Position numbers and translations under genes: made by a program
DNA from: an uncultured Actinomycetes bacterium
Lineage (GTDB): Bacteria; Actinomycetota; UBA4738; JBBDTT01
DNA: 64,000 nucleotides
Direction: 5' to 3'
NCBI GenBank assembly: GCA_963742735.1
Contig: CAVUMN010000003.1
Coordinates: 352,001 to 416,000 of the forward strand
Shown: positions 1-64,000 of the stretch, in pieces
Layout of the letters: the number at the start of each line of letters is the position of its first letter
How positions within the stretch are numbered: position 1 is the stretch's first letter
Notes under the pieces: generated by a model
Seen by the model: the letters and a program-made list of their open reading frames with translations, nothing else
The model's database searches: none
What the model was told of the DNA's origin: nothing

Positions 1-2
1 AC

Positions 3-394
3 ACCATCGTCGTCGAGGGGACCACGCCCTCGGCGCTGCGGGCAGGATCGGGGCACTACGAGAACACCGCCCTGCCGTGTGAGAAGGGCAACGCGGGTAT
101 CGCCGGGCACCGGACGACCTACTCGAAGCCCTTTGCGAACATCGACAAGCTTCGACCGGGGGACCAGATCATCCTGGAGACCCCGATCGGGAAGTGCTGG
201 TACGAGGTGGAGAAGATGCCGTGGACGACCGACCCGTTCGACTGGACCATCGTGAAGAACGTCGGTGGCGCTCGTCTGACCATGTCGGCGTGTCACCCGC
301 CGGGGAGCGCCGCCCAGCGGCTGGTCGTCCGGTCCAAGCTCGTCCGGACCCAGTTCCGCACCGAGGACGGCACGTTCGTGGACGCGGTGCAGTG

Positions 395-395
<1 letters not shown>
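3..395 (+). CDS. Sortase (class E/D-like), 5'-truncated by window edge
   Basis: Frame 3 from the window start reads ...GSGHYENTALPCEKGNAGIAGHRTTYSKPFANIDKLRPGDQI...RLTMSACHPPGSAAQRLVV, which has the sortase His (AGHRTT), Cys (LTMSAC) and Arg motifs. Confidence 0.9.
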
Positions 396-1450
<1,055 letters not shown>

Positions 1451-1497
1451 GCGGGCTCGAGCCCGGAGGTTCCTCAGGGGCGGCTAGAATGCGGCCC

Positions 1498-1926
1498 ATG
1501 CTCTCCAAGGCCGAGGTGCAGAAGCTCCTGTCCGAGGTCGGACTCTTCGCCGGCACCTCCAAGAAGGAGCTCGCCGAGATCGCCTCGGTGGCCAAGGTCG
1601 TCGACCACGCCGCCGGCGACGTCATCGCCCGGGAGGGCGAGCGTGGCCTGGGATTCTTCCTGCTCGCGGACGGCAAGGCGGAGGTCACGATCGGCGGCCA
1701 GCGCAAGGCCGTCCTGGAGCGGGGGGACTTCTTCGGAGAGGTCTCCCTGCTGGACGAGGGACCGCGGTCCGCGACGGTCACGGCCATGACTCCGGTGATC
1801 CTTCTGGGGGTCACCGCGTGGGCGTTCAAGGACCTCGTGGAGCGCCACGCCACCATCGGGCTGAAGATGCTGGAGACCGTGGCCGCTCGCGTGCGCAACG
1901 CCACGCGCGACGCCGCCACCCTCTAG
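1498..1926 (+). CDS. Stand-alone cyclic nucleotide-binding domain protein
   Basis: GDVIAREGE...GDFFGEVSLLDEGPRSATV phosphate-binding cassette, no HTH. Start ATG 1498 chosen because TAGAAT lies at 1485-1490. Confidence 0.85.
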   Translation: MLSKAEVQKLLSEVGLFAGTSKKELAEIASVAKVVDHAAGDVIAREGERGLGFFLLADGKAEVTIGGQRKAVLERGDFFGEVSLLDEGPRSATVTAMTPVILLGVTAWAFKDLVERHATIGLKMLETVAARVRNATRDAATL

Positions 1927-1932
1927 CCGCGC

Positions 1933-2940
1933 GTGCCCGAGCTCGGGATCGTCGTCGGCGGGCCGCTGCCGGGGCTGGCCGAGATGGCCCGGCGCGCCGA
2001 GGACGCCGGGTACGAGAGCCTGTGGGTGGCCGAGACGTCTCGCTCGGCCTTCAGCCAGGCCGGCGTGGCCGTCCAGGCCACGTCGAGGGCGACGGTCGGG
2101 ACGGCGATCGCACTGGCCTTCCCGAGGAGCCCGGCGATCACCGCGATGGAGTCCCGCGACCTCGACGAGCTGAGCGGCGGGCGGTTCGTGCTCGGGCTCG
2201 GCTCGCAGGTCAAGCGGGTGAACGAGCAGCGCTTCGGCGTCGCCTTCGAGCACCCGGCGCCGAAGATGCGCGAGTACGTGGAGGCGGTGCGCGCCGTCCT
2301 CGGATCGTTCGGCGGGACGCCGCCCGAGCACCGCGGCCGGTTCTACGAGATCACGATGGCTCCGTTCCCGGGAGCCACGCCGCCCGCGCGGCCGCTGCCG
2401 ATCTATCTCGCGGCCGTGAACGAGCGCATGGCCGAGGTCGCCGGCGAGGTCGCGGACGGCGTCCAGGGGCACCCGATGACCTCGCCCCGGTGGGTCCAGG
2501 AGGTCATCCGCCCGGCGATCGCCCGGGGTGCCGCCCGTGCCGGGCGGGATCCGGCCGAGGTGAGCGTGACCACCAACGTGATCCTGCAGGTCACCGACGA
2601 TCCCGAGGTGGCCCGGCGGGAGGCGGCGGGCCAGCTCGCGTTCTACGCGACCACCCGGACGTACGCCCCCGTTCTGGAGATGCACGGGTTCGGGGACCTG
2701 ACCGACCCGATCCGGGAGGCGTTCGGGCGGGGAGACCTCGGGGCGATGGTCGACCTCGCCCTTCCGATGGTGGAGACGCTCGCTGTGGCGGGCGACGTCC
2801 GGATGTGCCGGGAGCGGCTCGAGGCCTTCGACGGGATCGCCGATCGCATCGTCCTCGGCGGGGCTTGGGTCGGCACCGACCCGTCCCGCGTGATCGAGAA
2901 CTACCGGGTCATCCTGGAGGCGTTCGGGCCGGCCGCCTGA
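1933..2940 (+). CDS. LLM-class (luciferase-like) oxidoreductase, probably F420-dependent
   Basis: AEDAGYESLWVAE, GTAIALAFPRSP, DELSGGRFVLGLGSQ, PIYLAAV motifs. Confidence 0.85.
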   Translation: MPELGIVVGGPLPGLAEMARRAEDAGYESLWVAETSRSAFSQAGVAVQATSRATVGTAIALAFPRSPAITAMESRDLDELSGGRFVLGLGSQVKRVNEQRFGVAFEHPAPKMREYVEAVRAVLGSFGGTPPEHRGRFYEITMAPFPGATPPARPLPIYLAAVNERMAEVAGEVADGVQGHPMTSPRWVQEVIRPAIARGAARAGRDPAEVSVTTNVILQVTDDPEVARREAAGQLAFYATTRTYAPVLEMHGFGDLTDPIREAFGRGDLGAMVDLALPMVETLAVAGDVRMCRERLEAFDGIADRIVLGGAWVGTDPSRVIENYRVILEAFGPAA

Positions 2941-3848
2941 TGGGCGAGGCCGACGCTCGCCGTCTGGCCGAGGAGCGTGCCGGGAGGCGCGCGGCCGGGG
3001 ATTACGCCGCGGCCGACGCCCTTCGCGAACGGATCGAGGCACTCGGGTTCCACGTCGCCGATACGGCCGAGGGCTTCACCCTGGTGCCGATCGAGACGGA
3101 GCCGGCCGAGCGGGTTCGGCTCCGCCCCGAGGACGTGGGGTCGGCTCTTGACGCGCCCCCGGACGTGGACGTGAGCATCCACTGGCTCGCGGAGGGCTGG
3201 CCCGAGGACGTCCTGCGAGGGATCGCCTCCTTCGATGCCCAACGGGGAGGGCGGCGGGTCCAGCACGTCGTGGTCGAGGCGGTGCCCGCCGACGAGGGCT
3301 GGCCGGAGGGGTGCGAAGTCCTCCCGATGCGGGAGGGGCTCGGGTGGGCGCGGTGTCGCAACGCCGGCCTCGCCCGCTCCCGAGGCGCCCTGGTGTTCGT
3401 CGTCGACGGCTCTACCCAGGCCACGGGGGACGTCTTCGATCCTCTCGAGGCCGCGCTCGCCGACCCGTCGGTGGGGATCGCCGGGCCCGTGGGGGCGGTC
3501 ACCGACGAGCAGCTCCACGAGTTCGTGCCCGCGACGGAACCGGAGTGCGATGCGATCGAGGGCTACCTGATGGCGTTTCGCCGGGAGGTGCTGACGCGCG
3601 GGGTTCGGTTCGACGACCGGTTCCGGTTCTATCGATCGGCCGACCTGGACTTCTCGTTCTCCGTCAAGGACCTCGGGCTGCGTGCCCTGATGGTCGAGGT
3701 GCCGATCGAACGGCACGAGCACCGGACATGGTGGACGACGGAGCCCGCCCGGCGGGCGCAGCTGTCCAAGCGCAACTACTACCGGTTCCTGGACCGTTGG
3801 CGGGGCCGTTCGGACCTGACCGTCAGCGGTCGGGGTTCGTCCGGGTGA
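2940..3848 (+). CDS. GT2-like glycosyltransferase with N-terminal CysRS anticodon-binding-like helical domain
   Basis: ATG 2940 overlaps the LLM stop. N-term ERAGRRAAGDYAAADALRERIEALGFHVADTAEG; C-term GWARCRNAGLARSRG..FVVDGS, DAIEGYLMAFRR, FDDRFRFYRSADLDFS. Confidence 0.75.
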   Translation: MGEADARRLAEERAGRRAAGDYAAADALRERIEALGFHVADTAEGFTLVPIETEPAERVRLRPEDVGSALDAPPDVDVSIHWLAEGWPEDVLRGIASFDAQRGGRRVQHVVVEAVPADEGWPEGCEVLPMREGLGWARCRNAGLARSRGALVFVVDGSTQATGDVFDPLEAALADPSVGIAGPVGAVTDEQLHEFVPATEPECDAIEGYLMAFRREVLTRGVRFDDRFRFYRSADLDFSFSVKDLGLRALMVEVPIERHEHRTWWTTEPARRAQLSKRNYYRFLDRWRGRSDLTVSGRGSSG

Positions 3849-5886
3849 CGCCCTCCTCGACGTCGACCGAGCCGGGCGGAGGCGGAAGGGAGACCTCCAG
3901 GGCCTCCCGCTTGGCCGCATCCGCGGCGGCCTCGGCGGCGGCGGCGCCCTGGGCGCGCTCCTCGAGGAGCTTGTCGACCTCGTCCTCGGAGGGGATCTCC
4001 GTCTCGCCGTCGATGAAGGCCTTGAGCTCCTCCCCCTCCATCACTTCCTTGGCCATGAGCAGCTTGGACAGGCGGGCGAGCATCTCGCTGCGCTCCTGCA
4101 GGATGGTCCGCGCGCGGCCGTGGGCCTCTTCGACCAGCCGGCTCACCTCGGCGTCGACTTTGCGCTGCATCTCCTCGGACATCTCGGGCCGGTCGTAGCC
4201 GAACAGGGGACGGCCGTCGGCGTTCCGGAACCCGTCCGAGGCGAACGACAGCGCGCCGATCACCTCGCTCATGCCGTACTCCACGATCATGGCCCGCGCG
4301 ATCTGGGTCGCGCGCATCAGGTCGTCCTGGGCGCCGGTGGAGATCTGCTTGAACGAGATCTCCTCCGCCGTCCGCCCGCCGAGTAGGATGGCCAGCCGGT
4401 CCTTCAGCTCGGGCTCGGTCAGGATGTAGCGGTCCTCGATCGGACGCTGCATGGTCATCCCGAGCGCGGCGGCCCCGCGGGGGATGATCGACACGCGGTG
4501 CAGGGGGTCGGCGGTGGGGACCGCGAGGGCCACCAGGGCGTGTCCCATCTCGTGGTGGGCGACGATCTCTCGCTGCTTCGGCGAGATGACGCGGCTCTTG
4601 CGCTCGAGCCCCCCGACCACGCGGTCGATGGCCTCCTCGAGCTCGGCCATCGTCACCGAGTTCTTCTCGCGGCGGGCGGCGAGCAGGGCCGCCTCGTTCA
4701 CCACGTTCGCCAGGTCCGCGCCGGTGAACCCGGGCGTCCGCGACGCGATGACGGAGAGGTCGACCTTGGGGTCGATCGCCACGCCGCGCGCATGGACCTC
4801 GAGGATCGCGGTGCGGCCACGGAGGTCGGGTCGGTCCACGATGACCTGCCGGTCGAACCGTCCGGGGCGCAGCAGCGCCGGGTCGAGCACGTCCCCTCGG
4901 TTCGTGGCGGCCATGATGATGACGCCCTTGCTGGTGTCGAAGCCGTCCATCTCGACGAGCAGCTGGTTGAGGGTCTGCTCGCGCTCGTCGTGCCCGCCCA
5001 GGGATCCCCCGAGGGCGCCGGCCCGGGTCTTGCCGATCGTGTCGAGCTCGTCGAGGAATACCAGGCACGGGGCCTTCTCCTTGGCCTGCTGGAACAGCTC
5101 GCGGACGCGAGCCGCCCCCAGGCCAACGAACATCTCCACGAACTCAGAGCCGGACATGTAGAAGAACGGCACCTTGGCCTCGCCGGCCACGGCCCGGGCC
5201 AGCAGGGTCTTGCCGCAGCCGGGCGGGCCGAGCAGCAGGACCCCCTTGGGGATCCGGCCGCCGAGGCGCTGGTACTTCTTGGGGTTCTTCAGGAAGTCCA
5301 CGATCTCGTGGAGCTCCTGGACCGCCTCGTCGACGCCCGCCACGTCCGAGAACGTCGTCTTCAGATCCTTGCGGTCGTAGATCTTGACCTTGTTGCGGCC
5401 CAGGTTGAGCGCGCCGGCGCCGGCACCGCCCATGGTTCGCCGGATGAAGAAGATGTAGAAGCCGATGATCAGGATGAAGGGCAGGATGTAGCCGAGCACC
5501 GTGCCCAGCAGGCCCGGCTGCACGCCCTTGACGCTGATGCCCTTCTCGGCCAGGTCGGTGGTGAGCCGCGTGGGGTCGTAGTTCGGGGGGATCGTGGCGG
5601 CGATCCGGCGCTCGCCCCCGTTCTCGAGCTCCTCGACGGCCACGATGTCGGAGGTCCCGATCTCGACGTCGCTGACCTTGCCGGCCTCCGCCAGCCTCAG
5701 GAACTCGCTGAACCCCACCTGCCGGGTCGTGGCCCGAAGCGGGTTGAGCAGCAGGACCAGCAGCAGGAGGGCGATGACCACGTAGCCGACGGAGAAGCGC
5801 ATGCGGCTCTTGCCCGGCCCGCCCTGCGAGCCCTGGCTCCCGCCCCCGAGGTCGAAGGGGAATCGGTTCTTCCGGTCATCAGGCAT
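3823..5886 (-). CDS. ftsH: ATP-dependent zinc metalloprotease FtsH
   Basis: Two N-terminal TMs, GPPGCGKT Walker [22 protein letters not shown] zinc motif. Confidence 0.97.
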
Positions 5887-5940
5887 GGCCTACATCTTCC
5901 CACCCGGTCGCCCATTAGGACATGGCGGTATCGTGGCCGG

Positions 5941-6522
5941 GTGAGTGACGCCCAGCCGGTCGAGGACGCTGATCTCCGGCAATCGTTCGAGGCGGAGGCC
6001 CTGCCCCTGCTGCCCGGCCTCTATCGCGCGGCCCTGCGCCTGACCCGGAACCCCACCGACGCCGAGGATCTCGTGCAGGAGGCCTACCTTCGCGCGTACC
6101 GGGGATTCCACCAGTTCACACCCGGGACCAACCTGAAAGCGTGGCTCTATCGGATCCTCACCAACCAGTTCATCAACACCTACCGCAAGAAGCAGCGCGA
6201 GCCGCAGACCGTCCCCGACGAGGAGGTCGAGGACTGGTACCTGTACAACCGGCTGGCCCGCGAGGCTCCCGATTCCTCGGCGGAGGCGGTGGTGCTGGAG
6301 TCCATGCCGGACGAGGACGTCCGGGCCGCCCTGGAGGCGCTTCCCGAGACGTATCGGGCGGCCGTTCTGCTCGCGGACGTCGAGGGGTTCTCCTACAAGG
6401 AGATCGCGGAGATCCTCGAGATTCCGATGGGCACCGTGATGTCGCGACTGCATCGCGGAAGGAAAGCGCTGGAGAAGGCGTTGTGGGAGAAGGTACGGGA
6501 GAGGGGCCTTGTCAGGGATTGA
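5941..6522 (+). CDS. sigH: ECF sigma factor, SigH/SigR family
   Basis: [67 protein letters not shown]; GTG start 5941; ZAS anti-sigma follows. Confidence 0.9.
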
Positions 6523-6745
6523 CTGCGAAGCCGTGCTGCGCCAGGTGGAGCTCTACCTCGATGGTGAGCTCGAGACCGTGGCCTACAGCGAGCTCGAAGT
6601 GCACCTCACCGGGTGCTCTTCCTGCATGCACCGCGTGGAGTTCCGCAGCGCGCTGCGCCGGATCGTGAAGGCCAAGTGCGCCTCCGACCCGGTACCCGGA
6701 GACCTCATGCAGCGGATCCGCTCGTCTCTGTGGGACCAGGACTGA
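6509..6745 (+). CDS. rshA: Zinc-binding anti-sigma factor, RshA/RsrA family
   Basis: [20 protein letters not shown] (HxxxCxxC); overlaps the sigH end. Confidence 0.9.
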
Positions 6746-6814
6746 ACCCGGCCTTCCGGCGCGCCGAATACCCGAGCAAGGAGACGGCCGCTCCCCCCGA
6801 CGCGGCCCATCGCC

Positions 6815-7003
6815 ATGAAGGGAACCCGACCCGGCCATCACCCGCAGCCCTCCAAGCGGGCCGAGCGCGCCTCCCGGGCGTGCGAGGAGCCCGGATGCGA
6901 CACGCGCCTGTCGGCATACAACCTCGGAACCCACTGCTGGCAGCACACCGAGCTGACCTTCCCGAACTACCGCGGCAAGCGCCTGGCCGACGGTCGGGCT
7001 TGA
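6815..7003 (+). CDS. Small basic protein with Cys3-His putative zinc finger
   Basis: 62 aa, RACEEPGCDTRLSAYNLGTHCWQH; fills the intergenic gap with typical codon usage. Confidence 0.65.
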   Translation: MKGTRPGHHPQPSKRAERASRACEEPGCDTRLSAYNLGTHCWQHTELTFPNYRGKRLADGRA

Positions 7004-7147
7004 CCGGTTCCGGTTCTCTGCCCGTCATTCGCTGATAGGCTCGTTCGCAGGGTTCGGCCCGGGTAACCCCTGAGGGAGCCGTTTCCGGTTCGCCGTGGGG
7101 TTGTGAAACAATGCAACCACCTATCCGGGTCCCCCAAGGAGCCGAAA

Positions 7148-7345
7148 ATGGCCCAGAAACGAGCCCCCGCCCCGAAGTACCTCAAGACCGCCGAGGTCGC
7201 GGAGATCCTGCACGTCTCCCCGAAGACCGTCACGCGGTGGGCCAAGGACGGGAAGCTGCCACACTCGCGGACGCTCGGCGGCCATCGCCGGTTTCCGAGC
7301 GAGCGCATCCAAGAGCTGGCCGACGAGCTGATCGAGTCCGTCTAG
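7148..7345 (+). CDS. bldC: BldC-family MerR-like winged HTH DNA-binding protein
   Basis: YLKTAEVAEILHVSPKTVTRWAKDGKLPHSRTLGGHRRF matches the BldC signature; SD AAGGAG upstream of ATG 7148. Confidence 0.85.
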   Translation: MAQKRAPAPKYLKTAEVAEILHVSPKTVTRWAKDGKLPHSRTLGGHRRFPSERIQELADELIESV

Positions 7346-7397
7346 CCCGCATCGGCGCCTCTGACCTCCCCGCGGTGGCCGGGGTATCTTCCTGCCC

Positions 7398-8714
7398 GTG
7401 TTCGGCAAGGTCCTGGTCGCCAACCGCGGTGAGATCGCCTGCCGCGTGCTCCGCACCCTCCACCGGCTCGGGGTAGCCGGCGTCGGCGTGTACTCCGACG
7501 CCGACGCCCAGGCCAAGCACGTTCGCGAGGCCGCCGAGTCGGTGCGGATCGGCGAGCCTCCGGCCACGGTGTCCTATCTGAACCCCGCCGCGATCGTGGA
7601 TGCGGCCCTGGCGAGCGGCGCGGAGGCCATCCATCCCGGCTACGGATTCCTCTCCGAGAACGCGATGTTCGCTCGGGCGGTGGCCGACGCCGGGCTGGTG
7701 TTCATCGGCCCGCCCCCCGAGGTGCTCGAGCTCTCCGGCGACAAGGTGGCCGCCCGCAAGGCGTTCGACGCGGCGGGGTTCCCGGTGCTTCCCGGAGGTG
7801 GGCCGTACGAGACCCCGGAGGAGGCGCTGGCCGCGTCCGCGGAGGTCGGCTTCCCGATCATGGTGAAGGCGACGTCGGGCGGCGGCGGGATCGGCATGGG
7901 CATCGCCGAGGACGAGACGGAGCTCGTCAAGCAGGTCGAGACGGCCTCCACCCGGGGGGAGCGGTTCTTCTCCGACGCCTCCGTCTACCTGGAGCGGTAC
8001 GTGCCGGGAGGCCGGCACATCGAGGTGCAGATCTTGGCCGACGACGCCCGGACGCTGCACCTGTACGAGCGCGAGTGCTCGGTCCAGCGGCGGCACCAGA
8101 AGGTGGTGGAGGAGTCGCCGTCGCCGGCGCTCGACGAGCCGCTGCGCGAGGAGATCTGCCGGGCCGCGGTGGCCGCGATGGAGTCGATCGGGTATCGCGG
8201 CGCCGGAACCGTCGAGTGCATCCTGACGCGCGACCGCGAGTTCTTCTTCCTGGAGGTCAACGCGCGACTGCAGGTCGAGCACCCCGTCACCGAGATGCTC
8301 ACGGGGCTCGACCTGGTCGAGGAGCAGCTGCGGATCGCCGCCGGCGAGGGCATGTCGATCGAGGACACTCCGTCGAAGAGCGGGCACGCGATCGAGTTCC
8401 GCCTCTACGCGGAGGATCCCCGAACCTTCCTGCCCGCCCCGGGCCGCGTCGAACGGCTCGTCCTGCCCGAGGACCCCGGGCGATGGCGGTACGACTTCGG
8501 GTACGACGAGGGGGACGAGGTGCCGATGTTCTACGACCCGCTGATCGGCAAGATCATCGTGCACGGCGACGAGCGGACCGATTCGTTGGACGGTACGCCG
8601 CTGGACCTCGTGGAGATCGAGGGCCTGAAGACCAACCTTCCCGCGCTGCGGACCGTCCTCGCCGGAGAGCGGTTCCGGTCGGGGGAGTACGACACCGGGT
8701 TGCTGGGACGATGA
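7398..8714 (+). CDS. Biotin carboxylase subunit (stand-alone, no BCCP domain)
   Basis: KVLVANRGEIA, HPGYGFLSEN, GGGGIG, ERECSVQRRHQK, FLEVNARLQVEHPVTE. Confidence 0.95.
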   Translation: MFGKVLVANRGEIACRVLRTLHRLGVAGVGVYSDADAQAKHVREAAESVRIGEPPATVSYLNPAAIVDAALASGAEAIHPGYGFLSENAMFARAVADAGLVFIGPPPEVLELSGDKVAARKAFDAAGFPVLPGGGPYETPEEALAASAEVGFPIMVKATSGGGGIGMGIAEDETELVKQVETASTRGERFFSDASVYLERYVPGGRHIEVQILADDARTLHLYERECSVQRRHQKVVEESPSPALDEPLREEICRAAVAAMESIGYRGAGTVECILTRDREFFFLEVNARLQVEHPVTEMLTGLDLVEEQLRIAAGEGMSIEDTPSKSGHAIEFRLYAEDPRTFLPAPGRVERLVLPEDPGRWRYDFGYDEGDEVPMFYDPLIGKIIVHGDERTDSLDGTPLDLVEIEGLKTNLPALRTVLAGERFRSGEYDTGLLGR

Positions 8715-9493
8715 GCGACGACGTCGTCCTCTACGAGGTGCGTGGGGCGTCGGCGTGGGTCACGATCAACCGGCCGGAGTCCCGCAACGCCCTGAACCCG
8801 GACGTCATGTCCGGACTGGCCGACGCGGTGGAGCGTGCCGGGGCCGACGAGTCGCTGCGGGCGGTGGTGCTCACCGGGGCGGGTGACCGAGCCTTCTCAG
8901 CAGGCGGCGATCTCGGGGGGTTCGCGCCGGATACCTCGAAGGTGGCCCAGCACGGCGCCCGCGGGGCGATGGCTCGGTTGCTCGAGGCGCTGCAGGACTG
9001 TCCCCTCCCGGTGATCGCCCGGGTGCGGGGCCGGTGCCTGGCCGGGGGGTTCGGCCTGGCGCTGGGCTGTGACCTGATCGTCGCCGCGGACGACGCCGAG
9101 TTCGGCACGCCGGAGATCGACATCGGGCTGTGGCCGTACATGATCACCGCGGTCATCCAGCGGAACATGCCTCGGAAGGTGGCCCTCGACCTCATGCTGA
9201 CCGGGCGCCGGATGGACGCCGCCGAGGCGGCGAGGTGGGGGATCGTGAACCGGGTCGTTCCGTCCGATGGTCTGGACGGCGCGGTGGACGAGCTGGTCGC
9301 CGTGCTGGCCGGCAAGAGCCCGCTCATCCTCCGGCTCGGGAAGGGCTCGTTCTACCGCGCCCAGGACATGACCTTCTCCGACGCCCTCGCGTTCCTCCAC
9401 TCGATGCTCACGGTCAACCTCGAGGCCGAAGACGTCGTCGAGGGAATCACCGCGTTCATGCAGAAGCGTCCCCCCGACTGGAAGGGTCGCTAG
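8711..9493 (+). CDS. Enoyl-CoA hydratase/isomerase (crotonase) family
   Basis: INRPESRNAL, AFSAGGDL, LAGGFGLALGCD, FGTPE, EGITAFMQKRPPDW; ATGA overlap. Confidence 0.93.
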   Translation: MSDDVVLYEVRGASAWVTINRPESRNALNPDVMSGLADAVERAGADESLRAVVLTGAGDRAFSAGGDLGGFAPDTSKVAQHGARGAMARLLEALQDCPLPVIARVRGRCLAGGFGLALGCDLIVAADDAEFGTPEIDIGLWPYMITAVIQRNMPRKVALDLMLTGRRMDAAEAARWGIVNRVVPSDGLDGAVDELVAVLAGKSPLILRLGKGSFYRAQDMTFSDALAFLHSMLTVNLEAEDVVEGITAFMQKRPPDWKGR

Positions 9494-9585
9494 GACCACC
9501 CGAGCGGGCTCTTGACCGGCCGGCCTCGGCCTGATATTCCACATCGCATTTCGCCGGCCGGCCCGATCGAGCAGGGAGGCGCCTC

Positions 9586-10350
9586 ATGGCCACGGTCATC
9601 GACAACGTCAAGCGCGCGAAGAAGGGGCTTCCCGAGAAGGGGCAGCTCGTGATCGACAACGGCGTCGTCGAATGGCGAGGCGAGAAGGACGGGATCAAGA
9701 CGCTGAGCGACGTCAAGGGCGTCGGGGTCTCGCTGAGCGCGCCCGGGGCCGTCGTCATCACCTATGGGGATCCCCAGCAGCAGGAGCAGTTCATCGACTT
9801 CAGGCGCGGGGCGCTGAAGACCCAGGGCCAGGCGAAGGTGCTCGAGCAGGACATCCGCGATGCTCTCGGACTGACGGCGGCATCGGCGGTGCCGTCCGAC
9901 CCCGTGGCGGCCGGCAACTTCCAGCGGATGGCGGCCCAGGCCGAGAAGTCGGCGGGAGCCAAGGGGATGATCTTCGGGGCGATCGCGCTCGCCGTCGGGA
10001 TCGGGATCACCGTCGTCACCTACGGGAACGCGTCCAGCAGCCCCTCCGGCGGCAGGTACATCGTCGCGTGGGGGCCGATGCTGTTCGGGTTCATCGCGTT
10101 CGTGCAAGGGTTGTTCCGCTTCGTGAAGGGCAACGGCCAGCTCGCCAGGGCCGGCATGGCGCCGGCCGCGCAGACCGCGCCGCCCCCCACGGGGCCGCCG
10201 GTCGCCCCGCCCCCACCGGCCGCGCCGGCTCCCGCCGACGCCGCGCCCGCGTATCCGCCTCAGGCCGCTCCGCCCCCGCCCCCGCCGATGTCGACGCCGG
10301 TGATCCTGCCGCCGCCCTCCGCGCCGCCCCCTCCGCCACCCGCGCCCTGA
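9586..10350 (+). CDS. Hypothetical membrane protein, two TMs and Pro-rich C-terminal tail
   Basis: SD GGAGG; TM segments flanking GGRYIVAWGPMLFG; poly-Pro tail. Confidence 0.75.
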   Translation: MATVIDNVKRAKKGLPEKGQLVIDNGVVEWRGEKDGIKTLSDVKGVGVSLSAPGAVVITYGDPQQQEQFIDFRRGALKTQGQAKVLEQDIRDALGLTAASAVPSDPVAAGNFQRMAAQAEKSAGAKGMIFGAIALAVGIGITVVTYGNASSSPSGGRYIVAWGPMLFGFIAFVQGLFRFVKGNGQLARAGMAPAAQTAPPPTGPPVAPPPPAAPAPADAAPAYPPQAAPPPPPPMSTPVILPPPSAPPPPPPAP

Positions 10351-10447
10351 GGCGTGCCGGCGGGGGGCCGGGCTACAGTAGGCGCGAGCGGGCCCCGGAA
10401 AGCATCGGGGGTTGAGCCTCCGGCGACGGGCCCCGAGGAGGTGAACG

Positions 10448-12100
10448 ATGGCGGACCCCACGCCGTCTCCCGTTGCATCCGAGGGTGGCGAAGCGCCCGT
10501 GAGCACACCGGCGAAGCCCGCCCCAACCCTGACCTATTCCGGCCCGACGATGGCCGAGGCCACGGCGGATCTCCACCGGCGCCGCGACGACGCGCGCCAG
10601 ATGGGCGGCCCCGAGCGCATCGAGCGGCAGCATGCCGGCGGCAAGCTGACCGTTCGTGAGCGCCTCGAGCGGCTGTACGACGAGGGCTCGTTCCTCGAGT
10701 TCGGGATGCTGGCGCACCACCAGTCGGCGTCGCCGGCGATGCAGGGCAAGAACACGCCCGCCGACGGGGTCGTGTGCGGCATCGGCACGATCGACGGCCG
10801 CCGCGTCGCCCTGATCGCGTACGACTTCACGGTGATGGCCGGCTCGATCGGCATGGTCGGGGAGCTCAAGGCGACCCGGATGCGCGAGCTCGCGCTCAAG
10901 GAACGGATCCCCATCGTGTGGCTGATCGACTCGGCCGGCGCCCGCATCCAGGAGGCCGCCGGCTCGATGTTCGCCCGCACCGGCGACCTGTTCAAGGAGC
11001 AGGTCCACATGAGCGGGGTGATTCCACAGGTCTCCGCGATGATGGGCCCCGGCGCCGCAGGGACGGCGTACATCCCCGGGCTCGCCGACTTCGTGCCGAT
11101 GGTCAAGGGCACCTCGAACATGGCCCTCGGAGGACCGCACCTGGTGAAGGCGGCGGTGGGCGAGGACGTCACCGCCGAGGACATGGGCGGCTCCGCGGTG
11201 CACAACAAGGTCTCCGGCGTGGCGGACCTCGAGGTCGCCGACGACGACGCCTGCCTGGAGGCCGTGCGCACCTACCTGTCGTTCTTCCCGTCCTCGAATC
11301 TGGAGAAGCCGCCGATCCGGGAGACGTCCGACCCCATCGATCGCCGATGCGACCTGCTGCTCGATCTGGTCCCGGCCAACCCGCGGCAGGCGTACGACAT
11401 GCGCAAGCTCATCGCGGAGGTCGTGGACGACCACGAGTTCTTCCCGATGAAGCCGGACTGGGCCCGCAACCTGATCACGGGCTTCGCCCGAATCGGTGGA
11501 CGGCCGGTGGGGATCGTGGGCAACCAGCCGATGTTCCTGGGCGGCGCCCTGGATGTGAACTCCGCGGACAAGGCGGCCCGGTTCGTGTGGCTCTGCGACG
11601 CCTTCCATGTCCCGCTCGTCTTCCTGATGGACTGCCCCGGGTTCCTGGTCGGCTCGGCGGTCGAGAAGCAGGGGATCATCCGCCACGGCGCCAAGATGCT
11701 GTTCGCGGTGGCCGAGGCCACCGTCCCGAAGGTCACGGTGGTGATCCGCAAGGGCTACGGCGCCGGCTACTACGTGATGAACGGGCGGGCGTACGAGCCC
11801 GACATGATCGTCGCGTGGCCGACCGCGGAGATCTCGGTGATGGGCCCCGAGGGCGCGGTGAACATCATCTTCCGCAAGCAGATCGAGGCCGCGCCGCCGG
11901 AGCAGCAGGACGAGATGCGGGACTCGCTGATCAACACGATCCGGGAGCAGATCAACCCCTACGTGGCGGCGGGCTGGTCGTTCGTGGACGACCTCATCGA
12001 TCCCGCCGACACCCGGACCGTGCTCGCTCGAGCGCTCGCGTTCGCCGAGACCAAGGTGGTCGAGCGGCCCTGGCGGAAGCACGGGGTGCTGCCGGTCTGA
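10448..12100 (+). CDS. Acyl-CoA carboxylase carboxyltransferase (beta) subunit
   Basis: QHAGGKLTVRER, ADGVVCG, DSAGARIQE, DKAARFV..CDAF..PLVFLMDCPGF, RKHGVLPV. Confidence 0.95.
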   Translation: MADPTPSPVASEGGEAPVSTPAKPAPTLTYSGPTMAEATADLHRRRDDARQMGGPERIERQHAGGKLTVRERLERLYDEGSFLEFGMLAHHQSASPAMQGKNTPADGVVCGIGTIDGRRVALIAYDFTVMAGSIGMVGELKATRMRELALKERIPIVWLIDSAGARIQEAAGSMFARTGDLFKEQVHMSGVIPQVSAMMGPGAAGTAYIPGLADFVPMVKGTSNMALGGPHLVKAAVGEDVTAEDMGGSAVHNKVSGVADLEVADDDACLEAVRTYLSFFPSSNLEKPPIRETSDPIDRRCDLLLDLVPANPRQAYDMRKLIAEVVDDHEFFPMKPDWARNLITGFARIGGRPVGIVGNQPMFLGGALDVNSADKAARFVWLCDAFHVPLVFLMDCPGFLVGSAVEKQGIIRHGAKMLFAVAEATVPKVTVVIRKGYGAGYYVMNGRAYEPDMIVAWPTAEISVMGPEGAVNIIFRKQIEAAPPEQQDEMRDSLINTIREQINPYVAAGWSFVDDLIDPADTRTVLARALAFAETKVVERPWRKHGVLPV

Positions 12101-12921
12101 GCGCCGTCCCGGCCGAGGCCTCGCCGGACGAGCTCGTCGCCGGCATCGAAGCGCACCATCGCGAGCTCTCGGCGAAGTGGGCGAGGGCGCAGGGAGGCGT
12201 CGTCGACGACCGGCCTCAGCTGGTGCGGACGGTGGTCGGGCTCCCCGTGTCCTACACCAACCAGATCAACGCCGCGCGCCTCACGCCGGATGACGCCGAC
12301 GCCGAGATCGCCGCCACCGAGGCGTTGCTGGAGGGCCACGGCGTGCCCGGGATGTGGGTGGTCGGCCCCCTCAGCACGCCGGCGGATCTTGGCGAACGCC
12401 TGGTGCGGCGAGGATGGGTGCACGACGAGGACCTCCCGTGGATGGCCGCGCCGATCTCCCGGCTGCTCGAGCCCGGCCCCGAGGCCCCGCCGGGGCTGCG
12501 GGTGGAGGTCGTGGACGACGACCACGCGCAGGCCCGGTGGCTCTCGGTGATGAGCGATGGGTTCGGGATGGACGCGAACGGGCGGGAGGCGATGTCGCGG
12601 CTGGCGGCGGCGGTCGGGTACGGCGAGGACCGCCCCTGGCGGCGGTTCGTGGGCTCGATCGACGGACGTCCGGTCGGCAGCGCCGGGCTGATGACCACCG
12701 AGCGGGTGGCCGGCGTGTACAACGTGGCGACGGTCCCCGACGCCCGTCGGCTGGGCGTGGGCGCCGCGATGACCGCCGTCGCCCTCAGGGAGGGCCGGTC
12801 CCGGGGCTTCGAGGTCGCCGTCCTGGGCGCCTCCACCAAGGGCTATGGGGTCTACCGGCGGATGGGCTTCGCCGAGGTCTGCCGGGTCGGCCTGTACGAC
12901 TGGACGCCGCCGCCGGGCTAG
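12097..12921 (+). CDS. GNAT family N-acetyltransferase (start uncertain, possibly CTG)
   Basis: AGVYNVATVPDARRLGVGAAMT acetyl-CoA motif, GYGVYRRMGF. Confidence 0.8.
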   Translation: MSAVPAEASPDELVAGIEAHHRELSAKWARAQGGVVDDRPQLVRTVVGLPVSYTNQINAARLTPDDADAEIAATEALLEGHGVPGMWVVGPLSTPADLGERLVRRGWVHDEDLPWMAAPISRLLEPGPEAPPGLRVEVVDDDHAQARWLSVMSDGFGMDANGREAMSRLAAAVGYGEDRPWRRFVGSIDGRPVGSAGLMTTERVAGVYNVATVPDARRLGVGAAMTAVALREGRSRGFEVAVLGASTKGYGVYRRMGFAEVCRVGLYDWTPPPG

Positions 12922-13658
12922 GCGTCGGGGGGCGACAGCAGATACGCGGAGGCCTCCCGATCGAACGCCGTCGCCACCAGGCCGGCGGCCATCGCCGCCT
13001 GCAGCTCGTCCGCGACCGAGTCCCGGAGGGCTCGGGCCCCCTCCGGATCGGAGATGCGCAGCGCCTCGTGGTCGGCCGGGATGGTCACCCGCGCGGTCAC
13101 CTCGGCCACCTCGCGCGGGCCCGGCGCTCCGTGGAGGTCCCACCGAACCTCCAGTCGGTCCGATCGCTGGCCACGGTTCACGTCGTCGTCCATGTCGCCG
13201 TAGTAGTGCTTGTGGAAGCGGTCCGCCACCGTCCCCAGGATCTGGAGGTTGAAGTACGCGTTGCGGGCGATGAGCGGATCGAACGTCCAGCGCATCGTGC
13301 CGATGCCCTGTTTCAGGGCCCACGCGCGCTGGGCCAGCTTCAGGGCTCGGCCCACGCCCCTGGACCGCTCGCCCCCGGTGACGGCGAGCTGATGGGAGTG
13401 CACGTGGAGCCCGTCCTCGCCCGCCCCGATGAACCCCAGGACGAACCCAACGACCTCCTCGCCGGCGAAGGCGCCCAAGGGGGGGATCCCGGCTCCCTGG
13501 AAGGCGCGGATCACCTCCCGGGGCACCAGCTGGCCGTCGCCCCACGCCTCTCGTTGGAGCCGGACGACCGCGCCCGCCTCGTCGAGGGTGGTGAGGGTCC
13601 GGATATCCACGCCGGCCTCCCCGGCGGCGAGCCGGGCGGCTTCGTGGGGATCGTCCAT
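12918..13658 (-). CDS. GNAT-family acetyltransferase
   Basis: HSHQLAV..ERSRGVGRALKLAQRAWA, WTFDPLIARNAYFN, SDRLEVRW. Confidence 0.85.
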   Translation of the reverse strand: MDDPHEAARLAAGEAGVDIRTLTTLDEAGAVVRLQREAWGDGQLVPREVIRAFQGAGIPPLGAFAGEEVVGFVLGFIGAGEDGLHVHSHQLAVTGGERSRGVGRALKLAQRAWALKQGIGTMRWTFDPLIARNAYFNLQILGTVADRFHKHYYGDMDDDVNRGQRSDRLEVRWDLHGAPGPREVAEVTARVTIPADHEALRISDPEGARALRDSVADELQAAMAAGLVATAFDREASAYLLSPPDA

Positions 13659-13698
13659 GGCCGGCGAGTGTAGCCCCGCCGGCGGTACCCTCCTGGCG

Positions 13699-14298
13699 AT
13701 GGCGACCGACGAGCCCCACCTCGTGATGCACGAGCTGCACCGCCGGGCGGGGGAGACCTTCAACGCAGTTCTCCGGCAGGCGAACGGGACGGACTGGCAT
13801 GCCCCGACGCCGTGCGGGGAATGGGACGTTCGCGAGCTCGTTCACCATGTGGTCTCCGGCAACCTCTGGGTGCCCCCACTCGTGGCCGGCGAGAGCCTCG
13901 CCGAGGCGGGAGCACGCCTCGACGGCGACCTGCTCGGGGACGATCCGATCGGGGTCGGGCTGGCCTCGACCGTGGCGGCCACCGCGGCGTTCGATGAGCC
14001 CGGCGCCCTGGAGCGAACGGTGGAGCTCTCGCGCGGGCCGTCTCCGGCCCTGGACTACTGCGCCGAGCGGATGAACGACCTGGCGATCCACGCCTGGGAC
14101 CTGGCCGCGGCCCTCGGGGTCACCGTCGAGCTCGACCGCGAGTGCATGGCCGCGGCGACGGCGTACCACCGGCCGCAGGAGGCAGTGGGGCGGCCCGCAG
14201 GGATGTTCGGTCCGCCGGTCGATGTCGCGCCGGACGCCGATCCACAGACCCGCTTCCTGGCGTTCTGGGGCCGACGCGCCGACTGGGCCCCCGAATAG
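13699..14298 (+). CDS. TIGR03086-like metal-binding protein (mycothiol-dependent maleylpyruvate isomerase/DinB superfamily)
   Basis: WHAPTPCGEWDVRELVHHV, DLAIHAWDLA, DADPQTRFLAFWGR. Confidence 0.85.
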   Translation: MATDEPHLVMHELHRRAGETFNAVLRQANGTDWHAPTPCGEWDVRELVHHVVSGNLWVPPLVAGESLAEAGARLDGDLLGDDPIGVGLASTVAATAAFDEPGALERTVELSRGPSPALDYCAERMNDLAIHAWDLAAALGVTVELDRECMAAATAYHRPQEAVGRPAGMFGPPVDVAPDADPQTRFLAFWGRRADWAPE

Positions 14299-14330
14299 CG
14301 CCGGGTCCCCGCGGGGCCTAGAGTCTGGCC

Positions 14331-14891
14331 ATGACCGCGCCCGGGGTCGGCGACCCAGCCCCCGACTCGGTCCTCTGGGATCCCGACGGCGAGGACGTCG
14401 CGCTCTCCAGCTTCTGGAGGGAGCGGCCCGCGCTGCTGGTGTTCCTCCGGCACTGGGGCTGAACGTTCTGCCGCCGGCACGTCGCGCAGTTGCGTGACGA
14501 GGAGGACCGACTGACGCCGCTGGCCAACGTCGTGTTGGTGGGCCAGGGGCGGCCCGAGCATGCCCGGGACTTCTGCGCGGCTCGCCGCGTCGCCGACCGC
14601 TTCCACTGCACGGTCGCTCCGCACAACGAGACGTATCGCCAGTACGGCCTCGACCGGGGGTCGTGGATGGCGGTGGCCGGGCCGAAGGTGTGGCTCCCCG
14701 GCGCGCAGTCCTTCTTCGGCCCCGAGACGCACCAGGGCCGAACGAAGGGCGACCCGATCCAGCTCGCCGGCACCTTCGTGATCGACGCGGCCGGCGTGAT
14801 CCGCTTCGCGCACCGAAACCGGACGTCGGCGGATAATCCTGCGAACGAGGACGTGCTGGCCGCTCTCGAGGCGGTCGTCTCGGGTTCCTGA
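14331..14891 (+). CDS. Peroxiredoxin-like (AhpC/TSA_2, PRXL2/SelU-like) selenoprotein, 186 aa, Sec at codon 44
   Basis: ATG 14331 reads MTAPGVGDPAPD...LLVFLRHWG-TGA(14460-14462)-TFCRRHVAQL and continues in frame to QLAGTFVIDAAGVIRFAHR; the TGA occupies the first Cys position of CxxC. Confidence 0.88.
14480..14499 (+). promoter_or_regulatory. Putative bacterial SECIS hairpin
   Basis: CGUCGCGC-AGUU-GCGUGACG, an 8-bp stem (one G-U) with a G-containing loop starting 25 nt after the UGA. Confidence 0.65.
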
Positions 14892-14906
14892 GGAAACGGA
14901 GGTCAG

Positions 14907-15794
14907 GTGGCGGTCCAGGACAAGGTGATCATCACGTGCGCCGTCTCCGGTGCGGTGGCGAACAAGCAGCAGTGCCCGGGCATTCCGTACACGCCCGAGG
15001 AGTACGCGAAGGAGGTCCGCCGGGCTCGTGACGCGGGCGCCACGATGGTCCACATCCACGCCCGGGAGCCCAACGGGACGCCGACCGTCAAGGCCGAGCA
15101 CTACAAGGCCATCACCCAGGCGGTTCTCGCCGAGACGCCCGACATCATCATCAACTACTCCACCGGCTTCGTGGGGCTTCCGATGGCGGAGCGCGTCGCC
15201 CACATCGTCGAGCTCAAGCCCGAGGTCGGCGCGCTGAACATGGGCTCCATGAACTACGCGAAGTACTCGCCGAAGCGCAAGGGGTTCGTCTTCAACTTCG
15301 TGTTCGAGAACCACTTCGACGACATCATCTTTCTGCTCGAGCGCATGAAGGAGGCCGGTGTGAAGCCGGAGTGCGAGACCTTCGACGTCGGCCACGTGGA
15401 GTCGGTCGCCCCGCTTGTGGATCTGGGCGTGCTCACCCCGCCGATCCAGTTCTCTCTGATCCACGGCGTGCTGGGGGGCATCCAGGCCACCGCTCGCAAC
15501 CTGGCCCACATGTCGAGCGTCGTCCCGGACGGGTCGACGTGGGGGGTCATCGCCATCAGCCGGAACCAGTGGATGATGGTCGCGGCGTCGGCCACCCTGG
15601 GCGGCAACGTGCGGGTCGGCTTCGAGGACAACTTCTACCTCCCGTCGGGGGAGATGGCGTCCTCGAACGGCGAGCTCGTGGAGTCGGCGGCCGCGATCTG
15701 CCGGCTGCAGGGACGCGAGGTCGCGGAGCCCCAGGAGGCCCGATCGCTGCTGTCGCTGCCCCTCGAGCCCGACCGAACCGCGGTGATGGCCTGA
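14907..15794 (+). CDS. Beta-keto acid cleavage enzyme (BKACE/Kce, DUF849) family
   Basis: KVIITCAVSG, PYTPEE, MVHIHAR, LNMGSMN, KPECETFD, GGNVRVGFEDN. Confidence 0.93.
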   Translation: MAVQDKVIITCAVSGAVANKQQCPGIPYTPEEYAKEVRRARDAGATMVHIHAREPNGTPTVKAEHYKAITQAVLAETPDIIINYSTGFVGLPMAERVAHIVELKPEVGALNMGSMNYAKYSPKRKGFVFNFVFENHFDDIIFLLERMKEAGVKPECETFDVGHVESVAPLVDLGVLTPPIQFSLIHGVLGGIQATARNLAHMSSVVPDGSTWGVIAISRNQWMMVAASATLGGNVRVGFEDNFYLPSGEMASSNGELVESAAAICRLQGREVAEPQEARSLLSLPLEPDRTAVMA

Positions 15795-16009
15795 TGGCCA
15801 CCGAGGTCCAGGCCGAGATGGTCGCCAACGTCTGGAAGATCGTCGTGGCGCCCGGAGACACGGTGGCCGCCGGCGACCCGCTGGTGATCCTGGAGTCGAT
15901 GAAGATGGAGATCCCCGTGGAGTCCCCGGTGGACGGCACCGTGAGCGAGCTCCGCGTCCAGGAGGGGGGCGTCGTCCAGGAGGGCGACGTCATCGCGGTC
16001 GTCGAGTAA
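15794..16009 (+). CDS. Stand-alone biotin carboxyl carrier protein (TB7.3/Rv3221c-like)
   Basis: 71 aa MATEVQAEMVANVW...ILESMKMEIPVESP with the biotinylation motif; TGATG overlap with BKACE. Confidence 0.92.
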   Translation: MATEVQAEMVANVWKIVVAPGDTVAAGDPLVILESMKMEIPVESPVDGTVSELRVQEGGVVQEGDVIAVVE

Positions 16010-16018
16010 CGTCGCCGC

Positions 16019-16810
16019 GTGACGCTGGTTCGCATCGAGCCCGGCCGGGTCTGGCGGCTCACGCTCGACCGCCCGGAGCAGCGCAACGCGGTCTCCGCGG
16101 CGATGATGGAGGAGTTCCTCTCGGCGCTGGGCGACGCCGCCGTCGATCCCGCCGCGCGGGCGATCGTCCTGGCGGGCGCCGGCGACCACTTCTGCGCCGG
16201 AGCCGACGTCGCGGAGCTCCTGGAGGCCACCGGGGGTCCGGGGGCGATCGAGTACGGCCGCGCATTCGAGGAGGTCCTCCGGGCGATCGGCGACCACCCC
16301 GTGCCGGTCATCGCCCGGGTCCAGGGGGCGGCCCTGGGGGCGGGCTGCCAGCTCGCGGTGGCCTGCGACCTCGCCGTGGCGGCCGAGGACGCCAGGATCG
16401 GAATCCCGTCGTCGCGTCTCGGCCTGCTCATCAACGTCGAGAACATCGAACGCCTCACGCTCTCCGCCGGATCGAAGCGGGCCGCCGAGCTCCTCTTCAC
16501 CGGCCGGGCCCTGGAGGGAACGGAGGCCGCAGCGTGGGGGATCATCAACCGTGCGGTGCCCGCCGCGGACCTCGACCAGGAGGTGGATCGGCTGGCGAAG
16601 CTCATCGCGGACGGGGCGCCGATCTCCGTCCGGGGTTCGAAGCGGGGGATCCAGGCCGTGCTGGGAGCCCTGTCCATGGACGAGACGACCGAGCGGGACC
16701 GCATCGCGGAGTTCGACATGATGGCCGCGCAGGCCCTGGCCAGCGAGGACCTCCGTGAGGGGATCGCGGCCTTCCGCGAACGACGCCCTCCGGAGTTCCG
16801 AGGCACGTGA
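16019..16810 (+). CDS. Enoyl-CoA hydratase/isomerase family
   Basis: LDRPEQRNAV, HFCAGAD, ALGAGCQLAVACD, EGIAAFRERRPPEF. Confidence 0.92.
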   Translation: MTLVRIEPGRVWRLTLDRPEQRNAVSAAMMEEFLSALGDAAVDPAARAIVLAGAGDHFCAGADVAELLEATGGPGAIEYGRAFEEVLRAIGDHPVPVIARVQGAALGAGCQLAVACDLAVAAEDARIGIPSSRLGLLINVENIERLTLSAGSKRAAELLFTGRALEGTEAAAWGIINRAVPAADLDQEVDRLAKLIADGAPISVRGSKRGIQAVLGALSMDETTERDRIAEFDMMAAQALASEDLREGIAAFRERRPPEFRGT

Positions 16811-17466
16811 CGCCGGCGAGGCTCGGCCGGGACAGCCCGCTCGAGGAGCGAGCTCCCGTGGTGATCGACCGCCTGAAGGCGGCGTACCCCGACGCGACCG
16901 TCGCCCTGAAGTTCTCGAACCCGCTCGAGATGCTGGTGGCGACCATCCTGTCGGCCCAGTGCACCGACGAGAAGGTGAACGAGGTCACGGCCACGCTGTT
17001 CAAGAAGTACCGGTCGTGCGAGGACTACCTGAAGGTCCCCGAGGACGAGCTCCGTACGGACATCTTCTCGACGGGCTTCTACAACCAGAAGGCGAAGGCG
17101 ATCCGCGGCGCGTGCCGGGTGCTGCTCGAGGAGTTCGACGGGCGGATTCCCGACACCATGGAGGAGATCGTCCGGCTCCCCGGGGTGGCCCGAAAGACCG
17201 GGAACATCGTCCTGGGCAACGCCTACGGCGTGGTCGAGGGGATCGCCGTCGACACCCACGTCAAACGCGTGGCCACGCGGCTGGGGTTCACCGGCCAGAA
17301 GGATCCCGACAAGGTCGAGCGCGAGCTGATGGCGCGCATCCCGAAGGAGGACTGGTTCTCGTTCACCTACGTGCTCATCGATCACGGACGCCGGATCTGC
17401 CAGGCGAAGCGCCCGTTGTGTGAGGAATGCCCGGTGAACGACCTGTGTCCGTCGAGCCTCGTGTAG
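16807..17466 (+). CDS. nth: Endonuclease III
   Basis: ATILSAQCTD, LPGVARKTGN HhH, AVDTHV, C-X6-C-X2-C-X5-C 4Fe-4S motif. Confidence 0.96.
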   Translation: MTPARLGRDSPLEERAPVVIDRLKAAYPDATVALKFSNPLEMLVATILSAQCTDEKVNEVTATLFKKYRSCEDYLKVPEDELRTDIFSTGFYNQKAKAIRGACRVLLEEFDGRIPDTMEEIVRLPGVARKTGNIVLGNAYGVVEGIAVDTHVKRVATRLGFTGQKDPDKVERELMARIPKEDWFSFTYVLIDHGRRICQAKRPLCEECPVNDLCPSSLV

Positions 17467-17535
17467 CCTTCGGCAGGACCGCGCGCCCCGGCGGAGAAGT
17501 TGTTCGAAACGCCCTCAATTGGCATGGAGGTCAAT

Positions 17536-19797
17536 GTGGCCCGTCGTGTGATCCTGTCGCTGTCCCTGATCGCCCTGCTCGCCTCGGGCCTGACGGGGCC
17601 TCCGGCCGGCGCCGTGAGGAAGCCCAAGAAGCCCCCGGCGATCGGGTTCTCGAGCGCGGTCGTGGTCGACCCCGTGCACACCTTCGGCGAGCCGGACGTC
17701 CGTATGGGTCTCGACGGCGTCACCCACGTGAGCGGCCCGTGGGGGACCGGCACGCAGCGAAGCATCTGGAACATGTCGATGGACGGGGGCCGGACCTTCC
17801 ACACGATGCACGACGAGGCGCTCACCGTCGCGGACCAGTCGGTGACCCAGCACCTGGGCCCGGGAGGCGGCGACACCGAGATCGCGATCGCCCGGGACGG
17901 CACGGTCTTCTACTCCGACCTGGCGGCGCTGGTGACCCTCAAGAATGCGGTGTGGCACCCGGGGGCGCGCACGCTGGAGACCGGCTTCATCACCGACGGG
18001 ACCAGCAACGCCAACGGCATCGACCGGCAGTGGATGGCGTTGTGGGACCCGGCGAACGTGACCGCGACGCGGCGGGCGAGCGGCTACCAGGGCCCGTTCC
18101 CCGTGAACTACCAGACGTTCAACGCGGCCACCGGCGGGATCAGCTGCGATCCTCCCGGCGGCAGCTGCTCGATCGCCACGTACACCCTGGACGGGGTGAC
18201 CTACACCGAGCCCACCGTGACCTGGCCGATGGAGAACGACGGCAACCCGGTCATCGATCAACTGACCGGCACCGTGATCCAGGCCGTGAGTACCGCCGAG
18301 GACTCGAGCGAGAACTACGACGACATCGGGGTGGCCCTGATTCGCCGCGCCCCCGGCGCGAGCCCGACGGACCCCGCCCTCACCCAGGCCGAGGTCATCA
18401 AGATCTCGGATCTGCCCCTGGACGACACCTCGGCGGACGAGGGCGACCACATGGGGACCCGCGTGCTGTTCCCGGTCACCGCGATCGACTCCGCGCGCAA
18501 CGCCTACGTGATCTGGGCCAACCGGGCCGACGGCGCGGCCGGTGAGTCCCCGTCCAAGGCCGCGTGGCAGATCAGCTACGCGTGGGCCTCGGCCTCCTCG
18601 GGCTGGAAGCGCTGGTCCAAGCCCATCCGGGTGAGCCGGCCGCCGTCGAACACGAACATCATGCCGTGGGCCGTCGGAGGCTCCGGCGGGCGGCTGGCCG
18701 TCGTGTGGTACGGGACCCAGGACGCCTCGGCCAATCCCCAGGAAGAGGACATCCATCAGGCGTGGGACGTGTACCTGGCCATGGTCGAGAAGGCGGCCTC
18801 CGCCAGGCCGGTGATTCGCCAGACGAAGGTCACCCGCCACCCGATGCACTACGGGACCATCTGCCTGCAGGGCACCGGTTGCATCGCGATCGCCGGCAAC
18901 CGCAACCTGGCGGACTTCTTCATGGTCGAGAAGGACCCCCGCGACGGCGCGGTCCTGATCGTCTACAACGACACGTCCAACGAGGCGACCCAGAACGTGC
19001 CGCCCGGCGGACCCCAGGTCCCGCCGCCGTTGGACGGCGCCGTGGACCACCGGGGGGCGCCCGTCGTCACCCTCATGCGGCAGAACCGCGGCATCGGCCT
19101 GTTCGGCCGTCCCGTGAACGGCCCCCTGGCCACCGGCAGCTCCATGGCCGACGTCGCCGGCGACGCCGGCTGGGATCCCATCTACGGCGGGGTGACGGTG
19201 CCCGAGCTCGACCTGCGCGGCGTCAAGGTCAAGCGGGCCGGCGACCAGCTGGAGATCCGCGTGGCGGTCGAGAACCTCGACGACATCTCCCAGGCCCACT
19301 TCGCGACGGGCGGCCGCGCGGTCAGCTGGGTGGCCCGGTGGACCGGCGCGCCGGCCGACTCGGCGACGGGCGTGCGCAACCCGATCTACTACGCGGCCGC
19401 GGAGTCCCTCCTGGTCGGCGCGGGCGTCGACGGCGGGGGCGGCGGCGTCTTCGAGGAGACCCCGTTGTTCTTCGCGGGGACCGCGCAGTCCGTGGAGCTC
19501 TGTTCGGTGTCGGGCTGCTTCCCCCACATCATCGAGTACCCGCGGCCGCCGCTGAACGGCGTCGAGATCACCGGCGAGCTGCTGCAGGGCTCCGGCGGCG
19601 CGGTGGACACGCTCGTGTTCCACGTGCCGCTCTCGGCGATCGGCAACCCCGCCCCGGGCTCGTTCCTGGAGAGCTTCTCCGTGTTCTCGTTCACCCGGAA
19701 CCGCTCGGCCGCGGTGCCGTTGTCGAACCTCGAGGCCGAGCTCGGCATCACGCCGATCGAGATCGACGGGATGTGCTGTATCGACGTTCGGGTCTAG
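17536..19797 (+). CDS. Large secreted protein, probable Asp-box/BNR beta-propeller (sialidase-like fold) plus C-terminal beta domain
   Basis: SD GGAGG then GTG 17536; signal peptide; SMDGGRTF Asp-box, GGGDTEIA, NRNLADFF. Confidence 0.7.
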   Translation: MARRVILSLSLIALLASGLTGPPAGAVRKPKKPPAIGFSSAVVVDPVHTFGEPDVRMGLDGVTHVSGPWGTGTQRSIWNMSMDGGRTFHTMHDEALTVADQSVTQHLGPGGGDTEIAIARDGTVFYSDLAALVTLKNAVWHPGARTLETGFITDGTSNANGIDRQWMALWDPANVTATRRASGYQGPFPVNYQTFNAATGGISCDPPGGSCSIATYTLDGVTYTEPTVTWPMENDGNPVIDQLTGTVIQAVSTAEDSSENYDDIGVALIRRAPGASPTDPALTQAEVIKISDLPLDDTSADEGDHMGTRVLFPVTAIDSARNAYVIWANRADGAAGESPSKAAWQISYAWASASSGWKRWSKPIRVSRPPSNTNIMPWAVGGSGGRLAVVWYGTQDASANPQEEDIHQAWDVYLAMVEKAASARPVIRQTKVTRHPMHYGTICLQGTGCIAIAGNRNLADFFMVEKDPRDGAVLIVYNDTSNEATQNVPPGGPQVPPPLDGAVDHRGAPVVTLMRQNRGIGLFGRPVNGPLATGSSMADVAGDAGWDPIYGGVTVPELDLRGVKVKRAGDQLEIRVAVENLDDISQAHFATGGRAVSWVARWTGAPADSATGVRNPIYYAAAESLLVGAGVDGGGGGVFEETPLFFAGTAQSVELCSVSGCFPHIIEYPRPPLNGVEITGELLQGSGGAVDTLVFHVPLSAIGNPAPGSFLESFSVFSFTRNRSAAVPLSNLEAELGITPIEIDGMCCIDVRV

Positions 19798-20454
19798 CTA
19801 CTCCTCGAGTCGGTTCCTCCCGGTCAGCTTCCACGCGGCCGGGAGGATGCCGGCGGCGAGCAACAGCTTGAAGAGGTCCCCGATGACGAACGGATACAGG
19901 CCGAGCTGGAGCGCGTCACACCCGCCCAACCCCACGCCCGTGTCGCACACCGCCGCGTTTCCGATGACGGGGACGTCGATGGCCGCCGACAGCCAGAGCA
20001 AGCCGGGGATGTAGAGCACCACCGCGCCGATGAGCATCATGGCGATCGAGCCCTGCAGCGTCCGGTCCCAGCCGCGCTTGGCCAGCCACCCGACGATCAC
20101 CGCGGAGAGGAGGAACCCCCACAGGTATCCGGCCGACGCGAAGGTGGCGTCCGGCGAGAACAGCTGATCGAAGGAGGCGCTCCGCCCCTCGGCGAAGAAC
20201 GGCAGGCTGAGCAGGCTGCCCTCCACCAGGTAGAGCGCCAGTGACAACCCGGCCAGCAGCGGTCCGAGCGCCGCTCCCACGACGAGCACCCCGAGCGTCT
20301 GAGCGCTGATCGGAACGGGCGTGAACGGAAGCTTGAGGCTGATCTGGGCCAGCCCGGCAACCAGAAGCGAGCCGGCGACCACCAGTGCCACGTCAACGGC
20401 GATCCGGCTGGCTGCCTGCCTCGGGCGGGCGATCGAATGCGCGAGTGCGGTCAC
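19798..20454 (-). CDS. bioY: Biotin transporter BioY
   Basis: LPFTPVPISAQTLGV, SAGYLWGF, GLYPFVIGDLFK. Confidence 0.92.
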   Translation of the reverse strand: MTALAHSIARPRQAASRIAVDVALVVAGSLLVAGLAQISLKLPFTPVPISAQTLGVLVVGAALGPLLAGLSLALYLVEGSLLSLPFFAEGRSASFDQLFSPDATFASAGYLWGFLLSAVIVGWLAKRGWDRTLQGSIAMMLIGAVVLYIPGLLWLSAAIDVPVIGNAAVCDTGVGLGGCDALQLGLYPFVIGDLFKLLLAAGILPAAWKLTGRNRLEE

Positions 20455-20543
20455 GAGCGGTCCTCCCCTTGATCCGGTGGGCCACTTGTAGACGAGCGAG
20501 GCTTCCGGTGCAAGCAGGGAACCCCGCGTAGCATCGGCGTGCG

Positions 20544-21983
20544 ATGTCGTTCTTCCACGAGCTGATCGGGATGCGGACGGGGCTGTCGCCGGCCGCCATG
20601 GACCACCTCACCCGTCTGGTGAGCGAGTGGCAGCTGCTCGCCGACCTGGCCTTCTCGGACCTTCTGCTGATGGGCCGGGAGCGGGAGACGGGTGACTTCG
20701 TGGTCCTCGGTCAGATGCGCCCGTACACCGGCCAGACGCTCTACCAGGACGACCAGGTGGGCTCCGTGTTCGGTCCCACGGAGATCCCGGCGGTCGCCAA
20801 GGCGTTCGAGGAGGAACGCATCGTTCGGGAGGGCGATCCGGTGTGGCGCAGCGGGGTCCCGGTGCGGATCGAGGCGGTCCCCGTGAGGTTCCAGGGGGTG
20901 GTGATCGCCGTCGTGAGCCAGGAGGCGAACCTGGCCACCGCCCGCACGCCCAGCCAGCTGGAGCTGACGTACCTGCGGGCGGCCGGAGACCTGGCGCGGA
21001 TGATCACCGAGGGAACGTTCCCGTACCCGGCCTCGGAGCCGGACCCGGAGTCCTCGCCGCGGGTCGGCGACGGGCTGCTCCGGCTGGATGCCGCCGGCGT
21101 GGTCGGTTACGCGAGCCCCAACGCCGTGTCGGCGTACCGGCGCCTCGGCGTGACCGAGAACATCCTGGATCGACCCCTGGCCGAGACCGACCCCGGACCC
21201 GAGGACGTCCTGCTCGCGCTCTCGAGCCGGCGCCCGCGAGAGAGCGAGATCGAACGGCGGGGGGCGGTCATCCTGCGGCGGGTGATCCCCATCGTGGTGG
21301 GGGCGAAGGTCACGGGCGCCCTGGTGCTCATCCGCGACGTCACGGACCTGCGTCGCCGTGACCGCATGCTCCTGCTGAAGGACGCCACCATCCGCGAGAT
21401 CCACCACCGGGTGAAGAACAACCTGCAGACCGTCGCGAGCCTGCTTCGGATCCAGGGCCGCCGGCTGACCTCCGAGGAGGCGAAGTCCGCCCTCGCCGAG
21501 AGCGAACGAAGGATCCGATCGATCGCGGTCGTGCACGAGACCCTCTCCCAGGACGAGGGCGACGCGGTGGACTTCGACCGCGTGGCCGAGCGGGTGGTCC
21601 GGATGGTCGAGGAGGGGCTCGCGGCCCCGGGAGTGACGATCACGCTCGAGGGGTCGTGGGGGGAGATCCCCGCGGAGATCGCCACCCCGATCTCGGTGGC
21701 CATCGCCGAACTGCTCCAGAACAGCGTGGACCACGCGTTCGACGGGCAGAGCGGGACCGTGGCCGTTCGGCTCGAGCGCCGGAACGGCGTGGCGACGGTG
21801 GAGGTCACCGACGACGGCGACGGTTTGCCCGACGGGTTCGCGCTCGAGGACCACACGGGCCTCGGACTGTCGATCGTCCGCACGCTGGTCGAGGGCGACC
21901 TGGGCGGCAAGATCGCGATGGACTCCGACGGGGGGACGCGGGTGCGGCTGACGGTCCCGCTCGCCGAGCGGCCCGGCCCCTAG
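20544..21983 (+). CDS. pdtaS: Cytoplasmic sensor histidine kinase PdtaS (GAF-PAS-HisKA_2)
   Basis: WQLLADLAFSDLLL, KDATIREIHHRVKNNLQTV, ELLQNSVDHA, TGLGLSIV. Confidence 0.93.
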   Translation: MSFFHELIGMRTGLSPAAMDHLTRLVSEWQLLADLAFSDLLLMGRERETGDFVVLGQMRPYTGQTLYQDDQVGSVFGPTEIPAVAKAFEEERIVREGDPVWRSGVPVRIEAVPVRFQGVVIAVVSQEANLATARTPSQLELTYLRAAGDLARMITEGTFPYPASEPDPESSPRVGDGLLRLDAAGVVGYASPNAVSAYRRLGVTENILDRPLAETDPGPEDVLLALSSRRPRESEIERRGAVILRRVIPIVVGAKVTGALVLIRDVTDLRRRDRMLLLKDATIREIHHRVKNNLQTVASLLRIQGRRLTSEEAKSALAESERRIRSIAVVHETLSQDEGDAVDFDRVAERVVRMVEEGLAAPGVTITLEGSWGEIPAEIATPISVAIAELLQNSVDHAFDGQSGTVAVRLERRNGVATVEVTDDGDGLPDGFALEDHTGLGLSIVRTLVEGDLGGKIAMDSDGGTRVRLTVPLAERPGP

Positions 21984-22123
21984 GGGCGCAGGGCGACTGC
22001 GAGCGCGGCCACCAGCAGGATCAGGGCCGACACGCCGACCGCGAGCCACCTCCGGCTGGAGGGATACGCCTCGTCGGACGTGCCCACCGGAGGATGGAAC
22101 GGGTGGGGCGTCGGCCGCTTCAT
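21980..22123 (-). CDS. Putative 47-aa single-TM microprotein
   Basis: MKRPTPHPF...RRWLAVGVSALILLVAALAVALRP; ATG 4 nt after the whiB stop. Confidence 0.5.
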   Translation of the reverse strand: MKRPTPHPFHPPVGTSDEAYPSSRRWLAVGVSALILLVAALAVALRP

Positions 22124-22127
22124 GCGA

Positions 22128-22394
22128 TCAGCCCGCGACGGCGAGCCGCCGGGCCGCCGCCTCGCGCTTGCGGGCCCGCCGGAGCGCCTTGCGTTCGTCC
22201 TCGGAGGTCGCGCCCCACACCCCGGCGTCCTGACCCGTCGCGATCGCCCACTCCAGGCAGTCGGCGCGCACCTCGCATCGCATGCAGATGGAGCGGGCCT
22301 GTTCGATCTGCACGGCCGCGGGTCCGGTGCTGCCGATGGGGAAGAAGAGCTCGGGGTCCTCGTCCTTGCAGCGCGCCCGGTGTACCCAGTCCAA
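22128..22394 (-). CDS. whiB1: WhiB family Fe-S transcription factor (WhiB1/WblE-like)
   Basis: DWVHRARCKDEDPELFFPIG..C..C....C, GQDAGVWG..SEDER; SD GGAGGGG before TTG. Confidence 0.93.
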   Translation of the reverse strand: MDWVHRARCKDEDPELFFPIGSTGPAAVQIEQARSICMRCEVRADCLEWAIATGQDAGVWGATSEDERKALRRARKREAAARRLAVAG

Positions 22395-22500
22395 CGGCCC
22401 ATCCCCCTCCGTGCGAAGACGCGCGGGAGCGCGTGCAGCATCGACGCTGGCAGAGCGGACGGGGCCTCGTGGCGGGCGCCCCTCCCCTCGAAGGGGCCGA

Positions 22501-22529
22501 AGTATATTGACGGCCCTTTTCCCCGTCTA
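22501..22529 (-). promoter_or_regulatory. Sigma70-type promoter for whiB1
   Basis: Minus strand TAGACG-N17-TATACT about 100 nt upstream of the start. Confidence 0.55.
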
Positions 22530-22567
22530 CGGTCTGGGGCCGAATTACGAACGAGAAATTTCCCATC

Positions 22568-23308
22568 GTGGTCGCGCACCGCGGCGCGTCGGCAGACCAC
22601 CCGGAGAACACGCTGCGCGCCTTCGAGGCGGCGGTCGAGGCGCGGGCGGAGGCCCTCGAGCTCGATGTCCGCCTCACCGCCGACGGGGTCCCCGTCGTCC
22701 TGCACGACTCCGAGGTCGGGGTGGTCACGGACGGGGCCGGAGCGCTCCACACGCTGTCCCTGGCCCAGGTGAAGCGCCTGCGCGTCGGGGGAGAGGAGGT
22801 CCCGACGCTCGACGAGGTCCTCGAGCTGGCGTCCGGGCGGATCGGCGTGGACCTGGAGATCAAGAACCTCCCGGGGGAGGAGTCGTTCGACTCGCCGCGA
22901 GAGGCGATCGTGGAGGCCGTCGCCGAGGCGCTCGAGCGCACGGGGTTCTCCGGACGGCTCCTGATCTCGTCGTTCAACTGGCTCTCGATCGAGCGCGCGC
23001 GGGAGCTGATGCCCGGCGCGGAGACCGGGTTCATCACGATCTCGGCGATCGACCCGCGCGCCGCGCTCGTCTACGCGCGCGCCCGGGGGCACGACTTCGT
23101 GCTCCCCAACGTCGAGTCCCTCCTCGCGGCGGGAGAGACCTTCGTGGCCGAGGCCCACGCGGAGGGGGTCCTCGTGGGGACGTGGACGGTCGACGAGGAG
23201 GACCGGCTGGCCACGTTGTTCGGATGGGGGGTCGACGCGGTCGCGTCGAACGTGCCGGCGGTGGCCGTCCGCGTGCGAGACGCCGGCGCCGCGGCCGCTC
23301 GCGGCTAG
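22568..23308 (+). CDS. Glycerophosphodiester phosphodiesterase
   Basis: AHRGAS..PENTLRAF, ELDVRLTADGVPVVLHD, LEIK, ISSFN, WTVD. Confidence 0.93.
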   Translation: MVAHRGASADHPENTLRAFEAAVEARAEALELDVRLTADGVPVVLHDSEVGVVTDGAGALHTLSLAQVKRLRVGGEEVPTLDEVLELASGRIGVDLEIKNLPGEESFDSPREAIVEAVAEALERTGFSGRLLISSFNWLSIERARELMPGAETGFITISAIDPRAALVYARARGHDFVLPNVESLLAAGETFVAEAHAEGVLVGTWTVDEEDRLATLFGWGVDAVASNVPAVAVRVRDAGAAAARG

Positions 23309-24216
23309 GCGATCACCGAGAGCGCGTCCGGCACGACCTCGAGCTCCAGCCGGGTTCTCTCACCGATGTACTCCCCGTCCATCTGCACGGGCAGGGGCCG
23401 GTCGGACTCGATCACGATCCGGGGCTGGTCGCGCAGGTACACGGCGTGGCGGCCGCGGATGTGGCGGCCGGAGGACAGCGCCTGCAGGAGCGAGCGCAGC
23501 ACCGTTCGGACCTTCATCGAGTCCAGCGCGAACAGGTCCAGGCCACCGTCGAGGTCCACGTCGGGGCACACCCGGAACTCCCGCTCGCGCAGGTAGGTGA
23601 AGGGGTTCGCCTTCTGGCTGATCGCGATGTACAGGCCCGCTCGCTCCTGCTCGAGGTCGGCGCCCCACAGGACGCGGAGGTGGGGGCGGCGGCGATCGTA
23701 GCGGCGCAGGGCGAGGATCCCCGACCACAGGTAGAACATCTCGCCTCCCGCCTTCTTGAGGCGCTGGCGGCGCTCGACGGTGCGCACGATCGCCCCGTCG
23801 AAGCCGATCCCGCACGTGAAGACGAAGTACCGGCCGTCGGCCCGTCCGAGGGGGATCCGCCGGGGCTCGCCGTGGCCGGCCTCCAGGATGATCGAGGACG
23901 CCTCGAGCAGGTCCTCGGGGATCCCCAGCCCGCGGGCGAAGACGTTCGTCCCGCCGCCCGGGAGGATCCCCAGCGGCACCCGGGAGCCCGCCAGCCCGTT
24001 GGCGACCTCGTTCAGGGTCCCGTCGCCCCCCATGGCCACCACCACGTCGAACCCCTCGTGCACCGCTCCTCGGGCGACGTGCGTGGCGTGGCCCGACCGC
24101 TTCGTCTCGGCGACCTGGACCTTGTACTCCGAGGCCAGGGCCTTCGAGATGACCTCGAGCCGCTTTCGGCTGAACGACCGGGCGCCGGCGTTGGCGATCA
24201 GCAGGAGACGCGACAT
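23305..24216 (-). CDS. Diacylglycerol/lipid kinase family protein (Rv3218-like)
   Basis: GGDGTLNEVANG, PGGGTNVFAR, GIGFDG, QMDGE. Confidence 0.92.
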   Translation of the reverse strand: MSRLLLIANAGARSFSRKRLEVISKALASEYKVQVAETKRSGHATHVARGAVHEGFDVVVAMGGDGTLNEVANGLAGSRVPLGILPGGGTNVFARGLGIPEDLLEASSIILEAGHGEPRRIPLGRADGRYFVFTCGIGFDGAIVRTVERRQRLKKAGGEMFYLWSGILALRRYDRRRPHLRVLWGADLEQERAGLYIAISQKANPFTYLREREFRVCPDVDLDGGLDLFALDSMKVRTVLRSLLQALSSGRHIRGRHAVYLRDQPRIVIESDRPLPVQMDGEYIGERTRLELEVVPDALSVIA

Positions 24217-24224
24217 CGCGAGGG

Positions 24225-24977
24225 CTACAGGGGGCTGAGGCCCTCGCGAAGCTGGGCGAGGGTCTTGGCCAACAGCCTGGAGACGTGCATCTGCGAGATC
24301 CCGAGCTGGTCGGCGATCTGACTCTGGGTGAGCCCCTTGAAGAAGCGCAGGTAGAGCATGTGCCGCTCGCGGGGCGGGAGCTCCTCCAGGAGCGGGGTCA
24401 GGCTCGCCCGGTACTCGAGCGTCTCGAGGGTGTCGTCCTCCTCGCCGAGCTGCTCGTGGAACGAGGGGCCGTCCTCCCCGGTCGCGGCGTCGAGGGAGAT
24501 CAGGCTGTAGGCGTGGGCGGAGTCCATCGCCTCGAGGATCTCGTCCTCCGTCGTGTCCGCGGCCTTGGCGATCTCCGCGACGGTCGGCGAACGTCCGAGC
24601 TCCTGGGAGAGCGCCCCCATGACCTTGGACAGCTGCAGGTTCAGCTCCTGGAGCCGGCGGGGGACGCGGACGGCCCATCCCTTGTCGCGGAAGTGGCGCT
24701 TGAGCTCGCCGACGATGGTTGGGGTCGCGTAGGTCGAGAACTCCACGTCGCGGCCGGGGTCGAATCGGTCGACGGCCTTCAGCAGGCCGATGGTCCCCAC
24801 CTGGATCAGGTCGTCGAGCAGCTCGCCTCGTCCGGAGAACCTCCGCGCCAGGTACTCGACCAGGCCGAGGTGGAGCTCGATGAGCTCGTCCCGGATGCTG
24901 GGATCGGTCGATTCCTGGAGCTTGAGGAACAGCTCCTTGACGTGGGCCTTGTCGGGGACTCCTCGCCGCTCGTTCAT
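24225..24977 (-). CDS. SigB/SigF/SigG-family RNA polymerase sigma factor
   Basis: DDLIQVGTIGLLKAVDRFDP, YATPTIVGELKRHFRD, TQSQIADQLGISQMHVSRLL. Confidence 0.95.
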   Translation of the reverse strand: MNERRGVPDKAHVKELFLKLQESTDPSIRDELIELHLGLVEYLARRFSGRGELLDDLIQVGTIGLLKAVDRFDPGRDVEFSTYATPTIVGELKRHFRDKGWAVRVPRRLQELNLQLSKVMGALSQELGRSPTVAEIAKAADTTEDEILEAMDSAHAYSLISLDAATGEDGPSFHEQLGEEDDTLETLEYRASLTPLLEELPPRERHMLYLRFFKGLTQSQIADQLGISQMHVSRLLAKTLAQLREGLSPL

Positions 24978-25348
24978 GCGCCGGCCCGCTGCACCTCCAC
25001 CTGAACGCGATAGCCCGCCGGGTCCTGGACGATGTCGAAGCGGTCCACGAGCGCCTCGAGGATCATCCGGGACATCGGATTGAGGAACTCGCGGTCCTGG
25101 CGGAGGGTGCCCTCGGCGTGGGCCTCGAAGGAGAGCTGGCCGTCCTCGACGGTGAACCGCAGCACGAGCGCCTGGGGGGCCTCGGTGGTCGCGAGCAGGC
25201 GCGAGCACACCTCGTCGATGGCGATGTGCAGGTCCATGATCTGGTCGTACGTGAAGTCGAGGCGCGCGCCCAGGCCGCCGGCCAGGGCGCGGGCGAGCCC
25301 GACGAACGGGGTGGCGGGCGGGATGCGGATCTCGACGTGGTCGCTCAC
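24974..25348 (-). CDS. Anti-sigma factor, RsbW/UsfX-like
   Basis: VEIRIP...LGARLDFTYDQIMDLHIAIDEVC, ILEALVD; ATGA overlap with the sigma gene. Confidence 0.85.
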   Translation of the reverse strand: MSDHVEIRIPPATPFVGLARALAGGLGARLDFTYDQIMDLHIAIDEVCSRLLATTEAPQALVLRFTVEDGQLSFEAHAEGTLRQDREFLNPMSRMILEALVDRFDIVQDPAGYRVQVEVQRAGA

Positions 25349-25415
25349 GGACGCCCATCCTACCCATGGGCTTGCCCGCCCATTCCCGTGGCCTCGCTGT
25401 GCGAGCATCGCCGGC

Positions 25416-25820
25416 ATGGCCCGACGCCGCCGCGATCTCCCCGCCGAGCTGCGAGCGCCCTACCGGGCGTTCGCCGAGGTCGCGGCGCGCCTGGAGCGTG
25501 CGAAGGAGGACCTGCTCCGGGCGATCCCGGGCGCGCGAGCCCCCGGCGTGCCCCTCGCGGAGGCCCTCCTGGCCTACCGAGATGGGCTCGTCGCCGCCGA
25601 CGCGGGCATGGCCGGGTGGCGGGCTCCGGAGGTCGAGGCCGAGTGGAGCGCCTGCATACGGGGCGTCGGCGCGGCGCTCGCCGCGGAGGAGGCCGTCCGG
25701 CTGGGAGGCGGCGCGTTCGCCCACGACGTGCTGCTGTTCACCCTTCAGGATCTGATCGCACCCCTGGAGCCGTTCGAGGACGCCGTCCGTCGGTTCCGGG
25801 AGCTCCGGACCGGCTGGTAG
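25416..25820 (+). CDS. Hypothetical helical protein
   Basis: ORF MARRRRDLPAELRAPY... fills the gap between rsbW and gabT. Confidence 0.65.
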   Translation: MARRRRDLPAELRAPYRAFAEVAARLERAKEDLLRAIPGARAPGVPLAEALLAYRDGLVAADAGMAGWRAPEVEAEWSACIRGVGAALAAEEAVRLGGGAFAHDVLLFTLQDLIAPLEPFEDAVRRFRELRTGW

Positions 25821-25825
25821 CCTCA

Positions 25826-25850
25826 GCCCGTCTGGATGCCCGTCTGGATG
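25826..25850 (+). repeat. Perfect 12-bp tandem repeat (GCCCGTCTGGAT)x2 just upstream of the gabT SD
   Basis: gcccgtctggat gcccgtctggat g aaggagg. Confidence 0.85.
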
Positions 25851-25862
25851 AAGGAGGCGCGG

Positions 25863-27212
25863 GTGGGGACCATCAATCTCGTCACGGAGCTGCCGGGCCC
25901 GAAGTCTCGAGAGGTCATGGCCCGCAAGGAACGGGTGGTGGTCGACGCGCTCGACCTGCACGCTCCCGCCGTGATCGCCTCCGGCCGGGGGGCCTCGTTC
26001 ACCGACCTCGACGGCAACACATTCCTCGACCTCTCGGGCGGCCTCGGATGCCAGCTGACCGGCTACTCGCACCCGAAGGTGGTCGAGGCCGTCACCCGCC
26101 AGGCCGGGCTGTTCTCGCACACCGACTTCAGCGTCATCGCTTACGAGACGTACGTGGAGCTCGCCGAGCGGCTGGTCGCCCTGACCGGCGGCGGTGACCG
26201 CCGGGTCGCCCTGTTCAACTCCGGGGCCGAGGCCATCGAGAACGCCGTGAAGTTCGCGCGGGCGGCGACCGGTCGCCCCGGCGTGGTCGCGTTCGAGGGC
26301 GGGTTCCACGGGCGAACGCTGCTCACGATGACGATGACCAGCCGGTACAGGCCCTACAAGTCGGGGTTCGGTCCCTTCGCGCCGGAGGTCTACCGGCTGC
26401 CGTATCCGTACCCGTACCGGGACGAGGCCGGCGAGGGGGCCGGCGGACGCGCTCTCGACCGGATCCGCCACCTGTTCCGGACCCAGATCGACCCGTCGTC
26501 CATCGCCTGTGCCGTCATCGAGCCCCAGCAGGGCGAGGGCGGCTTCGTGGTGCCTCCGCCGGACTTCCTGCCGGGCCTCTCCGAGATCTGCAGCGAGCAC
26601 GGCATCGTCGTCGTCTCCGACGAGATCCAGACAGGGTGCGGCCGGACGGGACGGTTCCTCGCGGGCGAGCACTTCGGGTTCGAGCCCGACGTCGTGGTGC
26701 TGGCCAAGGCCCTCGCCGGGGGGTACCCCCTGTCGGCCGTGGTCGGCTCGGCCTCGGTCATGAACGCCCCCGGGCCCTCGGCCATCGGCGGAACCTACGT
26801 CGGCAACCCCGTGGCCTGCGCGGCCGCGAACGCGGTCCTGCAGGTCATCGAGGAGGAGGGGCTCGTCGAGCGGGCGGAGGGGATCGGCAAGGTCCTGCGA
26901 AGCCGCTGGGAGCAGATCTCCCAGGACGTCCCCGAGATCGGGGAGATCCGGGGGCTCGGGGCGATGGTCGGGGTGGAGTTCGTCACGGACCGCGAGTCAC
27001 GCGAGCCGGACGGCGACATCGTCTCTCGGCTGATGTCGGAGACGATCAAGCGCGGCGTCCTGACCGTCCCGTGCGGGCCGTACCACAACGTGCTTCGGCA
27101 CCTGGTTCCGCTGGTGATCACCGACGCCGAGCTCGACGAGGCGCTCGACGTCCTGGCGGAGTCTGCGGTCGCGGCCCGGAGCGCGGGGGTGGGCGGGGCC
27201 GATCCCGGCTAG
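25863..27212 (+). CDS. gabT: Class III aminotransferase, 4-aminobutyrate aminotransferase-like
   Basis: FNSGAEAIENAVK, GFHGRT, IEPQQGEGGF, SDEIQTGCGRTG, LAKALAGG; SD AAGGAGG. Confidence 0.88.
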   Translation: MGTINLVTELPGPKSREVMARKERVVVDALDLHAPAVIASGRGASFTDLDGNTFLDLSGGLGCQLTGYSHPKVVEAVTRQAGLFSHTDFSVIAYETYVELAERLVALTGGGDRRVALFNSGAEAIENAVKFARAATGRPGVVAFEGGFHGRTLLTMTMTSRYRPYKSGFGPFAPEVYRLPYPYPYRDEAGEGAGGRALDRIRHLFRTQIDPSSIACAVIEPQQGEGGFVVPPPDFLPGLSEICSEHGIVVVSDEIQTGCGRTGRFLAGEHFGFEPDVVVLAKALAGGYPLSAVVGSASVMNAPGPSAIGGTYVGNPVACAAANAVLQVIEEEGLVERAEGIGKVLRSRWEQISQDVPEIGEIRGLGAMVGVEFVTDRESREPDGDIVSRLMSETIKRGVLTVPCGPYHNVLRHLVPLVITDAELDEALDVLAESAVAARSAGVGGADPG

Positions 27213-28720
27213 GGGAACGGAAGCAGCTCGTTCGGCGGATCCAGCACGGTGGTGACCAGCGTGGCTGCCCGCGCGATGCCGCCCTTCGTGTTCGTGGCCG
27301 TCACCTTCACGGGGTAGTCGCCCGCGGCAGCAGGGAACGTGCCCTCCATCCCGTCCCACTCCACGTCGAGGGACGGCCCCTTCCGGGTGAAGCTCTTGAT
27401 CGGAAGCCCGGTGGTTGGCGACGTGATCGTGACCACCCAGTTCAGCGACTCGCTGCCGGTCGCCGTGTAGTGGACGGTGTCCACGCCGGGGGTGATGCCC
27501 CCCGAGGGCGTCTGCTTGACCCGCCACATCTTCGGCAGCCCCACGTCGTTCGCGCCCTGGCGGATGCCGACGAGCTGCCCGACCAGCTTGTCGCCGGGAC
27601 AGCTCGTGTATCCGGTGGCCCGGTGCGAGGTGATCAGGTTGAGGGTGACCCCGGTTCCCTCGGGGTACTTCGTGTTCGGCCCGCCGCCGGAGACCATCCA
27701 CGCCCAGCCCTTGGGAGGCAGGTGGGCGACGTCCAGCCTCCACCCCAGCGTCTTCTTGATCGAGAACGTCAGGGCGTTCGGGGCCGTCGCCGACGTGTAG
27801 ATCCCGATGGCCGCGATCGACACGGCCCCGGTGTTGAACCCCTGCTGTGCCGCCCCGATGACGTTCAGGCTGGGCCCCCCGTACCGGCCGATGAACACCT
27901 GCCCGTACTTGTCGACCAGGAAGTTGTAGGCGATGTCGCACCAGCCGTTGGTCTGGGTGTGGAAGTGGTAGATCGACCGCATGATGTCGTCGGACTCGCT
28001 CTTCAAGTAGTCGTTCTCGGTCGCGGTGTGGTGGACGAAGGCCACCTTCAGCGCGTCGGCGAAGTCCGGGCCGCAGTTGCGCAGGGACTCGTCGGCGCCC
28101 CAGCCCGCGCGGGTGATCCAGTACGGCGCGTTCGCGGTGGCCCCCGCGACCCCCGGTCCCTCCAGGGCCGCGCCGGGGACCGATCGCCAGGCCGTGGGGA
28201 CCCCGGCGGTCCCTGACGTGTTCACGAACTCGGCCCGAAGGTCCTGGATCCGGGTCCCGCGGACGAGCCCGATCCGGAAGCTGAGGCAGCGAGCGGAGCC
28301 GACCCAGAAGGGATCGGTGGCCCGCCGTGCCCCCTCCGCCTCGGCCGTGCCGGGATCCGGACCGTGGTCCGCGTGGAGCTCGAACTCGCGGCGAAGCGTG
28401 TCGGCGGTCTCCCCGGCCCGGAGGAACACGTGGGGTGAGCGGCCGGCCGCCTGCTGCCAGCTGAGGGCGACCGAGGTGAAGCGGATGCCCGCGCAGACCG
28501 TTCGTGCCGAGGTGAGGGCGTCGGCCGTGGCCCGAAGGGCCCCGGCGCCCGCCGGCCGCGCTGCGCCGGCGGCCAGCGACGAGGCGTCGACGGGGATCGA
28601 CCGGGAGATCGTCTCCGGCACGGCCTGGGCGTGGGGCGCGGGGAACCAGTCGCCGACGGCGAAGGCCGCGACGAGCAGAAGTAGAGCAAGGCCGGTGTGA
28701 CCGGTACGCGTCGTTCTCAC
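27209..28720 (-). CDS. Secreted N-acetylmuramoyl-L-alanine amidase (Amidase_2/PGRP) with C-terminal FlgD-Ig-like domain
   Basis: ITRAGWGADE, FVHHTA, GWCDIAYNFLVD, GFNTG, SHR..TSCPG; VEWDG...AGDYPV tail; signal peptide. Confidence 0.88.
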   Translation of the reverse strand: MRTTRTGHTGLALLLLVAAFAVGDWFPAPHAQAVPETISRSIPVDASSLAAGAARPAGAGALRATADALTSARTVCAGIRFTSVALSWQQAAGRSPHVFLRAGETADTLRREFELHADHGPDPGTAEAEGARRATDPFWVGSARCLSFRIGLVRGTRIQDLRAEFVNTSGTAGVPTAWRSVPGAALEGPGVAGATANAPYWITRAGWGADESLRNCGPDFADALKVAFVHHTATENDYLKSESDDIMRSIYHFHTQTNGWCDIAYNFLVDKYGQVFIGRYGGPSLNVIGAAQQGFNTGAVSIAAIGIYTSATAPNALTFSIKKTLGWRLDVAHLPPKGWAWMVSGGGPNTKYPEGTGVTLNLITSHRATGYTSCPGDKLVGQLVGIRQGANDVGLPKMWRVKQTPSGGITPGVDTVHYTATGSESLNWVVTITSPTTGLPIKSFTRKGPSLDVEWDGMEGTFPAAAGDYPVKVTATNTKGGIARAATLVTTVLDPPNELLPFP

Positions 28721-28836
28721 GGGGCTCCCGATTGTATCGGCGCGTCCCCGTTCGTCCAGGTCATCGGCACAATTCGCCGGGAAAGTTCCCTCCACCCCGG
28801 CTGTTCCCAGCGTGTCGCCGGGTTTACCCTGTCGGG

Positions 28837-29628
28837 ATGAGCGACCAGCCGCCTCGGCGCGACTCGGCCGAGCGGGCCCCCCACGCGGACCCGGGCATGC
28901 GCGAGGCGGCTCGCGACCTGTCATCGCTGTTCGGCGACGAGTCCGACCACGGCCGTGGCGCGACCGCGCTGGGGGCGCAGAAGGTGACCCGTCCCCGCTC
29001 GGCCCTCGCGCCCCCGGAGGGCGTGTCCGACCGGCTCAGCACCCTCGAGAGCCAGCTTCAGGAGGCGGTCCTTCGGATCGAGTCCGTTGACCAGCACCTG
29101 GCGACGACCTACCAGGCCCTGCAGGAGCTCGCCCAGAGGTCGACCGAGCCGGATCTGTTCGGCGGCGTGGAGAGCACCGAGGCGCTGCTCGACCGCATCG
29201 AGAAGGTGGTGACCGACCGATTCGAACGGCTCTCGGATCGCCTGGTCATGTTCGAGGCCCAGCTGAAGGACGGGGCGGTCGCCGAACGGCTTTCGGCGCT
29301 TGAGGATCGTGTCTCGTCCACGCTCTCGCTCGCCGAGCTCAGCCGCGAGGCCGTGGTCCGCCTGGAGAAGCTCGTGGCGTCGATGCTGGGACCGGAGGCG
29401 GCGGAGGAAGCCCTTCGCGGGCCCTCGCAGGCGCCCTCGGCTCCGCCGGCCGCCGTGGCCCCGCCGGAGCCGGACCGGGACGACGCGTGGGCTGAGTCCG
29501 ATCCCGTGGCCGAGCTCGATGCGCTCCTCGGGGCGCCCTACGACACGGTCGATGAGGGCCCGCCGGCCGATCCCGACGACTTGCTCTGGCCGAGCGAGCC
29601 CGAGGCACGCGAGGAACGACCCCGCTAG
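28837..29628 (+). CDS. Hypothetical coiled-coil protein with acidic/Pro-rich tail
   Basis: Heptad-like segments (DRLSTLESQLQEAVLRIE, ERLSALEDRV); TACCCT 6 nt before ATG. Confidence 0.7.
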   Translation: MSDQPPRRDSAERAPHADPGMREAARDLSSLFGDESDHGRGATALGAQKVTRPRSALAPPEGVSDRLSTLESQLQEAVLRIESVDQHLATTYQALQELAQRSTEPDLFGGVESTEALLDRIEKVVTDRFERLSDRLVMFEAQLKDGAVAERLSALEDRVSSTLSLAELSREAVVRLEKLVASMLGPEAAEEALRGPSQAPSAPPAAVAPPEPDRDDAWAESDPVAELDALLGAPYDTVDEGPPADPDDLLWPSEPEAREERPR

Positions 29629-29666
29629 CATCTGCTCCTGTTCCGTCCAAACGCGAAAGGACCAAG

Positions 29667-30632
29667 ATGCCGCAGCGCGTCATCCGTCCCCGGCGGTCGT
29701 GCCTGTCCGTCCCGGGGTCCTCACCGAAGATGCTCGGAAAGGCTCCCGGGCTTCCCGCCGATGAAGTGTTCATGGACCTCGAGGACTCCGTCGCGCCCCT
29801 CGCCAAGGAGGAGGCCCGCGGCAACGTGGTCCAGGCGCTGAAGGAGGGCGACTGGACCGGCAAGACCGTCGTGGTCCGGGTCAACGGCGTCTACACGAAG
29901 TGGTGCGCGGACGACGTGCGCCACATCGTCGAGAACGCGGGCGACCTGATCGACTGCCTGATGATCCCCAAGGTCGAGTACGCGAGCGACGTGAGCTTCG
30001 TCGACAACCTCCTGCGGATGACCGAGGACAACCTCGGGCTCGGCAAGCGGATCGGCCTGGAGATCCAGATCGAGACGGCCACCGGCCTGCGCAACATCCA
30101 CGACATCGCGCACGCTTCCGAACGCGCCGAGACCCTCATCTTCGGCCCGGCGGACATGAGTGCCTCGCTCGGCCTCCCCACGGTCACGGCCGGCCTTCCG
30201 ATGCCCGGCTACCCCGGCGACCACTGGCACCACGTCCTGTCGACGATCCTGATCGCGGCGCGCGACGCCGGCTTGCAGGCCATCGACGGGCCGTTCCTGC
30301 TCATCAAGGACCTCGACCAGTTCCGGGAGATGTCGATGCGCTCGCGGGCCCTCGGCTACGACGGGAAGTGGGCCCTGCACCCCGGCCAGATCGACGTTCT
30401 GAACGAGGTGTTCACGCCGACCCAGGACGAGTACGACAAGGCCGAGGCCGTCCTCGACGCGTACAAGCACGCCACCGAGATCGAGCTCAAGGGCGCGGTC
30501 ATGTTCGGCAACGAGATGATCGACGAGGCCAGCCGCAAGATGGCCGAGCAGTTCGCCCAGCGCGGTCGCGCGGCGGGCATGCAGCGAGTCAAGACCCTCG
30601 ATGACTTCACGGCGGCCAAGGACGAGGGCTAG
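29667..30632 (+). CDS. CitE/HpcH family CoA-ester lyase (malyl-CoA/beta-methylmalyl-CoA lyase-like)
   Basis: RPRRSCLSVPGS, DLEDSVAP, VVRVN, QIET, FGPADM, GYDGKWALHPGQ. Confidence 0.9.
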   Translation: MPQRVIRPRRSCLSVPGSSPKMLGKAPGLPADEVFMDLEDSVAPLAKEEARGNVVQALKEGDWTGKTVVVRVNGVYTKWCADDVRHIVENAGDLIDCLMIPKVEYASDVSFVDNLLRMTEDNLGLGKRIGLEIQIETATGLRNIHDIAHASERAETLIFGPADMSASLGLPTVTAGLPMPGYPGDHWHHVLSTILIAARDAGLQAIDGPFLLIKDLDQFREMSMRSRALGYDGKWALHPGQIDVLNEVFTPTQDEYDKAEAVLDAYKHATEIELKGAVMFGNEMIDEASRKMAEQFAQRGRAAGMQRVKTLDDFTAAKDEG

Positions 30633-30967
30633 TGCAGACCGTCGCCATCGTCCTGAACGTCGATCCGGCGCAAGTGGGCGCGTTCGAGACCGCCTTCCGC
30701 GAGCACGAGCTTCCGATCTGGGAGGACTTCCACGCCCGTGGCTCGATGCGGTTCGCCACGCTGTCGCGCATGGACATCTCCTCGGTCCCCACCGAGGGGG
30801 CCGTGCAGTACCTGATCACCGTGGTGTTCGCCGACGACGAGGGCCATCACGAGCACGACAACGACCCGCGGTTCGCGGCGTGGAACGAGATGGCCGATCG
30901 GTACCAGGTGGCGGAGCCCCTCGCCCTGGGCGGCGACACCGTGGTCTCGATCGGGGCGGAGGCGTGA
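30632..30967 (+). CDS. Small hypothetical protein, possible dimeric alpha/beta barrel (ABM/NIPSNAP-like)
   Basis: 111 aa, overlaps both neighbours; GHHEHDNDPRF motif. Confidence 0.7.
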   Translation: MQTVAIVLNVDPAQVGAFETAFREHELPIWEDFHARGSMRFATLSRMDISSVPTEGAVQYLITVVFADDEGHHEHDNDPRFAAWNEMADRYQVAEPLALGGDTVVSIGAEA

Positions 30968-32583
30968 GTCTCGAAGCCGCCCGCACCGCCGTCGAGGCCG
31001 CGGCCTCGGTGGTCGAGCAGGCCACCCAACGTCTCAAGGAGCTGACCGCGGAGGACGGCAAGGCCTCGGTCGCCAAGCTCGACGAGCACCAGGTCTTCGC
31101 CTACGACCTCGCCCACGCGGCCAGCGCCCTTCACTGCTGCCGCACCATGCTCGACTATGCCGAGCGGGGCGAGCTCGAGGGGCAGCTGGGGCGCTTCTAC
31201 GTCGCCGACGTCTTCGCCGACCTCGTGGGTCGCATCGTGGGCCGGGAGCGGTGGTGGGGCGTCGATCTCGCCGCGCTGGCTCCCGCCAATGACTTCGTCC
31301 AGGAGCACCGGTCCGGCGCGTTCATCGAAGCCCTCGGCGAGCAGGTGCTCCAGGCGGGTGGGGGACCGACCCACCTGCCGGAGGAGTTCGAGCTGGCGCG
31401 GGAGACGTTCCGGCGCTTCGCCGAGGACAAGATCCGCCCCGCGGCCGAACACGTCCATCGGTCCAACGACGACGTCCCCGAGGACATCATCAAGGGCCTG
31501 GCCGAGCTCGGGGGCTTCGGGCTGTCGGTGCCGGAGGAGTACGGCGGCCTGGCCTCGGGCGGAGAGAGCGACTACCTGGGCATGGTCGTGGCCACCGAGG
31601 CGCTGTCCTGGGGCAGCCTGGCCATCGGGGGGTCGCTGATCACGCGACCGGAGATCCTCACCCGCGCCATCGTGAAGGGCGGCACCGACGAGCAGAAGCA
31701 GCGATGGCTGCCCGGCATCGCCACGGGCGAGCTGATGGTCTCGGTCATGGTCACCGAGCCCGACTTCGGGTCCGACGCCGCGGCCGTGTCGGTCGCGGCG
31801 ACGCCCGTCGAGGGGGGCTGGAAGGTCCGCGGGGTGAAGACGTGGGCAACCTTCGCCGGTCGGGCGAACACGCTGATGCTCCTGGCCCGCACCGACCCGG
31901 ACAAGGCGAAGGCCCACCGGGGCCTCTCCCTGTTCGTCGTGGCCAAGCCCGAAGCCGCCGGCCACGAGTTCCGCTTCGAGCAGGACGACGGCGGGACGAT
32001 GGAGGGCCGGGCCATCGACACCATCGGCTACCGGGGCATGCATTCCTACGAGGTGGCGTTCGACGACTGGTTCGTGCCGGCCGAGAACCTGGTTGGGGGC
32101 GAGGACGGGCTGGGCAAGGGGTTCTACCTGACGATGGAGGGGTTCGAGAACGGCCGGCTCCAGACGGCCGCCCGGGCCGTGGGCGTCATGCAGGCCGCCT
32201 TCGAAGCCGCCCGCGACTACGCCCGGGAGCGGGTCGTGTTCGGCCGTCCCATCGCCGAGTACCAGCTCACGAAGTTCAAGCTCGCTCGTATGGCGGCCCT
32301 CATCCAGGCGGGGCGGCAGGGCGCCCTCGATGTGGCCCGGCGGATGGCGACGGGCACGGGCACGCTGCAGGCGGCCATGGTCAAGGCCTACGTCTGCCGG
32401 GCGGCCGAGTGGGTCACCCGCGAGGCCCAGCAGATCCACGGCGGGATGGGCTACGCCGAGGAGTACGCGGTCAGCCGCTACTTCGTGGACGCCCGGGTCC
32501 TGTCGATCTTCGAGGGCGCCGACGAGACCCTCTGCCTTCGCCTGATCGCCCGCCGACTGGCGGAAGACGGCCAGGCGACCTGA
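30964..32583 (+). CDS. Acyl-CoA dehydrogenase, (2S)-methylsuccinyl-CoA dehydrogenase-like
   Basis: N-terminal extension; VPEEYGG, TEPDFGSD, IGYRGMHSYE, GRLQTAARAVG, QIHGGMGYAEEY, IFEG. Confidence 0.88.
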   Translation: MSLEAARTAVEAAASVVEQATQRLKELTAEDGKASVAKLDEHQVFAYDLAHAASALHCCRTMLDYAERGELEGQLGRFYVADVFADLVGRIVGRERWWGVDLAALAPANDFVQEHRSGAFIEALGEQVLQAGGGPTHLPEEFELARETFRRFAEDKIRPAAEHVHRSNDDVPEDIIKGLAELGGFGLSVPEEYGGLASGGESDYLGMVVATEALSWGSLAIGGSLITRPEILTRAIVKGGTDEQKQRWLPGIATGELMVSVMVTEPDFGSDAAAVSVAATPVEGGWKVRGVKTWATFAGRANTLMLLARTDPDKAKAHRGLSLFVVAKPEAAGHEFRFEQDDGGTMEGRAIDTIGYRGMHSYEVAFDDWFVPAENLVGGEDGLGKGFYLTMEGFENGRLQTAARAVGVMQAAFEAARDYARERVVFGRPIAEYQLTKFKLARMAALIQAGRQGALDVARRMATGTGTLQAAMVKAYVCRAAEWVTREAQQIHGGMGYAEEYAVSRYFVDARVLSIFEGADETLCLRLIARRLAEDGQAT

Positions 32584-32602
32584 CGACGAACCGGGAGGGA
32601 CG

Positions 32603-33109
32603 ATGGGAGAGGCGAGGCCGTTCGGGCGGTACCTGGAGGACTTCGAGGTCGGCGACGTCTACAAGCACTGGCCGGGCAAGACGATCACCGAGTACGACGA
32701 CCACCTCTTCTGCATGATCACGATGAACCACCATCCCCTGCACACCAACGCCCACTTCGCGGAGACCTCGACCCAGTTCAAGCGCAACGTGGTCGTCGGG
32801 AACCTCGTCTACTCGCTGGCGCTGGGGATGAGCGTCCCCGACGTATCCGGCAAGGCCATCGCGAACCTGGAGGTCGAGTCGCTCCAGCATCGAGCGCCCT
32901 TCTTCCACGGCGACACGCTCTACGCGCAGACGAAGGTCCTGGAGGTGAAGGCGTCCTCGTCGAAGCCCGACCGGGGGATCGTCACCGTCGAGACGCGCGG
33001 GTACAACCAAGACGGGACCGAGGTCCTGTACTTCCGGCGCAAGGTGATGGTGCCCAAGCGCGGGACCGTCGACGAGCAGCCCGGCAGGCCGGAACCGAAG
33101 CCCGAGTAG
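32603..33109 (+). CDS. MaoC-family dehydratase (mesaconyl-CoA hydratase-like)
   Basis: GRYLEDFEVGDVYKHWPGKTITEYDDHLFCMITMNHHPLH, PFFHGDTL. Confidence 0.9.
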   Translation: MGEARPFGRYLEDFEVGDVYKHWPGKTITEYDDHLFCMITMNHHPLHTNAHFAETSTQFKRNVVVGNLVYSLALGMSVPDVSGKAIANLEVESLQHRAPFFHGDTLYAQTKVLEVKASSSKPDRGIVTVETRGYNQDGTEVLYFRRKVMVPKRGTVDEQPGRPEPKPE

Positions 33110-33129
33110 CTCCCGTTCGACGGGGGTTT
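33110..33129 (+). terminator. Possible intrinsic terminator
   Basis: CTCCCGT-TCG-ACGGGGG followed by TTT, immediately after the MaoC stop. Confidence 0.5.
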
Positions 33130-33206
33130 CACGGAGGTCGCCTACGTAGGTCTGCGTATCCGGAAGGGCGAGATGTCTCAAGCCGTCCTCCCCGGGTCAT
33201 ACCTGG

Positions 33207-33510
33207 GTGGTGAGACGCGAAACCCTGTCCGACACGCCCGTGCCCCGGAACGACTGGTCCGGGCCGGCCAACGGCTCCCGGCGACAGTTCCCGGCGCAGC
33301 TCGCCACCCTTCTCCTGGTCGATCCGTTCCCGCTGGCGCGGGCGGGGCTGGCCGGGATCATCCGGCAGGATCCCGAGCTCGGCGTGCCGGGAGAGCTCCA
33401 ACCCGGGGTCGTCCTGGCAGGCCATGCGGATCAGCCCCCGGATGACCTCGTGGTCGTCGACGACCATCACGCGGGTGCGCGGTTCGCTCTCGATGCCGGC
33501 CGTCGGCCAT
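33207..33510. pseudogene. Two convergent 5' fragments of NarL-type response regulators joined at GAGCTC
   Basis: + strand LLLVDPFPLARAGLAGIIRQDPELGVPGE(L); - strand TRVMVVDDHEVIRGLIRMACQDDPGLEL; both stop resembling receivers at 33393-33398. Confidence 0.65.
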
Positions 33511-33548
33511 CCCCTCCCGTCCTCGGTTCGCCGATTATCCTCGCGCGC

Positions 33549-34232
33549 ATGCCCACCGAGGAAGTGGCGGCGATCGAGGCCGAGGTCGTGGCGTGTGTGC
33601 GCTGCCCCCGGCTGGTGGCCTGGCGCGAGCAGGCGGCCCGGGATCGCCCCCGTCGCTTCGCCGGCGAGACGTACTGGGGGCGGCCCGTCCCGGGGTTCGG
33701 CGACCCACGGGCCCGCGTGTTCGTGGTCGGGCTTGCCCCGGCGGCCCACGGGGGAAACCGCACGGGGCGGGTGTTCACCGGCGACCGATCGGGGGACTGG
33801 CTGTTCGCCTCACTGCACCGGACCGGGTTCGCCAACCAGCCCCGCTCCGAGGGCTCCGGAGACGGGCTGCGCCTGAGCGACCTGTTCGTCGCGGCGGTCG
33901 TGCGCTGCGCGCCGCCCGCCAACAAGCCCCTGCCCGAGGAGCGCGACAACTGTCTGCCCTACCTGGTCCGGGAGCTCGCGGCGCTCGGCGGGGTGCGGGT
34001 GCTGGTCGCCCTCGGTTCCTTCGCGTGGGACGGCGCGCTCCGGGCGCTGGGCGCCCTCGGCCACGCCGCCCGTCCGAAGCCGCGGTTCGGCCACGGGGCC
34101 GAGGCGGACGTCGGCCCGTACACCGTGCTGGGCTCCTATCACCCCAGCCAGCAGAACACCTTCACCGGTGTCCTCACCGAACCGATGACCGACGCGGTCT
34201 TCACCCGAGCCCGCGAGCTCGCCGAGGGGTGA
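33549..34232 (+). CDS. udgB: Uracil-DNA glycosylase family 5 (UdgB)
   Basis: CVRCPRLVAWRE, YWGRPVPGFGD, GLAPAAHGGNRTGRVFTGDRSG, YHPSQQNT. Confidence 0.93.
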   Translation: MPTEEVAAIEAEVVACVRCPRLVAWREQAARDRPRRFAGETYWGRPVPGFGDPRARVFVVGLAPAAHGGNRTGRVFTGDRSGDWLFASLHRTGFANQPRSEGSGDGLRLSDLFVAAVVRCAPPANKPLPEERDNCLPYLVRELAALGGVRVLVALGSFAWDGALRALGALGHAARPKPRFGHGAEADVGPYTVLGSYHPSQQNTFTGVLTEPMTDAVFTRARELAEG

Positions 34233-34260
34233 TTCCGCAGGGCGGGCGTATCCTCGCGAC

Positions 34261-36156
34261 ATGCGGGGTGCGCACGGATTTGGGCTGATCCTCGAGGAGA
34301 CCAAGCCGGTCGATCGCAAGACCCTTCGGCGCGTCATCTCGGCGTTCAAGCCGTACAAGGGCAAGGTCGGCATGGTCGCCGCGCTGATCTTCGTGACGGC
34401 GACCATCGGCGTCGTGAACCCGATCCTGATCAAGGTCATCTTCGACACGGCCCTGTTCCCGCCGGGCGGAGAGGTGAACCTGCCGCGGCTGTACTTCCTG
34501 GTCGGGCTGATGGTCGGGATCCCCATCGTGAGCGGCGCCATCGGGGTGTGGCAGACCTACCTGGCGAACATCGTCGGCCAGCGCGTGATGCAGGACTTCC
34601 GCAATGCGCTCTACCGCCACCTGCAGCACATGCCCTTGCGGTTCTTCACCACCGCACGCACCGGGGAGATCCAGTCGCGCATCTCGAACGACGTCGGCGG
34701 CGTGCAGTCGGTCATCACCGACACCGCGTCGAGCATCCTGTCGAACGTCGTCATCCTGATCTCGACGCTCGTGGCGATGGTGATCCTGTCGTGGCAGCTC
34801 ACCGTGCTGTCGCTGTTCATGATGCCGTTCTTCATCTGGTTGACCACGAAGGTCGGCAAGGCCCGCAAGGAGGTCGCCCGCAACACGCAGAAGTCGATGG
34901 CCGAGCTGACGTCGATCACCGAGGAGACGCTCTCGGTGAGCGGCATCCTGCTGTCCAAGGCGTTCGGGCGGCAGCGCTACGAGATCCGCCGGTTCCGGGA
35001 GGAGAACGCGAAGCTCTCGGGCCTTCAGCTGAGGCAGCAGATGATCGGGCGATCGTTCTTCGCCACGATCCAGATCTTCTTCTCGATCACCCCCGCCCTG
35101 GTGTACCTCGTGGCCGGCTGGGTGATCGCCGACCGCGGCCTGGCGGCGTCCGGCATCACCGCCGGGACCATCGTCGCGTTCACCACCCTGCAGAGCCGGC
35201 TGTTCTTCCCGGTGGGGCAGATGCTCCAGGTGACCGTGGAGGTTCAGTCGGCGAGCGCGCTGTTCGAGCGGATCTACGAGTACCTGGACATGCCCCGGGA
35301 GATCGAGGACTCCCCCGACGCACTCGCCCTCGAGCCCGAGCAGGTGGAGGGACGGGTTCGCTTCCGGGGAGTCTCCTTCCGCTACGACACGCCCCCGGAC
35401 GAGGACGTTCCGACCTCACCGGTCCCCCCGAGCGCTCCGGAGGACCGAGGCCGGGAGTGGGCGATCCGCGGCGTGGACCTCGAGATCGAGCCGGGCCAGC
35501 TCGCGGCGCTCGTCGGCGCCAGCGGCGCGGGCAAGACGACCATGACGTACCTCACCCCACGCTTCTACGACGTGCAGGAGGGCTCGGTGGAGATCGACGG
35601 CCACGACGTGCGCGGGCTGAAGCTCGCCTCCATCGGCGAGATCATCGGGATGGTCACCCAGGAGACCTACCTGTTCAACATGACCATCAAGCAGAACCTC
35701 CTGTACGGGAACCCCGACGCCTCTCAGGAGCAGATCGAGGCCGCCGCGAGGGCCGCGTTCATCCACGACCGGATCATGGAGATGCCCGAGGGCTACGAGA
35801 CGGTGGTCGGGGAGCGCGGCTACCGGATGTCCGGCGGCGAGAAGCAGCGCCTGGCCATCGCCCGGGTGATCCTGAAGGACCCGCGCATCCTCATCCTGGA
35901 CGAGGCCACCAGCGCCCTCGACTCGTACTCGGAACGTCTGGTGCAGGAGGCCCTGCAGCCCCTCATGGAGGGTCGCACGACGATCGCGATCGCCCACCGT
36001 CTCTCGACGATCCTGGCCGCCGACGTGATCTTCGTCCTCGACCGGGGGAAGATCGCCGAGCGAGGAACCCACGAGGATCTCCTCGCCCAGGGCGGCGCGT
36101 ACTCGAAGCTCTACCGCGAGCAGTTCAAGTCCGGCGCGCTGCAGACCTCCGGCTAG
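34261..36156 (+). CDS. ABC exporter, fused permease/ATPase
   Basis: TM domain, GASGAGKT, MSGGEKQR, ILDEATSALD, IAHRLST. Confidence 0.95.
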   Translation: MRGAHGFGLILEETKPVDRKTLRRVISAFKPYKGKVGMVAALIFVTATIGVVNPILIKVIFDTALFPPGGEVNLPRLYFLVGLMVGIPIVSGAIGVWQTYLANIVGQRVMQDFRNALYRHLQHMPLRFFTTARTGEIQSRISNDVGGVQSVITDTASSILSNVVILISTLVAMVILSWQLTVLSLFMMPFFIWLTTKVGKARKEVARNTQKSMAELTSITEETLSVSGILLSKAFGRQRYEIRRFREENAKLSGLQLRQQMIGRSFFATIQIFFSITPALVYLVAGWVIADRGLAASGITAGTIVAFTTLQSRLFFPVGQMLQVTVEVQSASALFERIYEYLDMPREIEDSPDALALEPEQVEGRVRFRGVSFRYDTPPDEDVPTSPVPPSAPEDRGREWAIRGVDLEIEPGQLAALVGASGAGKTTMTYLTPRFYDVQEGSVEIDGHDVRGLKLASIGEIIGMVTQETYLFNMTIKQNLLYGNPDASQEQIEAAARAAFIHDRIMEMPEGYETVVGERGYRMSGGEKQRLAIARVILKDPRILILDEATSALDSYSERLVQEALQPLMEGRTTIAIAHRLSTILAADVIFVLDRGKIAERGTHEDLLAQGGAYSKLYREQFKSGALQTSG

Positions 36157-37523
36157 GAGATCCGCACCTCGACCCGCCGGTAGTACCCGGGCAGTCCCCC
36201 GAGCGCGTCGTGATGGTCGACGGGCGGGGAGCCACCCAGGTCCACCCTGAACCGAAGGGTTCCGTCCCGGGAGGCGCGGTAGGCCACGATGGCATCGGAG
36301 CTGCTGAGCCGGACGTCGTACCAGCGCCCGGGCCGGTAGGCGGGCGGGGTGCGCACCTCGACGACACCGCCGCCGATCAGGGTCAGTCCCTCCGCGTTCT
36401 CGGCCACCTCCACGAAGTCGTGGACGTCCCGGTCGACCCGGAACCGCCACCCGTAGGCGGCGAACGCCGACTCGGCGCTCCGGTACGTAAAGGTCGCCGG
36501 TGCCCGAGCCCGGCCGGTGAGATGGCTCGCGTGGAACTCCAGCTGCTGTCGGATGAACGGGTAGCGTGAGGCCCAGGAATGGTTCCCCCGCTCCATCTGG
36601 AACTCGTGCTCGTAGCCGAGGGCGTCCAGGCGTGCGTCCATCTCCAGGTTCATCGCCAGGACGGCGGCCTCCAGCCCGAGATCGCTGAACGTCCCCGACG
36701 TCGGCGGCTCGGCGGCCGGCTCGGCGTCGAACACCAGGTGCCGCATCGCCAGCCCGTTTCCGTTCGACGCGAGGTCCAGCGGGTTGTTCGTGCGGTAGTA
36801 CCACTCGTTGGTCACGGGGTCGCCGAAGACGCGGAACGGGTTGCCGAACGGGAAGCCGGGGATGTCCGGGGCCGGCGGGGCCGGCGGCCGCGGAAGCGTC
36901 TCGCCCGTCCAGGGCACGGGCAGGGTCGAGGCGAGGCTGGCCGGAGAGGGGGGCGCGACGAGCACGTTGAGCGCACCGCTGATCGAGCCGACGCTCGCGA
37001 ACCGATCGGGATGCTTCAGGGCGAGCTTCCACGAGCCGAACCCGCCCAGGGACGCGCCGTCGATCCCCGTCCACGCCCGGCCGCGCCGGACCGGGAACCG
37101 TGCCTCCACGAAGGGCATGAGCTCGTCCAGGAACATCGTCTCGTACCGCGGAGGCCCGAAGGCCCCCTCGTTGAACCAGTCCGTCCAGAACCCCGCCGCC
37201 GCCCCGTCGGGCATGACCAGCACGAGCGGAAGCGGCGTCGGCCGGGCCATGAACTCGGCGACGTGGCCGCCGTCGGTCCAGTACGTCCAGTCGCCGCCGA
37301 AGCCGTGCAGTAGGTACAGCACCGCGCACCGGTTCCGCGTCGTGCACTGGGCGGGCACGTAGACGCGGAGACGCTCCCGCTCGCCGCCCAGCGCCGGGCT
37401 GACGAACGAGGTCTCGAACACGCGCCCGGCCGCCAGGGACCGGGCGCCTGCGGGGGGAGCCGGGGCGCTCAGCGCGCCCGCGACCAGGACGAGCGCCATC
37501 AACGACCGAACCGATCGACGCAT
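36153..37523 (-). CDS. Secreted putative esterase (alpha/beta hydrolase, antigen-85/esterase-like) with C-terminal extension
   Basis: Signal peptide; VLYLLHG, LVMPDG, GASLGG nucleophile elbow, GNHSW. Confidence 0.85.
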   Translation of the reverse strand: MRRSVRSLMALVLVAGALSAPAPPAGARSLAAGRVFETSFVSPALGGERERLRVYVPAQCTTRNRCAVLYLLHGFGGDWTYWTDGGHVAEFMARPTPLPLVLVMPDGAAAGFWTDWFNEGAFGPPRYETMFLDELMPFVEARFPVRRGRAWTGIDGASLGGFGSWKLALKHPDRFASVGSISGALNVLVAPPSPASLASTLPVPWTGETLPRPPAPPAPDIPGFPFGNPFRVFGDPVTNEWYYRTNNPLDLASNGNGLAMRHLVFDAEPAAEPPTSGTFSDLGLEAAVLAMNLEMDARLDALGYEHEFQMERGNHSWASRYPFIRQQLEFHASHLTGRARAPATFTYRSAESAFAAYGWRFRVDRDVHDFVEVAENAEGLTLIGGGVVEVRTPPAYRPGRWYDVRLSSSDAIVAYRASRDGTLRFRVDLGGSPPVDHHDALGGLPGYYRRVEVRIS

Positions 37524-37546
37524 GCTCACCAGGTTCGACGGCCGGG

Positions 37547-38038
37547 CTACAGGTCCCTGGCGTAGCTCCGCATACAGAATCCGCTGGGGAAGCTGAAGTC
37601 CTCGCCCCGCACGAACCCGTTGCGCTCATACAGACGTTGCGCCGCGACCATTCGGTCCGTCGTGTTGAGGATCATCCGGACCCGGCCGTTCCGCCGCGCG
37701 TCCTCCATGGCCGCGTCCAGCAGCGCCTGCCCGGCCCCCTTCGTCCGGGCGCCGGGGTCGACCCCCAGCATGCGAAGCCGGGCTTCGTCCGGACGCATCG
37801 GCGGCTCCCCCTTGGAGATCTCGTGGTCGTACTCGACCGTGGCGGTCCCGATGATGCGGTCGTCGACCACGGCGACGAACACGGAGGAGATCGAGTCGCG
37901 TCCGGCGACGTCGGCGATCTCGCCGAGGTAGTCCTCCCAGTCACCGTCGTCGTCGGGAGGGACGTACTCGCGGTAGGCCCCGGACGTGATTCGTCCGGCC
38001 TCCTCGTGCTCCTCGGGACGGACCCGGCGGACCTCCAT
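37547..38038 (-). CDS. GNAT family N-acetyltransferase
   Basis: LRMLGVDPGARTKGAGQALL, AAQRLYERNGF. Confidence 0.9.
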   Translation of the reverse strand: MEVRRVRPEEHEEAGRITSGAYREYVPPDDDGDWEDYLGEIADVAGRDSISSVFVAVVDDRIIGTATVEYDHEISKGEPPMRPDEARLRMLGVDPGARTKGAGQALLDAAMEDARRNGRVRMILNTTDRMVAAQRLYERNGFVRGEDFSFPSGFCMRSYARDL

Positions 38039-38061
38039 TCGCCGAGCATAAGATGCGACGG

Positions 38062-38481
38062 ATGGCCCATGACGACCTCGGTCGGTTGCTCCTCGGCGCC
38101 TTCCGCGCGTTCGAGGTCGAGGTCGTCGACGCGCTCGCGGAGCGCGAGCTCGACGACCTCCGGCCGTCGTACGCCTCCGTCTACGCGCACATCGCCCCCG
38201 ACGGCACGCGGCTCTCGGACCTGGCCCGCGCCGCGTCGATGACGAAGCAGGGGATGGCCGACATCGTCCGCGAGATGCAGGACGCCGGGCTCGTGCGCCG
38301 GGCGGACGACCCCGAGGACGGACGGGCGGTGCTGGTGGTGCTCACCGCGAAGGGTCGCCGCCGGCTGTCGCAGGCCGCCCGCGCGATCGAGCGCGTGGAG
38401 GGCCGCGTCCGCCGCCGGCTCGGCGAGCGGCGATACGAGGCGCTTCGGACGGCGCTCGACGACCTGGCCTCCCCGGCATGA
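38062..38481 (+). CDS. MarR family transcriptional regulator
   Basis: GTRLSDLAR..MTKQGM, GLVRRADDPEDGRAVLVVLT. Confidence 0.9.
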   Translation: MAHDDLGRLLLGAFRAFEVEVVDALAERELDDLRPSYASVYAHIAPDGTRLSDLARAASMTKQGMADIVREMQDAGLVRRADDPEDGRAVLVVLTAKGRRRLSQAARAIERVEGRVRRRLGERRYEALRTALDDLASPA

Positions 38482-40007
38482 GCCTCGGCCAGCCCCTGGC
38501 CGCCCGGGTCCAGGAGGCGCTCGACCGCGCGGGCCAGGATGCGGTGGTTCGGCGCATCTGGGACCGCGACCACACGGCGTGGTCCCCCGATCCCACGGAG
38601 ATCTCCGACCGGCTCGGTTGGCTCGCTCTGCACGAGACGATGCGGCCCAGACTCGAGGGCATGCGGGCGTTCGCCGCCCGGGCTGTGGGCGACGGTTTCA
38701 ACCACGCCGTGCTGTGCGGGATGGGCGGCTCGAGCCTGGCCCCGGAGGTCCTGGCGCGGATCCTCGGGCCCGCGGACGGCGCCCTGAGTCTGTCGGTCCT
38801 CGACACCACGCACCCCGACGACGTCCTGGCCCTGGAGCGGTCGCTGGACCTGGAGCGGACCCTGTTCCTCCTCTCCAGCAAGTCGGGGACGACGATCGAG
38901 ACCCTCTGTCACCTCGACTACTTCTGGGACCGGGTCCCGCACGGACGCCAGTTCGTGGCGATCACGGATCCGGGCTCGGCGCTGGAGGCCGCGGCCGCGG
39001 ACCGCGAGTTCCGCGAGGTCTTCGCGGGCGACCCGGAGGTCGGGGGGCGGTACTCGGCGCTGTCGCCGTTCGGGCTCGTGCCGGGCGCACTCCTGGGCGC
39101 GGACCTGGACGGGCTGCTGGACGGCGCCGCGGAGATGGCCGCCGCCTGCGGTCCGGGGGTCGCCCCCGCCGACAACCCCGCCGCCCGCCTCGGCGTGGCC
39201 CTCGGGGTCGCGGCCACCATGGGCCGGGACAAGAGCACCCTGGTCGCCGACGACGCCCTGCGGCCGTTCGGCCCGTGGGTCGAGCAGCTCGTGGCCGAGT
39301 CCACCGGCAAGCGCGAGCGGGGGGTCCTGCCGGTCGAGGGCGAGGACCTCGGCCCCCCGGAGATCTACGGGCCCGACCGGCTGTTCGTCGCCTACGCGCA
39401 GGACCCCGGACTCGATCCGCTGGCGACCGCCGGGCATCCGATCGTCTCCATCGAGGGCGGGGCGGCCGACGCACGCAGCCTGGGCGCCGAGTTCTTCCGC
39501 TGGGAGCTGGCGGTGGCGATCGCCGGCTGGGTCCTGGACATCAATCCCTTCGACCAGCCGAACGTCCAGGAGGCGAAGGACGCCACGCGGGCCATCCTCG
39601 ATGCCGGGGACGTGGAGGATCCGGGGTTCGACCGCCTGGAGCCGCTCCTGGACCACATGGCTCCCGGGGACTACCTGGCGATCCACGCGTACCTGCCGCG
39701 CAAGGACGATCTGGAACACCGGCTCCAGGCCGCGCGGATGCGCCTGCGCGACCGGCTCCACTCGGCCACGACGGTCGGGTTCGGACCGCGGTTCCTGCAC
39801 TCCACCGGCCAGTTCCACAAGGGCGGCCCCCCCACCGGGGTGTTCGTGCAGGTCGACGACGAGCCCGTGGAGGACGCCGAGGTCCCCGGCCGGCCGTTCA
39901 CGTTCGGGCGGCTGTTCAGGGCGCAGGCCCTCGGGGATCTGCGGGCGCTCCGCTCGCGTGGCCGGCGGGTGGCCCGGGTCCGTCTGTCCGACCTCGAGTC
40001 GGCGTGA
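38478..40007 (+). CDS. pgi: Glucose-6-phosphate isomerase (TAL/PGI-type PGI domain)
   Basis: RLGWL, CGMGGSSL, SSKSGTTIET, GGRYSALS, QLVAESTGK, NPFDQPNVQEAK, HSTGQFHKGG. Confidence 0.92.
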   Translation: MSLGQPLAARVQEALDRAGQDAVVRRIWDRDHTAWSPDPTEISDRLGWLALHETMRPRLEGMRAFAARAVGDGFNHAVLCGMGGSSLAPEVLARILGPADGALSLSVLDTTHPDDVLALERSLDLERTLFLLSSKSGTTIETLCHLDYFWDRVPHGRQFVAITDPGSALEAAAADREFREVFAGDPEVGGRYSALSPFGLVPGALLGADLDGLLDGAAEMAAACGPGVAPADNPAARLGVALGVAATMGRDKSTLVADDALRPFGPWVEQLVAESTGKRERGVLPVEGEDLGPPEIYGPDRLFVAYAQDPGLDPLATAGHPIVSIEGGAADARSLGAEFFRWELAVAIAGWVLDINPFDQPNVQEAKDATRAILDAGDVEDPGFDRLEPLLDHMAPGDYLAIHAYLPRKDDLEHRLQAARMRLRDRLHSATTVGFGPRFLHSTGQFHKGGPPTGVFVQVDDEPVEDAEVPGRPFTFGRLFRAQALGDLRALRSRGRRVARVRLSDLESA

Positions 40008-40684
40008 CGGGCCGGCTGGTCGTCACCGAGGACCTGGCGGGAGAGGCCGTTCGCCGCTTCCTCGAGGCCGCTCCGCGTACGTTCGCGCTGTCGGGCGGCT
40101 CGACTCCGCGTTCCACGTACGAAGCCCTGTCTCGCGCGGACTACGAGTGGGCCGGCGTCCACGCGTTCATGGTCGACGAGCGGTGCGTGCCGCACGGCCA
40201 TCCAGACTCGAACTTCCGGATGGCGTCCGAGGCCCTCCTGGCCCGGGTGCCGGTGGTGGTCCACCCGATGCGCGGAGAGACGTGTGACCCCGCCGCGTAC
40301 GAGGCCGACCTCCGCGCCCATTTCGGCGGCGTCGTCGCGCCGTCCATGGACCTGGTCTTCCTGGGGATCGGCGACGACGGCCACACCGCCTCCCTGTTTC
40401 CGGGAGACCCCGCGCTGGACGAGACCGAGCCGTGGGTGGTTCGGGTGGACCGGCCGGGCATGCCGCCAACGCATCCGCGGCTCACGCTGACGCTCCCGGT
40501 GCTGAACGCGGCGCGGCTGGCGATCTTCCTGGTCTCGGGAGAGTCGAAACGCCGGGCCATGGGCCGGATGATCGGCGGCGACATGAATCTCCCCGCCTCG
40601 CGCGTCTGGCCGGGGGAGGTCGTGGTGCTGGCGACGCCCGACGCGGTGCCGGGCTCGCTAGCCGGTGACACCGCCGACGTGTAG
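40004..40684 (+). CDS. pgl: 6-phosphogluconolactonase
   Basis: ALSGGSTP, VDERCVP..HPDSN, LGIGDDGHTASLFP, RLTLTLP. Confidence 0.92.
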   Translation: MTGRLVVTEDLAGEAVRRFLEAAPRTFALSGGSTPRSTYEALSRADYEWAGVHAFMVDERCVPHGHPDSNFRMASEALLARVPVVVHPMRGETCDPAAYEADLRAHFGGVVAPSMDLVFLGIGDDGHTASLFPGDPALDETEPWVVRVDRPGMPPTHPRLTLTLPVLNAARLAIFLVSGESKRRAMGRMIGGDMNLPASRVWPGEVVVLATPDAVPGSLAGDTADV

Positions 40685-41434
40685 GAGCGAGCCGACGCCG
40701 TAGGTCACCCCGGCCGCGGCCCCGCCGATCAGCAGCATCCGCAGCCCGGACCGCACCGCCCCGCGCCCCGTCAGCCTCGACAGCGCGGCGCCCACCCCGA
40801 ACAGCGCGACCGCGCCGACGGCGATTGCGATCTGGATGGCCGGGGCTCCGGAGCTGAACAGGAACGGCAGCAGCGGCGCGGTGGCTCCCAGGGCGAACAT
40901 GACGAACGAGCTGATGGCCGCGCCCCACGGCGAGCCGAGCGACGCCGGGTCCAGCCCGAGCTCCTCTCGGGCGTGGGTCTCCAGGGCGACCTCGGGGTCG
41001 CGCATGACCGCCTCGGTCACCGCCTCGGCGATCTCCTTCGGCATGCCCCGGTCGCGATAGAGGTTGATCAGCTCGCGGCGCTCCTGCTCGGGCATGGTGG
41101 CGATCTCGTGCGCCTCCTGATGGATCAGCCGCTCGAAGAGCTCGCGCTGGACGCGCATGGACAGGTACTCGCCCGCGCCCATCGAGAAGGCTCCCGCGAC
41201 GAGCCCGGCGACGCCCGCCACCAGGATCGCGGTCCGGCCGACGTTCGCGCCGGCCACGCCCATGATCAGCGAGAGGTTCGAGACGAGGCCGTCGTTCACG
41301 CCGAAGATCGCCGCTCGCAGCGCGCCGCTTCGAGACCCGGGCGCGATGCTTGCCTCGTCGACCGGTCCGCGATGGGGAACGATCCGCGGTGGCCGTCGCG
41401 CGTCGAGCAGCCGCGCCATGAGCGAACGGCTCAT
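40658..41434 (-). CDS. VIT1/CCC1 family iron/manganese transporter
   Basis: LRAAIFGVNDGLVS, AGAFSMGAGEYLS, HAREELG. Confidence 0.93.
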   Translation of the reverse strand: MSRSLMARLLDARRPPRIVPHRGPVDEASIAPGSRSGALRAAIFGVNDGLVSNLSLIMGVAGANVGRTAILVAGVAGLVAGAFSMGAGEYLSMRVQRELFERLIHQEAHEIATMPEQERRELINLYRDRGMPKEIAEAVTEAVMRDPEVALETHAREELGLDPASLGSPWGAAISSFVMFALGATAPLLPFLFSSGAPAIQIAIAVGAVALFGVGAALSRLTGRGAVRSGLRMLLIGGAAAGVTYGVGSLLHVGGVTG

Positions 41435-42297
41435 TCGTTGGGCTCGGGGCCTCGCTGGTTCCGCAGGAACCGTTCGAGCTCGCGGGCGAGCTCGTCACCG
41501 CTGGGGATGTCCGTGATGCCCTCGCCCACCTCGTCGGATGCGGACTCGAGCCGCTGCACGTACTCGGTCAGCTCGCCGTTCTCCGCGACGATGCCGTCGA
41601 TCCGCTCGGTCCATTCGTCGACCGCCTGGGTCAGCTCCTCGGTGGGCACGACGACGTCGACCAGCATCGACAGGCGTTCCACCAGCGCGAGCGCGGCCTT
41701 CGGGTTCGGTCCGCTCGGCAGGTAGTGCGGGACCGCGGCCCACAGGCTGATCGAGGGGAGTCCGGCGCGGTTCGACGCGTCGTGCAGGACTCCGACGACG
41801 CCGGTGGGGCCCTCGTAGCGCGACGCCGACATCCCCAGGTCCTCCGCCTCGGCGGCGGTCGGCGCCGAGCCGGTGACCCGGATCGGACGAGAGTGGGGGA
41901 GGTCCGCGAGGAACCCACCAAGCGTCACGAGCCGGTGGACGCCGAGGTCCTGACCGAGGCCGACGATCGCCTCGGTGAACGTCCGCCACCGCACGCTCGG
42001 CTCCAGGCCGAGGAACAGGACGACGTCGCGCTCGGGAAGCGACGCGTGGAAGAACTCGGCGCCCGGCCAGTCGATGCGCCGCGTGATCCCGTCCACCAGG
42101 CGCACCGTCGGGCGGTTGACCTGGAAGTCGTAAAACTCCTCGGGGTCGATCCACGCGAACCGCTTCGCGCCCCATCGTTCCCGGAGGAACGAGACGGCCC
42201 CGCTGGCCGATTCGCCCGCGTCGTTCCAGCCGCTGAAGGCGACCACCAGCACCGGCCGGCGCAGCTGGGGACGGTCCTCGAAGACGATGGGGTCCAT
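41431..42297 (-). CDS. PAC2 family (proteasome assembly chaperone-like) protein
   Basis: AFSGWNDAG, IDPEEFYDFQVNRP, EPSVRW, YEGPTG, WAAVPHY. Confidence 0.92.
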   Translation of the reverse strand: MDPIVFEDRPQLRRPVLVVAFSGWNDAGESASGAVSFLRERWGAKRFAWIDPEEFYDFQVNRPTVRLVDGITRRIDWPGAEFFHASLPERDVVLFLGLEPSVRWRTFTEAIVGLGQDLGVHRLVTLGGFLADLPHSRPIRVTGSAPTAAEAEDLGMSASRYEGPTGVVGVLHDASNRAGLPSISLWAAVPHYLPSGPNPKAALALVERLSMLVDVVVPTEELTQAVDEWTERIDGIVAENGELTEYVQRLESASDEVGEGITDIPSGDELARELERFLRNQRGPEPNE

Positions 42298-42361
42298 CGA
42301 CCAAGCTTCCCACCTCCTCCCCGTGTCGCCAATAGAGGGCGGGCGGGCGAGAATCGCGGCG

Positions 42362-42793
42362 ATGCGAACCCGGGACGCACGCCTGCGCGCGCTGGTCTAC
42401 GGCCTGGTCGTCGCCGGGCTTGCCGCCGTCGGCGTCCTCGCGTGGGACCGCTACGGCCAGATCGTCGTGGTCCTCGCGGTGCTGCTGGCGTTGCTCTGGC
42501 CACTGCGACGGGAGCCGGGGTCGTTCTGGCCGCTGGCCGCCGGCGCCGTCGTGCTCACCGTCGCCTACCTGCTCCTCGCCCCCGCGAACTGCACGACCGG
42601 CGCGATCAAGCCCGTCGGCGGGGACCAGGTGCCGGGACGGTTCTGCGAGAGCCTGGCCGGCGTGGACTACGAACGCGAGGGAACCGAGGACCCCAGCCCG
42701 CTGCCGGCGTTCGGGGCCTCGCTCGCGGCCGGACTGATCGTCGCGGCGGGCGCCCGCGCCGCGTTCCGGCGTTGGGGAGATGCGGCCGAATGA
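42362..42793 (+). CDS. Hypothetical membrane protein
   Basis: Several hydrophobic segments and a Cys pair; ATGA overlap with the next gene. Confidence 0.65.
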   Translation: MRTRDARLRALVYGLVVAGLAAVGVLAWDRYGQIVVVLAVLLALLWPLRREPGSFWPLAAGAVVLTVAYLLLAPANCTTGAIKPVGGDQVPGRFCESLAGVDYEREGTEDPSPLPAFGASLAAGLIVAAGARAAFRRWGDAAE

Positions 42794-43929
42794 AGATCAC
42801 CGGCATCCGAGTCCAGCTGTGCCACTTCCCGCTCGAGGCGCCCTTCACCCCGTCGTGGATCCCCGGGTTTCCGATGTCGATGAACTCCTGTGCGCTCTAC
42901 CGGCTGCAGACCGACGAGGGCCACGAGGGCATCGCCGCCGGCGTCGCGTTCGCCGACGAGGCCCGCGGGCCTGTGAACCTGCTCCGCGCGTTCCTGATCG
43001 GCAAGGACCCCGACACGGAGTTCGACGACGTCTTCAAGATCCTGCGTTCCTCCACTCGGGTGCTCGGCATCCGGTCGTGGCACGTGGAGCTCGCGCTGTG
43101 GGACCTGATCGGCAAGGCCCGCGGCGAGCCGGTCTATCGGGTGCTGGGCGGCGACCGCGACCGCGTCCGCGCCTACTGCTCGACCGGCGAGCTCCGCTCG
43201 CCCGAGGAGAACGCCGAGCGGGCCGTGGCGCGCCGGGACGAGGGCTTCGCCGGGATCAAGCTACGCGTGCGGTTCCCCACGATCGAGGAGGACGTCGCGG
43301 TGGTGCGCGCCGTCCGCGAGGCCGTCGGGCCCGAGATGGCCCTGATGGTCGACGCGAACCAGGGGTGGCGCGTCCACGGCTTCGGGCCGTATCCCGAATG
43401 GGACCTCGAGCGGGCGACCGCCTTCGCCGCGGCCGTCGAGCCCTTCGGCCTGACCTGGCTGGAGGAGCCGCTGGACCAGCACGCGTACACCGAGTACGCG
43501 GAGCTCCGATCACGGACGAGCGTTCCGCTCGCCGCGGGGGAGATGCTCTCCGATTACACCGGATTCGAGGAGCTGATCCGCCACGGCAGCGTGGACATCC
43601 TTCAGCCCGACGCGGTCCTGTCGGGCGGAATCCGGCTGGGGCGCGACGTCGCGCGCATGGCCGAGGAGGCCGGGCTCGGGTTCGCGCCGCACACGTGGAC
43701 CAACGGCGTCGGCCTGGCCGCAAACCTGCACGTCATGGCGGCGAGCCCGAACTGCGAGTGGGCCGAGTTCCCGTTCGATCCCCCGGGCTGGGTGCCGGAG
43801 GGCCGTGACGCGATGCTTGCCGAGCCGTACCGGCTCGACCCGGAGGGCTTCGTCCGGATCCCCGACCGGCCGGGCCTGGGGATCGAGCTCGACGAGGACC
43901 GCATCGCCGCCCACTCCGAGGAGCTGTAG
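42790..43929 (+). CDS. Mandelate racemase/muconate lactonizing enzyme (enolase superfamily)
   Basis: LALWDLIGKA, GIKLR, MVDANQG, WLEEP, AAGE, LQPD, PGLGIELD. Confidence 0.92.
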   Translation: MKITGIRVQLCHFPLEAPFTPSWIPGFPMSMNSCALYRLQTDEGHEGIAAGVAFADEARGPVNLLRAFLIGKDPDTEFDDVFKILRSSTRVLGIRSWHVELALWDLIGKARGEPVYRVLGGDRDRVRAYCSTGELRSPEENAERAVARRDEGFAGIKLRVRFPTIEEDVAVVRAVREAVGPEMALMVDANQGWRVHGFGPYPEWDLERATAFAAAVEPFGLTWLEEPLDQHAYTEYAELRSRTSVPLAAGEMLSDYTGFEELIRHGSVDILQPDAVLSGGIRLGRDVARMAEEAGLGFAPHTWTNGVGLAANLHVMAASPNCEWAEFPFDPPGWVPEGRDAMLAEPYRLDPEGFVRIPDRPGLGIELDEDRIAAHSEEL

Positions 43930-44409
43930 ATGGCGCAGACCCCGAAGAAGCCGCGGCGGCCGCGCGACGAGCTCGGCCGCCCCAAGCCGTGGGACGCCGA
44001 GAACGAGCTCGACCTCGAGGACTTCGACTCCCTGACGCCGAAGGAGAACCACCGGCTGGGGCGGGAGCACTTCAATGCCGGCAGGTTCTTCCCCGCCCAC
44101 GAGGCATGGGAGACCGTGTGGAAGCAGCGAAAGGGCGAACCCGACGAGGAGCTGTTCAAGGGTCTCTCGCAGCTCGGCGCGGGCTACGTCCATCTGCACC
44201 GCGGCAACGCCCACGGCGCGAAGACGCTCCTGCGCCGAGGCGCCCGCCGGATCGCCCGCTATCCGAAGGGGACCGAGGGCGTCGACACGGAGACGGTCGC
44301 GCGGATAGCCCTCGAGCACGCCGAGGAGATCGAGGGGGAGGCCGCCGGTCAAGGCACGGACGCCCGGGGGATCGTCGATCCTTCCCGGATCACCCCGCCG
44401 AAGATCTGA
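43930..44409 (+). CDS. DUF309 family protein
   Basis: FNAGRFFPAHEAWETVW, KGLSQL, GNAHGA. Confidence 0.88.
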   Translation: MAQTPKKPRRPRDELGRPKPWDAENELDLEDFDSLTPKENHRLGREHFNAGRFFPAHEAWETVWKQRKGEPDEELFKGLSQLGAGYVHLHRGNAHGAKTLLRRGARRIARYPKGTEGVDTETVARIALEHAEEIEGEAAGQGTDARGIVDPSRITPPKI

Positions 44410-44861
44410 TGGCCCTCGAGTGGCGCCGCGGCGACTACGTCATCTCGACCGACCCCGGCAGGCTGGACCTGAGGGTGATCCATCGCTTCCTCACCGAGGA
44501 CTCCTACTGGGCCGCCGGCGTGACCCTGGATCGCGTCCGCCTCTCCATCGAGCATTCCCTGCCCTTCGGGCTCTACCTGGGCGGGGAACAGGCCGGCTTC
44601 GCCCGGGTGGTAACGGACTACACGGTCTTCGGCTGGCTGTGCGACGTGTTCGTGCTGGAGGCCCATCGCGGCCGGGGTCTCGGCGTGTGGCTGGTCGAGA
44701 CGGCGCTGACGCACCCGGAGCTCCAGGACCTCCGTCAGTGGCTCCTGGGCACGGCCGACGCGCACGGGCTGTACGCGCGGTTCGGCTTCGAGCCGCCCGA
44801 CTTCCCTCAGCGATACATGCGCCGCCGGAGGTCCGAGGACGAGATCAACGCCCCGCGTTGA
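44409..44861 (+). CDS. GNAT family N-acetyltransferase
   Basis: ISTDPGRLD, SYWA, GFARVVTD, DVFVLEAHRGRGLG, DAHGLYARFGF. Confidence 0.93.
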   Translation: MALEWRRGDYVISTDPGRLDLRVIHRFLTEDSYWAAGVTLDRVRLSIEHSLPFGLYLGGEQAGFARVVTDYTVFGWLCDVFVLEAHRGRGLGVWLVETALTHPELQDLRQWLLGTADAHGLYARFGFEPPDFPQRYMRRRRSEDEINAPR

Positions 44862-44923
44862 AGCCGGGTGATTCGGGTATCCTCCGCGGGCACTCTGGTT
44901 ACCGAAAGGTAGGTTAGACGCGA

Positions 44924-45694
44924 ATGAACGTAGTGGTCCTGTCCAAGTTCGTGCCGAACCCGGAGGGTGTGCCGGAGCTCGGCGACGACTTTCTGATCAA
45001 GCGCGAAGGGGTGGAGGGCGCGCTCGACCCGGGCGACGAGTTCGGCGTCGAGGCCGGCCTGCAGCTCGCCGACGCCTCTGGCGGCGAGGTCACCGTCATC
45101 TCCATGGGGCCCGAGGCCGGCGCGACGCAGGCCATCCGCAAGGCCCTGTCGATGGGCGCCGCGAAGGGCGTGCTGATCGTCGATCCACAGCTGAAGGGCT
45201 CCGACGCGCTCGTCACCGCCAGGGTACTGGCCGCCGCGATCAAGAAGCAGGAGTTCGACGTGGTGATCGCCGGCGTCGAGTCGACCGACGGATACACGGG
45301 AACGCTGCCGATGACGATCGCCGAGCTCCTCGGACTCCCGGCGCTCTCGTTCGCGAAGCACATCGAGCAGGCCGACGGGAAGCTGACCATCCAGCGCCAG
45401 ACCGAGACCGGCTACGACGTCGTCGAGTGCCCGACCCCCGCCGTGATCACGGTCACCGCCGGGGCCAACTCGCCGCGGTACCCGACCCTCAAGGGGATCA
45501 TGCAGGCGAAGTCCAAGCCGGTCGACCAGCTCGACGTGGGGGGCCTGGGACTCTCGGGGGACGACATCGCGCCGACCCAGACCGTCGAGGCGGTGAACCC
45601 CGCGCCCGAGAAGGCCGCGGGTGAGGTCATCGAGGACGACGGCACCGCCGCGAAGCGGATCGCCGACCTCCTCTCGGAAGCGAAGGTGATCTGA
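44924..45694 (+). CDS. etfB: Electron transfer flavoprotein beta subunit
   Basis: VLSKFVP, SMGP, KALSMGA, AGVESTDG, PRYPTLKGIMQAKSK. Confidence 0.93.
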   Translation: MNVVVLSKFVPNPEGVPELGDDFLIKREGVEGALDPGDEFGVEAGLQLADASGGEVTVISMGPEAGATQAIRKALSMGAAKGVLIVDPQLKGSDALVTARVLAAAIKKQEFDVVIAGVESTDGYTGTLPMTIAELLGLPALSFAKHIEQADGKLTIQRQTETGYDVVECPTPAVITVTAGANSPRYPTLKGIMQAKSKPVDQLDVGGLGLSGDDIAPTQTVEAVNPAPEKAAGEVIEDDGTAAKRIADLLSEAKVI

Positions 45695-46660
45695 GTGGCC
45701 AAGGTGTGGGTGTACGCCGACGTGGGCGAGGGCGGCACCGTGAACTCCGGCGCGCTCGAGCTCCTCACCAAGGCGCGGTCGATGGACGGCGCCGAGGTCT
45801 CGGCCGTGGCCCTGGGCCCCGGCGCCACCGAGGCCGCAGCCAAGCTCGGCGAGCACGGGGCGACCGCCGTCTACGCGAGCGACGACGCGGTCTACGCGGA
45901 CCACCTGGCGCAGCCGGCGGCGCACGCGCTGCACGGCCTGATCCAGGAGCATCAGCCGAACCTGATCCTGTTCGGGCTGACGTACCCCTCACGCGACGTG
46001 GCCGGACGCCTCCAGGCGATGACCGGATCCACGCTGATGAGCAACGCCACGGACCTGGTGGACGCCGCCAAGGCCCAGACCCAGATCTTCGGCGGCACCA
46101 GGATCGTCGACGTCGCCCTGGGCGGTCCCGACCCCAAGCTGGTGCTCTTCCGGCCGAAGTCGTTCGCGGCCGAGCCGAGCGGGGGGACGGCCGAGGTGGT
46201 GCCCGTGAACGCCGAGATCGGCGACGACCTCAAGAAAGCGACGCGCACCGAACGGCACGAGGAGGCGGCGACGGGGCCGAAGCTCGAGGACGCCGTGGTC
46301 GTCATCTCCGGGGGCCGGGGGCTCCAGGAGGCCGGCAACTTCAAGCTCCTGGACGACCTGGCCGCGCTGATCGCCAAGTCCGCCGTGGGGGCGACGCGCG
46401 CGGTGGTGGACTCCGGGTGGGTGCCGTACTCCTACCAGGTGGGCCAGACCGGCAAGACCGTGAAGCCCGGCGTCTACATCGCGGTGGGCATCTCCGGCGC
46501 GACCCAGCACCTGGTCGGGATGAAGGAGTCCAAGCGGATCATCGCGATCAACAAGGACCCCGAGGCCCCGATCTTCAAGCTGGCCGACCTCGGCGTGGTC
46601 GGCGACGCGCTGAAAGTGATCCCCGCGCTGACCGAGGAGATCAAGTCCCGGAAGGGATGA
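45695..46660 (+). CDS. etfA: Electron transfer flavoprotein alpha subunit
   Basis: [47 protein letters not shown]. Confidence 0.95.
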
Positions 46661-46663
46661 CGC

Positions 46664-47266
46664 TCAGGGAAGCTTCGGCTCGTGGCCGGGGCAGACCAGC
46701 TCGACGGCCAGCCGGATCGCCAGGTCGGCGTCCGACGCGCTGACGCTGGTGAACGGGAGCCGCGAGACCTTCTCCATCACCGACGAGCGGATCGCGGAGT
46801 AGCTCGTCCCGTCGTCGAAGGCGTCGCAGATGTCGCCGGCGAAGTCGCGGGCCTGCGCCTCGGTGGGCCGGTAGAGGGGGATCCGCGCCTGGATCTGCCG
46901 GATCGCGCCCGCGACCTCGGCGCTGGAGGGGTTTCTCCGCGGGACGGTCTTCGAGACCGCCTGCGGTGAGGGAGAAGCCTTCGGCTTCGTCGGGCTGGTC
47001 GTGGGGCCGGTCGAACCGCCGCCGTCGCCGTCGTCGCCGTCGTGGGCGTCCTCGGTGGCCTCGGGAGCGGTCGTCTTCGTGCCGGCGCGCGGCGAGGCCG
47101 TCTTGACGCGGGACGTCGGCGAGGCCGCGGGGGACGTCGCGGTGTCCTGCGGGGCCTCGTACACGGGAGGGGCGCTCCCCGGGTCTGCGGCAGGGGCGCC
47201 GCCGCAGGCCGCGAGGAGCAGGGACGAGAGGGCGAGAGCCGTCGCGGCGATCCGGCGGGTACGCAT
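46664..47266 (-). CDS. Lipoprotein with low-complexity linker and small Cys-paired C-terminal domain (DUF732-like)
   Basis: Lipobox LLAAC; ICDAFDDG...AVELVCP. Confidence 0.7.
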
Positions 47267-47390
47267 ACGCCTCTATCGACCGGGTCCGGGGGGGTCTGAA
47301 GCGGAATCGCGCCAATTCGTCCCCGCCCCACCTTTTCACGCCGCCGCGACGGCGGGCGTTTTCCGCCACGTGCAGCAGAATGGATCTCGG

Positions 47391-48362
47391 ATGACGAACT
47401 CGGCGAGCGGGCGGAAGCTGTGGCTCGCCCTCGGGACCGTCTACGTCATCTGGGGCTCCACGTACCTCGCGATCCGCGTCGCGGTTCGCACCCTCCCGCC
47501 GTTCCTCATGGCGGGGGTCCGGTTCCTGGTGGCCGGCGGCGTGCTCTACCTCTTCGCGTTCCGCCGCGGGGACGCCGGGAACGACCGGATCGGATGGCCC
47601 CAGTGGCGCGCGGCGGCCGTCGTGGGCGGCCTGTTGCTGCTGGGCGGCAACGGCGGCGTCGTGTGGGCCGAGCAGCGGGTGGACTCTGGCGTGGCGGCCC
47701 TGATCGTTGCCACGGTCCCCATCTGGATGGCGCTGTTCGCCGCCCGCCGCGCGGACGAGCGGGTGCGCCTGAAGGCCGCCGCCGGGCTGATCCTGGGGTT
47801 CGCGGGCACCATCCTGCTGGTCCGGCCCTGGGGCGCGGGCGGAGAGTCCGTCGACCTCGCGAGCGCCGGCGTGCTGGTGCTGGCCTCGATCTCCTGGGCC
47901 TTCGGGTCGGTGGCCGCGCCGTCGCTCAGGCTGCCGAAACGCCCGCTGGTGGCCACCGCGCTGGAGATGATCGCCGGCGGGGCGCTGCTCACGCTCGCCG
48001 GGATCGCCCGGGGCGAGGTCGCGCAGGTCCGATTCGAGGCCTTTTCGGCCGAATCGCTCCTGGCGCTCGCCTACCTGATCGTGGCGGGCTCCCTGGCGGG
48101 GTTCACGGCCTACTCCTGGCTGCTGCACAACACAACCGCGCAGATCGCCTCGACGTATGCCTACGTGAACCCGATGATCGCGGTCGTGCTCGGCTGGGCC
48201 ATCCTGGACGAGCGCCTCACGGGAACAACGATCCTGGCGGCCGCGTTGATCATTGGGGCGGTGGCGCTTATCGTGCGTACGTCGGATCGGCGGCGCGGCG
48301 AGACCGTGCTGCCCGCCCCAGTGGAGGCGCCGGCGGTCGCGGAGGATCGCGGGGGCGGTTAG
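47391..48362 (+). CDS. EamA/DMT transporter (YedA-like)
   Basis: [37 protein letters not shown]. Confidence 0.92.
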
Positions 48363-48468
48363 GCCCGCGAGGCCCTGGGAAAGTCCCACGAAGAGCCCCC
48401 TTCGGGGTTGCTCGACGGCCGCGCCATCCCGTAGCACCATTGCAAGCGACGCGGAGACAGGGAGACGT

Positions 48469-49377
48469 GTGACCGAGACCACCGACGATTTCGGGCTGTA
48501 CCTCGAGACGGCCGTGAAGGAGCCCCTCCTCACCAAGGAGGAGGAGGTCGAGCTCGCCATGCTCATCGAGCACGGCGAGGAGGCCAAGGCCAAGCTCACC
48601 GGCGGCCGCCTGCGCTCCAAGGACAGCATCCGCAAGGCGAAGGACGCCGTCCGCAAGGGCGAGGCCGCCCGCCAGCGGTTCATCAAGGCCAACCTCCGGC
48701 TGGTCGTGTCCGTGGCCCGCAAGTACCAGGGCCAGGGCCTGCCGCTGCTGGACCTCGTCCAGGAGGGCAACGTCGGCCTCATGCGTGCGGTCGAGCTGTT
48801 CGACTGGCGCCGGGGCTTCAAGTTCTCGACGTACGCCACCTGGTGGATCCGCCAGGCCATCACCCGCGCGATCGCGGACCAGGGCCGCCAGATCCGCCTG
48901 CCCGTGCACGTCCACGACCAGGTCCGGCGCCTTCGCCGCACCTTCATCCAGCTGTCGCAGTCGCTCGGGCGCGACCCCAAGCCCGACGAGCTCGCCAAGG
49001 CCCTGGAGATCCCGGAGGAGGAGGTCGTCCGCCTGCTCGAGGCCGAGGGCCGCGAGCCGGTGTCCCTGCAGACGCCGGTGGGCGAGGAGACCGAGCTCGG
49101 CGAGCTGATCATCCAGGCCGACGAGCAGAGCCCCCTCGACCAGGTCGAGGACGCCATGCTCCGCGACGAGATGGCCGGTGCCGTCATGAGCACGCTCGAC
49201 CCGCGGGAGCGGCAGGTCATCGCGCTGCGCTACGGGCTGGGCGACGGCCATCCCATGAGCCTGCGCGAGGTGGGCCGCCGCCTGGGCATCTCCGGGGAGC
49301 GGGTTCGCCTGATCGAGCGCGAGGCGCTGCAGAAGCTCCGGAACTCCGAGGTCATCGCGGCGGCCGGCTGGGCCTAG
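48469..49377 (+). CDS. Sigma-70 factor, RpoD/RpoS-like lacking region 1.1 (group 2)
   Basis: [50 protein letters not shown]; SD GGGAG. Confidence 0.92.
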
Positions 49378-50148
49378 ATGCTCGTCGTCCTCACGGGCGC
49401 CGACGGCACCATCGGCTCCGGGTTCCGTGAGGAATACCTGGCCAACTACGGCGACACGTACGACCTGCGCCTGGCCGTCCACGACGAAGTCTTCCGCGAC
49501 GAGCGTTTCGGCGACGTCGTTCCGTTCGATCTCGCCTCGATCGAGTCGGTCCGGGCCGCCTTCCGCGGCGCCGAGTGCGTGATCTCCCTCGCCGCGAACG
49601 CCGACTGGCAGGCCCCGTGGGAGGACCTCGTCGAGCCGAACCTCCTCGGGCAGATCAACGTGTTCGAGGCGGCCCGCCTGGAGGGAGTGCGCCGCGTCGT
49701 CTGGGCGAGCAGCGTCCACGCGATCATGGGGTACCCCGTGGACCGGCAGGTGCACGAGCACGACGCGCCCTGGGCCGACACGCCCTACGGCGCCACGAAG
49801 GCGTTCGGCGAGGCGCTGTGCGGTGCGTACGCGGCCGGCCGCGCGCTCTCGTGCATCGCCGTGCGGATCGGCGGCTACGTGCCGCCGTCGCGGTTGCACG
49901 AGCTCCATCACTCGAGGAACCCGCAGCTGCTCGACATCGCCATCACCCAGCGCGATATGGCCCAGCTGCTGCATCGCTGCGTGACGGCGCCGGAGTCCGT
50001 CCGGTTCGAGGTCCTGCACGCGCTCAGCGACAACCGGTACAAGCGGATGGACATCGCCCGCGCCCGTGAGGTCGTCGGTTACGCCCCCGAGGACGACGCC
50101 TTCCGGATCAGCGCCGAGATCGAGCTCGGGCCGGAGGAGAGGGTCTAG
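49378..50148 (+). CDS. NAD-dependent epimerase/dehydratase (uronate dehydrogenase-like SDR)
   Basis: LTGADGTIG, WASSVHA, YGATK, VRIG. Confidence 0.88.
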   Translation: MLVVLTGADGTIGSGFREEYLANYGDTYDLRLAVHDEVFRDERFGDVVPFDLASIESVRAAFRGAECVISLAANADWQAPWEDLVEPNLLGQINVFEAARLEGVRRVVWASSVHAIMGYPVDRQVHEHDAPWADTPYGATKAFGEALCGAYAAGRALSCIAVRIGGYVPPSRLHELHHSRNPQLLDIAITQRDMAQLLHRCVTAPESVRFEVLHALSDNRYKRMDIARAREVVGYAPEDDAFRISAEIELGPEERV

Positions 50149-50900
50149 AGCGCGGGGTCGCCCGTCACGTGCTCGACGAGCTCCTCCCTGCCCTCCTCGG
50201 GAGCCAGCTGGACCGCAAGGACGGGGCCTACGCCTTCGCAGTAGTACTTGTTCTCGATCACGTCCGGCTCGAGCGCGGTGGTGTCCTCGGTCTGCAGGCA
50301 CCCTTCGTACGAGCCGAACGGGACCTCCACGTGCTCGTCGAGGCTCAGGATCTTGCCGTTGTCCTCCGCCTCGCCCTCGTAGTACTCCTGCCGGTACTCG
50401 AGGCCGACCTGCGGATCTCCGGGGAGCAGCACGCCGGCCAGCGCGCCGTCCAGGCCGTGCTCCCAGGAGCCCTCGGTGCCGACCACCTCGCCGCCCTGGT
50501 ACTCCTTGGTGTCCTCGCCCAGGTACCAGAGGTTGCCGCTCACGTCCTGGGCGTACCAGTCGAAGGTGTCCTCGATCAGCTCGCCGCCCTGGGTGACCAC
50601 GTCGTGGACCACGGTCGCCGTGATCCCCTCGATCTCGCGGGTGTCCTGCGTGACCGTGACCACGATCCGCTGCCCGCCCTCCTCGTACACCCAGTTGTTG
50701 CCGGGAGTCATCGGCCAGAAGGGGTGGTCGATCCTGTCGACGAAATCGGCCGGGTCGAGCTCCACGGGATCGTCGCCCTGGGGGAGGGGGGACGCGGGGG
50801 ATGCGCGAGGGCTTTCGGAGTTCGGCGTTGGTTCGTCGCCGGAGCACGCCGTCGCCGCCAGCAGGACGACCAGGAGCGCGATGACGGACGGTCTGCGCAC
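50145..50900 (-). CDS. Lipoprotein of unknown function
   Basis: Lipobox AATAC; IDHPFWPMTPG, EDTFDWYAQD..GNLWYLGE, YRQEY, KYYCEGVG. Confidence 0.8.
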   Translation of the reverse strand: MRRPSVIALLVVLLAATACSGDEPTPNSESPRASPASPLPQGDDPVELDPADFVDRIDHPFWPMTPGNNWVYEEGGQRIVVTVTQDTREIEGITATVVHDVVTQGGELIEDTFDWYAQDVSGNLWYLGEDTKEYQGGEVVGTEGSWEHGLDGALAGVLLPGDPQVGLEYRQEYYEGEAEDNGKILSLDEHVEVPFGSYEGCLQTEDTTALEPDVIENKYYCEGVGPVLAVQLAPEEGREELVEHVTGDPAL

Positions 50901-50945
50901 GGCTCGCCCAGCTTAGGTCGTCGGAACTCGGTACGCTGCGCGTCG

Positions 50946-51383
50946 ATGGCCGGGGACTCCGCCGTCGCCACGATCCGCGCCGCCGCCGAGGCGATCATTC
51001 CGACGACTGCGGATGGGCCCGGGGCGGCGGAGCTCGGCGTCGAGCGTCACGTCGTCGAACAGATTGAGGCGACGTTCCCGGGGATGGTGGACCTCCTCGA
51101 GGTGCTGTTGAACGCGTTCGCCGCCGACGTCGTCCCCGGCGCGGGGTTCGGCGACCTCTCGATCGAGGACCGCCAGCAGGTGCTGCGGATCATGTCCTCG
51201 GACGAGAGCCAGGACGTCGTGGAGTGCGTGGACGCGCTGCTGGTCTTCACCTACGGCGGCGTGTACTCGGAGTGGACCGGATACGACCGGGCCACCGGAC
51301 GGCTGGACCCCCCGGCGGCGTGGGCCGAGGTCGGGTACCCGGGCCCGTCGCGGGGTCATCCGGAGTACCGGAGGGACGCGTGA
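50946..51383 (+). CDS. Gluconate 2-dehydrogenase subunit-3-like small subunit
   Basis: AAAEAIIP...PGAAELGV, W..VGYPGP; GTGA overlap with the GMC gene. Confidence 0.75.
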   Translation: MAGDSAVATIRAAAEAIIPTTADGPGAAELGVERHVVEQIEATFPGMVDLLEVLLNAFAADVVPGAGFGDLSIEDRQQVLRIMSSDESQDVVECVDALLVFTYGGVYSEWTGYDRATGRLDPPAAWAEVGYPGPSRGHPEYRRDA

Positions 51384-52990
51384 GCTCCGACGTGATCGTG
51401 GTCGGTGCCGGCGGGGGCGGGCCGGTGGTGGCCAGGGAGCTCGCGGAGCGCGGGATCAAGGTGCTGATGCTCGAGGCCGGGCCGTGGCTCGACCCCGAGC
51501 GCGACTACACCCTGCTCGAGGACGACATGAGTGCGCTCGGCGACGGACGCCTGCGGTGGGGGCCCGGGGACCGGTCGAAGCCCCCGTGGGTCCGCCGCCG
51601 CGACGGCGTCGGGCTGATCCGCCAGCTCGCCGGAGTGGGCGGCACCACGCAGCACTACAACGGGATCTCCGCCCGCCCGTACCCGTCGGCGATCGACGGC
51701 CGGTGGCCCGTCTCCTACGCCGACCTGGTCCCGTGGTTCGAGCGGGTCGAGGAGTTCCTGCCGGTCTCGATGGTGGCCGACCTGGCCACCAAGGACGCGC
51801 TGTTCGCGGCGGGCTGCGAGGCGATCGGCCTGCCGAAGAGCGAGTCGAGGGACGTCGACGGCGCCGCGGTGTGGCGGCCGACGTACAACGCCATCCTCCC
51901 CATCGCGAAGATGACCCCGGACGGACCGCTCACCTACCCCGAGGTCGACGGCTGCACCATGTGTGGCCGGTGCATCGAGGGGTGCCCGAACCCGGTCGGC
52001 GCGCCCCTCGAGCGCAAGGCCAAGCGTTCGACGAACGTCAGCTACGTCCCCGCGGCCGTCTCCACCGGGAACTGCGAGGTCGTCCCCGACGCGTTCGCCA
52101 CCGCCGTCCTGTTCGAGTCCGGCGGCGATCGCGGCGCACGGGTCCGCGGCATCCGGTGGCGATCCACGGAGACCGGCGAGGACGGCGAGGCCGAGGCCCC
52201 GGTCGTCGTCCTGGCGGGCGGAGCCATCGAGTCACCGCGCCTGTACCTGAACTCGGGCCTGCCGAACGCGAACGACGTCGTCGGCCGGTACCTGACCATG
52301 CACCTGCAGGACTTCGTCACGGGCATCTTCGAGCGGGAGGTCCGGCCGGACGTGGGTCAGGTCACCATGGCGCGAGCGGACTTCCCCGGCGAGGCAGGCA
52401 CGCTGTTCACCCAGGGGGTCGGGCCCCAGTCGTTCGCGCTGATCATGAACGCCGGGAAGGGCTTCTGGGACGAGCCGGTGACCGGCGAGCCGTGGGAGAC
52501 GGTCGGGCGGGGATGGGGCGCCGACGCGGCCCGGCGGGTCGCGGACTACCCCCGGTCGCTCACGCTGGTGGTGTGCACCGACGACGAGGAGGCCCCGGAG
52601 AACCGCGTGACGATCGCCGACGACTGGGGCGCCGACGAGAACGGGCCGGTGCCCAAGGTGACCTACCATCCGACGCCGACGTCGGTGCAGCGCCAGGACT
52701 GGCTGGCGCGCAAGGGCGCCGAGATCCTCCGCGCGGCCGGTGCCCGAACCGTGCACCGCACGAACGTCCAGCCCGCGTACCTCACCCACATCATGGGGAC
52801 GCTGCGGATGGGCGCGGACCCGGCGACCAGCGTGGTGGACACGGGCTGCGAGGCCCACGAGGTGGGGGGCCTGTTCGTCGGCGACAGCGCGGCCCTGGTG
52901 AACGGGCTCGGCGGGCCGAACCCCACGCTCACCCTCCAGGCCCTCGCCGCGCGGACCGCGGACCAGATCGCGACGCGGTACTTCGGCTAG
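51380..52990 (+). CDS. GMC family flavin oxidoreductase
   Basis: DVIVVGAGGGG, GVGGTT.HY, CTMCGRCIEGC, LAGGAIESPRL, HIMGTLRMG, NPTLT. Confidence 0.92.
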   Translation: MSSDVIVVGAGGGGPVVARELAERGIKVLMLEAGPWLDPERDYTLLEDDMSALGDGRLRWGPGDRSKPPWVRRRDGVGLIRQLAGVGGTTQHYNGISARPYPSAIDGRWPVSYADLVPWFERVEEFLPVSMVADLATKDALFAAGCEAIGLPKSESRDVDGAAVWRPTYNAILPIAKMTPDGPLTYPEVDGCTMCGRCIEGCPNPVGAPLERKAKRSTNVSYVPAAVSTGNCEVVPDAFATAVLFESGGDRGARVRGIRWRSTETGEDGEAEAPVVVLAGGAIESPRLYLNSGLPNANDVVGRYLTMHLQDFVTGIFEREVRPDVGQVTMARADFPGEAGTLFTQGVGPQSFALIMNAGKGFWDEPVTGEPWETVGRGWGADAARRVADYPRSLTLVVCTDDEEAPENRVTIADDWGADENGPVPKVTYHPTPTSVQRQDWLARKGAEILRAAGARTVHRTNVQPAYLTHIMGTLRMGADPATSVVDTGCEAHEVGGLFVGDSAALVNGLGGPNPTLTLQALAARTADQIATRYFG

Positions 52991-53334
52991 GCGCTCTTGC
53001 GCCCCGCCCGGCGGTTGATCGCGGCGAGCAGCTGGGCCTTGTTCATCCGGCCGCGTCCCCGGATTCCCATGTCCTTGGCTTCCTCATAGAGCTGGTCCCG
53101 GGTTCGCCCGCCCGGACCACGGTGCGATCGGAGACCGCCCCGTCGGCCCGAGGAGATGTCCTCCAGGGACGCCCTCGATGGCCGGCGGGCTTCCCCGGCC
53201 CGAGCTCGTTCCTTGTTGACCGTCCGAGCGGCGATCTCCTCGGCGACCTCGGCGGGCCGGCCCTGTTGCTTCAGACCCTTCTTGATGTGCTCGTACTGGC
53301 GTTCCCGCTTCGCGCTCCACGCTCGCACCGGCAT
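52987..53334 (-). CDS. Small basic actinobacterial protein (often labelled 'plasmid stabilization protein'), Rho-N-like C-terminus
   Basis: KRERQYEHIK, EEIAARTVNKERAR, RTRDQLYEEAK..GIRGRGRMNKAQL; SD AAGGAGG. Confidence 0.8.
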   Translation of the reverse strand: MPVRAWSAKRERQYEHIKKGLKQQGRPAEVAEEIAARTVNKERARAGEARRPSRASLEDISSGRRGGLRSHRGPGGRTRDQLYEEAKDMGIRGRGRMNKAQLLAAINRRAGRKSA

Positions 53335-53414
53335 CCTGGCCTCCTTCCGGCGTCTCCCGTCGGGACGATTCCCCCGGAGGGAGGGGTTGACACCGCCGGC
53401 CGACTATGGTCTGC

Positions 53415-53445
53415 TTCGGACTAGTCCTAAGCAAACTAGTCCGAA
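53415..53445. promoter_or_regulatory. Perfect 11-bp inverted repeat, probable PadR operator
   Basis: TTCGGACTAGT-N9-ACTAGTCCGAA ending 10 nt before the padR ATG. Confidence 0.7.
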
Positions 53446-53455
53446 AGGAACCAGG

Positions 53456-54022
53456 ATGGCGGAGCGGGCCGGCAACCGGGCGAACCTCCCCGAGGTTCCG
53501 ACCACCGCCTACGCGATCCTCGGCCTGCTCACCTTCGGGGAACAGTCGGGCTACGACCTCCAGAAGCTCGTGGAGCGCTCCGTCGGCCACTTCTTCGACC
53601 CGGCCAAGAGCCAGATCTATGCGGAGCTCAAGCGACTCGTCGCGGTCGGGTTCGCCAAGGAGCGCCACGTGCGGCAGGACGACCGTCCGGACAAGCGGAT
53701 GTACTCGGTGACGCCGGACGGGGAGCGAGCGCTCCGGGCGTGGCTGGCCGAGCCGCCCGGCGAGGAGTCCTTCCGGAGCCCGTTCCTCATCCACGTGTTC
53801 TTCGGACACCTGATGGACCGCGAGACCCTGGTGGCCCAGATCCGGGAGCACCGCGACCAGGCCGTCCAGACGCTGGCCGAGCTCCAGGTGACCGAGGCCG
53901 AGATCAAGGACGCCCCGGTCGCCCGCTTCCCGTACATCACGCTCCGTGCCGGGCTGAGCGAATGCCGCCACACCATCGAGTGGGCCGACGAAGTGCTGAA
54001 GGAGCTGGAGGTGGAGCCATGA
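53456..54022 (+). CDS. PadR family transcriptional regulator
   Basis: AILGLL..SGYDL, SQIYAELKRL, RPDKRMYSVT..G..ALRAWL. Confidence 0.93.
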   Translation: MAERAGNRANLPEVPTTAYAILGLLTFGEQSGYDLQKLVERSVGHFFDPAKSQIYAELKRLVAVGFAKERHVRQDDRPDKRMYSVTPDGERALRAWLAEPPGEESFRSPFLIHVFFGHLMDRETLVAQIREHRDQAVQTLAELQVTEAEIKDAPVARFPYITLRAGLSECRHTIEWADEVLKELEVEP

Positions 54023-54969
54023 GCGAGGACGTCGCGGTTGAGGTTCGGGACCTGGTGAAGATCTTCAAGGCGCCGGACGGGGGGACCCTGACCGCCGTCG
54101 ACGGCGTGTCGTTCGAGGTCCGGCGGGGCGAGGTGTTCGGCTTCCTGGGACCCAACGGCGCCGGCAAGACCACCACCCTGGAGATCATCGAGGGCCTGCA
54201 GTCGCCGACGTCGGGATCCACCCACGTCCTGGGGCTCGACTCGCAGCGCGACCGCGGCCGGATGAAGGAGCGCATCGGGGTCCAGCTCCAGGCCGGTGCG
54301 TACTTCGACTTCCTGACCCTGCAGGAGATCCTGGAGCTGTTCGGCTCGTTCTACCGAACCCAGCTTCCCGCCGAGAAGCTCCTCGAGAAGGTCGGGCTCG
54401 TGGAGAAGCGCAAGGCGCTGGTGAACGAGCTCTCCGGGGGCCAGGCCCAGCGGTTCTCGATCGTCGCCTCGATGGTCAACGACCCCGACGTGGTGTTCCT
54501 GGACGAGCCGACCACCGGCCTGGATCCGCAGGCCCGCCGCAACCTGTGGGACTTCATCTCCTGGATCCGCGAGGAGGAGGGCAAGACGGTCGTGATGACC
54601 ACCCACTACATGGAGGAGGCCGAGGTCCTCTGCGACCGGGTGGCGATCATCGACCAGGGGAAGATCCAGGCCCTCGATACTCCGACGGGGCTGGTTCAGG
54701 ACCTTCCGAGCGCGTACCGGATCCGGATCGAGTCGGCGGCGAAGGTCGACGCTCGGCTGCTGAAGCGCCTTCCCACGGTCGCGGAGGTCATCGAGAGCCA
54801 GAACGGGGTCCACCGCTACGAGCTGCACGTGGCCAGGGCGCAGGAGGCCCTGTCTCCGCTCATGGACCTGGTGAACGAGAAGGGCATCGAGCTGGACGAC
54901 CTGCGGGTCATCCCGGCGACGCTGGAGGACGTGTTCCTCTCGCTGACCGGCCGCAGCCTGAGGGAGTGA
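54019..54969 (+). CDS. ABC transporter ATP-binding protein
   Basis: GPNGAGKT, LSGGQ, FLDEPTTGLDP, TTHYMEEA. Confidence 0.95.
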   Translation: MSEDVAVEVRDLVKIFKAPDGGTLTAVDGVSFEVRRGEVFGFLGPNGAGKTTTLEIIEGLQSPTSGSTHVLGLDSQRDRGRMKERIGVQLQAGAYFDFLTLQEILELFGSFYRTQLPAEKLLEKVGLVEKRKALVNELSGGQAQRFSIVASMVNDPDVVFLDEPTTGLDPQARRNLWDFISWIREEEGKTVVMTTHYMEEAEVLCDRVAIIDQGKIQALDTPTGLVQDLPSAYRIRIESAAKVDARLLKRLPTVAEVIESQNGVHRYELHVARAQEALSPLMDLVNEKGIELDDLRVIPATLEDVFLSLTGRSLRE

Positions 54970-54974
54970 GGTCG

Positions 54975-56063
54975 ATGGGCAAGCTGTTCGTCTCGAGCGT
55001 GAAGATGCTCTACCGCGACAAGCAGGCCCTGTTCTGGGCGATGGCGTTCCCGGTGATCTTCGCCGTGGTGTTCGGCCTGTTCGACTTCTCCCAGGCGCCG
55101 GAGGTCACGATCGGCGTGGTCGCGGAGCCGAGGTCCGAGGCCTCCGTCGCGCTGACCAAGGGCCTCGAAGAGATCGACTCGTTCACCGTGGAGTCCCGCG
55201 ACGATCTCGAGGCCGCGCGGCGCGAGGTCGTCGACGGCGACCTGGGGATGGTGCTCGTGGTCCCCGGCGAGAACCCGAGCCTGCGAGGCCGGGTGGGCCG
55301 GGGCGGGGAGATCCAGGTCGTCTACAACGAGTCGAATTTCGAATCGAACCAGTTCGCCCTGTCCGCGATCGAGCGGATCGTGGACGGGCTGAATCTCCAG
55401 TTGGCCGGCGTGGACCGGCCGGCGTTCGCCGTCGAGGCGGAAGCGGTCAAGGGACGCTCGCTCGAGTACTACGACTTCCTGCTGCCGGGGCTGGTGGCCA
55501 TGGGGGTCATGAACTTCGCGATCACCGGCATGGCCATCTCGATCTCGCGGTACCGGGAGCAGCGGATCCTCAAGCGGATCCTGGCCACGCCGCTGCGGCC
55601 GGGGAAGTTCCTGGTCGCCCAGGTCCTGGCCCGGCTCGTGCTCTCGGTGTTCCAGGCCGGCCTGATCCTGGCGGTCGGTGTCTTCGCGTTCGGGGCGAAC
55701 GTGTACGGCAACATCCTGTGGATCTTCGTGCTCGCGACCCTGGCGAACCTGGTGTTCCTCAACATCGGCTTCGCCGTGGCCGGCCGAGCCGCGAATCCGG
55801 ACGCCGCGCAGGGCATCGCCCAGGCCGTGGCGCTGCCGATGATGTTCCTGTCCGGCGTGTTCTTCCCGACGGACACCCTGCCCAACGTCGTCCAGGCGGT
55901 CGTGAAGTGGCTGCCGCTCACGCCGCTGCTCGAGGCGCTGCGCAAGGTCTCGGTGGACGGCCTCTCGATCACCGACACCGGACCCCAGATGCTGATGCTC
56001 GGTGGCTGGGTGATCGTGTCGTTCTTCCTGGCGACGCGGTTCTTCCGGTTCGCCCGGGCGTGA
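54975..56063 (+). CDS. ABC-2 type permease
   Basis: RDKQALFW, YYDFLLPG, REQRILKR, FLSGVFFP. Confidence 0.92.
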   Translation: MGKLFVSSVKMLYRDKQALFWAMAFPVIFAVVFGLFDFSQAPEVTIGVVAEPRSEASVALTKGLEEIDSFTVESRDDLEAARREVVDGDLGMVLVVPGENPSLRGRVGRGGEIQVVYNESNFESNQFALSAIERIVDGLNLQLAGVDRPAFAVEAEAVKGRSLEYYDFLLPGLVAMGVMNFAITGMAISISRYREQRILKRILATPLRPGKFLVAQVLARLVLSVFQAGLILAVGVFAFGANVYGNILWIFVLATLANLVFLNIGFAVAGRAANPDAAQGIAQAVALPMMFLSGVFFPTDTLPNVVQAVVKWLPLTPLLEALRKVSVDGLSITDTGPQMLMLGGWVIVSFFLATRFFRFARA

Positions 56064-56181
56064 GGATCGAGTAGCGTAACGGGCTTCCGAGGGAGCGCCT
56101 GCGGCCTCTTCGCCCGCGTCCGGAGAGGGAATCGAGCCGCCGGTTCCACGGTTGTGACCGGCGAGGGAGGGAGGTCCCCAA

Positions 56182-57174
56182 GTGGCGAAACCTGCCATCA
56201 AGGCCGAGGGCCTGGTGAAGGTGTTCGGCGACGTGCGGGCGGTCGACGGGGTGGACCTCGTCGTCGAGGAGGGCACGATCCTGGGCCTGCTCGGGCCCAA
56301 CGGTGCGGGCAAGACCACCACGATCCGGATGCTGGCGACCCTGATCCCGCCGGACGGCGGCACGGCCACCGTGGGCGGGTTCGACATCGTCCGCGACGCT
56401 CACGCGGTGCGCAGCGTGATCGGCCTCGCCGGGCAGTACGCGGCGGTGGACGAGCTCCTGTCCGGCCGCGAGAACCTGTACATGATCGGGCGTCTCCTGG
56501 GGCTGTCGAAGCGTGCGGCCCGCGAACGGGCGGACGAGCTGCTCGAGCAGTTCGACCTCTCCGACGCCGCGGCGAAGATCGCCAAGCAGTACTCGGGCGG
56601 CATGCGCCGGCGCCTGGACCTGGCCGCGAGCCTGGTGGGCCGGCCGGCGTTCCTGTACCTGGACGAGCCCACCAGCGGGCTGGACCCCCGGAGCCGCCTG
56701 CAGCTGTGGGAGCTCATCAAGGGGCTCGTCTCGCAGGGGACCACCGTCCTGCTGACCACCCAGTACCTGGACGAGGCCGACCGCCTGAGCGACCGAATCG
56801 TGGTCATCGATCACGGCCACGTGATCGCGGAGGGAACCTCGGCCGAGCTCAAGGCACAGGTCGGAGGACAGGTCGTCGAGGTCCAGCCGTCCAACGTCCT
56901 CCACCTCACGAAGGTCGAGAAGGTGCTGGCGCAATTCGCCGAGCCGCCCGGCTCGCTGCGCGTGGAGGACGACCGGGTGAGCGCGGCCGTGACCCATCCG
57001 TCGGTGCTGGCCCAGATCGTCCTGGAGCTGGAGAAGGCGAACGTCTCGGTCGAGGACCTCGCGCTTCGGCGGGCCAGCCTGGACGAGGTGTTCCTGAAGC
57101 TGACCGGGCGGCCGGCCGAGTCCGGGGAGGACCAATCCGACGCGCAGCCCGACCGCGAGAGGAGCCTGGCATGA
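56182..57174 (+). CDS. DrrA-family ABC transporter ATP-binding protein
   Basis: GPNGAGKT, GLAGQYAAVDE, YSGGMRRRLDLA, LTTQYLDEAD. Confidence 0.95.
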   Translation: MAKPAIKAEGLVKVFGDVRAVDGVDLVVEEGTILGLLGPNGAGKTTTIRMLATLIPPDGGTATVGGFDIVRDAHAVRSVIGLAGQYAAVDELLSGRENLYMIGRLLGLSKRAARERADELLEQFDLSDAAAKIAKQYSGGMRRRLDLAASLVGRPAFLYLDEPTSGLDPRSRLQLWELIKGLVSQGTTVLLTTQYLDEADRLSDRIVVIDHGHVIAEGTSAELKAQVGGQVVEVQPSNVLHLTKVEKVLAQFAEPPGSLRVEDDRVSAAVTHPSVLAQIVLELEKANVSVEDLALRRASLDEVFLKLTGRPAESGEDQSDAQPDRERSLA

Positions 57175-57974
57175 GCGCGACGACGGTGCAGCCGACGCGA
57201 CGGCTGGGGATCGGGGCGGCCGTTCGCCACACCCTGACGATCATGCGCCGCAACCTGATCCGGATTAAGTCGGACCCCGAGCAGTGGACGGGGGCGACGA
57301 TCCAGCCGCTGATGTTCCTGACCCTGTTCGTCTACGTCTTCGGCGGGGCGATCGCCGACTCGAGCAAGCAGTACCTGCAGTTCGCCCTGCCGGGCATCCT
57401 GATCCAGGGGATCTCGTTCTCGGGGTGGAACGCGGCGCTCGGGCTGAACAACGACTTCGAGCACGGCCTCATCGACCGGTTCCGCTCGCTGCCGATCGCC
57501 CGCTCGAGCGTCGTCGCCGGCCGGATCGCGGCCGACGCCGTGCTGATCATCTGGGGCGTCGCGGTGATCGTCGGCTTCGGGACGCTGCTCGGGTTCCGGT
57601 TCGGCGGATCGATCGCGGGGAACCTGGGCTCGATCCTGCTGGTGTGGGCGTGGGGCATCACCGTGTGCTGGCCGCTGGCGTTCATCGGGGTCAGCGCGAA
57701 GAGCCCCCAGGCCGTCAACACGGGCGCGTTCATGCTGGTCCTGCCGCTCACGTTCGCGTCCTCGGTGTTCGTGCCGACCGAGACGATGCCCGGATGGCTG
57801 GCGTCCTTCGCCAACGTGAACCCGATCACCAAGGTCACGGACGCGGCGCGCGCGCTGATGCTCGGCGATGGGCCGGTCGGGGAGCCGCTCTTCCACTCGG
57901 TGCTGTGGATGATCGGGATCATCGCCGTGTTCGCGCCGCTCGCGGTGTGGCGCTACCGGAAGCGCGCGATCTAG
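57171..57974 (+). CDS. DrrB-family ABC-2 permease
   Basis: QPLMFL.LF.YVFGG, GLIDRFRSLP, FASSVFVP...MPGWL, NP. Confidence 0.92.
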   Translation: MSATTVQPTRRLGIGAAVRHTLTIMRRNLIRIKSDPEQWTGATIQPLMFLTLFVYVFGGAIADSSKQYLQFALPGILIQGISFSGWNAALGLNNDFEHGLIDRFRSLPIARSSVVAGRIAADAVLIIWGVAVIVGFGTLLGFRFGGSIAGNLGSILLVWAWGITVCWPLAFIGVSAKSPQAVNTGAFMLVLPLTFASSVFVPTETMPGWLASFANVNPITKVTDAARALMLGDGPVGEPLFHSVLWMIGIIAVFAPLAVWRYRKRAI

Positions 57975-59068
57975 CCGAGCAGCGCGCGCAGGAGGGCGTC
58001 CAGCCCGTCGGGTGAGCCCGCGATGCTGTGCCCCATGTCGGGGACGCGCTCGTAGGTGACGTCGGGCGAGCCGCCGGCGCGGAGCCGGGCGACGTAGTCC
58101 TCGGCGTGCGGCGCGATCCGGTCGCGTTCGCCGACGATCACGTGGATGCGGGTGGCCGGGTGGGTGTAGTCGCGCCCGCCCAGGTCGACGCTCGCCGCGT
58201 CCCACTCCTCCGTGAACGAGGGGTCGTGGGTGACGCACGGCCCGCCGCCGCCGCGGAACCCCCACGACGTGTCGATGGTCTGGACGCTCGCGCCCTCGTA
58301 CCAGTACGCGCGGAACGCCGGATCGCGCAGGCATCCCTTCGCCAGCGCGGCGTGGGGCGGTCCACCGGTGGGGATGAGGACGTCGACCAGGTCGTCCAGG
58401 CCGTAGACGTCCATCGCGTACGTGATCTGCGACGCCCCGCCGCTGTTGCCCGTCAGGCAGAACCCGCACCGCCCGGGCCCGGGCTCGGGCGCCCCGAGCG
58501 GCGCGTAGACGTCCCCGTGGATCGTCCGGATGAGCGTGGCGGACCGGCACGCCAGGAGGTGGGGGCCGGCCCGCTCGCCGCGGGCCGCGCCCAGCCACTC
58601 GTCCTTCCACCGGACCTGGACGGCCACCATGCCGGCCTCCCGGATGTCCTCGAGGAAGGCGCCCGTGGAGCCCTCGTCGGCCCACCAGCCACGCCCGCCC
58701 CCGCCGCTGAAGAAGACGACCAGCCCGCGTGCGACGCCCTCGGGGGCCGCGATCGCCAGCGTCACCCGGGCCTCCTCGTGGACGCCCGGGCACGCGATCG
58801 CCAGCTGGCGGCAGTCGAACCCGGCGGGACACCCCGGGAAGTCGAACCGGTCGGGCCGGGCCGTGCCGAGCGGGAGCGGCTCGCGCTCCTCGAGATCGGT
58901 GGGGATCGGGCCGGGCGACGTGGTTCCGCGGAGCGGCGGCTGCGGCTGAGGGCCCGGTCCCGAGCCCGGTCGAACGGCCACGTAGGTGATGAGACCGGAC
59001 AGAAGCACTCCGGTCAGTCCCGCCAGCGCGAGCTGCATCGGGGTGAGGGCTCGGCGCTCGGCGGTCAT
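57971..59068 (-). CDS. Membrane-anchored alpha/beta-hydrolase-fold protein
   Basis: N-terminal TM; FFSGGGG, TGNSGGA nucleophile elbow, VGERD, MGH. Confidence 0.7.
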   Translation of the reverse strand: MTAERRALTPMQLALAGLTGVLLSGLITYVAVRPGSGPGPQPQPPLRGTTSPGPIPTDLEEREPLPLGTARPDRFDFPGCPAGFDCRQLAIACPGVHEEARVTLAIAAPEGVARGLVVFFSGGGGRGWWADEGSTGAFLEDIREAGMVAVQVRWKDEWLGAARGERAGPHLLACRSATLIRTIHGDVYAPLGAPEPGPGRCGFCLTGNSGGASQITYAMDVYGLDDLVDVLIPTGGPPHAALAKGCLRDPAFRAYWYEGASVQTIDTSWGFRGGGGPCVTHDPSFTEEWDAASVDLGGRDYTHPATRIHVIVGERDRIAPHAEDYVARLRAGGSPDVTYERVPDMGHSIAGSPDGLDALLRALLG

Positions 59069-59105
59069 GGCGTCCCATCTTCCCAAAGGCTGGGAAGCTG
59101 ACTCC

Positions 59106-60701
59106 ATGCTGGAGACGGCCGACCTGCACATCGAGATCGGACGGAGGGTCCTGCTCTCGCGCGCCTCGTTCCTGGTGGGCCCGACCGACAAGGTCGGGCT
59201 CGTCGGGGTGAACGGGGCCGGGAAGACCACGCTGATGCGGGTGCTCGGCGACGCGGCTCCCGCCAGCGTGACGACCTCCGGCGAGGTCCGCGTCCGCGGG
59301 TCCATCTCCTACCTGCCGCAGATCCGTTTCCTGGCCGAGGACGAGCGCGACCTCAACGCGCTCGAGTACGTGTCGAGCGCCCGCCGGCTGGACGAGGCGT
59401 CCCGGGTGATGTCCGAGACGCTCGCCCGCGTCGAGGCGAACCCCTCGCTCGGGAACGTCCAGCGGTTCAGCGACGCCGAGGAGGCGTTCCGGAACGCGGG
59501 CGGCTACGCGGCCGAGGCCGAGATCCGCCGGCTCCTGGCGGGGGTCGGGCTTCCCGCCGATCGGCTCGAGCGGCCCCTGGCGACGCTCTCGGGAGGGGAG
59601 CGCCGCCGGGTCGAGCTCGCCCGGACGCTCTTCGCGGGCGCCGACACCTTGCTCCTGGACGAGCCGAGCAACCACCTGGACGCGGACGCGAAGGCCTGGC
59701 TCATGGCGTTCCTGCGCGGCTACCGCGGGGCGGTGGTCGTGGTCAGCCACGACCTGCACCTGCTGGACACCGCGATCACCCGCGTCCTGCACCTGGAGGG
59801 GGGCGAGCTCGACAGCTACAAGGGGACGTACTCGGAGTACCTCTCCGCGCGAGAGGCGGACGCGATCCGTCTCGGCCGCGTGGCTCGAGGGCAGGCCGCC
59901 GAGATCGACCGCCTGAAGCGCCTGGCGGACAGCATGCGCCACAGCACCCAGACCCGAGCCCGCAAGGCCAAGACGCTCGACTCGCGCGTCGAGCGGTTGG
60001 AGCGCGACCAGATCCAGGTCGCGGCCGCCCCGCGCCGCGTTCGGTTCCGGCTCCCGGAGCCGCCCCACGCGGGGAACCGCATCCTCCGGGCCACGGACCT
60101 GCGCAAGGCCTTCGACCGGGAGCTCTTCGAGGACGTCTCGCTCGACGTTCGCAACGGAGAGCGCCTCCTCGTTATCGGGCTGAACGGGGCGGGCAAGACG
60201 ACGCTGCTGAGGATCCTCGCGGGACGACTGGCCCCCGACGCGGGCGGCTTCGAGCTCGGGACCGGCGTTCGCCTCGGCTACTACGCCCAGGAGCACGAGG
60301 ACCTCACCCCGGGGAAGACCGCCCTCGAGCACCTTCGGGGCGGGGCGCTCACGAGCGAACAGGAGATGCGCTCGCACCTCGGCATGTTCACGCTGCGTGG
60401 CGACGCCGCCTTCCAGGACGCCGACACCCTCTCGGGCGGGGAGAAGACCAAGCTGTCGCTGGCCCAGCTCATGACCGGCGCCTACAACCTGCTGCTGCTC
60501 GACGAGCCGACCAACAACCTCGACCCCGCCTCGCGGGACGCGATCACCGCCGCGCTGTCGTCCTGGGCGGGGACCATGATCCTGGTGAGCCACGACGAGG
60601 AGTTCGTCGCCCGGCTCGAGCCGACGCACGCGCTGATCATGCCGGAGGGCGACAACCAGCCGTGGTCGGCGGAACTGCTCGACATCGTGGGCTTGGCCTG
60701 A
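59106..60701 (+). CDS. ABC-F family ATP-binding protein
   Basis: Two ATPase cassettes (GVNGAGKT/LSGGE/LLDEPSNHLD; GLNGAGKT/LSGGE/LLDEPTNNLD), no TM. Confidence 0.93.
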   Translation: MLETADLHIEIGRRVLLSRASFLVGPTDKVGLVGVNGAGKTTLMRVLGDAAPASVTTSGEVRVRGSISYLPQIRFLAEDERDLNALEYVSSARRLDEASRVMSETLARVEANPSLGNVQRFSDAEEAFRNAGGYAAEAEIRRLLAGVGLPADRLERPLATLSGGERRRVELARTLFAGADTLLLDEPSNHLDADAKAWLMAFLRGYRGAVVVVSHDLHLLDTAITRVLHLEGGELDSYKGTYSEYLSAREADAIRLGRVARGQAAEIDRLKRLADSMRHSTQTRARKAKTLDSRVERLERDQIQVAAAPRRVRFRLPEPPHAGNRILRATDLRKAFDRELFEDVSLDVRNGERLLVIGLNGAGKTTLLRILAGRLAPDAGGFELGTGVRLGYYAQEHEDLTPGKTALEHLRGGALTSEQEMRSHLGMFTLRGDAAFQDADTLSGGEKTKLSLAQLMTGAYNLLLLDEPTNNLDPASRDAITAALSSWAGTMILVSHDEEFVARLEPTHALIMPEGDNQPWSAELLDIVGLA

Positions 60702-60748
60702 GCCGGCTGGGGTAGGGTTTCCGGAGACCGACCGAGAGGGGATTGCCC

Positions 60749-61336
60749 ATGCGCACGTTCTCGTTCCGTCCCTCCCTCAGCTTCAAGGGCCGCAAGTTCC
60801 ACGGGCTCCGTGGCTGGGCCGGCAAGCCCCTGCACCCCCCGCTCACGGACGTGCCCGTCGGCGCCTACATGGTCGCCGCGGTCCTCGACCTGATCTCGTT
60901 CATCGGCGGCGACGGAAAGCCCTGGGCCCAGGACCTCTACCGGGCCGCCGGGTACACGTTCATCGGCGGCGCCGTCGTCTCGGTGTTCGCGGCGCTGACC
61001 GGCTTCTTCGACTGGTGGAAGTCGACCGAGAAGGGCAACCAGGCCCGGCGCACGGTCAACGCCCACGCGTGGACCATGATCCTGGTGACCGTGCTGGTCC
61101 TGACCAACATCTGGACGCGCATCGGCGTGGCCTGGGACGAGCCGGCCACGCCCGTTGGCACGCTGGCGTTCTCGCTGCTGGCCGCGCTGTTCACGATCAT
61201 CGGCGGGACGATCGGCGGCACGCTGATCTTCGACTACGGCTTCAACGTCGAGACCGCGGGCGACAGCCCGGTGTGGCACACGTCGGAGACCGACGTTCTG
61301 CCGAAGGACAAGGCGAAGGCTCCGCCCGCGACCTAG
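60749..61336 (+). CDS. DUF2231 family membrane protein
   Basis: KPLHPPLTDVPVG, AALTGFFDW, H, GGTIGGTLIF. Confidence 0.85.
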   Translation: MRTFSFRPSLSFKGRKFHGLRGWAGKPLHPPLTDVPVGAYMVAAVLDLISFIGGDGKPWAQDLYRAAGYTFIGGAVVSVFAALTGFFDWWKSTEKGNQARRTVNAHAWTMILVTVLVLTNIWTRIGVAWDEPATPVGTLAFSLLAALFTIIGGTIGGTLIFDYGFNVETAGDSPVWHTSETDVLPKDKAKAPPAT

Positions 61337-61352
61337 GCGCCCCGGCGTTTCG

Positions 61353-61424
61353 TGCCCCCGGCAGGATTCGAACCTGCGCCCCCCGCTCCGGAGGCGGGTG
61401 CTCTATCCCCTGAGCTACGGGGGC
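61353..61424 (-). tRNA. tRNA-Arg(CCG)
   Basis: GCCCCCG acceptor stem, D arm GCTC-AGGGGATA-GAGC, anticodon arm CCCGC-CT CCG GA-GCGGG, T arm GCAGG-TTCGAAT-CCTGC; CCA not encoded. Confidence 0.97.
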
Positions 61425-61465
61425 CGAGGGGCCATGATACGGGGTACCATCTTCGGGCTTCGGGC

Positions 61466-61852
61466 ATGAACAAGCCGACCAGGATCCTCGTCGCAGACGA
61501 CGACCCGTCGATCCTCCGATTGCTCCAGCTGAACTTCGAGCTCGAGGGATACGAGGTATCCACGGCGTCGGACGGAGAGGAAGCGCTGGCGAAGGCGCGC
61601 GCATCCTCCCCGGACGTCGTCGTGCTCGATGTGATGATGCCCGGTATGGACGGGTGGGAGGTGTGTCGCCGGTTGAAGGAGGACGAGACGATGCGTGACG
61701 TACCCGTCATCCTCCTGACCGCGCTCGGACAGGAACAGGAGCGCCGCCACGGCATGTCCGTCGGCGCCTCGGAGTACGTGATGAAGCCCTTCGACCCCGA
61801 CCAACTGGTCCAGATGGTGAAGGGCACGCTCTCCGGCGCCGGCCGGGACTGA
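61466..61852 (+). CDS. Stand-alone response regulator receiver (CheY-like)
   Basis: RILVADDD, VVLDVMMPGMDG, ILLTA, YVMKPF; no output domain. Confidence 0.92.
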   Translation: MNKPTRILVADDDPSILRLLQLNFELEGYEVSTASDGEEALAKARASSPDVVVLDVMMPGMDGWEVCRRLKEDETMRDVPVILLTALGQEQERRHGMSVGASEYVMKPFDPDQLVQMVKGTLSGAGRD

Positions 61853-61867
61853 CGGAACCCGACGCCG

Positions 61868-63550
61868 GTGAACGAACAGGACCTCTCCTCGCTCATCCGT
61901 GAAGCCGTGACGGCTTCCGGGTTCGAGCTGCCCGCCGGCCTCGAGATCGAGCTCCAGCGGCCGCGCCAGAAGGAGCACGGGGACTGGTCGACGAACGTCG
62001 CGCTCGCGCTCGCGCCGCGGGTGGGCCGCCCCGCCCGGGAGGTCGCCGAGGCGATCGTGGCCGGGCTGCCCGCCGACGAACGGATCGCCTCGGTCGAGGT
62101 GGCCGGCCCGGGGTTCATCAACGTGAAGCTCTCGGACGACTCGCTCTACCAGGTGCTCCGCGACGTGATCGCCGCCGGCCCGGGGTACGGACACGTGCCC
62201 GAGGGTTCGGGCGAGCGGATCCAGGTCGAGTTCGTCTCCGCGAACCCGACCGGGCCGCTGCACGTCGGCCACGGCCGGTGGGCGGCGGTGGGGGACGCGC
62301 TGGCCTCGGTCCTGCACACGGCGGGCAACGCGGTGGAGCGCGAGTTCTACATCAACGACCACGGGAACCAGATGGAGCTTTTCGGCCGGTCCATCGCCGC
62401 GCGGTACCTCGTCCGGTTCGGCCGCGAGACCGAGATCCCCGAGGGCGGGTATCAGGGCGCCTACGTGGACGAGCTGGCCGGGGAGATCGCCGAGGAACAC
62501 GGCGATCGGTGGGTCGATTCGCCCGAGGAGGAGCGCGTTGCGTTCTTCCGCGCGGAGGGGGAGCGGCGGATGCTCGCCCAGCAGCGCGAGGTGCTCTCCC
62601 GGTTCGGCGTGGAGTTCGACGTGTGGTTCAGCGAGCGGACCCTCCACGAGTCGGGCGCAGTGGACGAGGCCATCGCCGCGATCCGGGAGGCCGGCTACGT
62701 ATACGAGAAGGACGGCGCCCTCTGGCTGCGGACGACGGCGCTCGGCGACGACAAGGACCGCGTGGTGATCCGGGCGACGGGCGAGCCGACGTACCTGGCG
62801 CCCGACGCGGCCTACGTCCGCGACAAGTTCGGCCGCGGGTTCGACCGGCTGATCTACCTGTGGGGTGCCGACCACCACGGCTACATCGGACGACTGCGCG
62901 CCGTCGTGCGGGCCCTCGGGTACGACCCCGCCCGGGTCGAGTTCGAGATCGGCCAGTTCGTCAACCTGTTCCGCGGAGACGAGCCCGTGCGCATGTCGAA
63001 GCGCACGGGCGACATCGTCACGTTCGAGGAGCTCCTGGACGAGGTCGGGCCCGACGCCGCGCGCTACCTGTTCCTCCGCCAGCCGGTGGACACGCCGATC
63101 GACTTCGACATCGAGGTGGCCACCCGCCAGTCGATGGACAACCCCGTCTACTACGTCCAGTACGCGCACGCCCGGATCGCCAGCCTGCTTCGGGTGGCCC
63201 AGGAGCGCGGCGTGGATCGAGGCTCGTTCGACGACGCGGATCTGGCCGGGCTTGAGCATCCGTCCGAGCTGGACCTGCTGCGCACGCTCTCGGAGTATCC
63301 GGAGGTGCTTCGCCTCGCCGCGCACCACCGAGCGCCCCACCGGGTGGCGCGCTACGCGGAGGAGAAGCTCGCCGTCGCCTTCCATCGGTTCTACACCGAC
63401 TGTCCCGTCCTGACCGCGGAGCCGCCGCTGGCCCGGGCGCGCCTGTGGCTGGCGGAGGGGACACGGTCGGTCGTGGCGAACGCGCTCGGGCTGCTCGGCG
63501 TGAGCGCGCCGGAGGCCATGGCCCGTCTGGGAGAGGAGGAGGCGTCGTGA
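61868..63550 (+). CDS. argS: Arginine--tRNA ligase
   Basis: EFVSANPTGPLHVGHGR, GADHHGY, MSKRTG, YVQYAHARI. Confidence 0.97.
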   Translation: MNEQDLSSLIREAVTASGFELPAGLEIELQRPRQKEHGDWSTNVALALAPRVGRPAREVAEAIVAGLPADERIASVEVAGPGFINVKLSDDSLYQVLRDVIAAGPGYGHVPEGSGERIQVEFVSANPTGPLHVGHGRWAAVGDALASVLHTAGNAVEREFYINDHGNQMELFGRSIAARYLVRFGRETEIPEGGYQGAYVDELAGEIAEEHGDRWVDSPEEERVAFFRAEGERRMLAQQREVLSRFGVEFDVWFSERTLHESGAVDEAIAAIREAGYVYEKDGALWLRTTALGDDKDRVVIRATGEPTYLAPDAAYVRDKFGRGFDRLIYLWGADHHGYIGRLRAVVRALGYDPARVEFEIGQFVNLFRGDEPVRMSKRTGDIVTFEELLDEVGPDAARYLFLRQPVDTPIDFDIEVATRQSMDNPVYYVQYAHARIASLLRVAQERGVDRGSFDDADLAGLEHPSELDLLRTLSEYPEVLRLAAHHRAPHRVARYAEEKLAVAFHRFYTDCPVLTAEPPLARARLWLAEGTRSVVANALGLLGVSAPEAMARLGEEEAS

Positions 63551-64000
63551 ACCGGGAGCCCTGGCCTGCGACGTCGGCGTTCGATGACGGCCTGACGGTG
63601 GCCGGCGTGCGGGCGACCGAGCTGGCCGAGGCCTACGGCACGCCGCTGCTGGTGGTCGACGAGGAGGACGTGCGCGCGCGATGCCGGGCGTTCGTGGCGG
63701 CGTTCGGCGATCCCGTCTTCGCGATCAAGTCGTTCCCGGCCCGCGCGCTCATCCGGATCGCCCTCGAGGAGGGTCTCGGCCTGCTGGCCGCGACCGGGGG
63801 AGAGCTCGAGGCCTGCCTGCGGGCGGGCGCCGATCCGGGACGGATCGTGATGCACGGGAACAACAAGTCCGACGAGGAGATCCGCGCCGCGGTCGACGCC
63901 GGGGTGCGGCTGCTGATCGCGGACAACCCCGAGGAGCTCGAGCGGGCCGACGAGATCGCCCGCGCGGCCGGCCGGGTGCTGCCGGTGTTGCTCCGCGCGA
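63547..64000 (+). CDS. lysA: Diaminopimelate decarboxylase, 3'-truncated by window edge
   Basis: GTGA overlap with argS; LAEAYGTPLLVVDE, FAIKSF, ATGGEL, MHGNNKS. Confidence 0.93.
   Translation, partial: MNREPWPATSAFDDGLTVAGVRATELAEAYGTPLLVVDEEDVRARCRAFVAAFGDPVFAIKSFPARALIRIALEEGLGLLAATGGELEACLRAGADPGRIVMHGNNKSDEEIRAAVDAGVRLLIADNPEELERADEIARAAGRVLPVLLRA

What the first reader, a model, noticed from the sequence alone, without database searches (positions are those of the whole stretch)
2940..3848. Glycosyltransferase fused to a CysRS anticodon-binding-like domain, a candidate tRNA-targeting enzyme
Seen: the first ~48 aa (AEERAGRRAAGDYAAADALRERIEALGFHVADTAEGFTL) follow the pattern of the C-terminal domain of cysteinyl-tRNA synthetase (R..AR..KDF..AD.IR..L...GI.L.D...G). 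A GT-A/GT2-like domain follows (RNAGL, DAIEGYLMAFRR, FDDRFRFY...DLDFS), with DGS where DxD is expected. Known: that CysRS domain contacts the tRNA anticodon arm, and animal queuosine-tRNA glycosylation uses glycosyltransferases. Inference: the protein may glycosylate tRNA or use an aminoacyl-tRNA. I know of no characterised bacterial enzyme with this architecture.
Basis: partly seen in the sequence, partly recalled or inferred. Interest (0 to 1): 0.75.

Follow-up and report, generated by a model that had tools for sequence, protein, structure and literature searches.

The report
CysRS anticodon domain joined to glycosyltransferase
This gene encodes a soluble sugar-transferase-type enzyme whose front end is a copy of the small domain that cysteinyl-tRNA synthetase uses to read the tRNA-Cys anticodon, so it may be a tRNA-guided enzyme of a kind not yet described in bacteria.

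Summary
Window 2940-3848 (+) is a real 302-aa gene (GC3 0.88). Residues ~3-50 are homologous to the C-terminal anticodon-binding domain of CysRS: alone the match is weak (Pfam E=0.14), but a profile of 20 orthologous N-termini hits five CysRS entries in the PDB (best E=9e-10) and no other entry below E=0.09. Residues ~76-300 are a GT-A/GT2 domain (AF2 pLDDT 95.7; Foldseek E=3e-10; family profile vs GT2 structures E=3e-16). D-G-S sits where DxD is expected.

The protein belongs to a large uncharacterised family, found in 73 of 401 sampled Actinomycetota genomes. In Chloroflexota the same module is fused behind a complete CysRS. The residues matching E. coli's anticodon contacts (R427/W432/D436/R439) are almost invariant. 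So are the putative GT active-site residues, including a family-wide D-x-S-x-E motif.

The function is untested. My best reading (about 0.42) is a GT tethered to the tRNA-Cys anticodon. Against it: one clade lacks the tRNA domain, the protein is acidic, DxD is missing, and no tRNA genes or tRNA-modification genes were noticed next to it. Six literature searches found no description. The architecture is confirmed; the mechanism is inferred.

The parts
2940..3848 (+). Gene for the 302-aa two-domain protein (P0001)
   Evidence: ORF with ATGA overlap to the upstream gene; GC3 0.88. Full-length orthologues at E<1e-70 in 30 of 41 related genomes.
2946..3089 (+). aa 3-50: copy of the CysRS C-terminal anticodon-binding domain (CysS_C, PF23493-like). 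R17, Y22, D26 and R29 align with E. coli R427, W432, D436 and R439.
   Evidence: Profile A2 vs PDB: five CysRS entries, best E=9e-10, next hit E=0.096. Alignment to 1li5 414-457. Contact residues named in PMC13449415. Conservation. Model secondary structure H2-18, H22-34, E37-42, E45-50.
3090..3164 (+). aa 51-75: acidic linker, variable in length and sequence across the family
   Evidence: pLDDT falls to 74 for residues 51-60. Gapped, unconserved columns in A1. Net charge -4.
3165..3737 (+). aa 76-266: GT-A / GT2-type glycosyltransferase domain
   Evidence: A1 profile vs PDB GT2 structures, 3.4e-16. Foldseek GT-A hits at E=3e-10, prob 1.00. Weak Pfam PF00535/PF13641 hits.
3405..3419 (+). D156-G-S158-T-Q160: the family's D-x-S-x-E motif at the DxD position. 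P0001 is one of 3 of 132 clade members with Q at the E position.
   Evidence: Aligned to D-A-D of 6yv7. D156 in 132/132, 24/24, 29/41 and 6/6 of the four groups; S158 in 129/132, 22/24, 24/41 (plus H in 10) and 5/6; E160 in 127/132, 23/24, 33/41 and 6/6. The fusions carry the same motif.
3642..3644 (+). D235: candidate catalytic base in the conserved F-R-F-Y-R-x-x-D-x-[DE]-x-S block
   Evidence: D in 132/132, 23/24, 38/41 and 6/6. This block aligns with the 'ED'-type region of chondroitin synthase. The catalytic role is inferred.
3744..3809 (+). aa 269-290: family-specific, conserved Arg/Lys-rich C-terminal helix (R272, S276, K277, R278, N279, R282, W287)
   Evidence: Helix 269-287 in the model. 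Conservation. Residues 262-295 have pI 11.5 and net +6, while the whole protein is net -13.
1489..1926 (+). Upstream, co-directional 145-aa cyclic-nucleotide-binding-domain protein; probably the first gene of the operon
   Evidence: PF00027 1e-17. A homologue lies upstream of the GT gene in 19 of 22 related loci (L005 and L033 are the same contig).
1933..2940 (+). F420-dependent LLM-class oxidoreductase. Its stop overlaps the start of the GT gene.
   Evidence: PF00296 7e-63; TIGR03617 1.1e-80, just under its cut-off. Present upstream in only 6 of 22 related loci.
3823..5886 (-). Convergent FtsH protease gene. Its 3' end overlaps the GT gene's 3' end by 26 nt.
   Evidence: PF01434, PF00004 and PF06480. 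Convergent FtsH next to the GT gene in 22 of 22 related loci, cut by the contig end in L030. Not seen beside the GT gene in any of 20 distant loci.

Best explanation
P0001 is a soluble, cytoplasmic two-domain protein from an undescribed family. Its N-terminal ~50 residues are a paralogue of the CysRS C-terminal alpha/beta domain, which in E. coli CysRS reads the GCA anticodon. A flexible acidic linker joins this domain to a GT-A/GT2 catalytic domain. That domain has D-x-S-x-E in place of DxD and ends in a conserved basic helix.

Proposed mechanism: the N-domain docks on the anticodon loop of tRNA-Cys and holds the GT domain against the anticodon arm of that tRNA, or against a complex containing it. 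The GT domain then transfers a glycosyl-type group from a nucleotide-activated donor, with D235 as the base.

Shown: homology of both domains; existence of complete CysRS-CysS_C-GT fusions; strong purifying selection on the CysS_C signature residues and on the putative GT active site; absence of any glycan-cluster context. Inferred: tRNA-Cys binding, catalytic activity, and the identity of donor and acceptor.
For: (1) The N-domain is a CysRS C-terminal domain: A2 profile vs PDB, five CysRS entries at 9e-10 to 2.5e-4, next hit E=0.096.

(2) The residues that PMC13449415 (passages read) names as anticodon interaction sites in 1U0B, R427/W432/D436/R439, align with R17/Y22/D26/R29. Across 197 sequences that have the domain, the counts in own clade / fusions / other stand-alone forms are: R17 130/132, 23/24, 40/41; aromatic at 22 130/132, 23/24, 40/41; D26 130/132, 24/24, 40/41; R29 130/132, 24/24, 37/41. 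In A1, 8 of the 16 positions that are at least 90% conserved lie in the first 41 residues.

(3) The module occurs fused behind complete CysRS. All 6 long proteins tested have tRNA-synt_1e plus GT2. All 12 'longer' hits carry PF01406 plus PF00535. The named ones come from Chloroflexota. Uninterrupted ORFs of 718-816 aa were read in L079 and L081-L084; L080 and L085 run off their contigs.

(4) In 15 genomes the GT's CysS_C copy (mean pairwise identity 55%) is nearly as conserved as the essential CysRS copy (63%). The two paralogues are 43% identical both within and between genomes, so this is an old duplicate under selection, not a recent or decaying one.

(5) The GT active-site candidates are conserved: N141, D156, S158, E160, D164, D235, S239, H259, H261.

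(6) The gene is never seen in a polysaccharide or cell-wall cluster. In its own order the neighbours are a cNMP-binding protein and FtsH. In 14 distant loci it sits between hadAB-like dehydratases and an ECF sigma/anti-sigma pair, next to tRNA-Trp-secE-nusG-rplKAJL-rpoB. The Chloroflexota contexts are unrelated to glycans.
Against: (1) A verified clade has the GT domain only. In 6 of 6 genome loci the ORF starts at the linker and no CysS_C-like ORF lies within about 8 kb. The GT can therefore persist without the tRNA domain.

(2) The same signature residues are kept in all 11 repeats of an unrelated 990-aa repeat protein. They may define the fold rather than GCA recognition.

(3) The protein is acidic overall (net -13; GT domain net -6). 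Only the last ~100 residues are basic. That is not what an extended RNA-binding surface would predict.

(4) The metal-binding Asp of DxD is missing throughout the family. In P0001's own clade the nucleotide-binding D-N-G of the fusions has degenerated, and P0001 has E113 and Q160.

(5) No tRNA-Cys gene in any of 49 loci, no tRNA-modification gene noticed among the neighbours I annotated, and no Rfam element near the gene.

(6) No glycosylated nucleoside of bacterial tRNA-Cys is known to me (recalled).

(7) No binding or activity data exist.
Confidence: 0.42

Rival explanations
1. The GT domain glycosylates a non-RNA cytoplasmic acceptor, either a small metabolite or a protein such as a translation factor. 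The CysS_C domain acts as a sensor or regulator, for example by binding tRNA-Cys to couple activity to cysteine or translation status, or simply as a structural or oligomerisation module.
For: The GT-only clade works without the domain. The protein is acidic. The closest structural neighbours include peptide- and glycan-directed GT-A enzymes (ppGalNAc-Ts, WrtF). Gene neighbours are regulatory: a cNMP-binding protein in 19 of 22 loci and an ECF sigma factor in 13 of 14 distant loci.
Against: No candidate acceptor pathway is encoded nearby in any lineage. The strict conservation of the surface Arg/Asp residues that contact the anticodon in CysRS is not explained by a purely structural role. The in-frame fusion to CysRS places the GT next to the tRNA anticodon arm (inference from the 1U0B domain order, recalled).
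Confidence: 0.3
2. The GT domain is a pseudo-enzyme. The protein is a tRNA-Cys-binding (or nucleotide-sugar-binding) regulator or chaperone with no transferase activity.
For: DxD is replaced by D-x-S in the whole family. P0001's clade has lost the D-N-G nucleotide-binding motif that 22 of 24 fusions keep, and P0001 itself has E113 and Q160. For P0001, Pfam GT2 scores fall below the gathering thresholds.
Against: About a dozen polar residues in the GT-A cleft region are more than 90% conserved in the own clade and in the fusions (D156, S158, D164, D204, E207, D235, S239, H259, H261, R262). That is typical of a working site. A D-x-H variant (10 of 41) recalls metal-binding DxH enzymes such as GT27 (recalled).
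Confidence: 0.15
3. The N-terminal domain is a functionless leftover of an ancestral CysRS-GT gene fusion, and the protein is just another GT2.
For: Fusions exist. One clade has lost the domain.
Against: The domain holds half of the protein's most conserved positions. It evolves almost as slowly as the CysRS copy across 15 genomes. It is kept in 30 of 41 genomes of the order and in several other families.
Confidence: 0.08

Closest known systems
C-terminal anticodon-binding alpha/beta domain of bacterial cysteinyl-tRNA synthetase (Pfam CysS_C PF23493; E. coli CysRS residues ~410-461, PDB 1LI5/1U0B)
   Same: Homologous sequence (profile E=9e-10). The helix-helix-beta-hairpin secondary structure in the model is what I expect for this domain from memory; no fold comparison was run. 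It keeps R427/W432/D436/R439 as R17/Y22/D26/R29.
   Different: It sits at the N-terminus of a glycosyltransferase, with no aminoacylation domain. It is a separate paralogue, only ~43% identical to the same genome's CysRS copy. tRNA binding is untested.
Soluble GT-A fold family-2 glycosyltransferases (e.g. PDB 6yv7, chondroitin synthase K4CP 2z86, WrtF 9omn, ppGalNAc-T2)
   Same: Fold and sequence-profile similarity. Conserved N141 in the 'RNxG' helix and an Asp-containing C-terminal block.
   Different: D-x-S-x-E instead of DxD. A family-specific H-x-H-R-x-W motif and a basic C-terminal helix. An appended tRNA-synthetase domain. No membrane segment was noted on reading the sequence (no prediction run), and there is no glycan-cluster context.
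CysRS-GT2 fusion proteins of Chloroflexota (annotated 'cysteine--tRNA ligase', 720-843 aa; e.g. P0284, P0273)
   Same: The same CysS_C-linker-GT module, 34-39% identical to P0001 over 86-97% of its length. The same D-x-S-x-E, F-R-F-Y-R and S-K-[KR]-N motifs.
   Different: They carry a complete CysRS catalytic body. Its invariant C-G-P, H-I-G-N, I-E-C, H-H-E-D-E and K-M-A-K-S blocks I recognise from memory as the zinc-ligand, HIGH and KMSKS motifs. They keep the canonical V-D-N-G-S nucleotide-binding motif in 22 of 24. 10 of the 19 aligned also have a His-rich C-terminal tail.
Animal queuosine-tRNA glycosyltransferases QTGAL/QTMAN and trypanosomatid base-J glucosyltransferase (recalled; not compared here)
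   Same: They are precedents for glycosyltransferases that use a nucleic-acid base as acceptor. That would be the functional analogy if the best explanation is right.
   Different: Those enzymes act on queuosine in GUN-anticodon tRNAs or on DNA, have no aaRS-derived domain, and tRNA-Cys (GCA) does not carry queuosine (recalled).
aaRS paralogues with non-translational roles: MshC, CysRS*, GluQRS/YadB
   Same: All are pieces or copies of a class I synthetase recruited to a new task. GluQRS modifies a tRNA anticodon base.
   Different: Those keep the catalytic domain and drop the anticodon-binding domain. This family does the reverse. A 2022 review of aaRS paralogues lists only CysRS* and MshC for CysRS (PMC9437257, passages read).

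Membership tests
CysS_C (PF23493), CysRS C-terminal anticodon-binding domain | Significant sequence match to the domain model or to CysRS C-termini | tested here: met
   P0001 alone is below threshold (12.7 bits vs cut-off 23, E=0.14). The orthologue profile A2 hits five CysRS PDB entries at 9e-10 to 2.5e-4, with the next hit at E=0.096. 27 of the 120 listed homologues have a precomputed PF23493 hit.
CysS_C (PF23493), CysRS C-terminal anticodon-binding domain | Two helices followed by a beta-hairpin (alpha/beta fold) matching the solved CysRS domain | tested here: inconclusive
   The AF2 model gives H2-18, H22-34, E37-42, E45-50 at pLDDT 92-97.
CysS_C (PF23493), CysRS C-terminal anticodon-binding domain | Residues that contact the GCA anticodon in E. 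coli CysRS (R427, W432, D436, R439) | tested here: met
   They align with R17, Y22, D26 and R29 and are 90-100% conserved in three groups. Caveat: the same residues are kept in an 11-repeat protein.
CysS_C (PF23493), CysRS C-terminal anticodon-binding domain | Binds the tRNA-Cys anticodon loop | not testable with these tools
   No RNA-protein modelling or assay was available.
Cysteine--tRNA ligase (CysRS), the name JGI gives to many members | Class I catalytic Rossmann domain (PF01406) with HIGH and KMSKS motifs | tested here: not met
   P0001 has no PF01406 match. The genome's real CysRS is a separate 463-aa gene (G000:C3, L036:1004-2395). 25 of the 120 listed homologues nevertheless carry the JGI name 'cysteinyl-tRNA synthetase'.
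GT-A fold / glycosyltransferase family 2 | GT-A Rossmann-like fold and profile similarity to GT2 | tested here: met
   Foldseek E=3.1e-10, prob 1.00. A1 profile vs 6yv7 3.4e-16. For P0001 alone PF00535 (19.8 bits vs 23.3) and PF13641 (20.5 vs 27) are below cut-off.
GT-A fold / glycosyltransferase family 2 | DxD metal/nucleotide-sugar binding motif | tested here: not met
   D156-G-S158 aligns with D-A-D of 6yv7. The family consensus is D-x-S-x-E, also in the fusions.
GT-A fold / glycosyltransferase family 2 | Acidic residue after beta-2 that binds the nucleotide base (V-V-D-N-G-S type motif) | tested here: inconclusive
   P0001 has E113, followed by A-V-P. D113 is found in 100/132 of the own clade and 21/24 of the fusions. 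N114-G115 is kept in 22/24 fusions but lost in the own clade.
GT-A fold / glycosyltransferase family 2 | Catalytic base Asp/Glu in the C-terminal half | tested here: inconclusive
   D235 is conserved in 132/132, 23/24, 38/41 and 6/6. Its catalytic role is inferred from its position only.
GT-A fold / glycosyltransferase family 2 | Transfers a sugar from a nucleotide-sugar donor | not testable with these tools
   No assay was available.
Anti-phage defence or phage glycosyltransferases | Match to PADLOC or PHROG families | tested here: not met
   0 families for P0001 in either library. Feature-based Atlas neighbours include phage GT2 clusters, but these are leads only.

The most novel reading that the evidence does not exclude
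This family is a bacterial tRNA-Cys-specific glycosyltransferase. The CysRS-derived domain reads the GCA anticodon and the GT-A domain puts a sugar on a nucleotide of the anticodon arm. In Chloroflexota the same enzyme does this while the tRNA is being charged by the fused CysRS. That would be the first glycosylated tRNA nucleoside and the first anticodon-guided glycosyltransferase described in bacteria.
Probability: 0.25. Interest if true: 0.9.

Novelty: new variant of a known kind. Interest (0 to 1): 0.66.

Why it matters
Known aaRS paralogues keep the catalytic core and lose the tRNA-reading part. This family does the opposite: it keeps only the anticodon reader and attaches it to a different enzyme. 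It would also open the question of sugar modification of bacterial tRNA, or of tRNA-Cys-dependent control of a glycosyltransferase.

The family is common in uncultured soil and sediment Actinomycetota and in Chloroflexota. In many of these genomes it sits in a housekeeping neighbourhood, so it is probably part of core physiology rather than an accessory trait.

There is also a practical point. Many members are mis-named 'cysteinyl-tRNA synthetase' in public annotation.

Tried and rejected
Long ORF 1818-3848 (676 aa). Rejected as the gene: the upstream 374 codons have GC3 0.52 and an Arg/Gly-rich translation, and they lie over the real LLM gene in another frame.

Truncation series. I first read 16 'partial' proteins (a CysRS C-terminal half plus GT) as a graded series of truncations showing selection for the anticodon-binding half. 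I withdrew this. Several start at internal CysRS methionines, or belong to the 90% cluster of a full-length fusion and come from 1-3 kb contigs, so they are probably contig-end fragments. The apparent CysRS remnant upstream of the GT gene in L066 is a weak HSP that runs through the hadB-like ORF and across a stop. I dropped it.

Direction of evolution. A FastTree of 238 GT domains, rooted on three other GT2 genes of the same genome, puts the full fusions inside one 57-leaf clade (support 0.95) nested among stand-alone forms. The basal nodes are weak (0.04-0.85), so fusion-first and fission-first cannot be told apart.

Electrostatics. I expected a basic GT domain if it binds RNA. It is acidic, with only the last ~100 residues basic. 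I report this as evidence against.

orf5890 as the ECF sigma partner of the nearby zf-HC2 protein. No Pfam match even at E<=5, and no similarity to the sigma factor found beside the GT gene in distant lineages.

tRNA genes or RNA elements next to the gene. The window holds only tRNA-Arg at 61352-61424. No tRNA-Cys was found in any of 49 loci.

Defence or phage origin. No PADLOC or PHROG match for P0001.

ESM Atlas. Only generic GT2 clusters, some of them viral.

Literature. Six searches and passages read in four papers gave no description of a CysRS-glycosyltransferase fusion or of a CysS_C-GT protein. The library lacks most subscription journals, and supplements were closed, so this is not proof of absence.

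Not done. I did not compare tRNA-Cys sequences in genomes with and without the gene. I did not use expression data (look-up of sequencing runs, read laying) or complex prediction.

Unpublished genomes. The tallies include genomes flagged unpublished (G006, G014, G027, G030, G031, G039, G117, G178). None of them was used for the locus-level analyses.

Numbering error. One search used a residue numbering that was off by three. It is superseded.

Full report
THE GENE. Window 2940-3848 (+) is an ORF of 302 codons. Its ATG overlaps the TGA of the preceding gene (ATGA). The window is about 70% G+C, so long open frames are cheap. The in-frame extension back to 1818 has GC3 0.52 and an Arg/Gly-rich translation and is not coding, whereas 2940-3848 has GC1/2/3 of 0.77/0.51/0.88. 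The upstream gene (1933-2940) is an F420-dependent LLM-class oxidoreductase (PF00296 7e-63; TIGR03617 1.1e-80). Before it lies a 145-aa cyclic-nucleotide-binding-domain protein (1489-1926). Downstream, convergent and overlapping by 26 nt, is FtsH (3823-5886). The window lies in a 3.08-Mb, 5-contig genome that is 88.9% complete. The closest public contigs are titled as uncultured Actinomycetota or Actinomycetes MAGs.

THE N-TERMINAL DOMAIN. For the single sequence the evidence is weak but consistent. Pfam CysS_C gives E=0.14 (aa 5-42). NCBIfam cysteine--tRNA ligase gives E=0.069, on the last 45 positions of the model. E. coli CysRS 1li5 residues 414-457 give E=0.13. I aligned the first ~52 residues of 20 orthologues taken from genome loci (A2) and searched the PDB with that profile. 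It hits five CysRS entries (9e-10, 1.2e-9, 1e-7, 1.8e-4, 2.5e-4), always at their extreme C-terminus, and the next hit has E=0.096. In the AF2 model of the whole protein (43-sequence alignment; mean pLDDT 95.7, pTM 0.81) residues 2-50 form helix-helix-hairpin at pLDDT 92-97. The genome's own six-frame translation contains exactly two matches to this profile, P0001 and the real CysRS (463 aa, elsewhere on the same contig).

THE GT DOMAIN. For P0001 alone the Pfam GT2 matches are below threshold. The family profile A1 hits GT2 structures at 3.4e-16 (6yv7) and 1.3e-13 (chondroitin synthase). The model hits GT-A enzymes in Foldseek at E=3e-10, prob 1.00, TM(query) 0.5-0.6. This is not a peculiarity of this one protein. 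In a 203-sequence comparison (132 own clade, 24 full fusions, 41 other stand-alone forms, 6 GT-only) the motif is D-x-S-x-E throughout. D156 is found in 132/132, 24/24, 29/41 and 6/6. S158 is found in 129/132, 22/24, 24/41 (with H in another 10) and 5/6. E160 is found in 127/132, 23/24, 33/41 and 6/6, and P0001 is one of three own-clade members with Q. Other near-invariant polar positions are N141, D164, D204, E207, Y209, R214, R215, R232, D235, S239, H259, H261, R262 and W264. A C-terminal basic helix carries R272, S276, K277, R278 and N279. These sequences are related, so the counts overstate independence. The canonical V-D-N-G-S motif after beta-2 is intact in 22 of 24 fusions but degenerate in P0001's clade, and P0001 has E113-A-V-P.

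THE FAMILY. The word-indexed search found 1322 proteins at E<=1e-3 among the 8000 candidates scored. Of the 120 listed, 27 carry a precomputed PF23493 hit and 25 are named 'cysteinyl-tRNA synthetase' by JGI. The exhaustive search of 1.84 billion cluster representatives found 815 at E<=1e-3 and 75 at E<=1e-30. Full-length orthologues (E<1e-70) occur in 30 of 41 genomes of the same order, and 5 of the 41 have no match at all. At E<=1e-15 the protein matches 73 of 401 genomes sampled across the phylum. These are concentrated in a few families (for example 22/22, 16/21, 8/10 and 18/21), and none was found in many others (0/26, 0/19, 0/31, 0/28). Both tallies include genomes flagged as unpublished.

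FUSIONS TO COMPLETE CysRS. Several representatives of 720-843 aa match P0001 over their C-terminal ~300 residues. All 6 I scanned have a full tRNA-synt_1e domain (E about 1e-51 to 1e-96) followed by GT2, with CysS_C between them listed in 4 of 6. All 12 hits of the 'longer' search carry PF01406 plus PF00535. Those with names come from Chloroflexota, Dehalococcoidia or Ktedonobacterales MAGs and are annotated cysteine--tRNA ligase. In an alignment of 16 fusions the CysRS part has invariant or near-invariant C-G-P, H-I-G-N, I-E-C, H-H-E-D-E and K-M-A-K-S blocks. From memory these are the zinc ligands and the HIGH and KMSKS motifs, so the synthetase half looks active. A metagenome scan returned seven fused loci. 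Five (L079, L081, L082, L083, L084) hold uninterrupted ORFs of 718-816 aa; the other two (L080, L085) run off their contigs. The fusion is therefore real and recurrent. This Rosetta-stone link is the strongest evidence that the N-terminal domain of P0001 is a CysRS part that was kept for a reason.

IS THE DOMAIN STILL AN ANTICODON READER? PMC13449415 (passages read) names R427, W432, D436 and R439 as the anticodon interaction sites of E. coli CysRS in 1U0B, with R427 bonding O6 of G34. In the HMMER alignments these are R17, Y22, D26 and R29 of P0001. They are kept in 130/132, 23-24/24 and 37-40/41 sequences, with position 22 always aromatic. Half of the alignment's positions that are at least 90% conserved (8 of 16) lie in the first 41 residues. 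In 15 genomes of the order I compared the CysS_C copy in the GT protein with the copy in CysRS. Mean pairwise identity is 55% for the GT copies and 63% for the CysRS copies. The two paralogues are 43% identical within a genome and 44% between genomes. This is an old duplicate, with no gene conversion, evolving nearly as slowly as the essential copy. All of this fits retained tRNA-Cys binding.

Two results cut the other way. First, a 990-aa low-complexity protein (P0268) has 11 tandem copies of the domain, and all of them keep the same R..R..D-aromatic..A-D..R..G..D signature. The signature may therefore define the fold, or a general RNA-binding mode, rather than GCA recognition. Second, one clade has lost the domain. 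In 6 of 6 genome loci the GT ORF begins at the linker, and no CysS_C-like frame lies within about 8 kb (E>0.1 with all filters off).

GENE CONTEXT. Within the order the arrangement is cNMP-binding protein, sometimes the LLM oxidoreductase, the GT gene, then convergent FtsH, a conserved 187-aa protein with no family match, and a zf-HC2 protein. It is almost fixed: FtsH in 22/22 loci, the cNMP protein in 19/22, the LLM gene in 6/22, the 187-aa protein and the zf-HC2 protein in 21/22 each (L005 and L033 are one contig; Pfam). Because these genomes are kin, this may be inherited synteny only.

In 14 loci from other families the context is different but again fixed. The order is an SDR reductase, two MaoC/Had-type dehydratases (14/14), the GT gene, an ECF sigma factor (13/14), a zf-HC2 anti-sigma (8/14), tRNA-Trp, secE, nusG, rplK, rplA, rplJ, rplL and rpoB (the ribosomal and rpoB assignments rest on gene order and size). 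The six GT-only loci sit next to DHDPS and FtsK genes. The Chloroflexota fusions have varied neighbours: YqeY in two related loci, then lipoamide dehydrogenase and lipoyl synthase, PadR, MarR, and a DsbD-like protein. None of the 49 loci has a tRNA-Cys gene. The window has no RNA element near the gene. P0001 has no PADLOC or PHROG match. The useful negative is that the gene is never part of a polysaccharide, lipid-linked glycan or cell-wall cluster. I noted no membrane segment on reading the sequence, but I ran no prediction. The genome has one tRNA-Cys(GCA), with an A37-A38 loop and U73, and one tRNA-Sec.

MECHANISM. My best reading (confidence 0.42) is that the N-domain docks on the tRNA-Cys anticodon loop and tethers the GT domain to the anticodon arm, or to a complex containing that tRNA, where it transfers a glycosyl-type group. 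In the fusions the GT follows the last strand of the anticodon domain after a linker of about 25 residues. From the recalled domain order of 1U0B, that would put it beside the anticodon arm and far from the CCA end. This makes action on the aminoacyl group unlikely. What counts against this reading: the GT-only clade, the acidity of the protein (net -13, with only the last ~100 residues basic), the missing DxD, the degenerate nucleotide-binding motif in this clade, and the lack of any known glycosylated nucleoside in bacterial tRNA-Cys (recalled).

The rivals are as follows. A GT with a non-RNA acceptor that uses the domain as a tRNA-Cys sensor or as a scaffold (0.30). A catalytically dead, ligand- or tRNA-binding regulator (0.15). 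A functionless leftover domain (0.08), which is disfavoured by the conservation data.

EVOLUTION. A tree of 238 GT domains places all 24 full fusions in one 57-leaf clade (support 0.95) nested among stand-alone forms. The root is weak, so I cannot say whether the stand-alone gene arose by loss of the synthetase body or whether the fusion arose by recombination between cysS and a CysS_C-GT gene. 'Partial' forms that carry half a CysRS are probably contig-end fragments, and I do not use them.

NOVELTY. Six full-text searches and passages in four papers turned up no description of this architecture. A 2022 review of aaRS paralogues lists only CysRS* and MshC for CysRS. Automatic annotation already records the domain pair, so the architecture is not invisible, but it appears to be uncharacterised. 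I rate it a new variant of known kinds, a GT2 enzyme carrying an aaRS anticodon reader. Interest is 0.66: the anatomy and the fusion evidence are solid and would surprise a tRNA specialist, while the function is open and directly testable.

Noticed in passing
P0268 (protein; not in the window): A 990-aa protein with 11 tandem CysS_C-like repeats separated by Pro/Met/Ala-rich linkers, ending in K-R-P-R-L-D-E-L. All 11 repeats keep the R..R..D-Y..A-D..R..G..D signature. Its composition looks eukaryote-like. It may be a multivalent RNA-binding protein built from the CysRS anticodon domain.
   Followed up: partly
Chloroflexota CysRS-GT fusions, C-termini (alignment): 10 of the 19 fusions aligned end in a conserved His-rich tail (H-x-H-x-H-Q-H-W-P-D-H-x-H-E-H-P-H-Y-H type). 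This suggests a metal-binding appendage that the actinobacterial stand-alone forms lack.
   Followed up: no
window 5890-6453 (-): A 187-aa protein between FtsH and the zf-HC2 gene. It is conserved at 37-54% identity in 21 of 22 related loci but has no Pfam match even at E<=5.
   Followed up: partly
window 6509-6745 (+) and 7103-7345 (+): A very short (78-aa) zf-HC2 anti-sigma-type protein with no sigma factor gene recognised next to it, followed by a MerR/HTH_17 regulator. In distant lineages a zf-HC2 protein and an ECF sigma factor directly follow the GT gene.
   Followed up: partly
window 3823-3848: The 3' ends of the convergent GT and FtsH genes overlap by 26 nt.
   Followed up: no
G000:C3:664882-664953 and the genome-wide tRNA set: ARAGORN finds 52 tRNAs in the genome, including one tRNA-Cys(GCA), one tRNA-Sec(TCA) and an unusual tRNA-Ser(AGA) call. 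The organism probably uses selenocysteine.
   Followed up: no
L059-L078 (distant Actinomycetota loci): The GT gene plus an ECF sigma/anti-sigma pair are inserted between the hadAB-like dehydratase genes and tRNA-Trp-secE-nusG-rplKAJL-rpoB. From memory, cysS lies a few genes upstream of sigH-rpmG-secE-nusG in Bacillus subtilis, so this position might be an old cysS locus. This rests on recall and was not tested.
   Followed up: no
L079:5002-5478 and L080:1906-2385: A YqeY/GatB-type (tRNA-related) protein lies directly upstream of the fused cysS-GT gene in two metagenome contigs. The two are probably close relatives, so this counts as one observation.
   Followed up: no
window 7398-12100 (+): A biotin carboxylase (7398-8714) and a carboxyltransferase (10448-12100), i.e. 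an acyl-CoA carboxylase, with an unassigned 254-aa ORF (9586-10350) between them. They are syntenic with the GT region in several relatives.
   Followed up: no
window 194-1450 (+): A 418-aa protein with only a weak bacterial Ig-like (Big_7) match lies upstream of the cNMP-binding gene.
   Followed up: no

Follow-up and report, generated by a model that had tools for sequence, protein, structure and literature searches.

A mis-annotated peroxiredoxin-like gene of an uncultured actinobacterium very probably encodes a selenoprotein of the SelL-related family

Peroxiredoxin-like (Prx-like) selenoproteins with a UxxC motif, in which U is selenocysteine (Sec), have been in print since 2005. Prx-like selenoproteins of the Sargasso Sea carried UxxC instead of TxxU, with UXXC in 21 of 22 sequences (PMC1088965); the GOS data set added 'Prx-like 1', placed on pfam00578 (225 sequences), and 'Prx-like 3', placed on pfam08534 (PMC2398784), and genome surveys have recovered Prx-like UxxC selenoproteins too (PMC1794560, PMC5029168). 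This literature, in which the proteins go under names such as 'Prx-like thiol:disulfide oxidoreductase' or 'Prx-like 1/3', describes members mainly from Deltaproteobacteria and marine metagenomes. A 2026 review also lists Prx-like selenoproteins and mentions neither NF040769, the NCBIfam model to which we assign the present protein, nor any term containing 'actino'; the selenoprotein of cd02970 (PRX_like2) is given in its table as UxxS, not UxxC (PMC13188914). SelL, too, has been called 'a Prx-like protein' (PMC2398784).

The gene described here lies in a window of 64,000 nucleotides (the whole stretch of DNA analysed), which corresponds to positions 352001-416000 of contig 3 in a 3.08-Mb assembly (5 contigs, 88.9% complete) of an uncultured bacterium, a probable actinobacterium of soil. 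On the plus strand, a frame of 186 codons plus a terminal TGA (14331..14891) opens with the ATG at 14331-14333, closes with the TGA at 14889-14891 and contains a single in-frame TGA, at 14460-14462. Its translation, MTAPGVGDPAPDSVLWDPDGEDVALSSFWRERPALLVFLRHWG-U-TFCRRHVAQLR..., gives a product of 186 aa, in which this TGA falls within FLRHWG-U-TFC, as residue U44, and the TGC at 14469-14471 encodes its partner, Cys47. (The search query, P0001, carried C in place of U44, and its 187th residue is spurious, coming from the true stop read through.) Conservation of the column, alternation with Cys, contigs that bridge the site, a SECIS hairpin and the Sec machinery of the genome, all described below, lead us to conclude with high confidence that the UGA at 14460-14462 is read as selenocysteine, the first residue of an active-site UxxC motif, and that the gene, mis-annotated so far, encodes a true bacterial selenoprotein, a SelL-related / PRX-like2 redox protein of thioredoxin fold.

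Gene callers report only the part of the frame that follows the active site. The sole entry for this frame in the ORF list (table 11) is a 133-aa ORF with a TTG start (14490..14891, plus strand), from which the active site is absent, and the window's own database entry (P0002) likewise has 133 aa. Among the 52 database proteins found, all 13 relatives with at least 65% identity are 123-136 aa long and cover 65-71% of the query; one of these short records is the 133-aa NCBI protein MEX2458321.1, 'peroxiredoxin-like family protein [Actinomycetota bacterium]'. The initial annotation had described the frame, the TGA, the quoted translation and the lone short ORF just as we find them, and its expectation that standard pipelines would cut the gene short holds for every one of these relatives.

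The protein matches NF040769 (SelL-related redox protein) at 142.7 bits (cut-off 120) over positions 2-172 of the 173-position profile, as do, over cut-off, 12 of 12 other Sec forms and six of the eight other forms tested (seven Cys and one W). We found no family-level difference from NF040769, and its public close relatives are recorded as proteins of ~133 aa. Pfam searches gave AhpC-TSA (PF00578) at 46 bits, AhpC-TSA_2 (PF13911) at 40.7 bits (cut-off 27) and Redoxin at 32.5 bits, and an AlphaFold model built with 33 sequences (pLDDT 92.8, pTM 0.90) has the Prx/Trx fold with U44 directly before helix 45-56. With the AhpC-TSA_2 domain over its gathering score and UxxC ahead of the first long helix, the protein belongs to the AhpC-TSA_2/PRXL2-like group, as had been proposed. 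Its best sequence relative of solved structure is PRXL2B, the human prostamide/prostaglandin F synthase (PGFS; PDB 9us9, 9usa; E 2.5e-5), whose alignment spans residues 19-176 and sets CvvC squarely on U44-t-f-C47, so that its C47 meets ours, and which matches the fold at TMt 0.75. PRXL2B differs in being a eukaryotic Cys enzyme of ~22% identity, and nothing points to a prostaglandin substrate in the bacterium.

The top Foldseek ranks are held by AhpE, Bcp/PrxQ and PGFS. The 1-Cys peroxiredoxin AhpE of Mycobacterium tuberculosis (PDB 1xvw, 5id2 and others) provides the top structural matches (E ~2e-10, TMt 0.79-0.85), and AhpE and Bcp/PrxQ together span TMt 0.78-0.85. One rival reading keeps the selenoprotein but makes it a peroxidase of peroxiredoxin type, in which C47 would attack the peroxide and U44 would be resolving or activating; assigning the nucleophile's role to U44 would then be wrong. 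The superposition of the AhpE peroxidatic Cys on C47 and of its conserved Thr on U44 speaks for such an enzyme, as does the PF00578 match. The canonical catalytic set of peroxiredoxins, however, consists of the PxxxTxxC motif and a conserved Arg, and three of these four residues are lost here: R40 and A146 stand at what we take to be the Pro and Arg positions of the AhpE alignment, U44 stands at the Thr, and only C47 is kept. Because the Thr and Arg positions of AhpE hold U44 and A146, we regard the site as CxxC-type and not Prx-type. Furthermore, PRXL2B, the nearest relative by sequence among solved structures, is a CxxC enzyme, the title of whose entry names a C44S/C47S mutant, and Sec normally occupies the most reactive position of an active site. 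A peroxidase working through C47 thus seems unlikely to us; the protein has a peroxiredoxin-like fold and a thioredoxin-type UxxC active site. The published Prx-like UxxC selenoproteins share this combination of a thioredoxin-like motif and a peroxiredoxin-like fold, together with pfam00578/pfam08534 matches and a SECIS right after the UGA with a G in its small loop, a likeness drawn from the published descriptions of these proteins.

In the reading we prefer, SelB carrying Sec-tRNA(Sec) decodes the UGA at 14460-14462 on the cue of a SECIS within the coding sequence, with an AGUU loop, and U44-x-x-C47 lies at the N-terminal end of helix 45-56. As for the chemistry, homology with the PRXL2B CxxC makes it most likely that the U44 selenolate would attack an oxidised substrate, whether peroxide or disulfide; the intermediate would be resolved by C47, giving a selenenylsulfide, and a reductant of the thioredoxin or mycoredoxin type would reduce this in turn. 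For the catalytic chemistry, the substrate and the reductant alike, homology is the guide.

Homologues were sought at two taxonomic depths. Across 41 genomes from the window's genus and order, its own included, there were 15 near-full-length matches with one TGA and four without; among 401 genomes of the phylum, 52 had a match at E<=1e-15, 49 of them a TGA-bearing one (including G057, flagged as unpublished), and the 60 rows obtained comprised 55 with TGA and five free of stops. In all rows examined that held a second stop, this was the terminal one. The column-level check covers 42 loci put in register, 37 with TGA and five stop-free, and excludes 27 TGA rows of the 401-genome search as well as G025:C289 of the same-order search. 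All 37 registered TGA homologues have the TGA in one shared column, that of G-U-x-x-C, and the five stop-free homologues from the phylum have TGC or TGT there; so does a Cys form from another phylum, FLRHWGCTFC of a Solibacteraceae MAG at 40% identity, the one locus that a search of genome contigs for related loci yielded. The alternation of Cys and TGA that had been anticipated for this column is thus found, with Cys in six stop-free relatives, and both the alignment column and the CvvC register of PRXL2B place the TGA on the first Cys of the CxxC redox motif. Identity of the homologues to the window protein runs from 79%, for a genome of the same genus with the same TGA (G001), down to 36%. 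Seven rows of the 37-row alignment (A1) are flagged as unpublished (G006, G014, G027, G041, G085, G202, G252), and the shared TGA column and the invariant hairpin loop described below hold equally in the 30 non-flagged rows.

The motif itself is UxxC in 36 of the 37 registered Sec forms and U-P-F-Y (UxxY) in the remaining one, an observation that comes wholly from the unpublished G202; a second in-frame TGA within the motif, which would make it UxxU, occurs in none of the 37. Herein lies the difference from SelL, a eukaryotic and marine protein whose UxxU motif forms a diselenide and after which NCBIfam names the bacterial family NF040769; the Prx-like thioredoxin fold and a Sec at the first position of the motif are common to both. 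The G202 locus (L060), with Tyr for the partner Cys, has an intact hairpin and a Cys paralogue in the same genome, and may represent a gene in decay, a variant with one Sec or an incomplete bin. Sec and Cys forms occur together in G025, G202 and G382, and two genomes carry two TGA copies each, head to tail and within ~90 nt of each other (G171, C130:56119-57185; G145, C240:9964-11025), which shows that Sec forms can be tandemly duplicated. Residue 41 is His in all 37 Sec forms (LRH[WYFL]GU); it is Tyr in a large nested Cys clade (FLRYFGC), and His is kept in some other Cys forms. His41 may tune the selenol.

A second alignment (A2) was made of 32 of the 52 database proteins, leaving out the 13 short ones and P0043-P0046 and P0051-P0053. 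Cys occupies the Sec column in 28 of the 32 and W in four, and C47 is invariant. The four proteins with Trp at the U44 column (P0047-P0050; FLRHFGWGFC, FLRGFMWPFC) come from contigs of ~1-1.5 kb, and their Trp may stand for a TGA codon that a metagenome gene caller read with code 4.

Downstream of the UGA lies a bacterial SECIS hairpin (14481..14498, plus strand), which consists of a 7-bp stem (14481-14487 with 14492-14498) and, 25 nt past the UGA, an apical AGUU loop (14488-14491). The stem is present in the minimum free energy fold, and an eighth pair is available here (14480-14499). Folding alone does not single it out, shuffled versions of the 76-nt stretch being just as stable (z +0.31; 120 of 200 fold as well), and an Rfam scan of 14300-14950 at E<=10 gave five matches, all with E>=3.5 and at chance level; bacterial SECIS elements are described as poorly represented in Rfam in a recent preprint (10.64898/2026.04.03.716425). 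Since the folding energy is not better than that of shuffles, the case for the SECIS rests on comparative evidence. The loop and its flanking bases, C-AGTT-G, are invariant in 37/37 Sec forms of the ungapped alignment A1, and RNAalifold independently yields the same 7-bp stem, with compensatory changes in five of seven pairs. For the 8-pair version, 90% of the cells pair, compared with 16-55% when the partner is slid by one to three columns either way. The covariation score of 0.363 (shuffled mean 0.203) was reached by 0/500 shuffles, a count that is not a probability, as the rows are related coding sequences in which the signal may be partly inherited. The Leu codon of the loop is TTG in every one of the 37 Sec forms, a codon used for 1 of 88 Leu residues in four neighbouring genes (70.9% GC), whereas the six Cys forms have CTG or CTC at this Leu and the loop is not kept. 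In nine of the metagenomic contig pieces listed, which come from more distant organisms, the match is confined to ~14442-14500 (for the most part 14457-14498, the interval from the UGA through the 3' end of the stem) and the sequence to either side is unrelated; within the family, nucleotide conservation appears to be highest over the segment from UGA to SECIS.

To place the Sec and Cys forms relative to each other, we used an unrooted tree of 62 rows (37 Sec, 23 Cys, 2 W) with the Sec/Cys column masked, from which P0017, P0018, P0020-22, P0024, P0027, P0028, P0034, P0038, P0047, P0050 and L065 were excluded. Sec forms sit on most of its deep branches. The tree needs six switches between Sec and Cys, at least three of which are forced by well-supported branches. 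Seventeen Cys rows with FLRYFGCPFCQ form a clade (support 98/86), and this clade falls inside a larger one (96/85) together with the Sec forms of the window's order. As one SECIS is common to all Sec lineages, we infer that Sec is the older state in this family and Cys the younger.

These results bear on whether the TGA is instead a recent nonsense mutation, a pseudogene lesion in a gene that once contained Cys and that would now make fragments, if anything. Such an origin would fit the Cys-containing members of the family and the way in which gene callers and databases take the TGA as a stop. Yet the TGA homologues span identities from 79% to 36%, and so the TGA is not a recent lesion; conservation of its column throughout the 37 homologues contradicts the lesion that the initial annotation had named as a possible refutation. 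Both halves of the frame are intact, a covarying SECIS follows, most deep branches of the tree belong to Sec forms, and the genome holds the Sec machinery described next. We consider a nonsense mutation very improbable, and selenocysteine remains our reading of the codon.

The initial annotation had pointed to selA, selB, selD and tRNA-Sec as what a Sec-decoding genome should hold, and all four are present in this one, each above its curated cut-off: tRNA-Sec at 73.6 bits (gathering score 47; called tRNA-SeC with anticodon TCA by ARAGORN), selA at 502 bits (cut-off 268), selB at 286 bits (cut-off 242) and selD at 391 bits (cut-off 125). Otherwise UGA functions here as a normal stop codon, terminating the selenoprotein gene itself, the two genes that follow it (encoding a beta-keto acid cleavage enzyme, BKACE, and an enoyl-CoA hydratase, ECH) and 72 of 125 stop-to-stop frames of at least 250 codons in the window. 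The genome also holds release factor RF2 (prfB), matched in two neighbouring pieces (254 and 220 bits, sum 474) on contig 4 of the assembly (G000) at 1462228-1462842 and 1462844-1463254, in adjacent frames and split at model position 216/217. The programmed frameshift of prfB lies near codon 25. The split, being far from there, may reflect an assembly indel or a real disruption.

Because UGA is otherwise an ordinary stop and RF2 is present, a code-4 reading is excluded, and we give almost no credence to UGA being a general sense codon here, for Trp as in code 4 or for Gly, with a residue other than Sec. UGA-to-Trp reassignment is reported in Actinomycetota, namely in Eggerthellaceae, where the stop-codon preference of the reassigned genomes is attributed to low GC (PMC13462651), and four database homologues do show W at the Sec column. 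Against this stand the 70.9% GC measured here versus the low GC of those genomes (PMC13462651), the Cys, not Trp, of the homologues at this column, and a dedicated tRNA-Sec with selA and selB. Selenocysteine thus stays the residue we assign.

Equally negligible is a sequencing or assembly error for TGC or TGT, for which one might cite the 88.9% completeness in five contigs and the apparent split of prfB across two frames as signs that some errors may exist, since the same TGA is found at 79% identity in G001 and in that column in 36 other genomes, and since positions 14460-14462 are spanned by contigs from four studies, drawn from three DNA runs of soil and one metatranscriptome, with no difference at the site among the rows listed (X1 record 2; X2 record 14, with 1 difference in 151; X3 record 21; X19 record 9). 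Short soil-metagenome contigs at 95-99% likeness span the UGA site, and the whole stretch is covered by no run; the sequencing runs share at most 0.16 of the sampled words, and the contigs give neither depth nor expression. The contig from the RNA library that crosses the TGA may be DNA carry-over.

The statement that selenocysteine use is uncommon in described Actinomycetota is not supported, given that selA is over cut-off in 260 of the 401 sampled genomes (12 of the 401 flagged as unpublished) and that several lineages are documented in papers: Actinomycetota have been called selenoprotein-rich (PMC1794560), all 84 Actinomarina genomes contain the Sec machinery (bioRxiv 10.64898/2026.04.03.716425) and so do most Eggerthellaceae (PMC13462651). 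Of the 49 genomes with a TGA-bearing match, 45 have selA at E<=1e-30 and a 46th, G139, has a tRNA-Sec at 80.7 bits; the TGA-form genomes G371, G257 and G202 (completeness 98%, 69% and 96%) have neither selA nor tRNA-Sec over cut-off.

Three further selenoprotein genes were found in the window's genome. One is selD itself (L018; contig 4, 1524556-1525476), with its TGA in HGAG-U-ACK and, 33 nt past the UGA, a hairpin with a GUU loop (z -2.41) that is different from the SECIS of the SelL-related gene. Another encodes a PrxQ/Bcp-type peroxiredoxin (L070; contig 4, 1141938-1142315, plus strand) with the TGA at the peroxidatic position, FPKAATAG-U-TVEG, that is, PxxxTxxU; its NCBIfam matches, over a partial region, are below the equivalog cut-offs. 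The third is a ResA-like protein with LLAWASW-U-GC (L071; contig 4, 297478-297816, minus strand), which matches NF041054 (WAxxUGC_long) at 478 bits (cut-off 300) and has a GGUCU-loop hairpin 23 nt past the UGA. The genome search for a Sec-containing formate dehydrogenase gave no match over cut-off to TIGR01553, and its four PF00384 matches are all free of stops.

The gene may well be expressed without a leader. A -10-like hexamer, TAGAGT (TANNNT; 14319..14324, plus strand), lies 6 nt before the ATG as a putative promoter, as had been noted, and the arrangement is conserved: of 36 Sec-form homologues, 21 have an upstream TANNNT that ends 6-7 nt from the predicted start and 23 have one at 5-8 nt, with 0-2 of 36 in other 4-nt bins. 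For these counts the start was taken as the in-frame start nearest the colinear position, and G014 was dropped because of a contig end. Three homologues (G208, G172, G051) have a clear GGAGG-type site instead, and a scan of 14100-15000 for E. coli-type two-hexamer sigma-70 promoters found no site. A leaderless mRNA beginning at ATG 14331 is plausible, and the transcript probably runs on into the genes for BKACE and enoyl-CoA hydratase, so that BKACE would be co-transcribed.

The BKACE gene (14907..15794, plus strand; PF05853, 313 bits) begins 15 nt past the selenoprotein stop and is followed by the genes for enoyl-CoA hydratase and endonuclease III. It lies directly downstream at 11 of 13 other same-order Sec-form loci (G006, G014 and G027 among the 11 are flagged as unpublished) and at none of 22 wider-phylum Sec-form loci, so that the link between selenoprotein and BKACE is order-level synteny and not a family-wide partnership. 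The order selenoprotein, BKACE, enoyl-CoA hydratase is kept across the taxonomic order (14907-16810 in the window; loci L022-L033), which suggests an operon. At the same-order loci, BKACE identity is 82-88%, compared with 43-79% for the selenoprotein. Upstream, at 13429-14298, is a gene with a mycothiol-type MDMPI_N domain; a functional link to it was considered and dropped, this neighbour being conserved in G001 only and partly in G029.

Taken together, these observations allow a broader reading, which we put forward tentatively and hold to be somewhat less probable than its negation. Sec would be ancestral in this family throughout the phylum, and a single homologous SECIS would maintain it: its apical C-AGUU-G also serves as the Gln-Leu codons of AQLR, a conserved helix motif, such that RNA and protein constrain each other, and the Cys clades would be at least three secondary escapes from this constraint. 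The Sec trait of these soil Actinomycetota would then be kept by a set of thiol-oxidoreductase selenoproteins (the SelL-related protein, SelD, the TxxU peroxiredoxin and the WAxxUGC protein) and not by formate dehydrogenase.

What our analysis establishes for this gene is its recoding signals, the machinery that serves them, its family and its fold. The novelty implied in the initial annotation was overstated, as a curated NCBIfam model exists and Prx-like UxxC selenoproteins have long been published; the kind of selenoprotein is already known and the mis-annotated member is what is new. Among the articles covered by our literature search, none describes this subfamily in soil Actinomycetota.

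In summary, knowledge of Sec decoding itself is unchanged by this finding. The 37 Sec forms and several Cys forms, with one covarying SECIS, constitute a natural data set that could seed a bacterial SECIS model and that can be used for studying the interchange of Sec and Cys. The practical value of the finding concerns annotation, since databases, NCBI included, systematically list this widespread selenoprotein as a 133-aa fragment that lacks the active site. Because the gene is recorded as a fragment, redox inventories of these largely uncultured bacteria understate their dependence on selenium.
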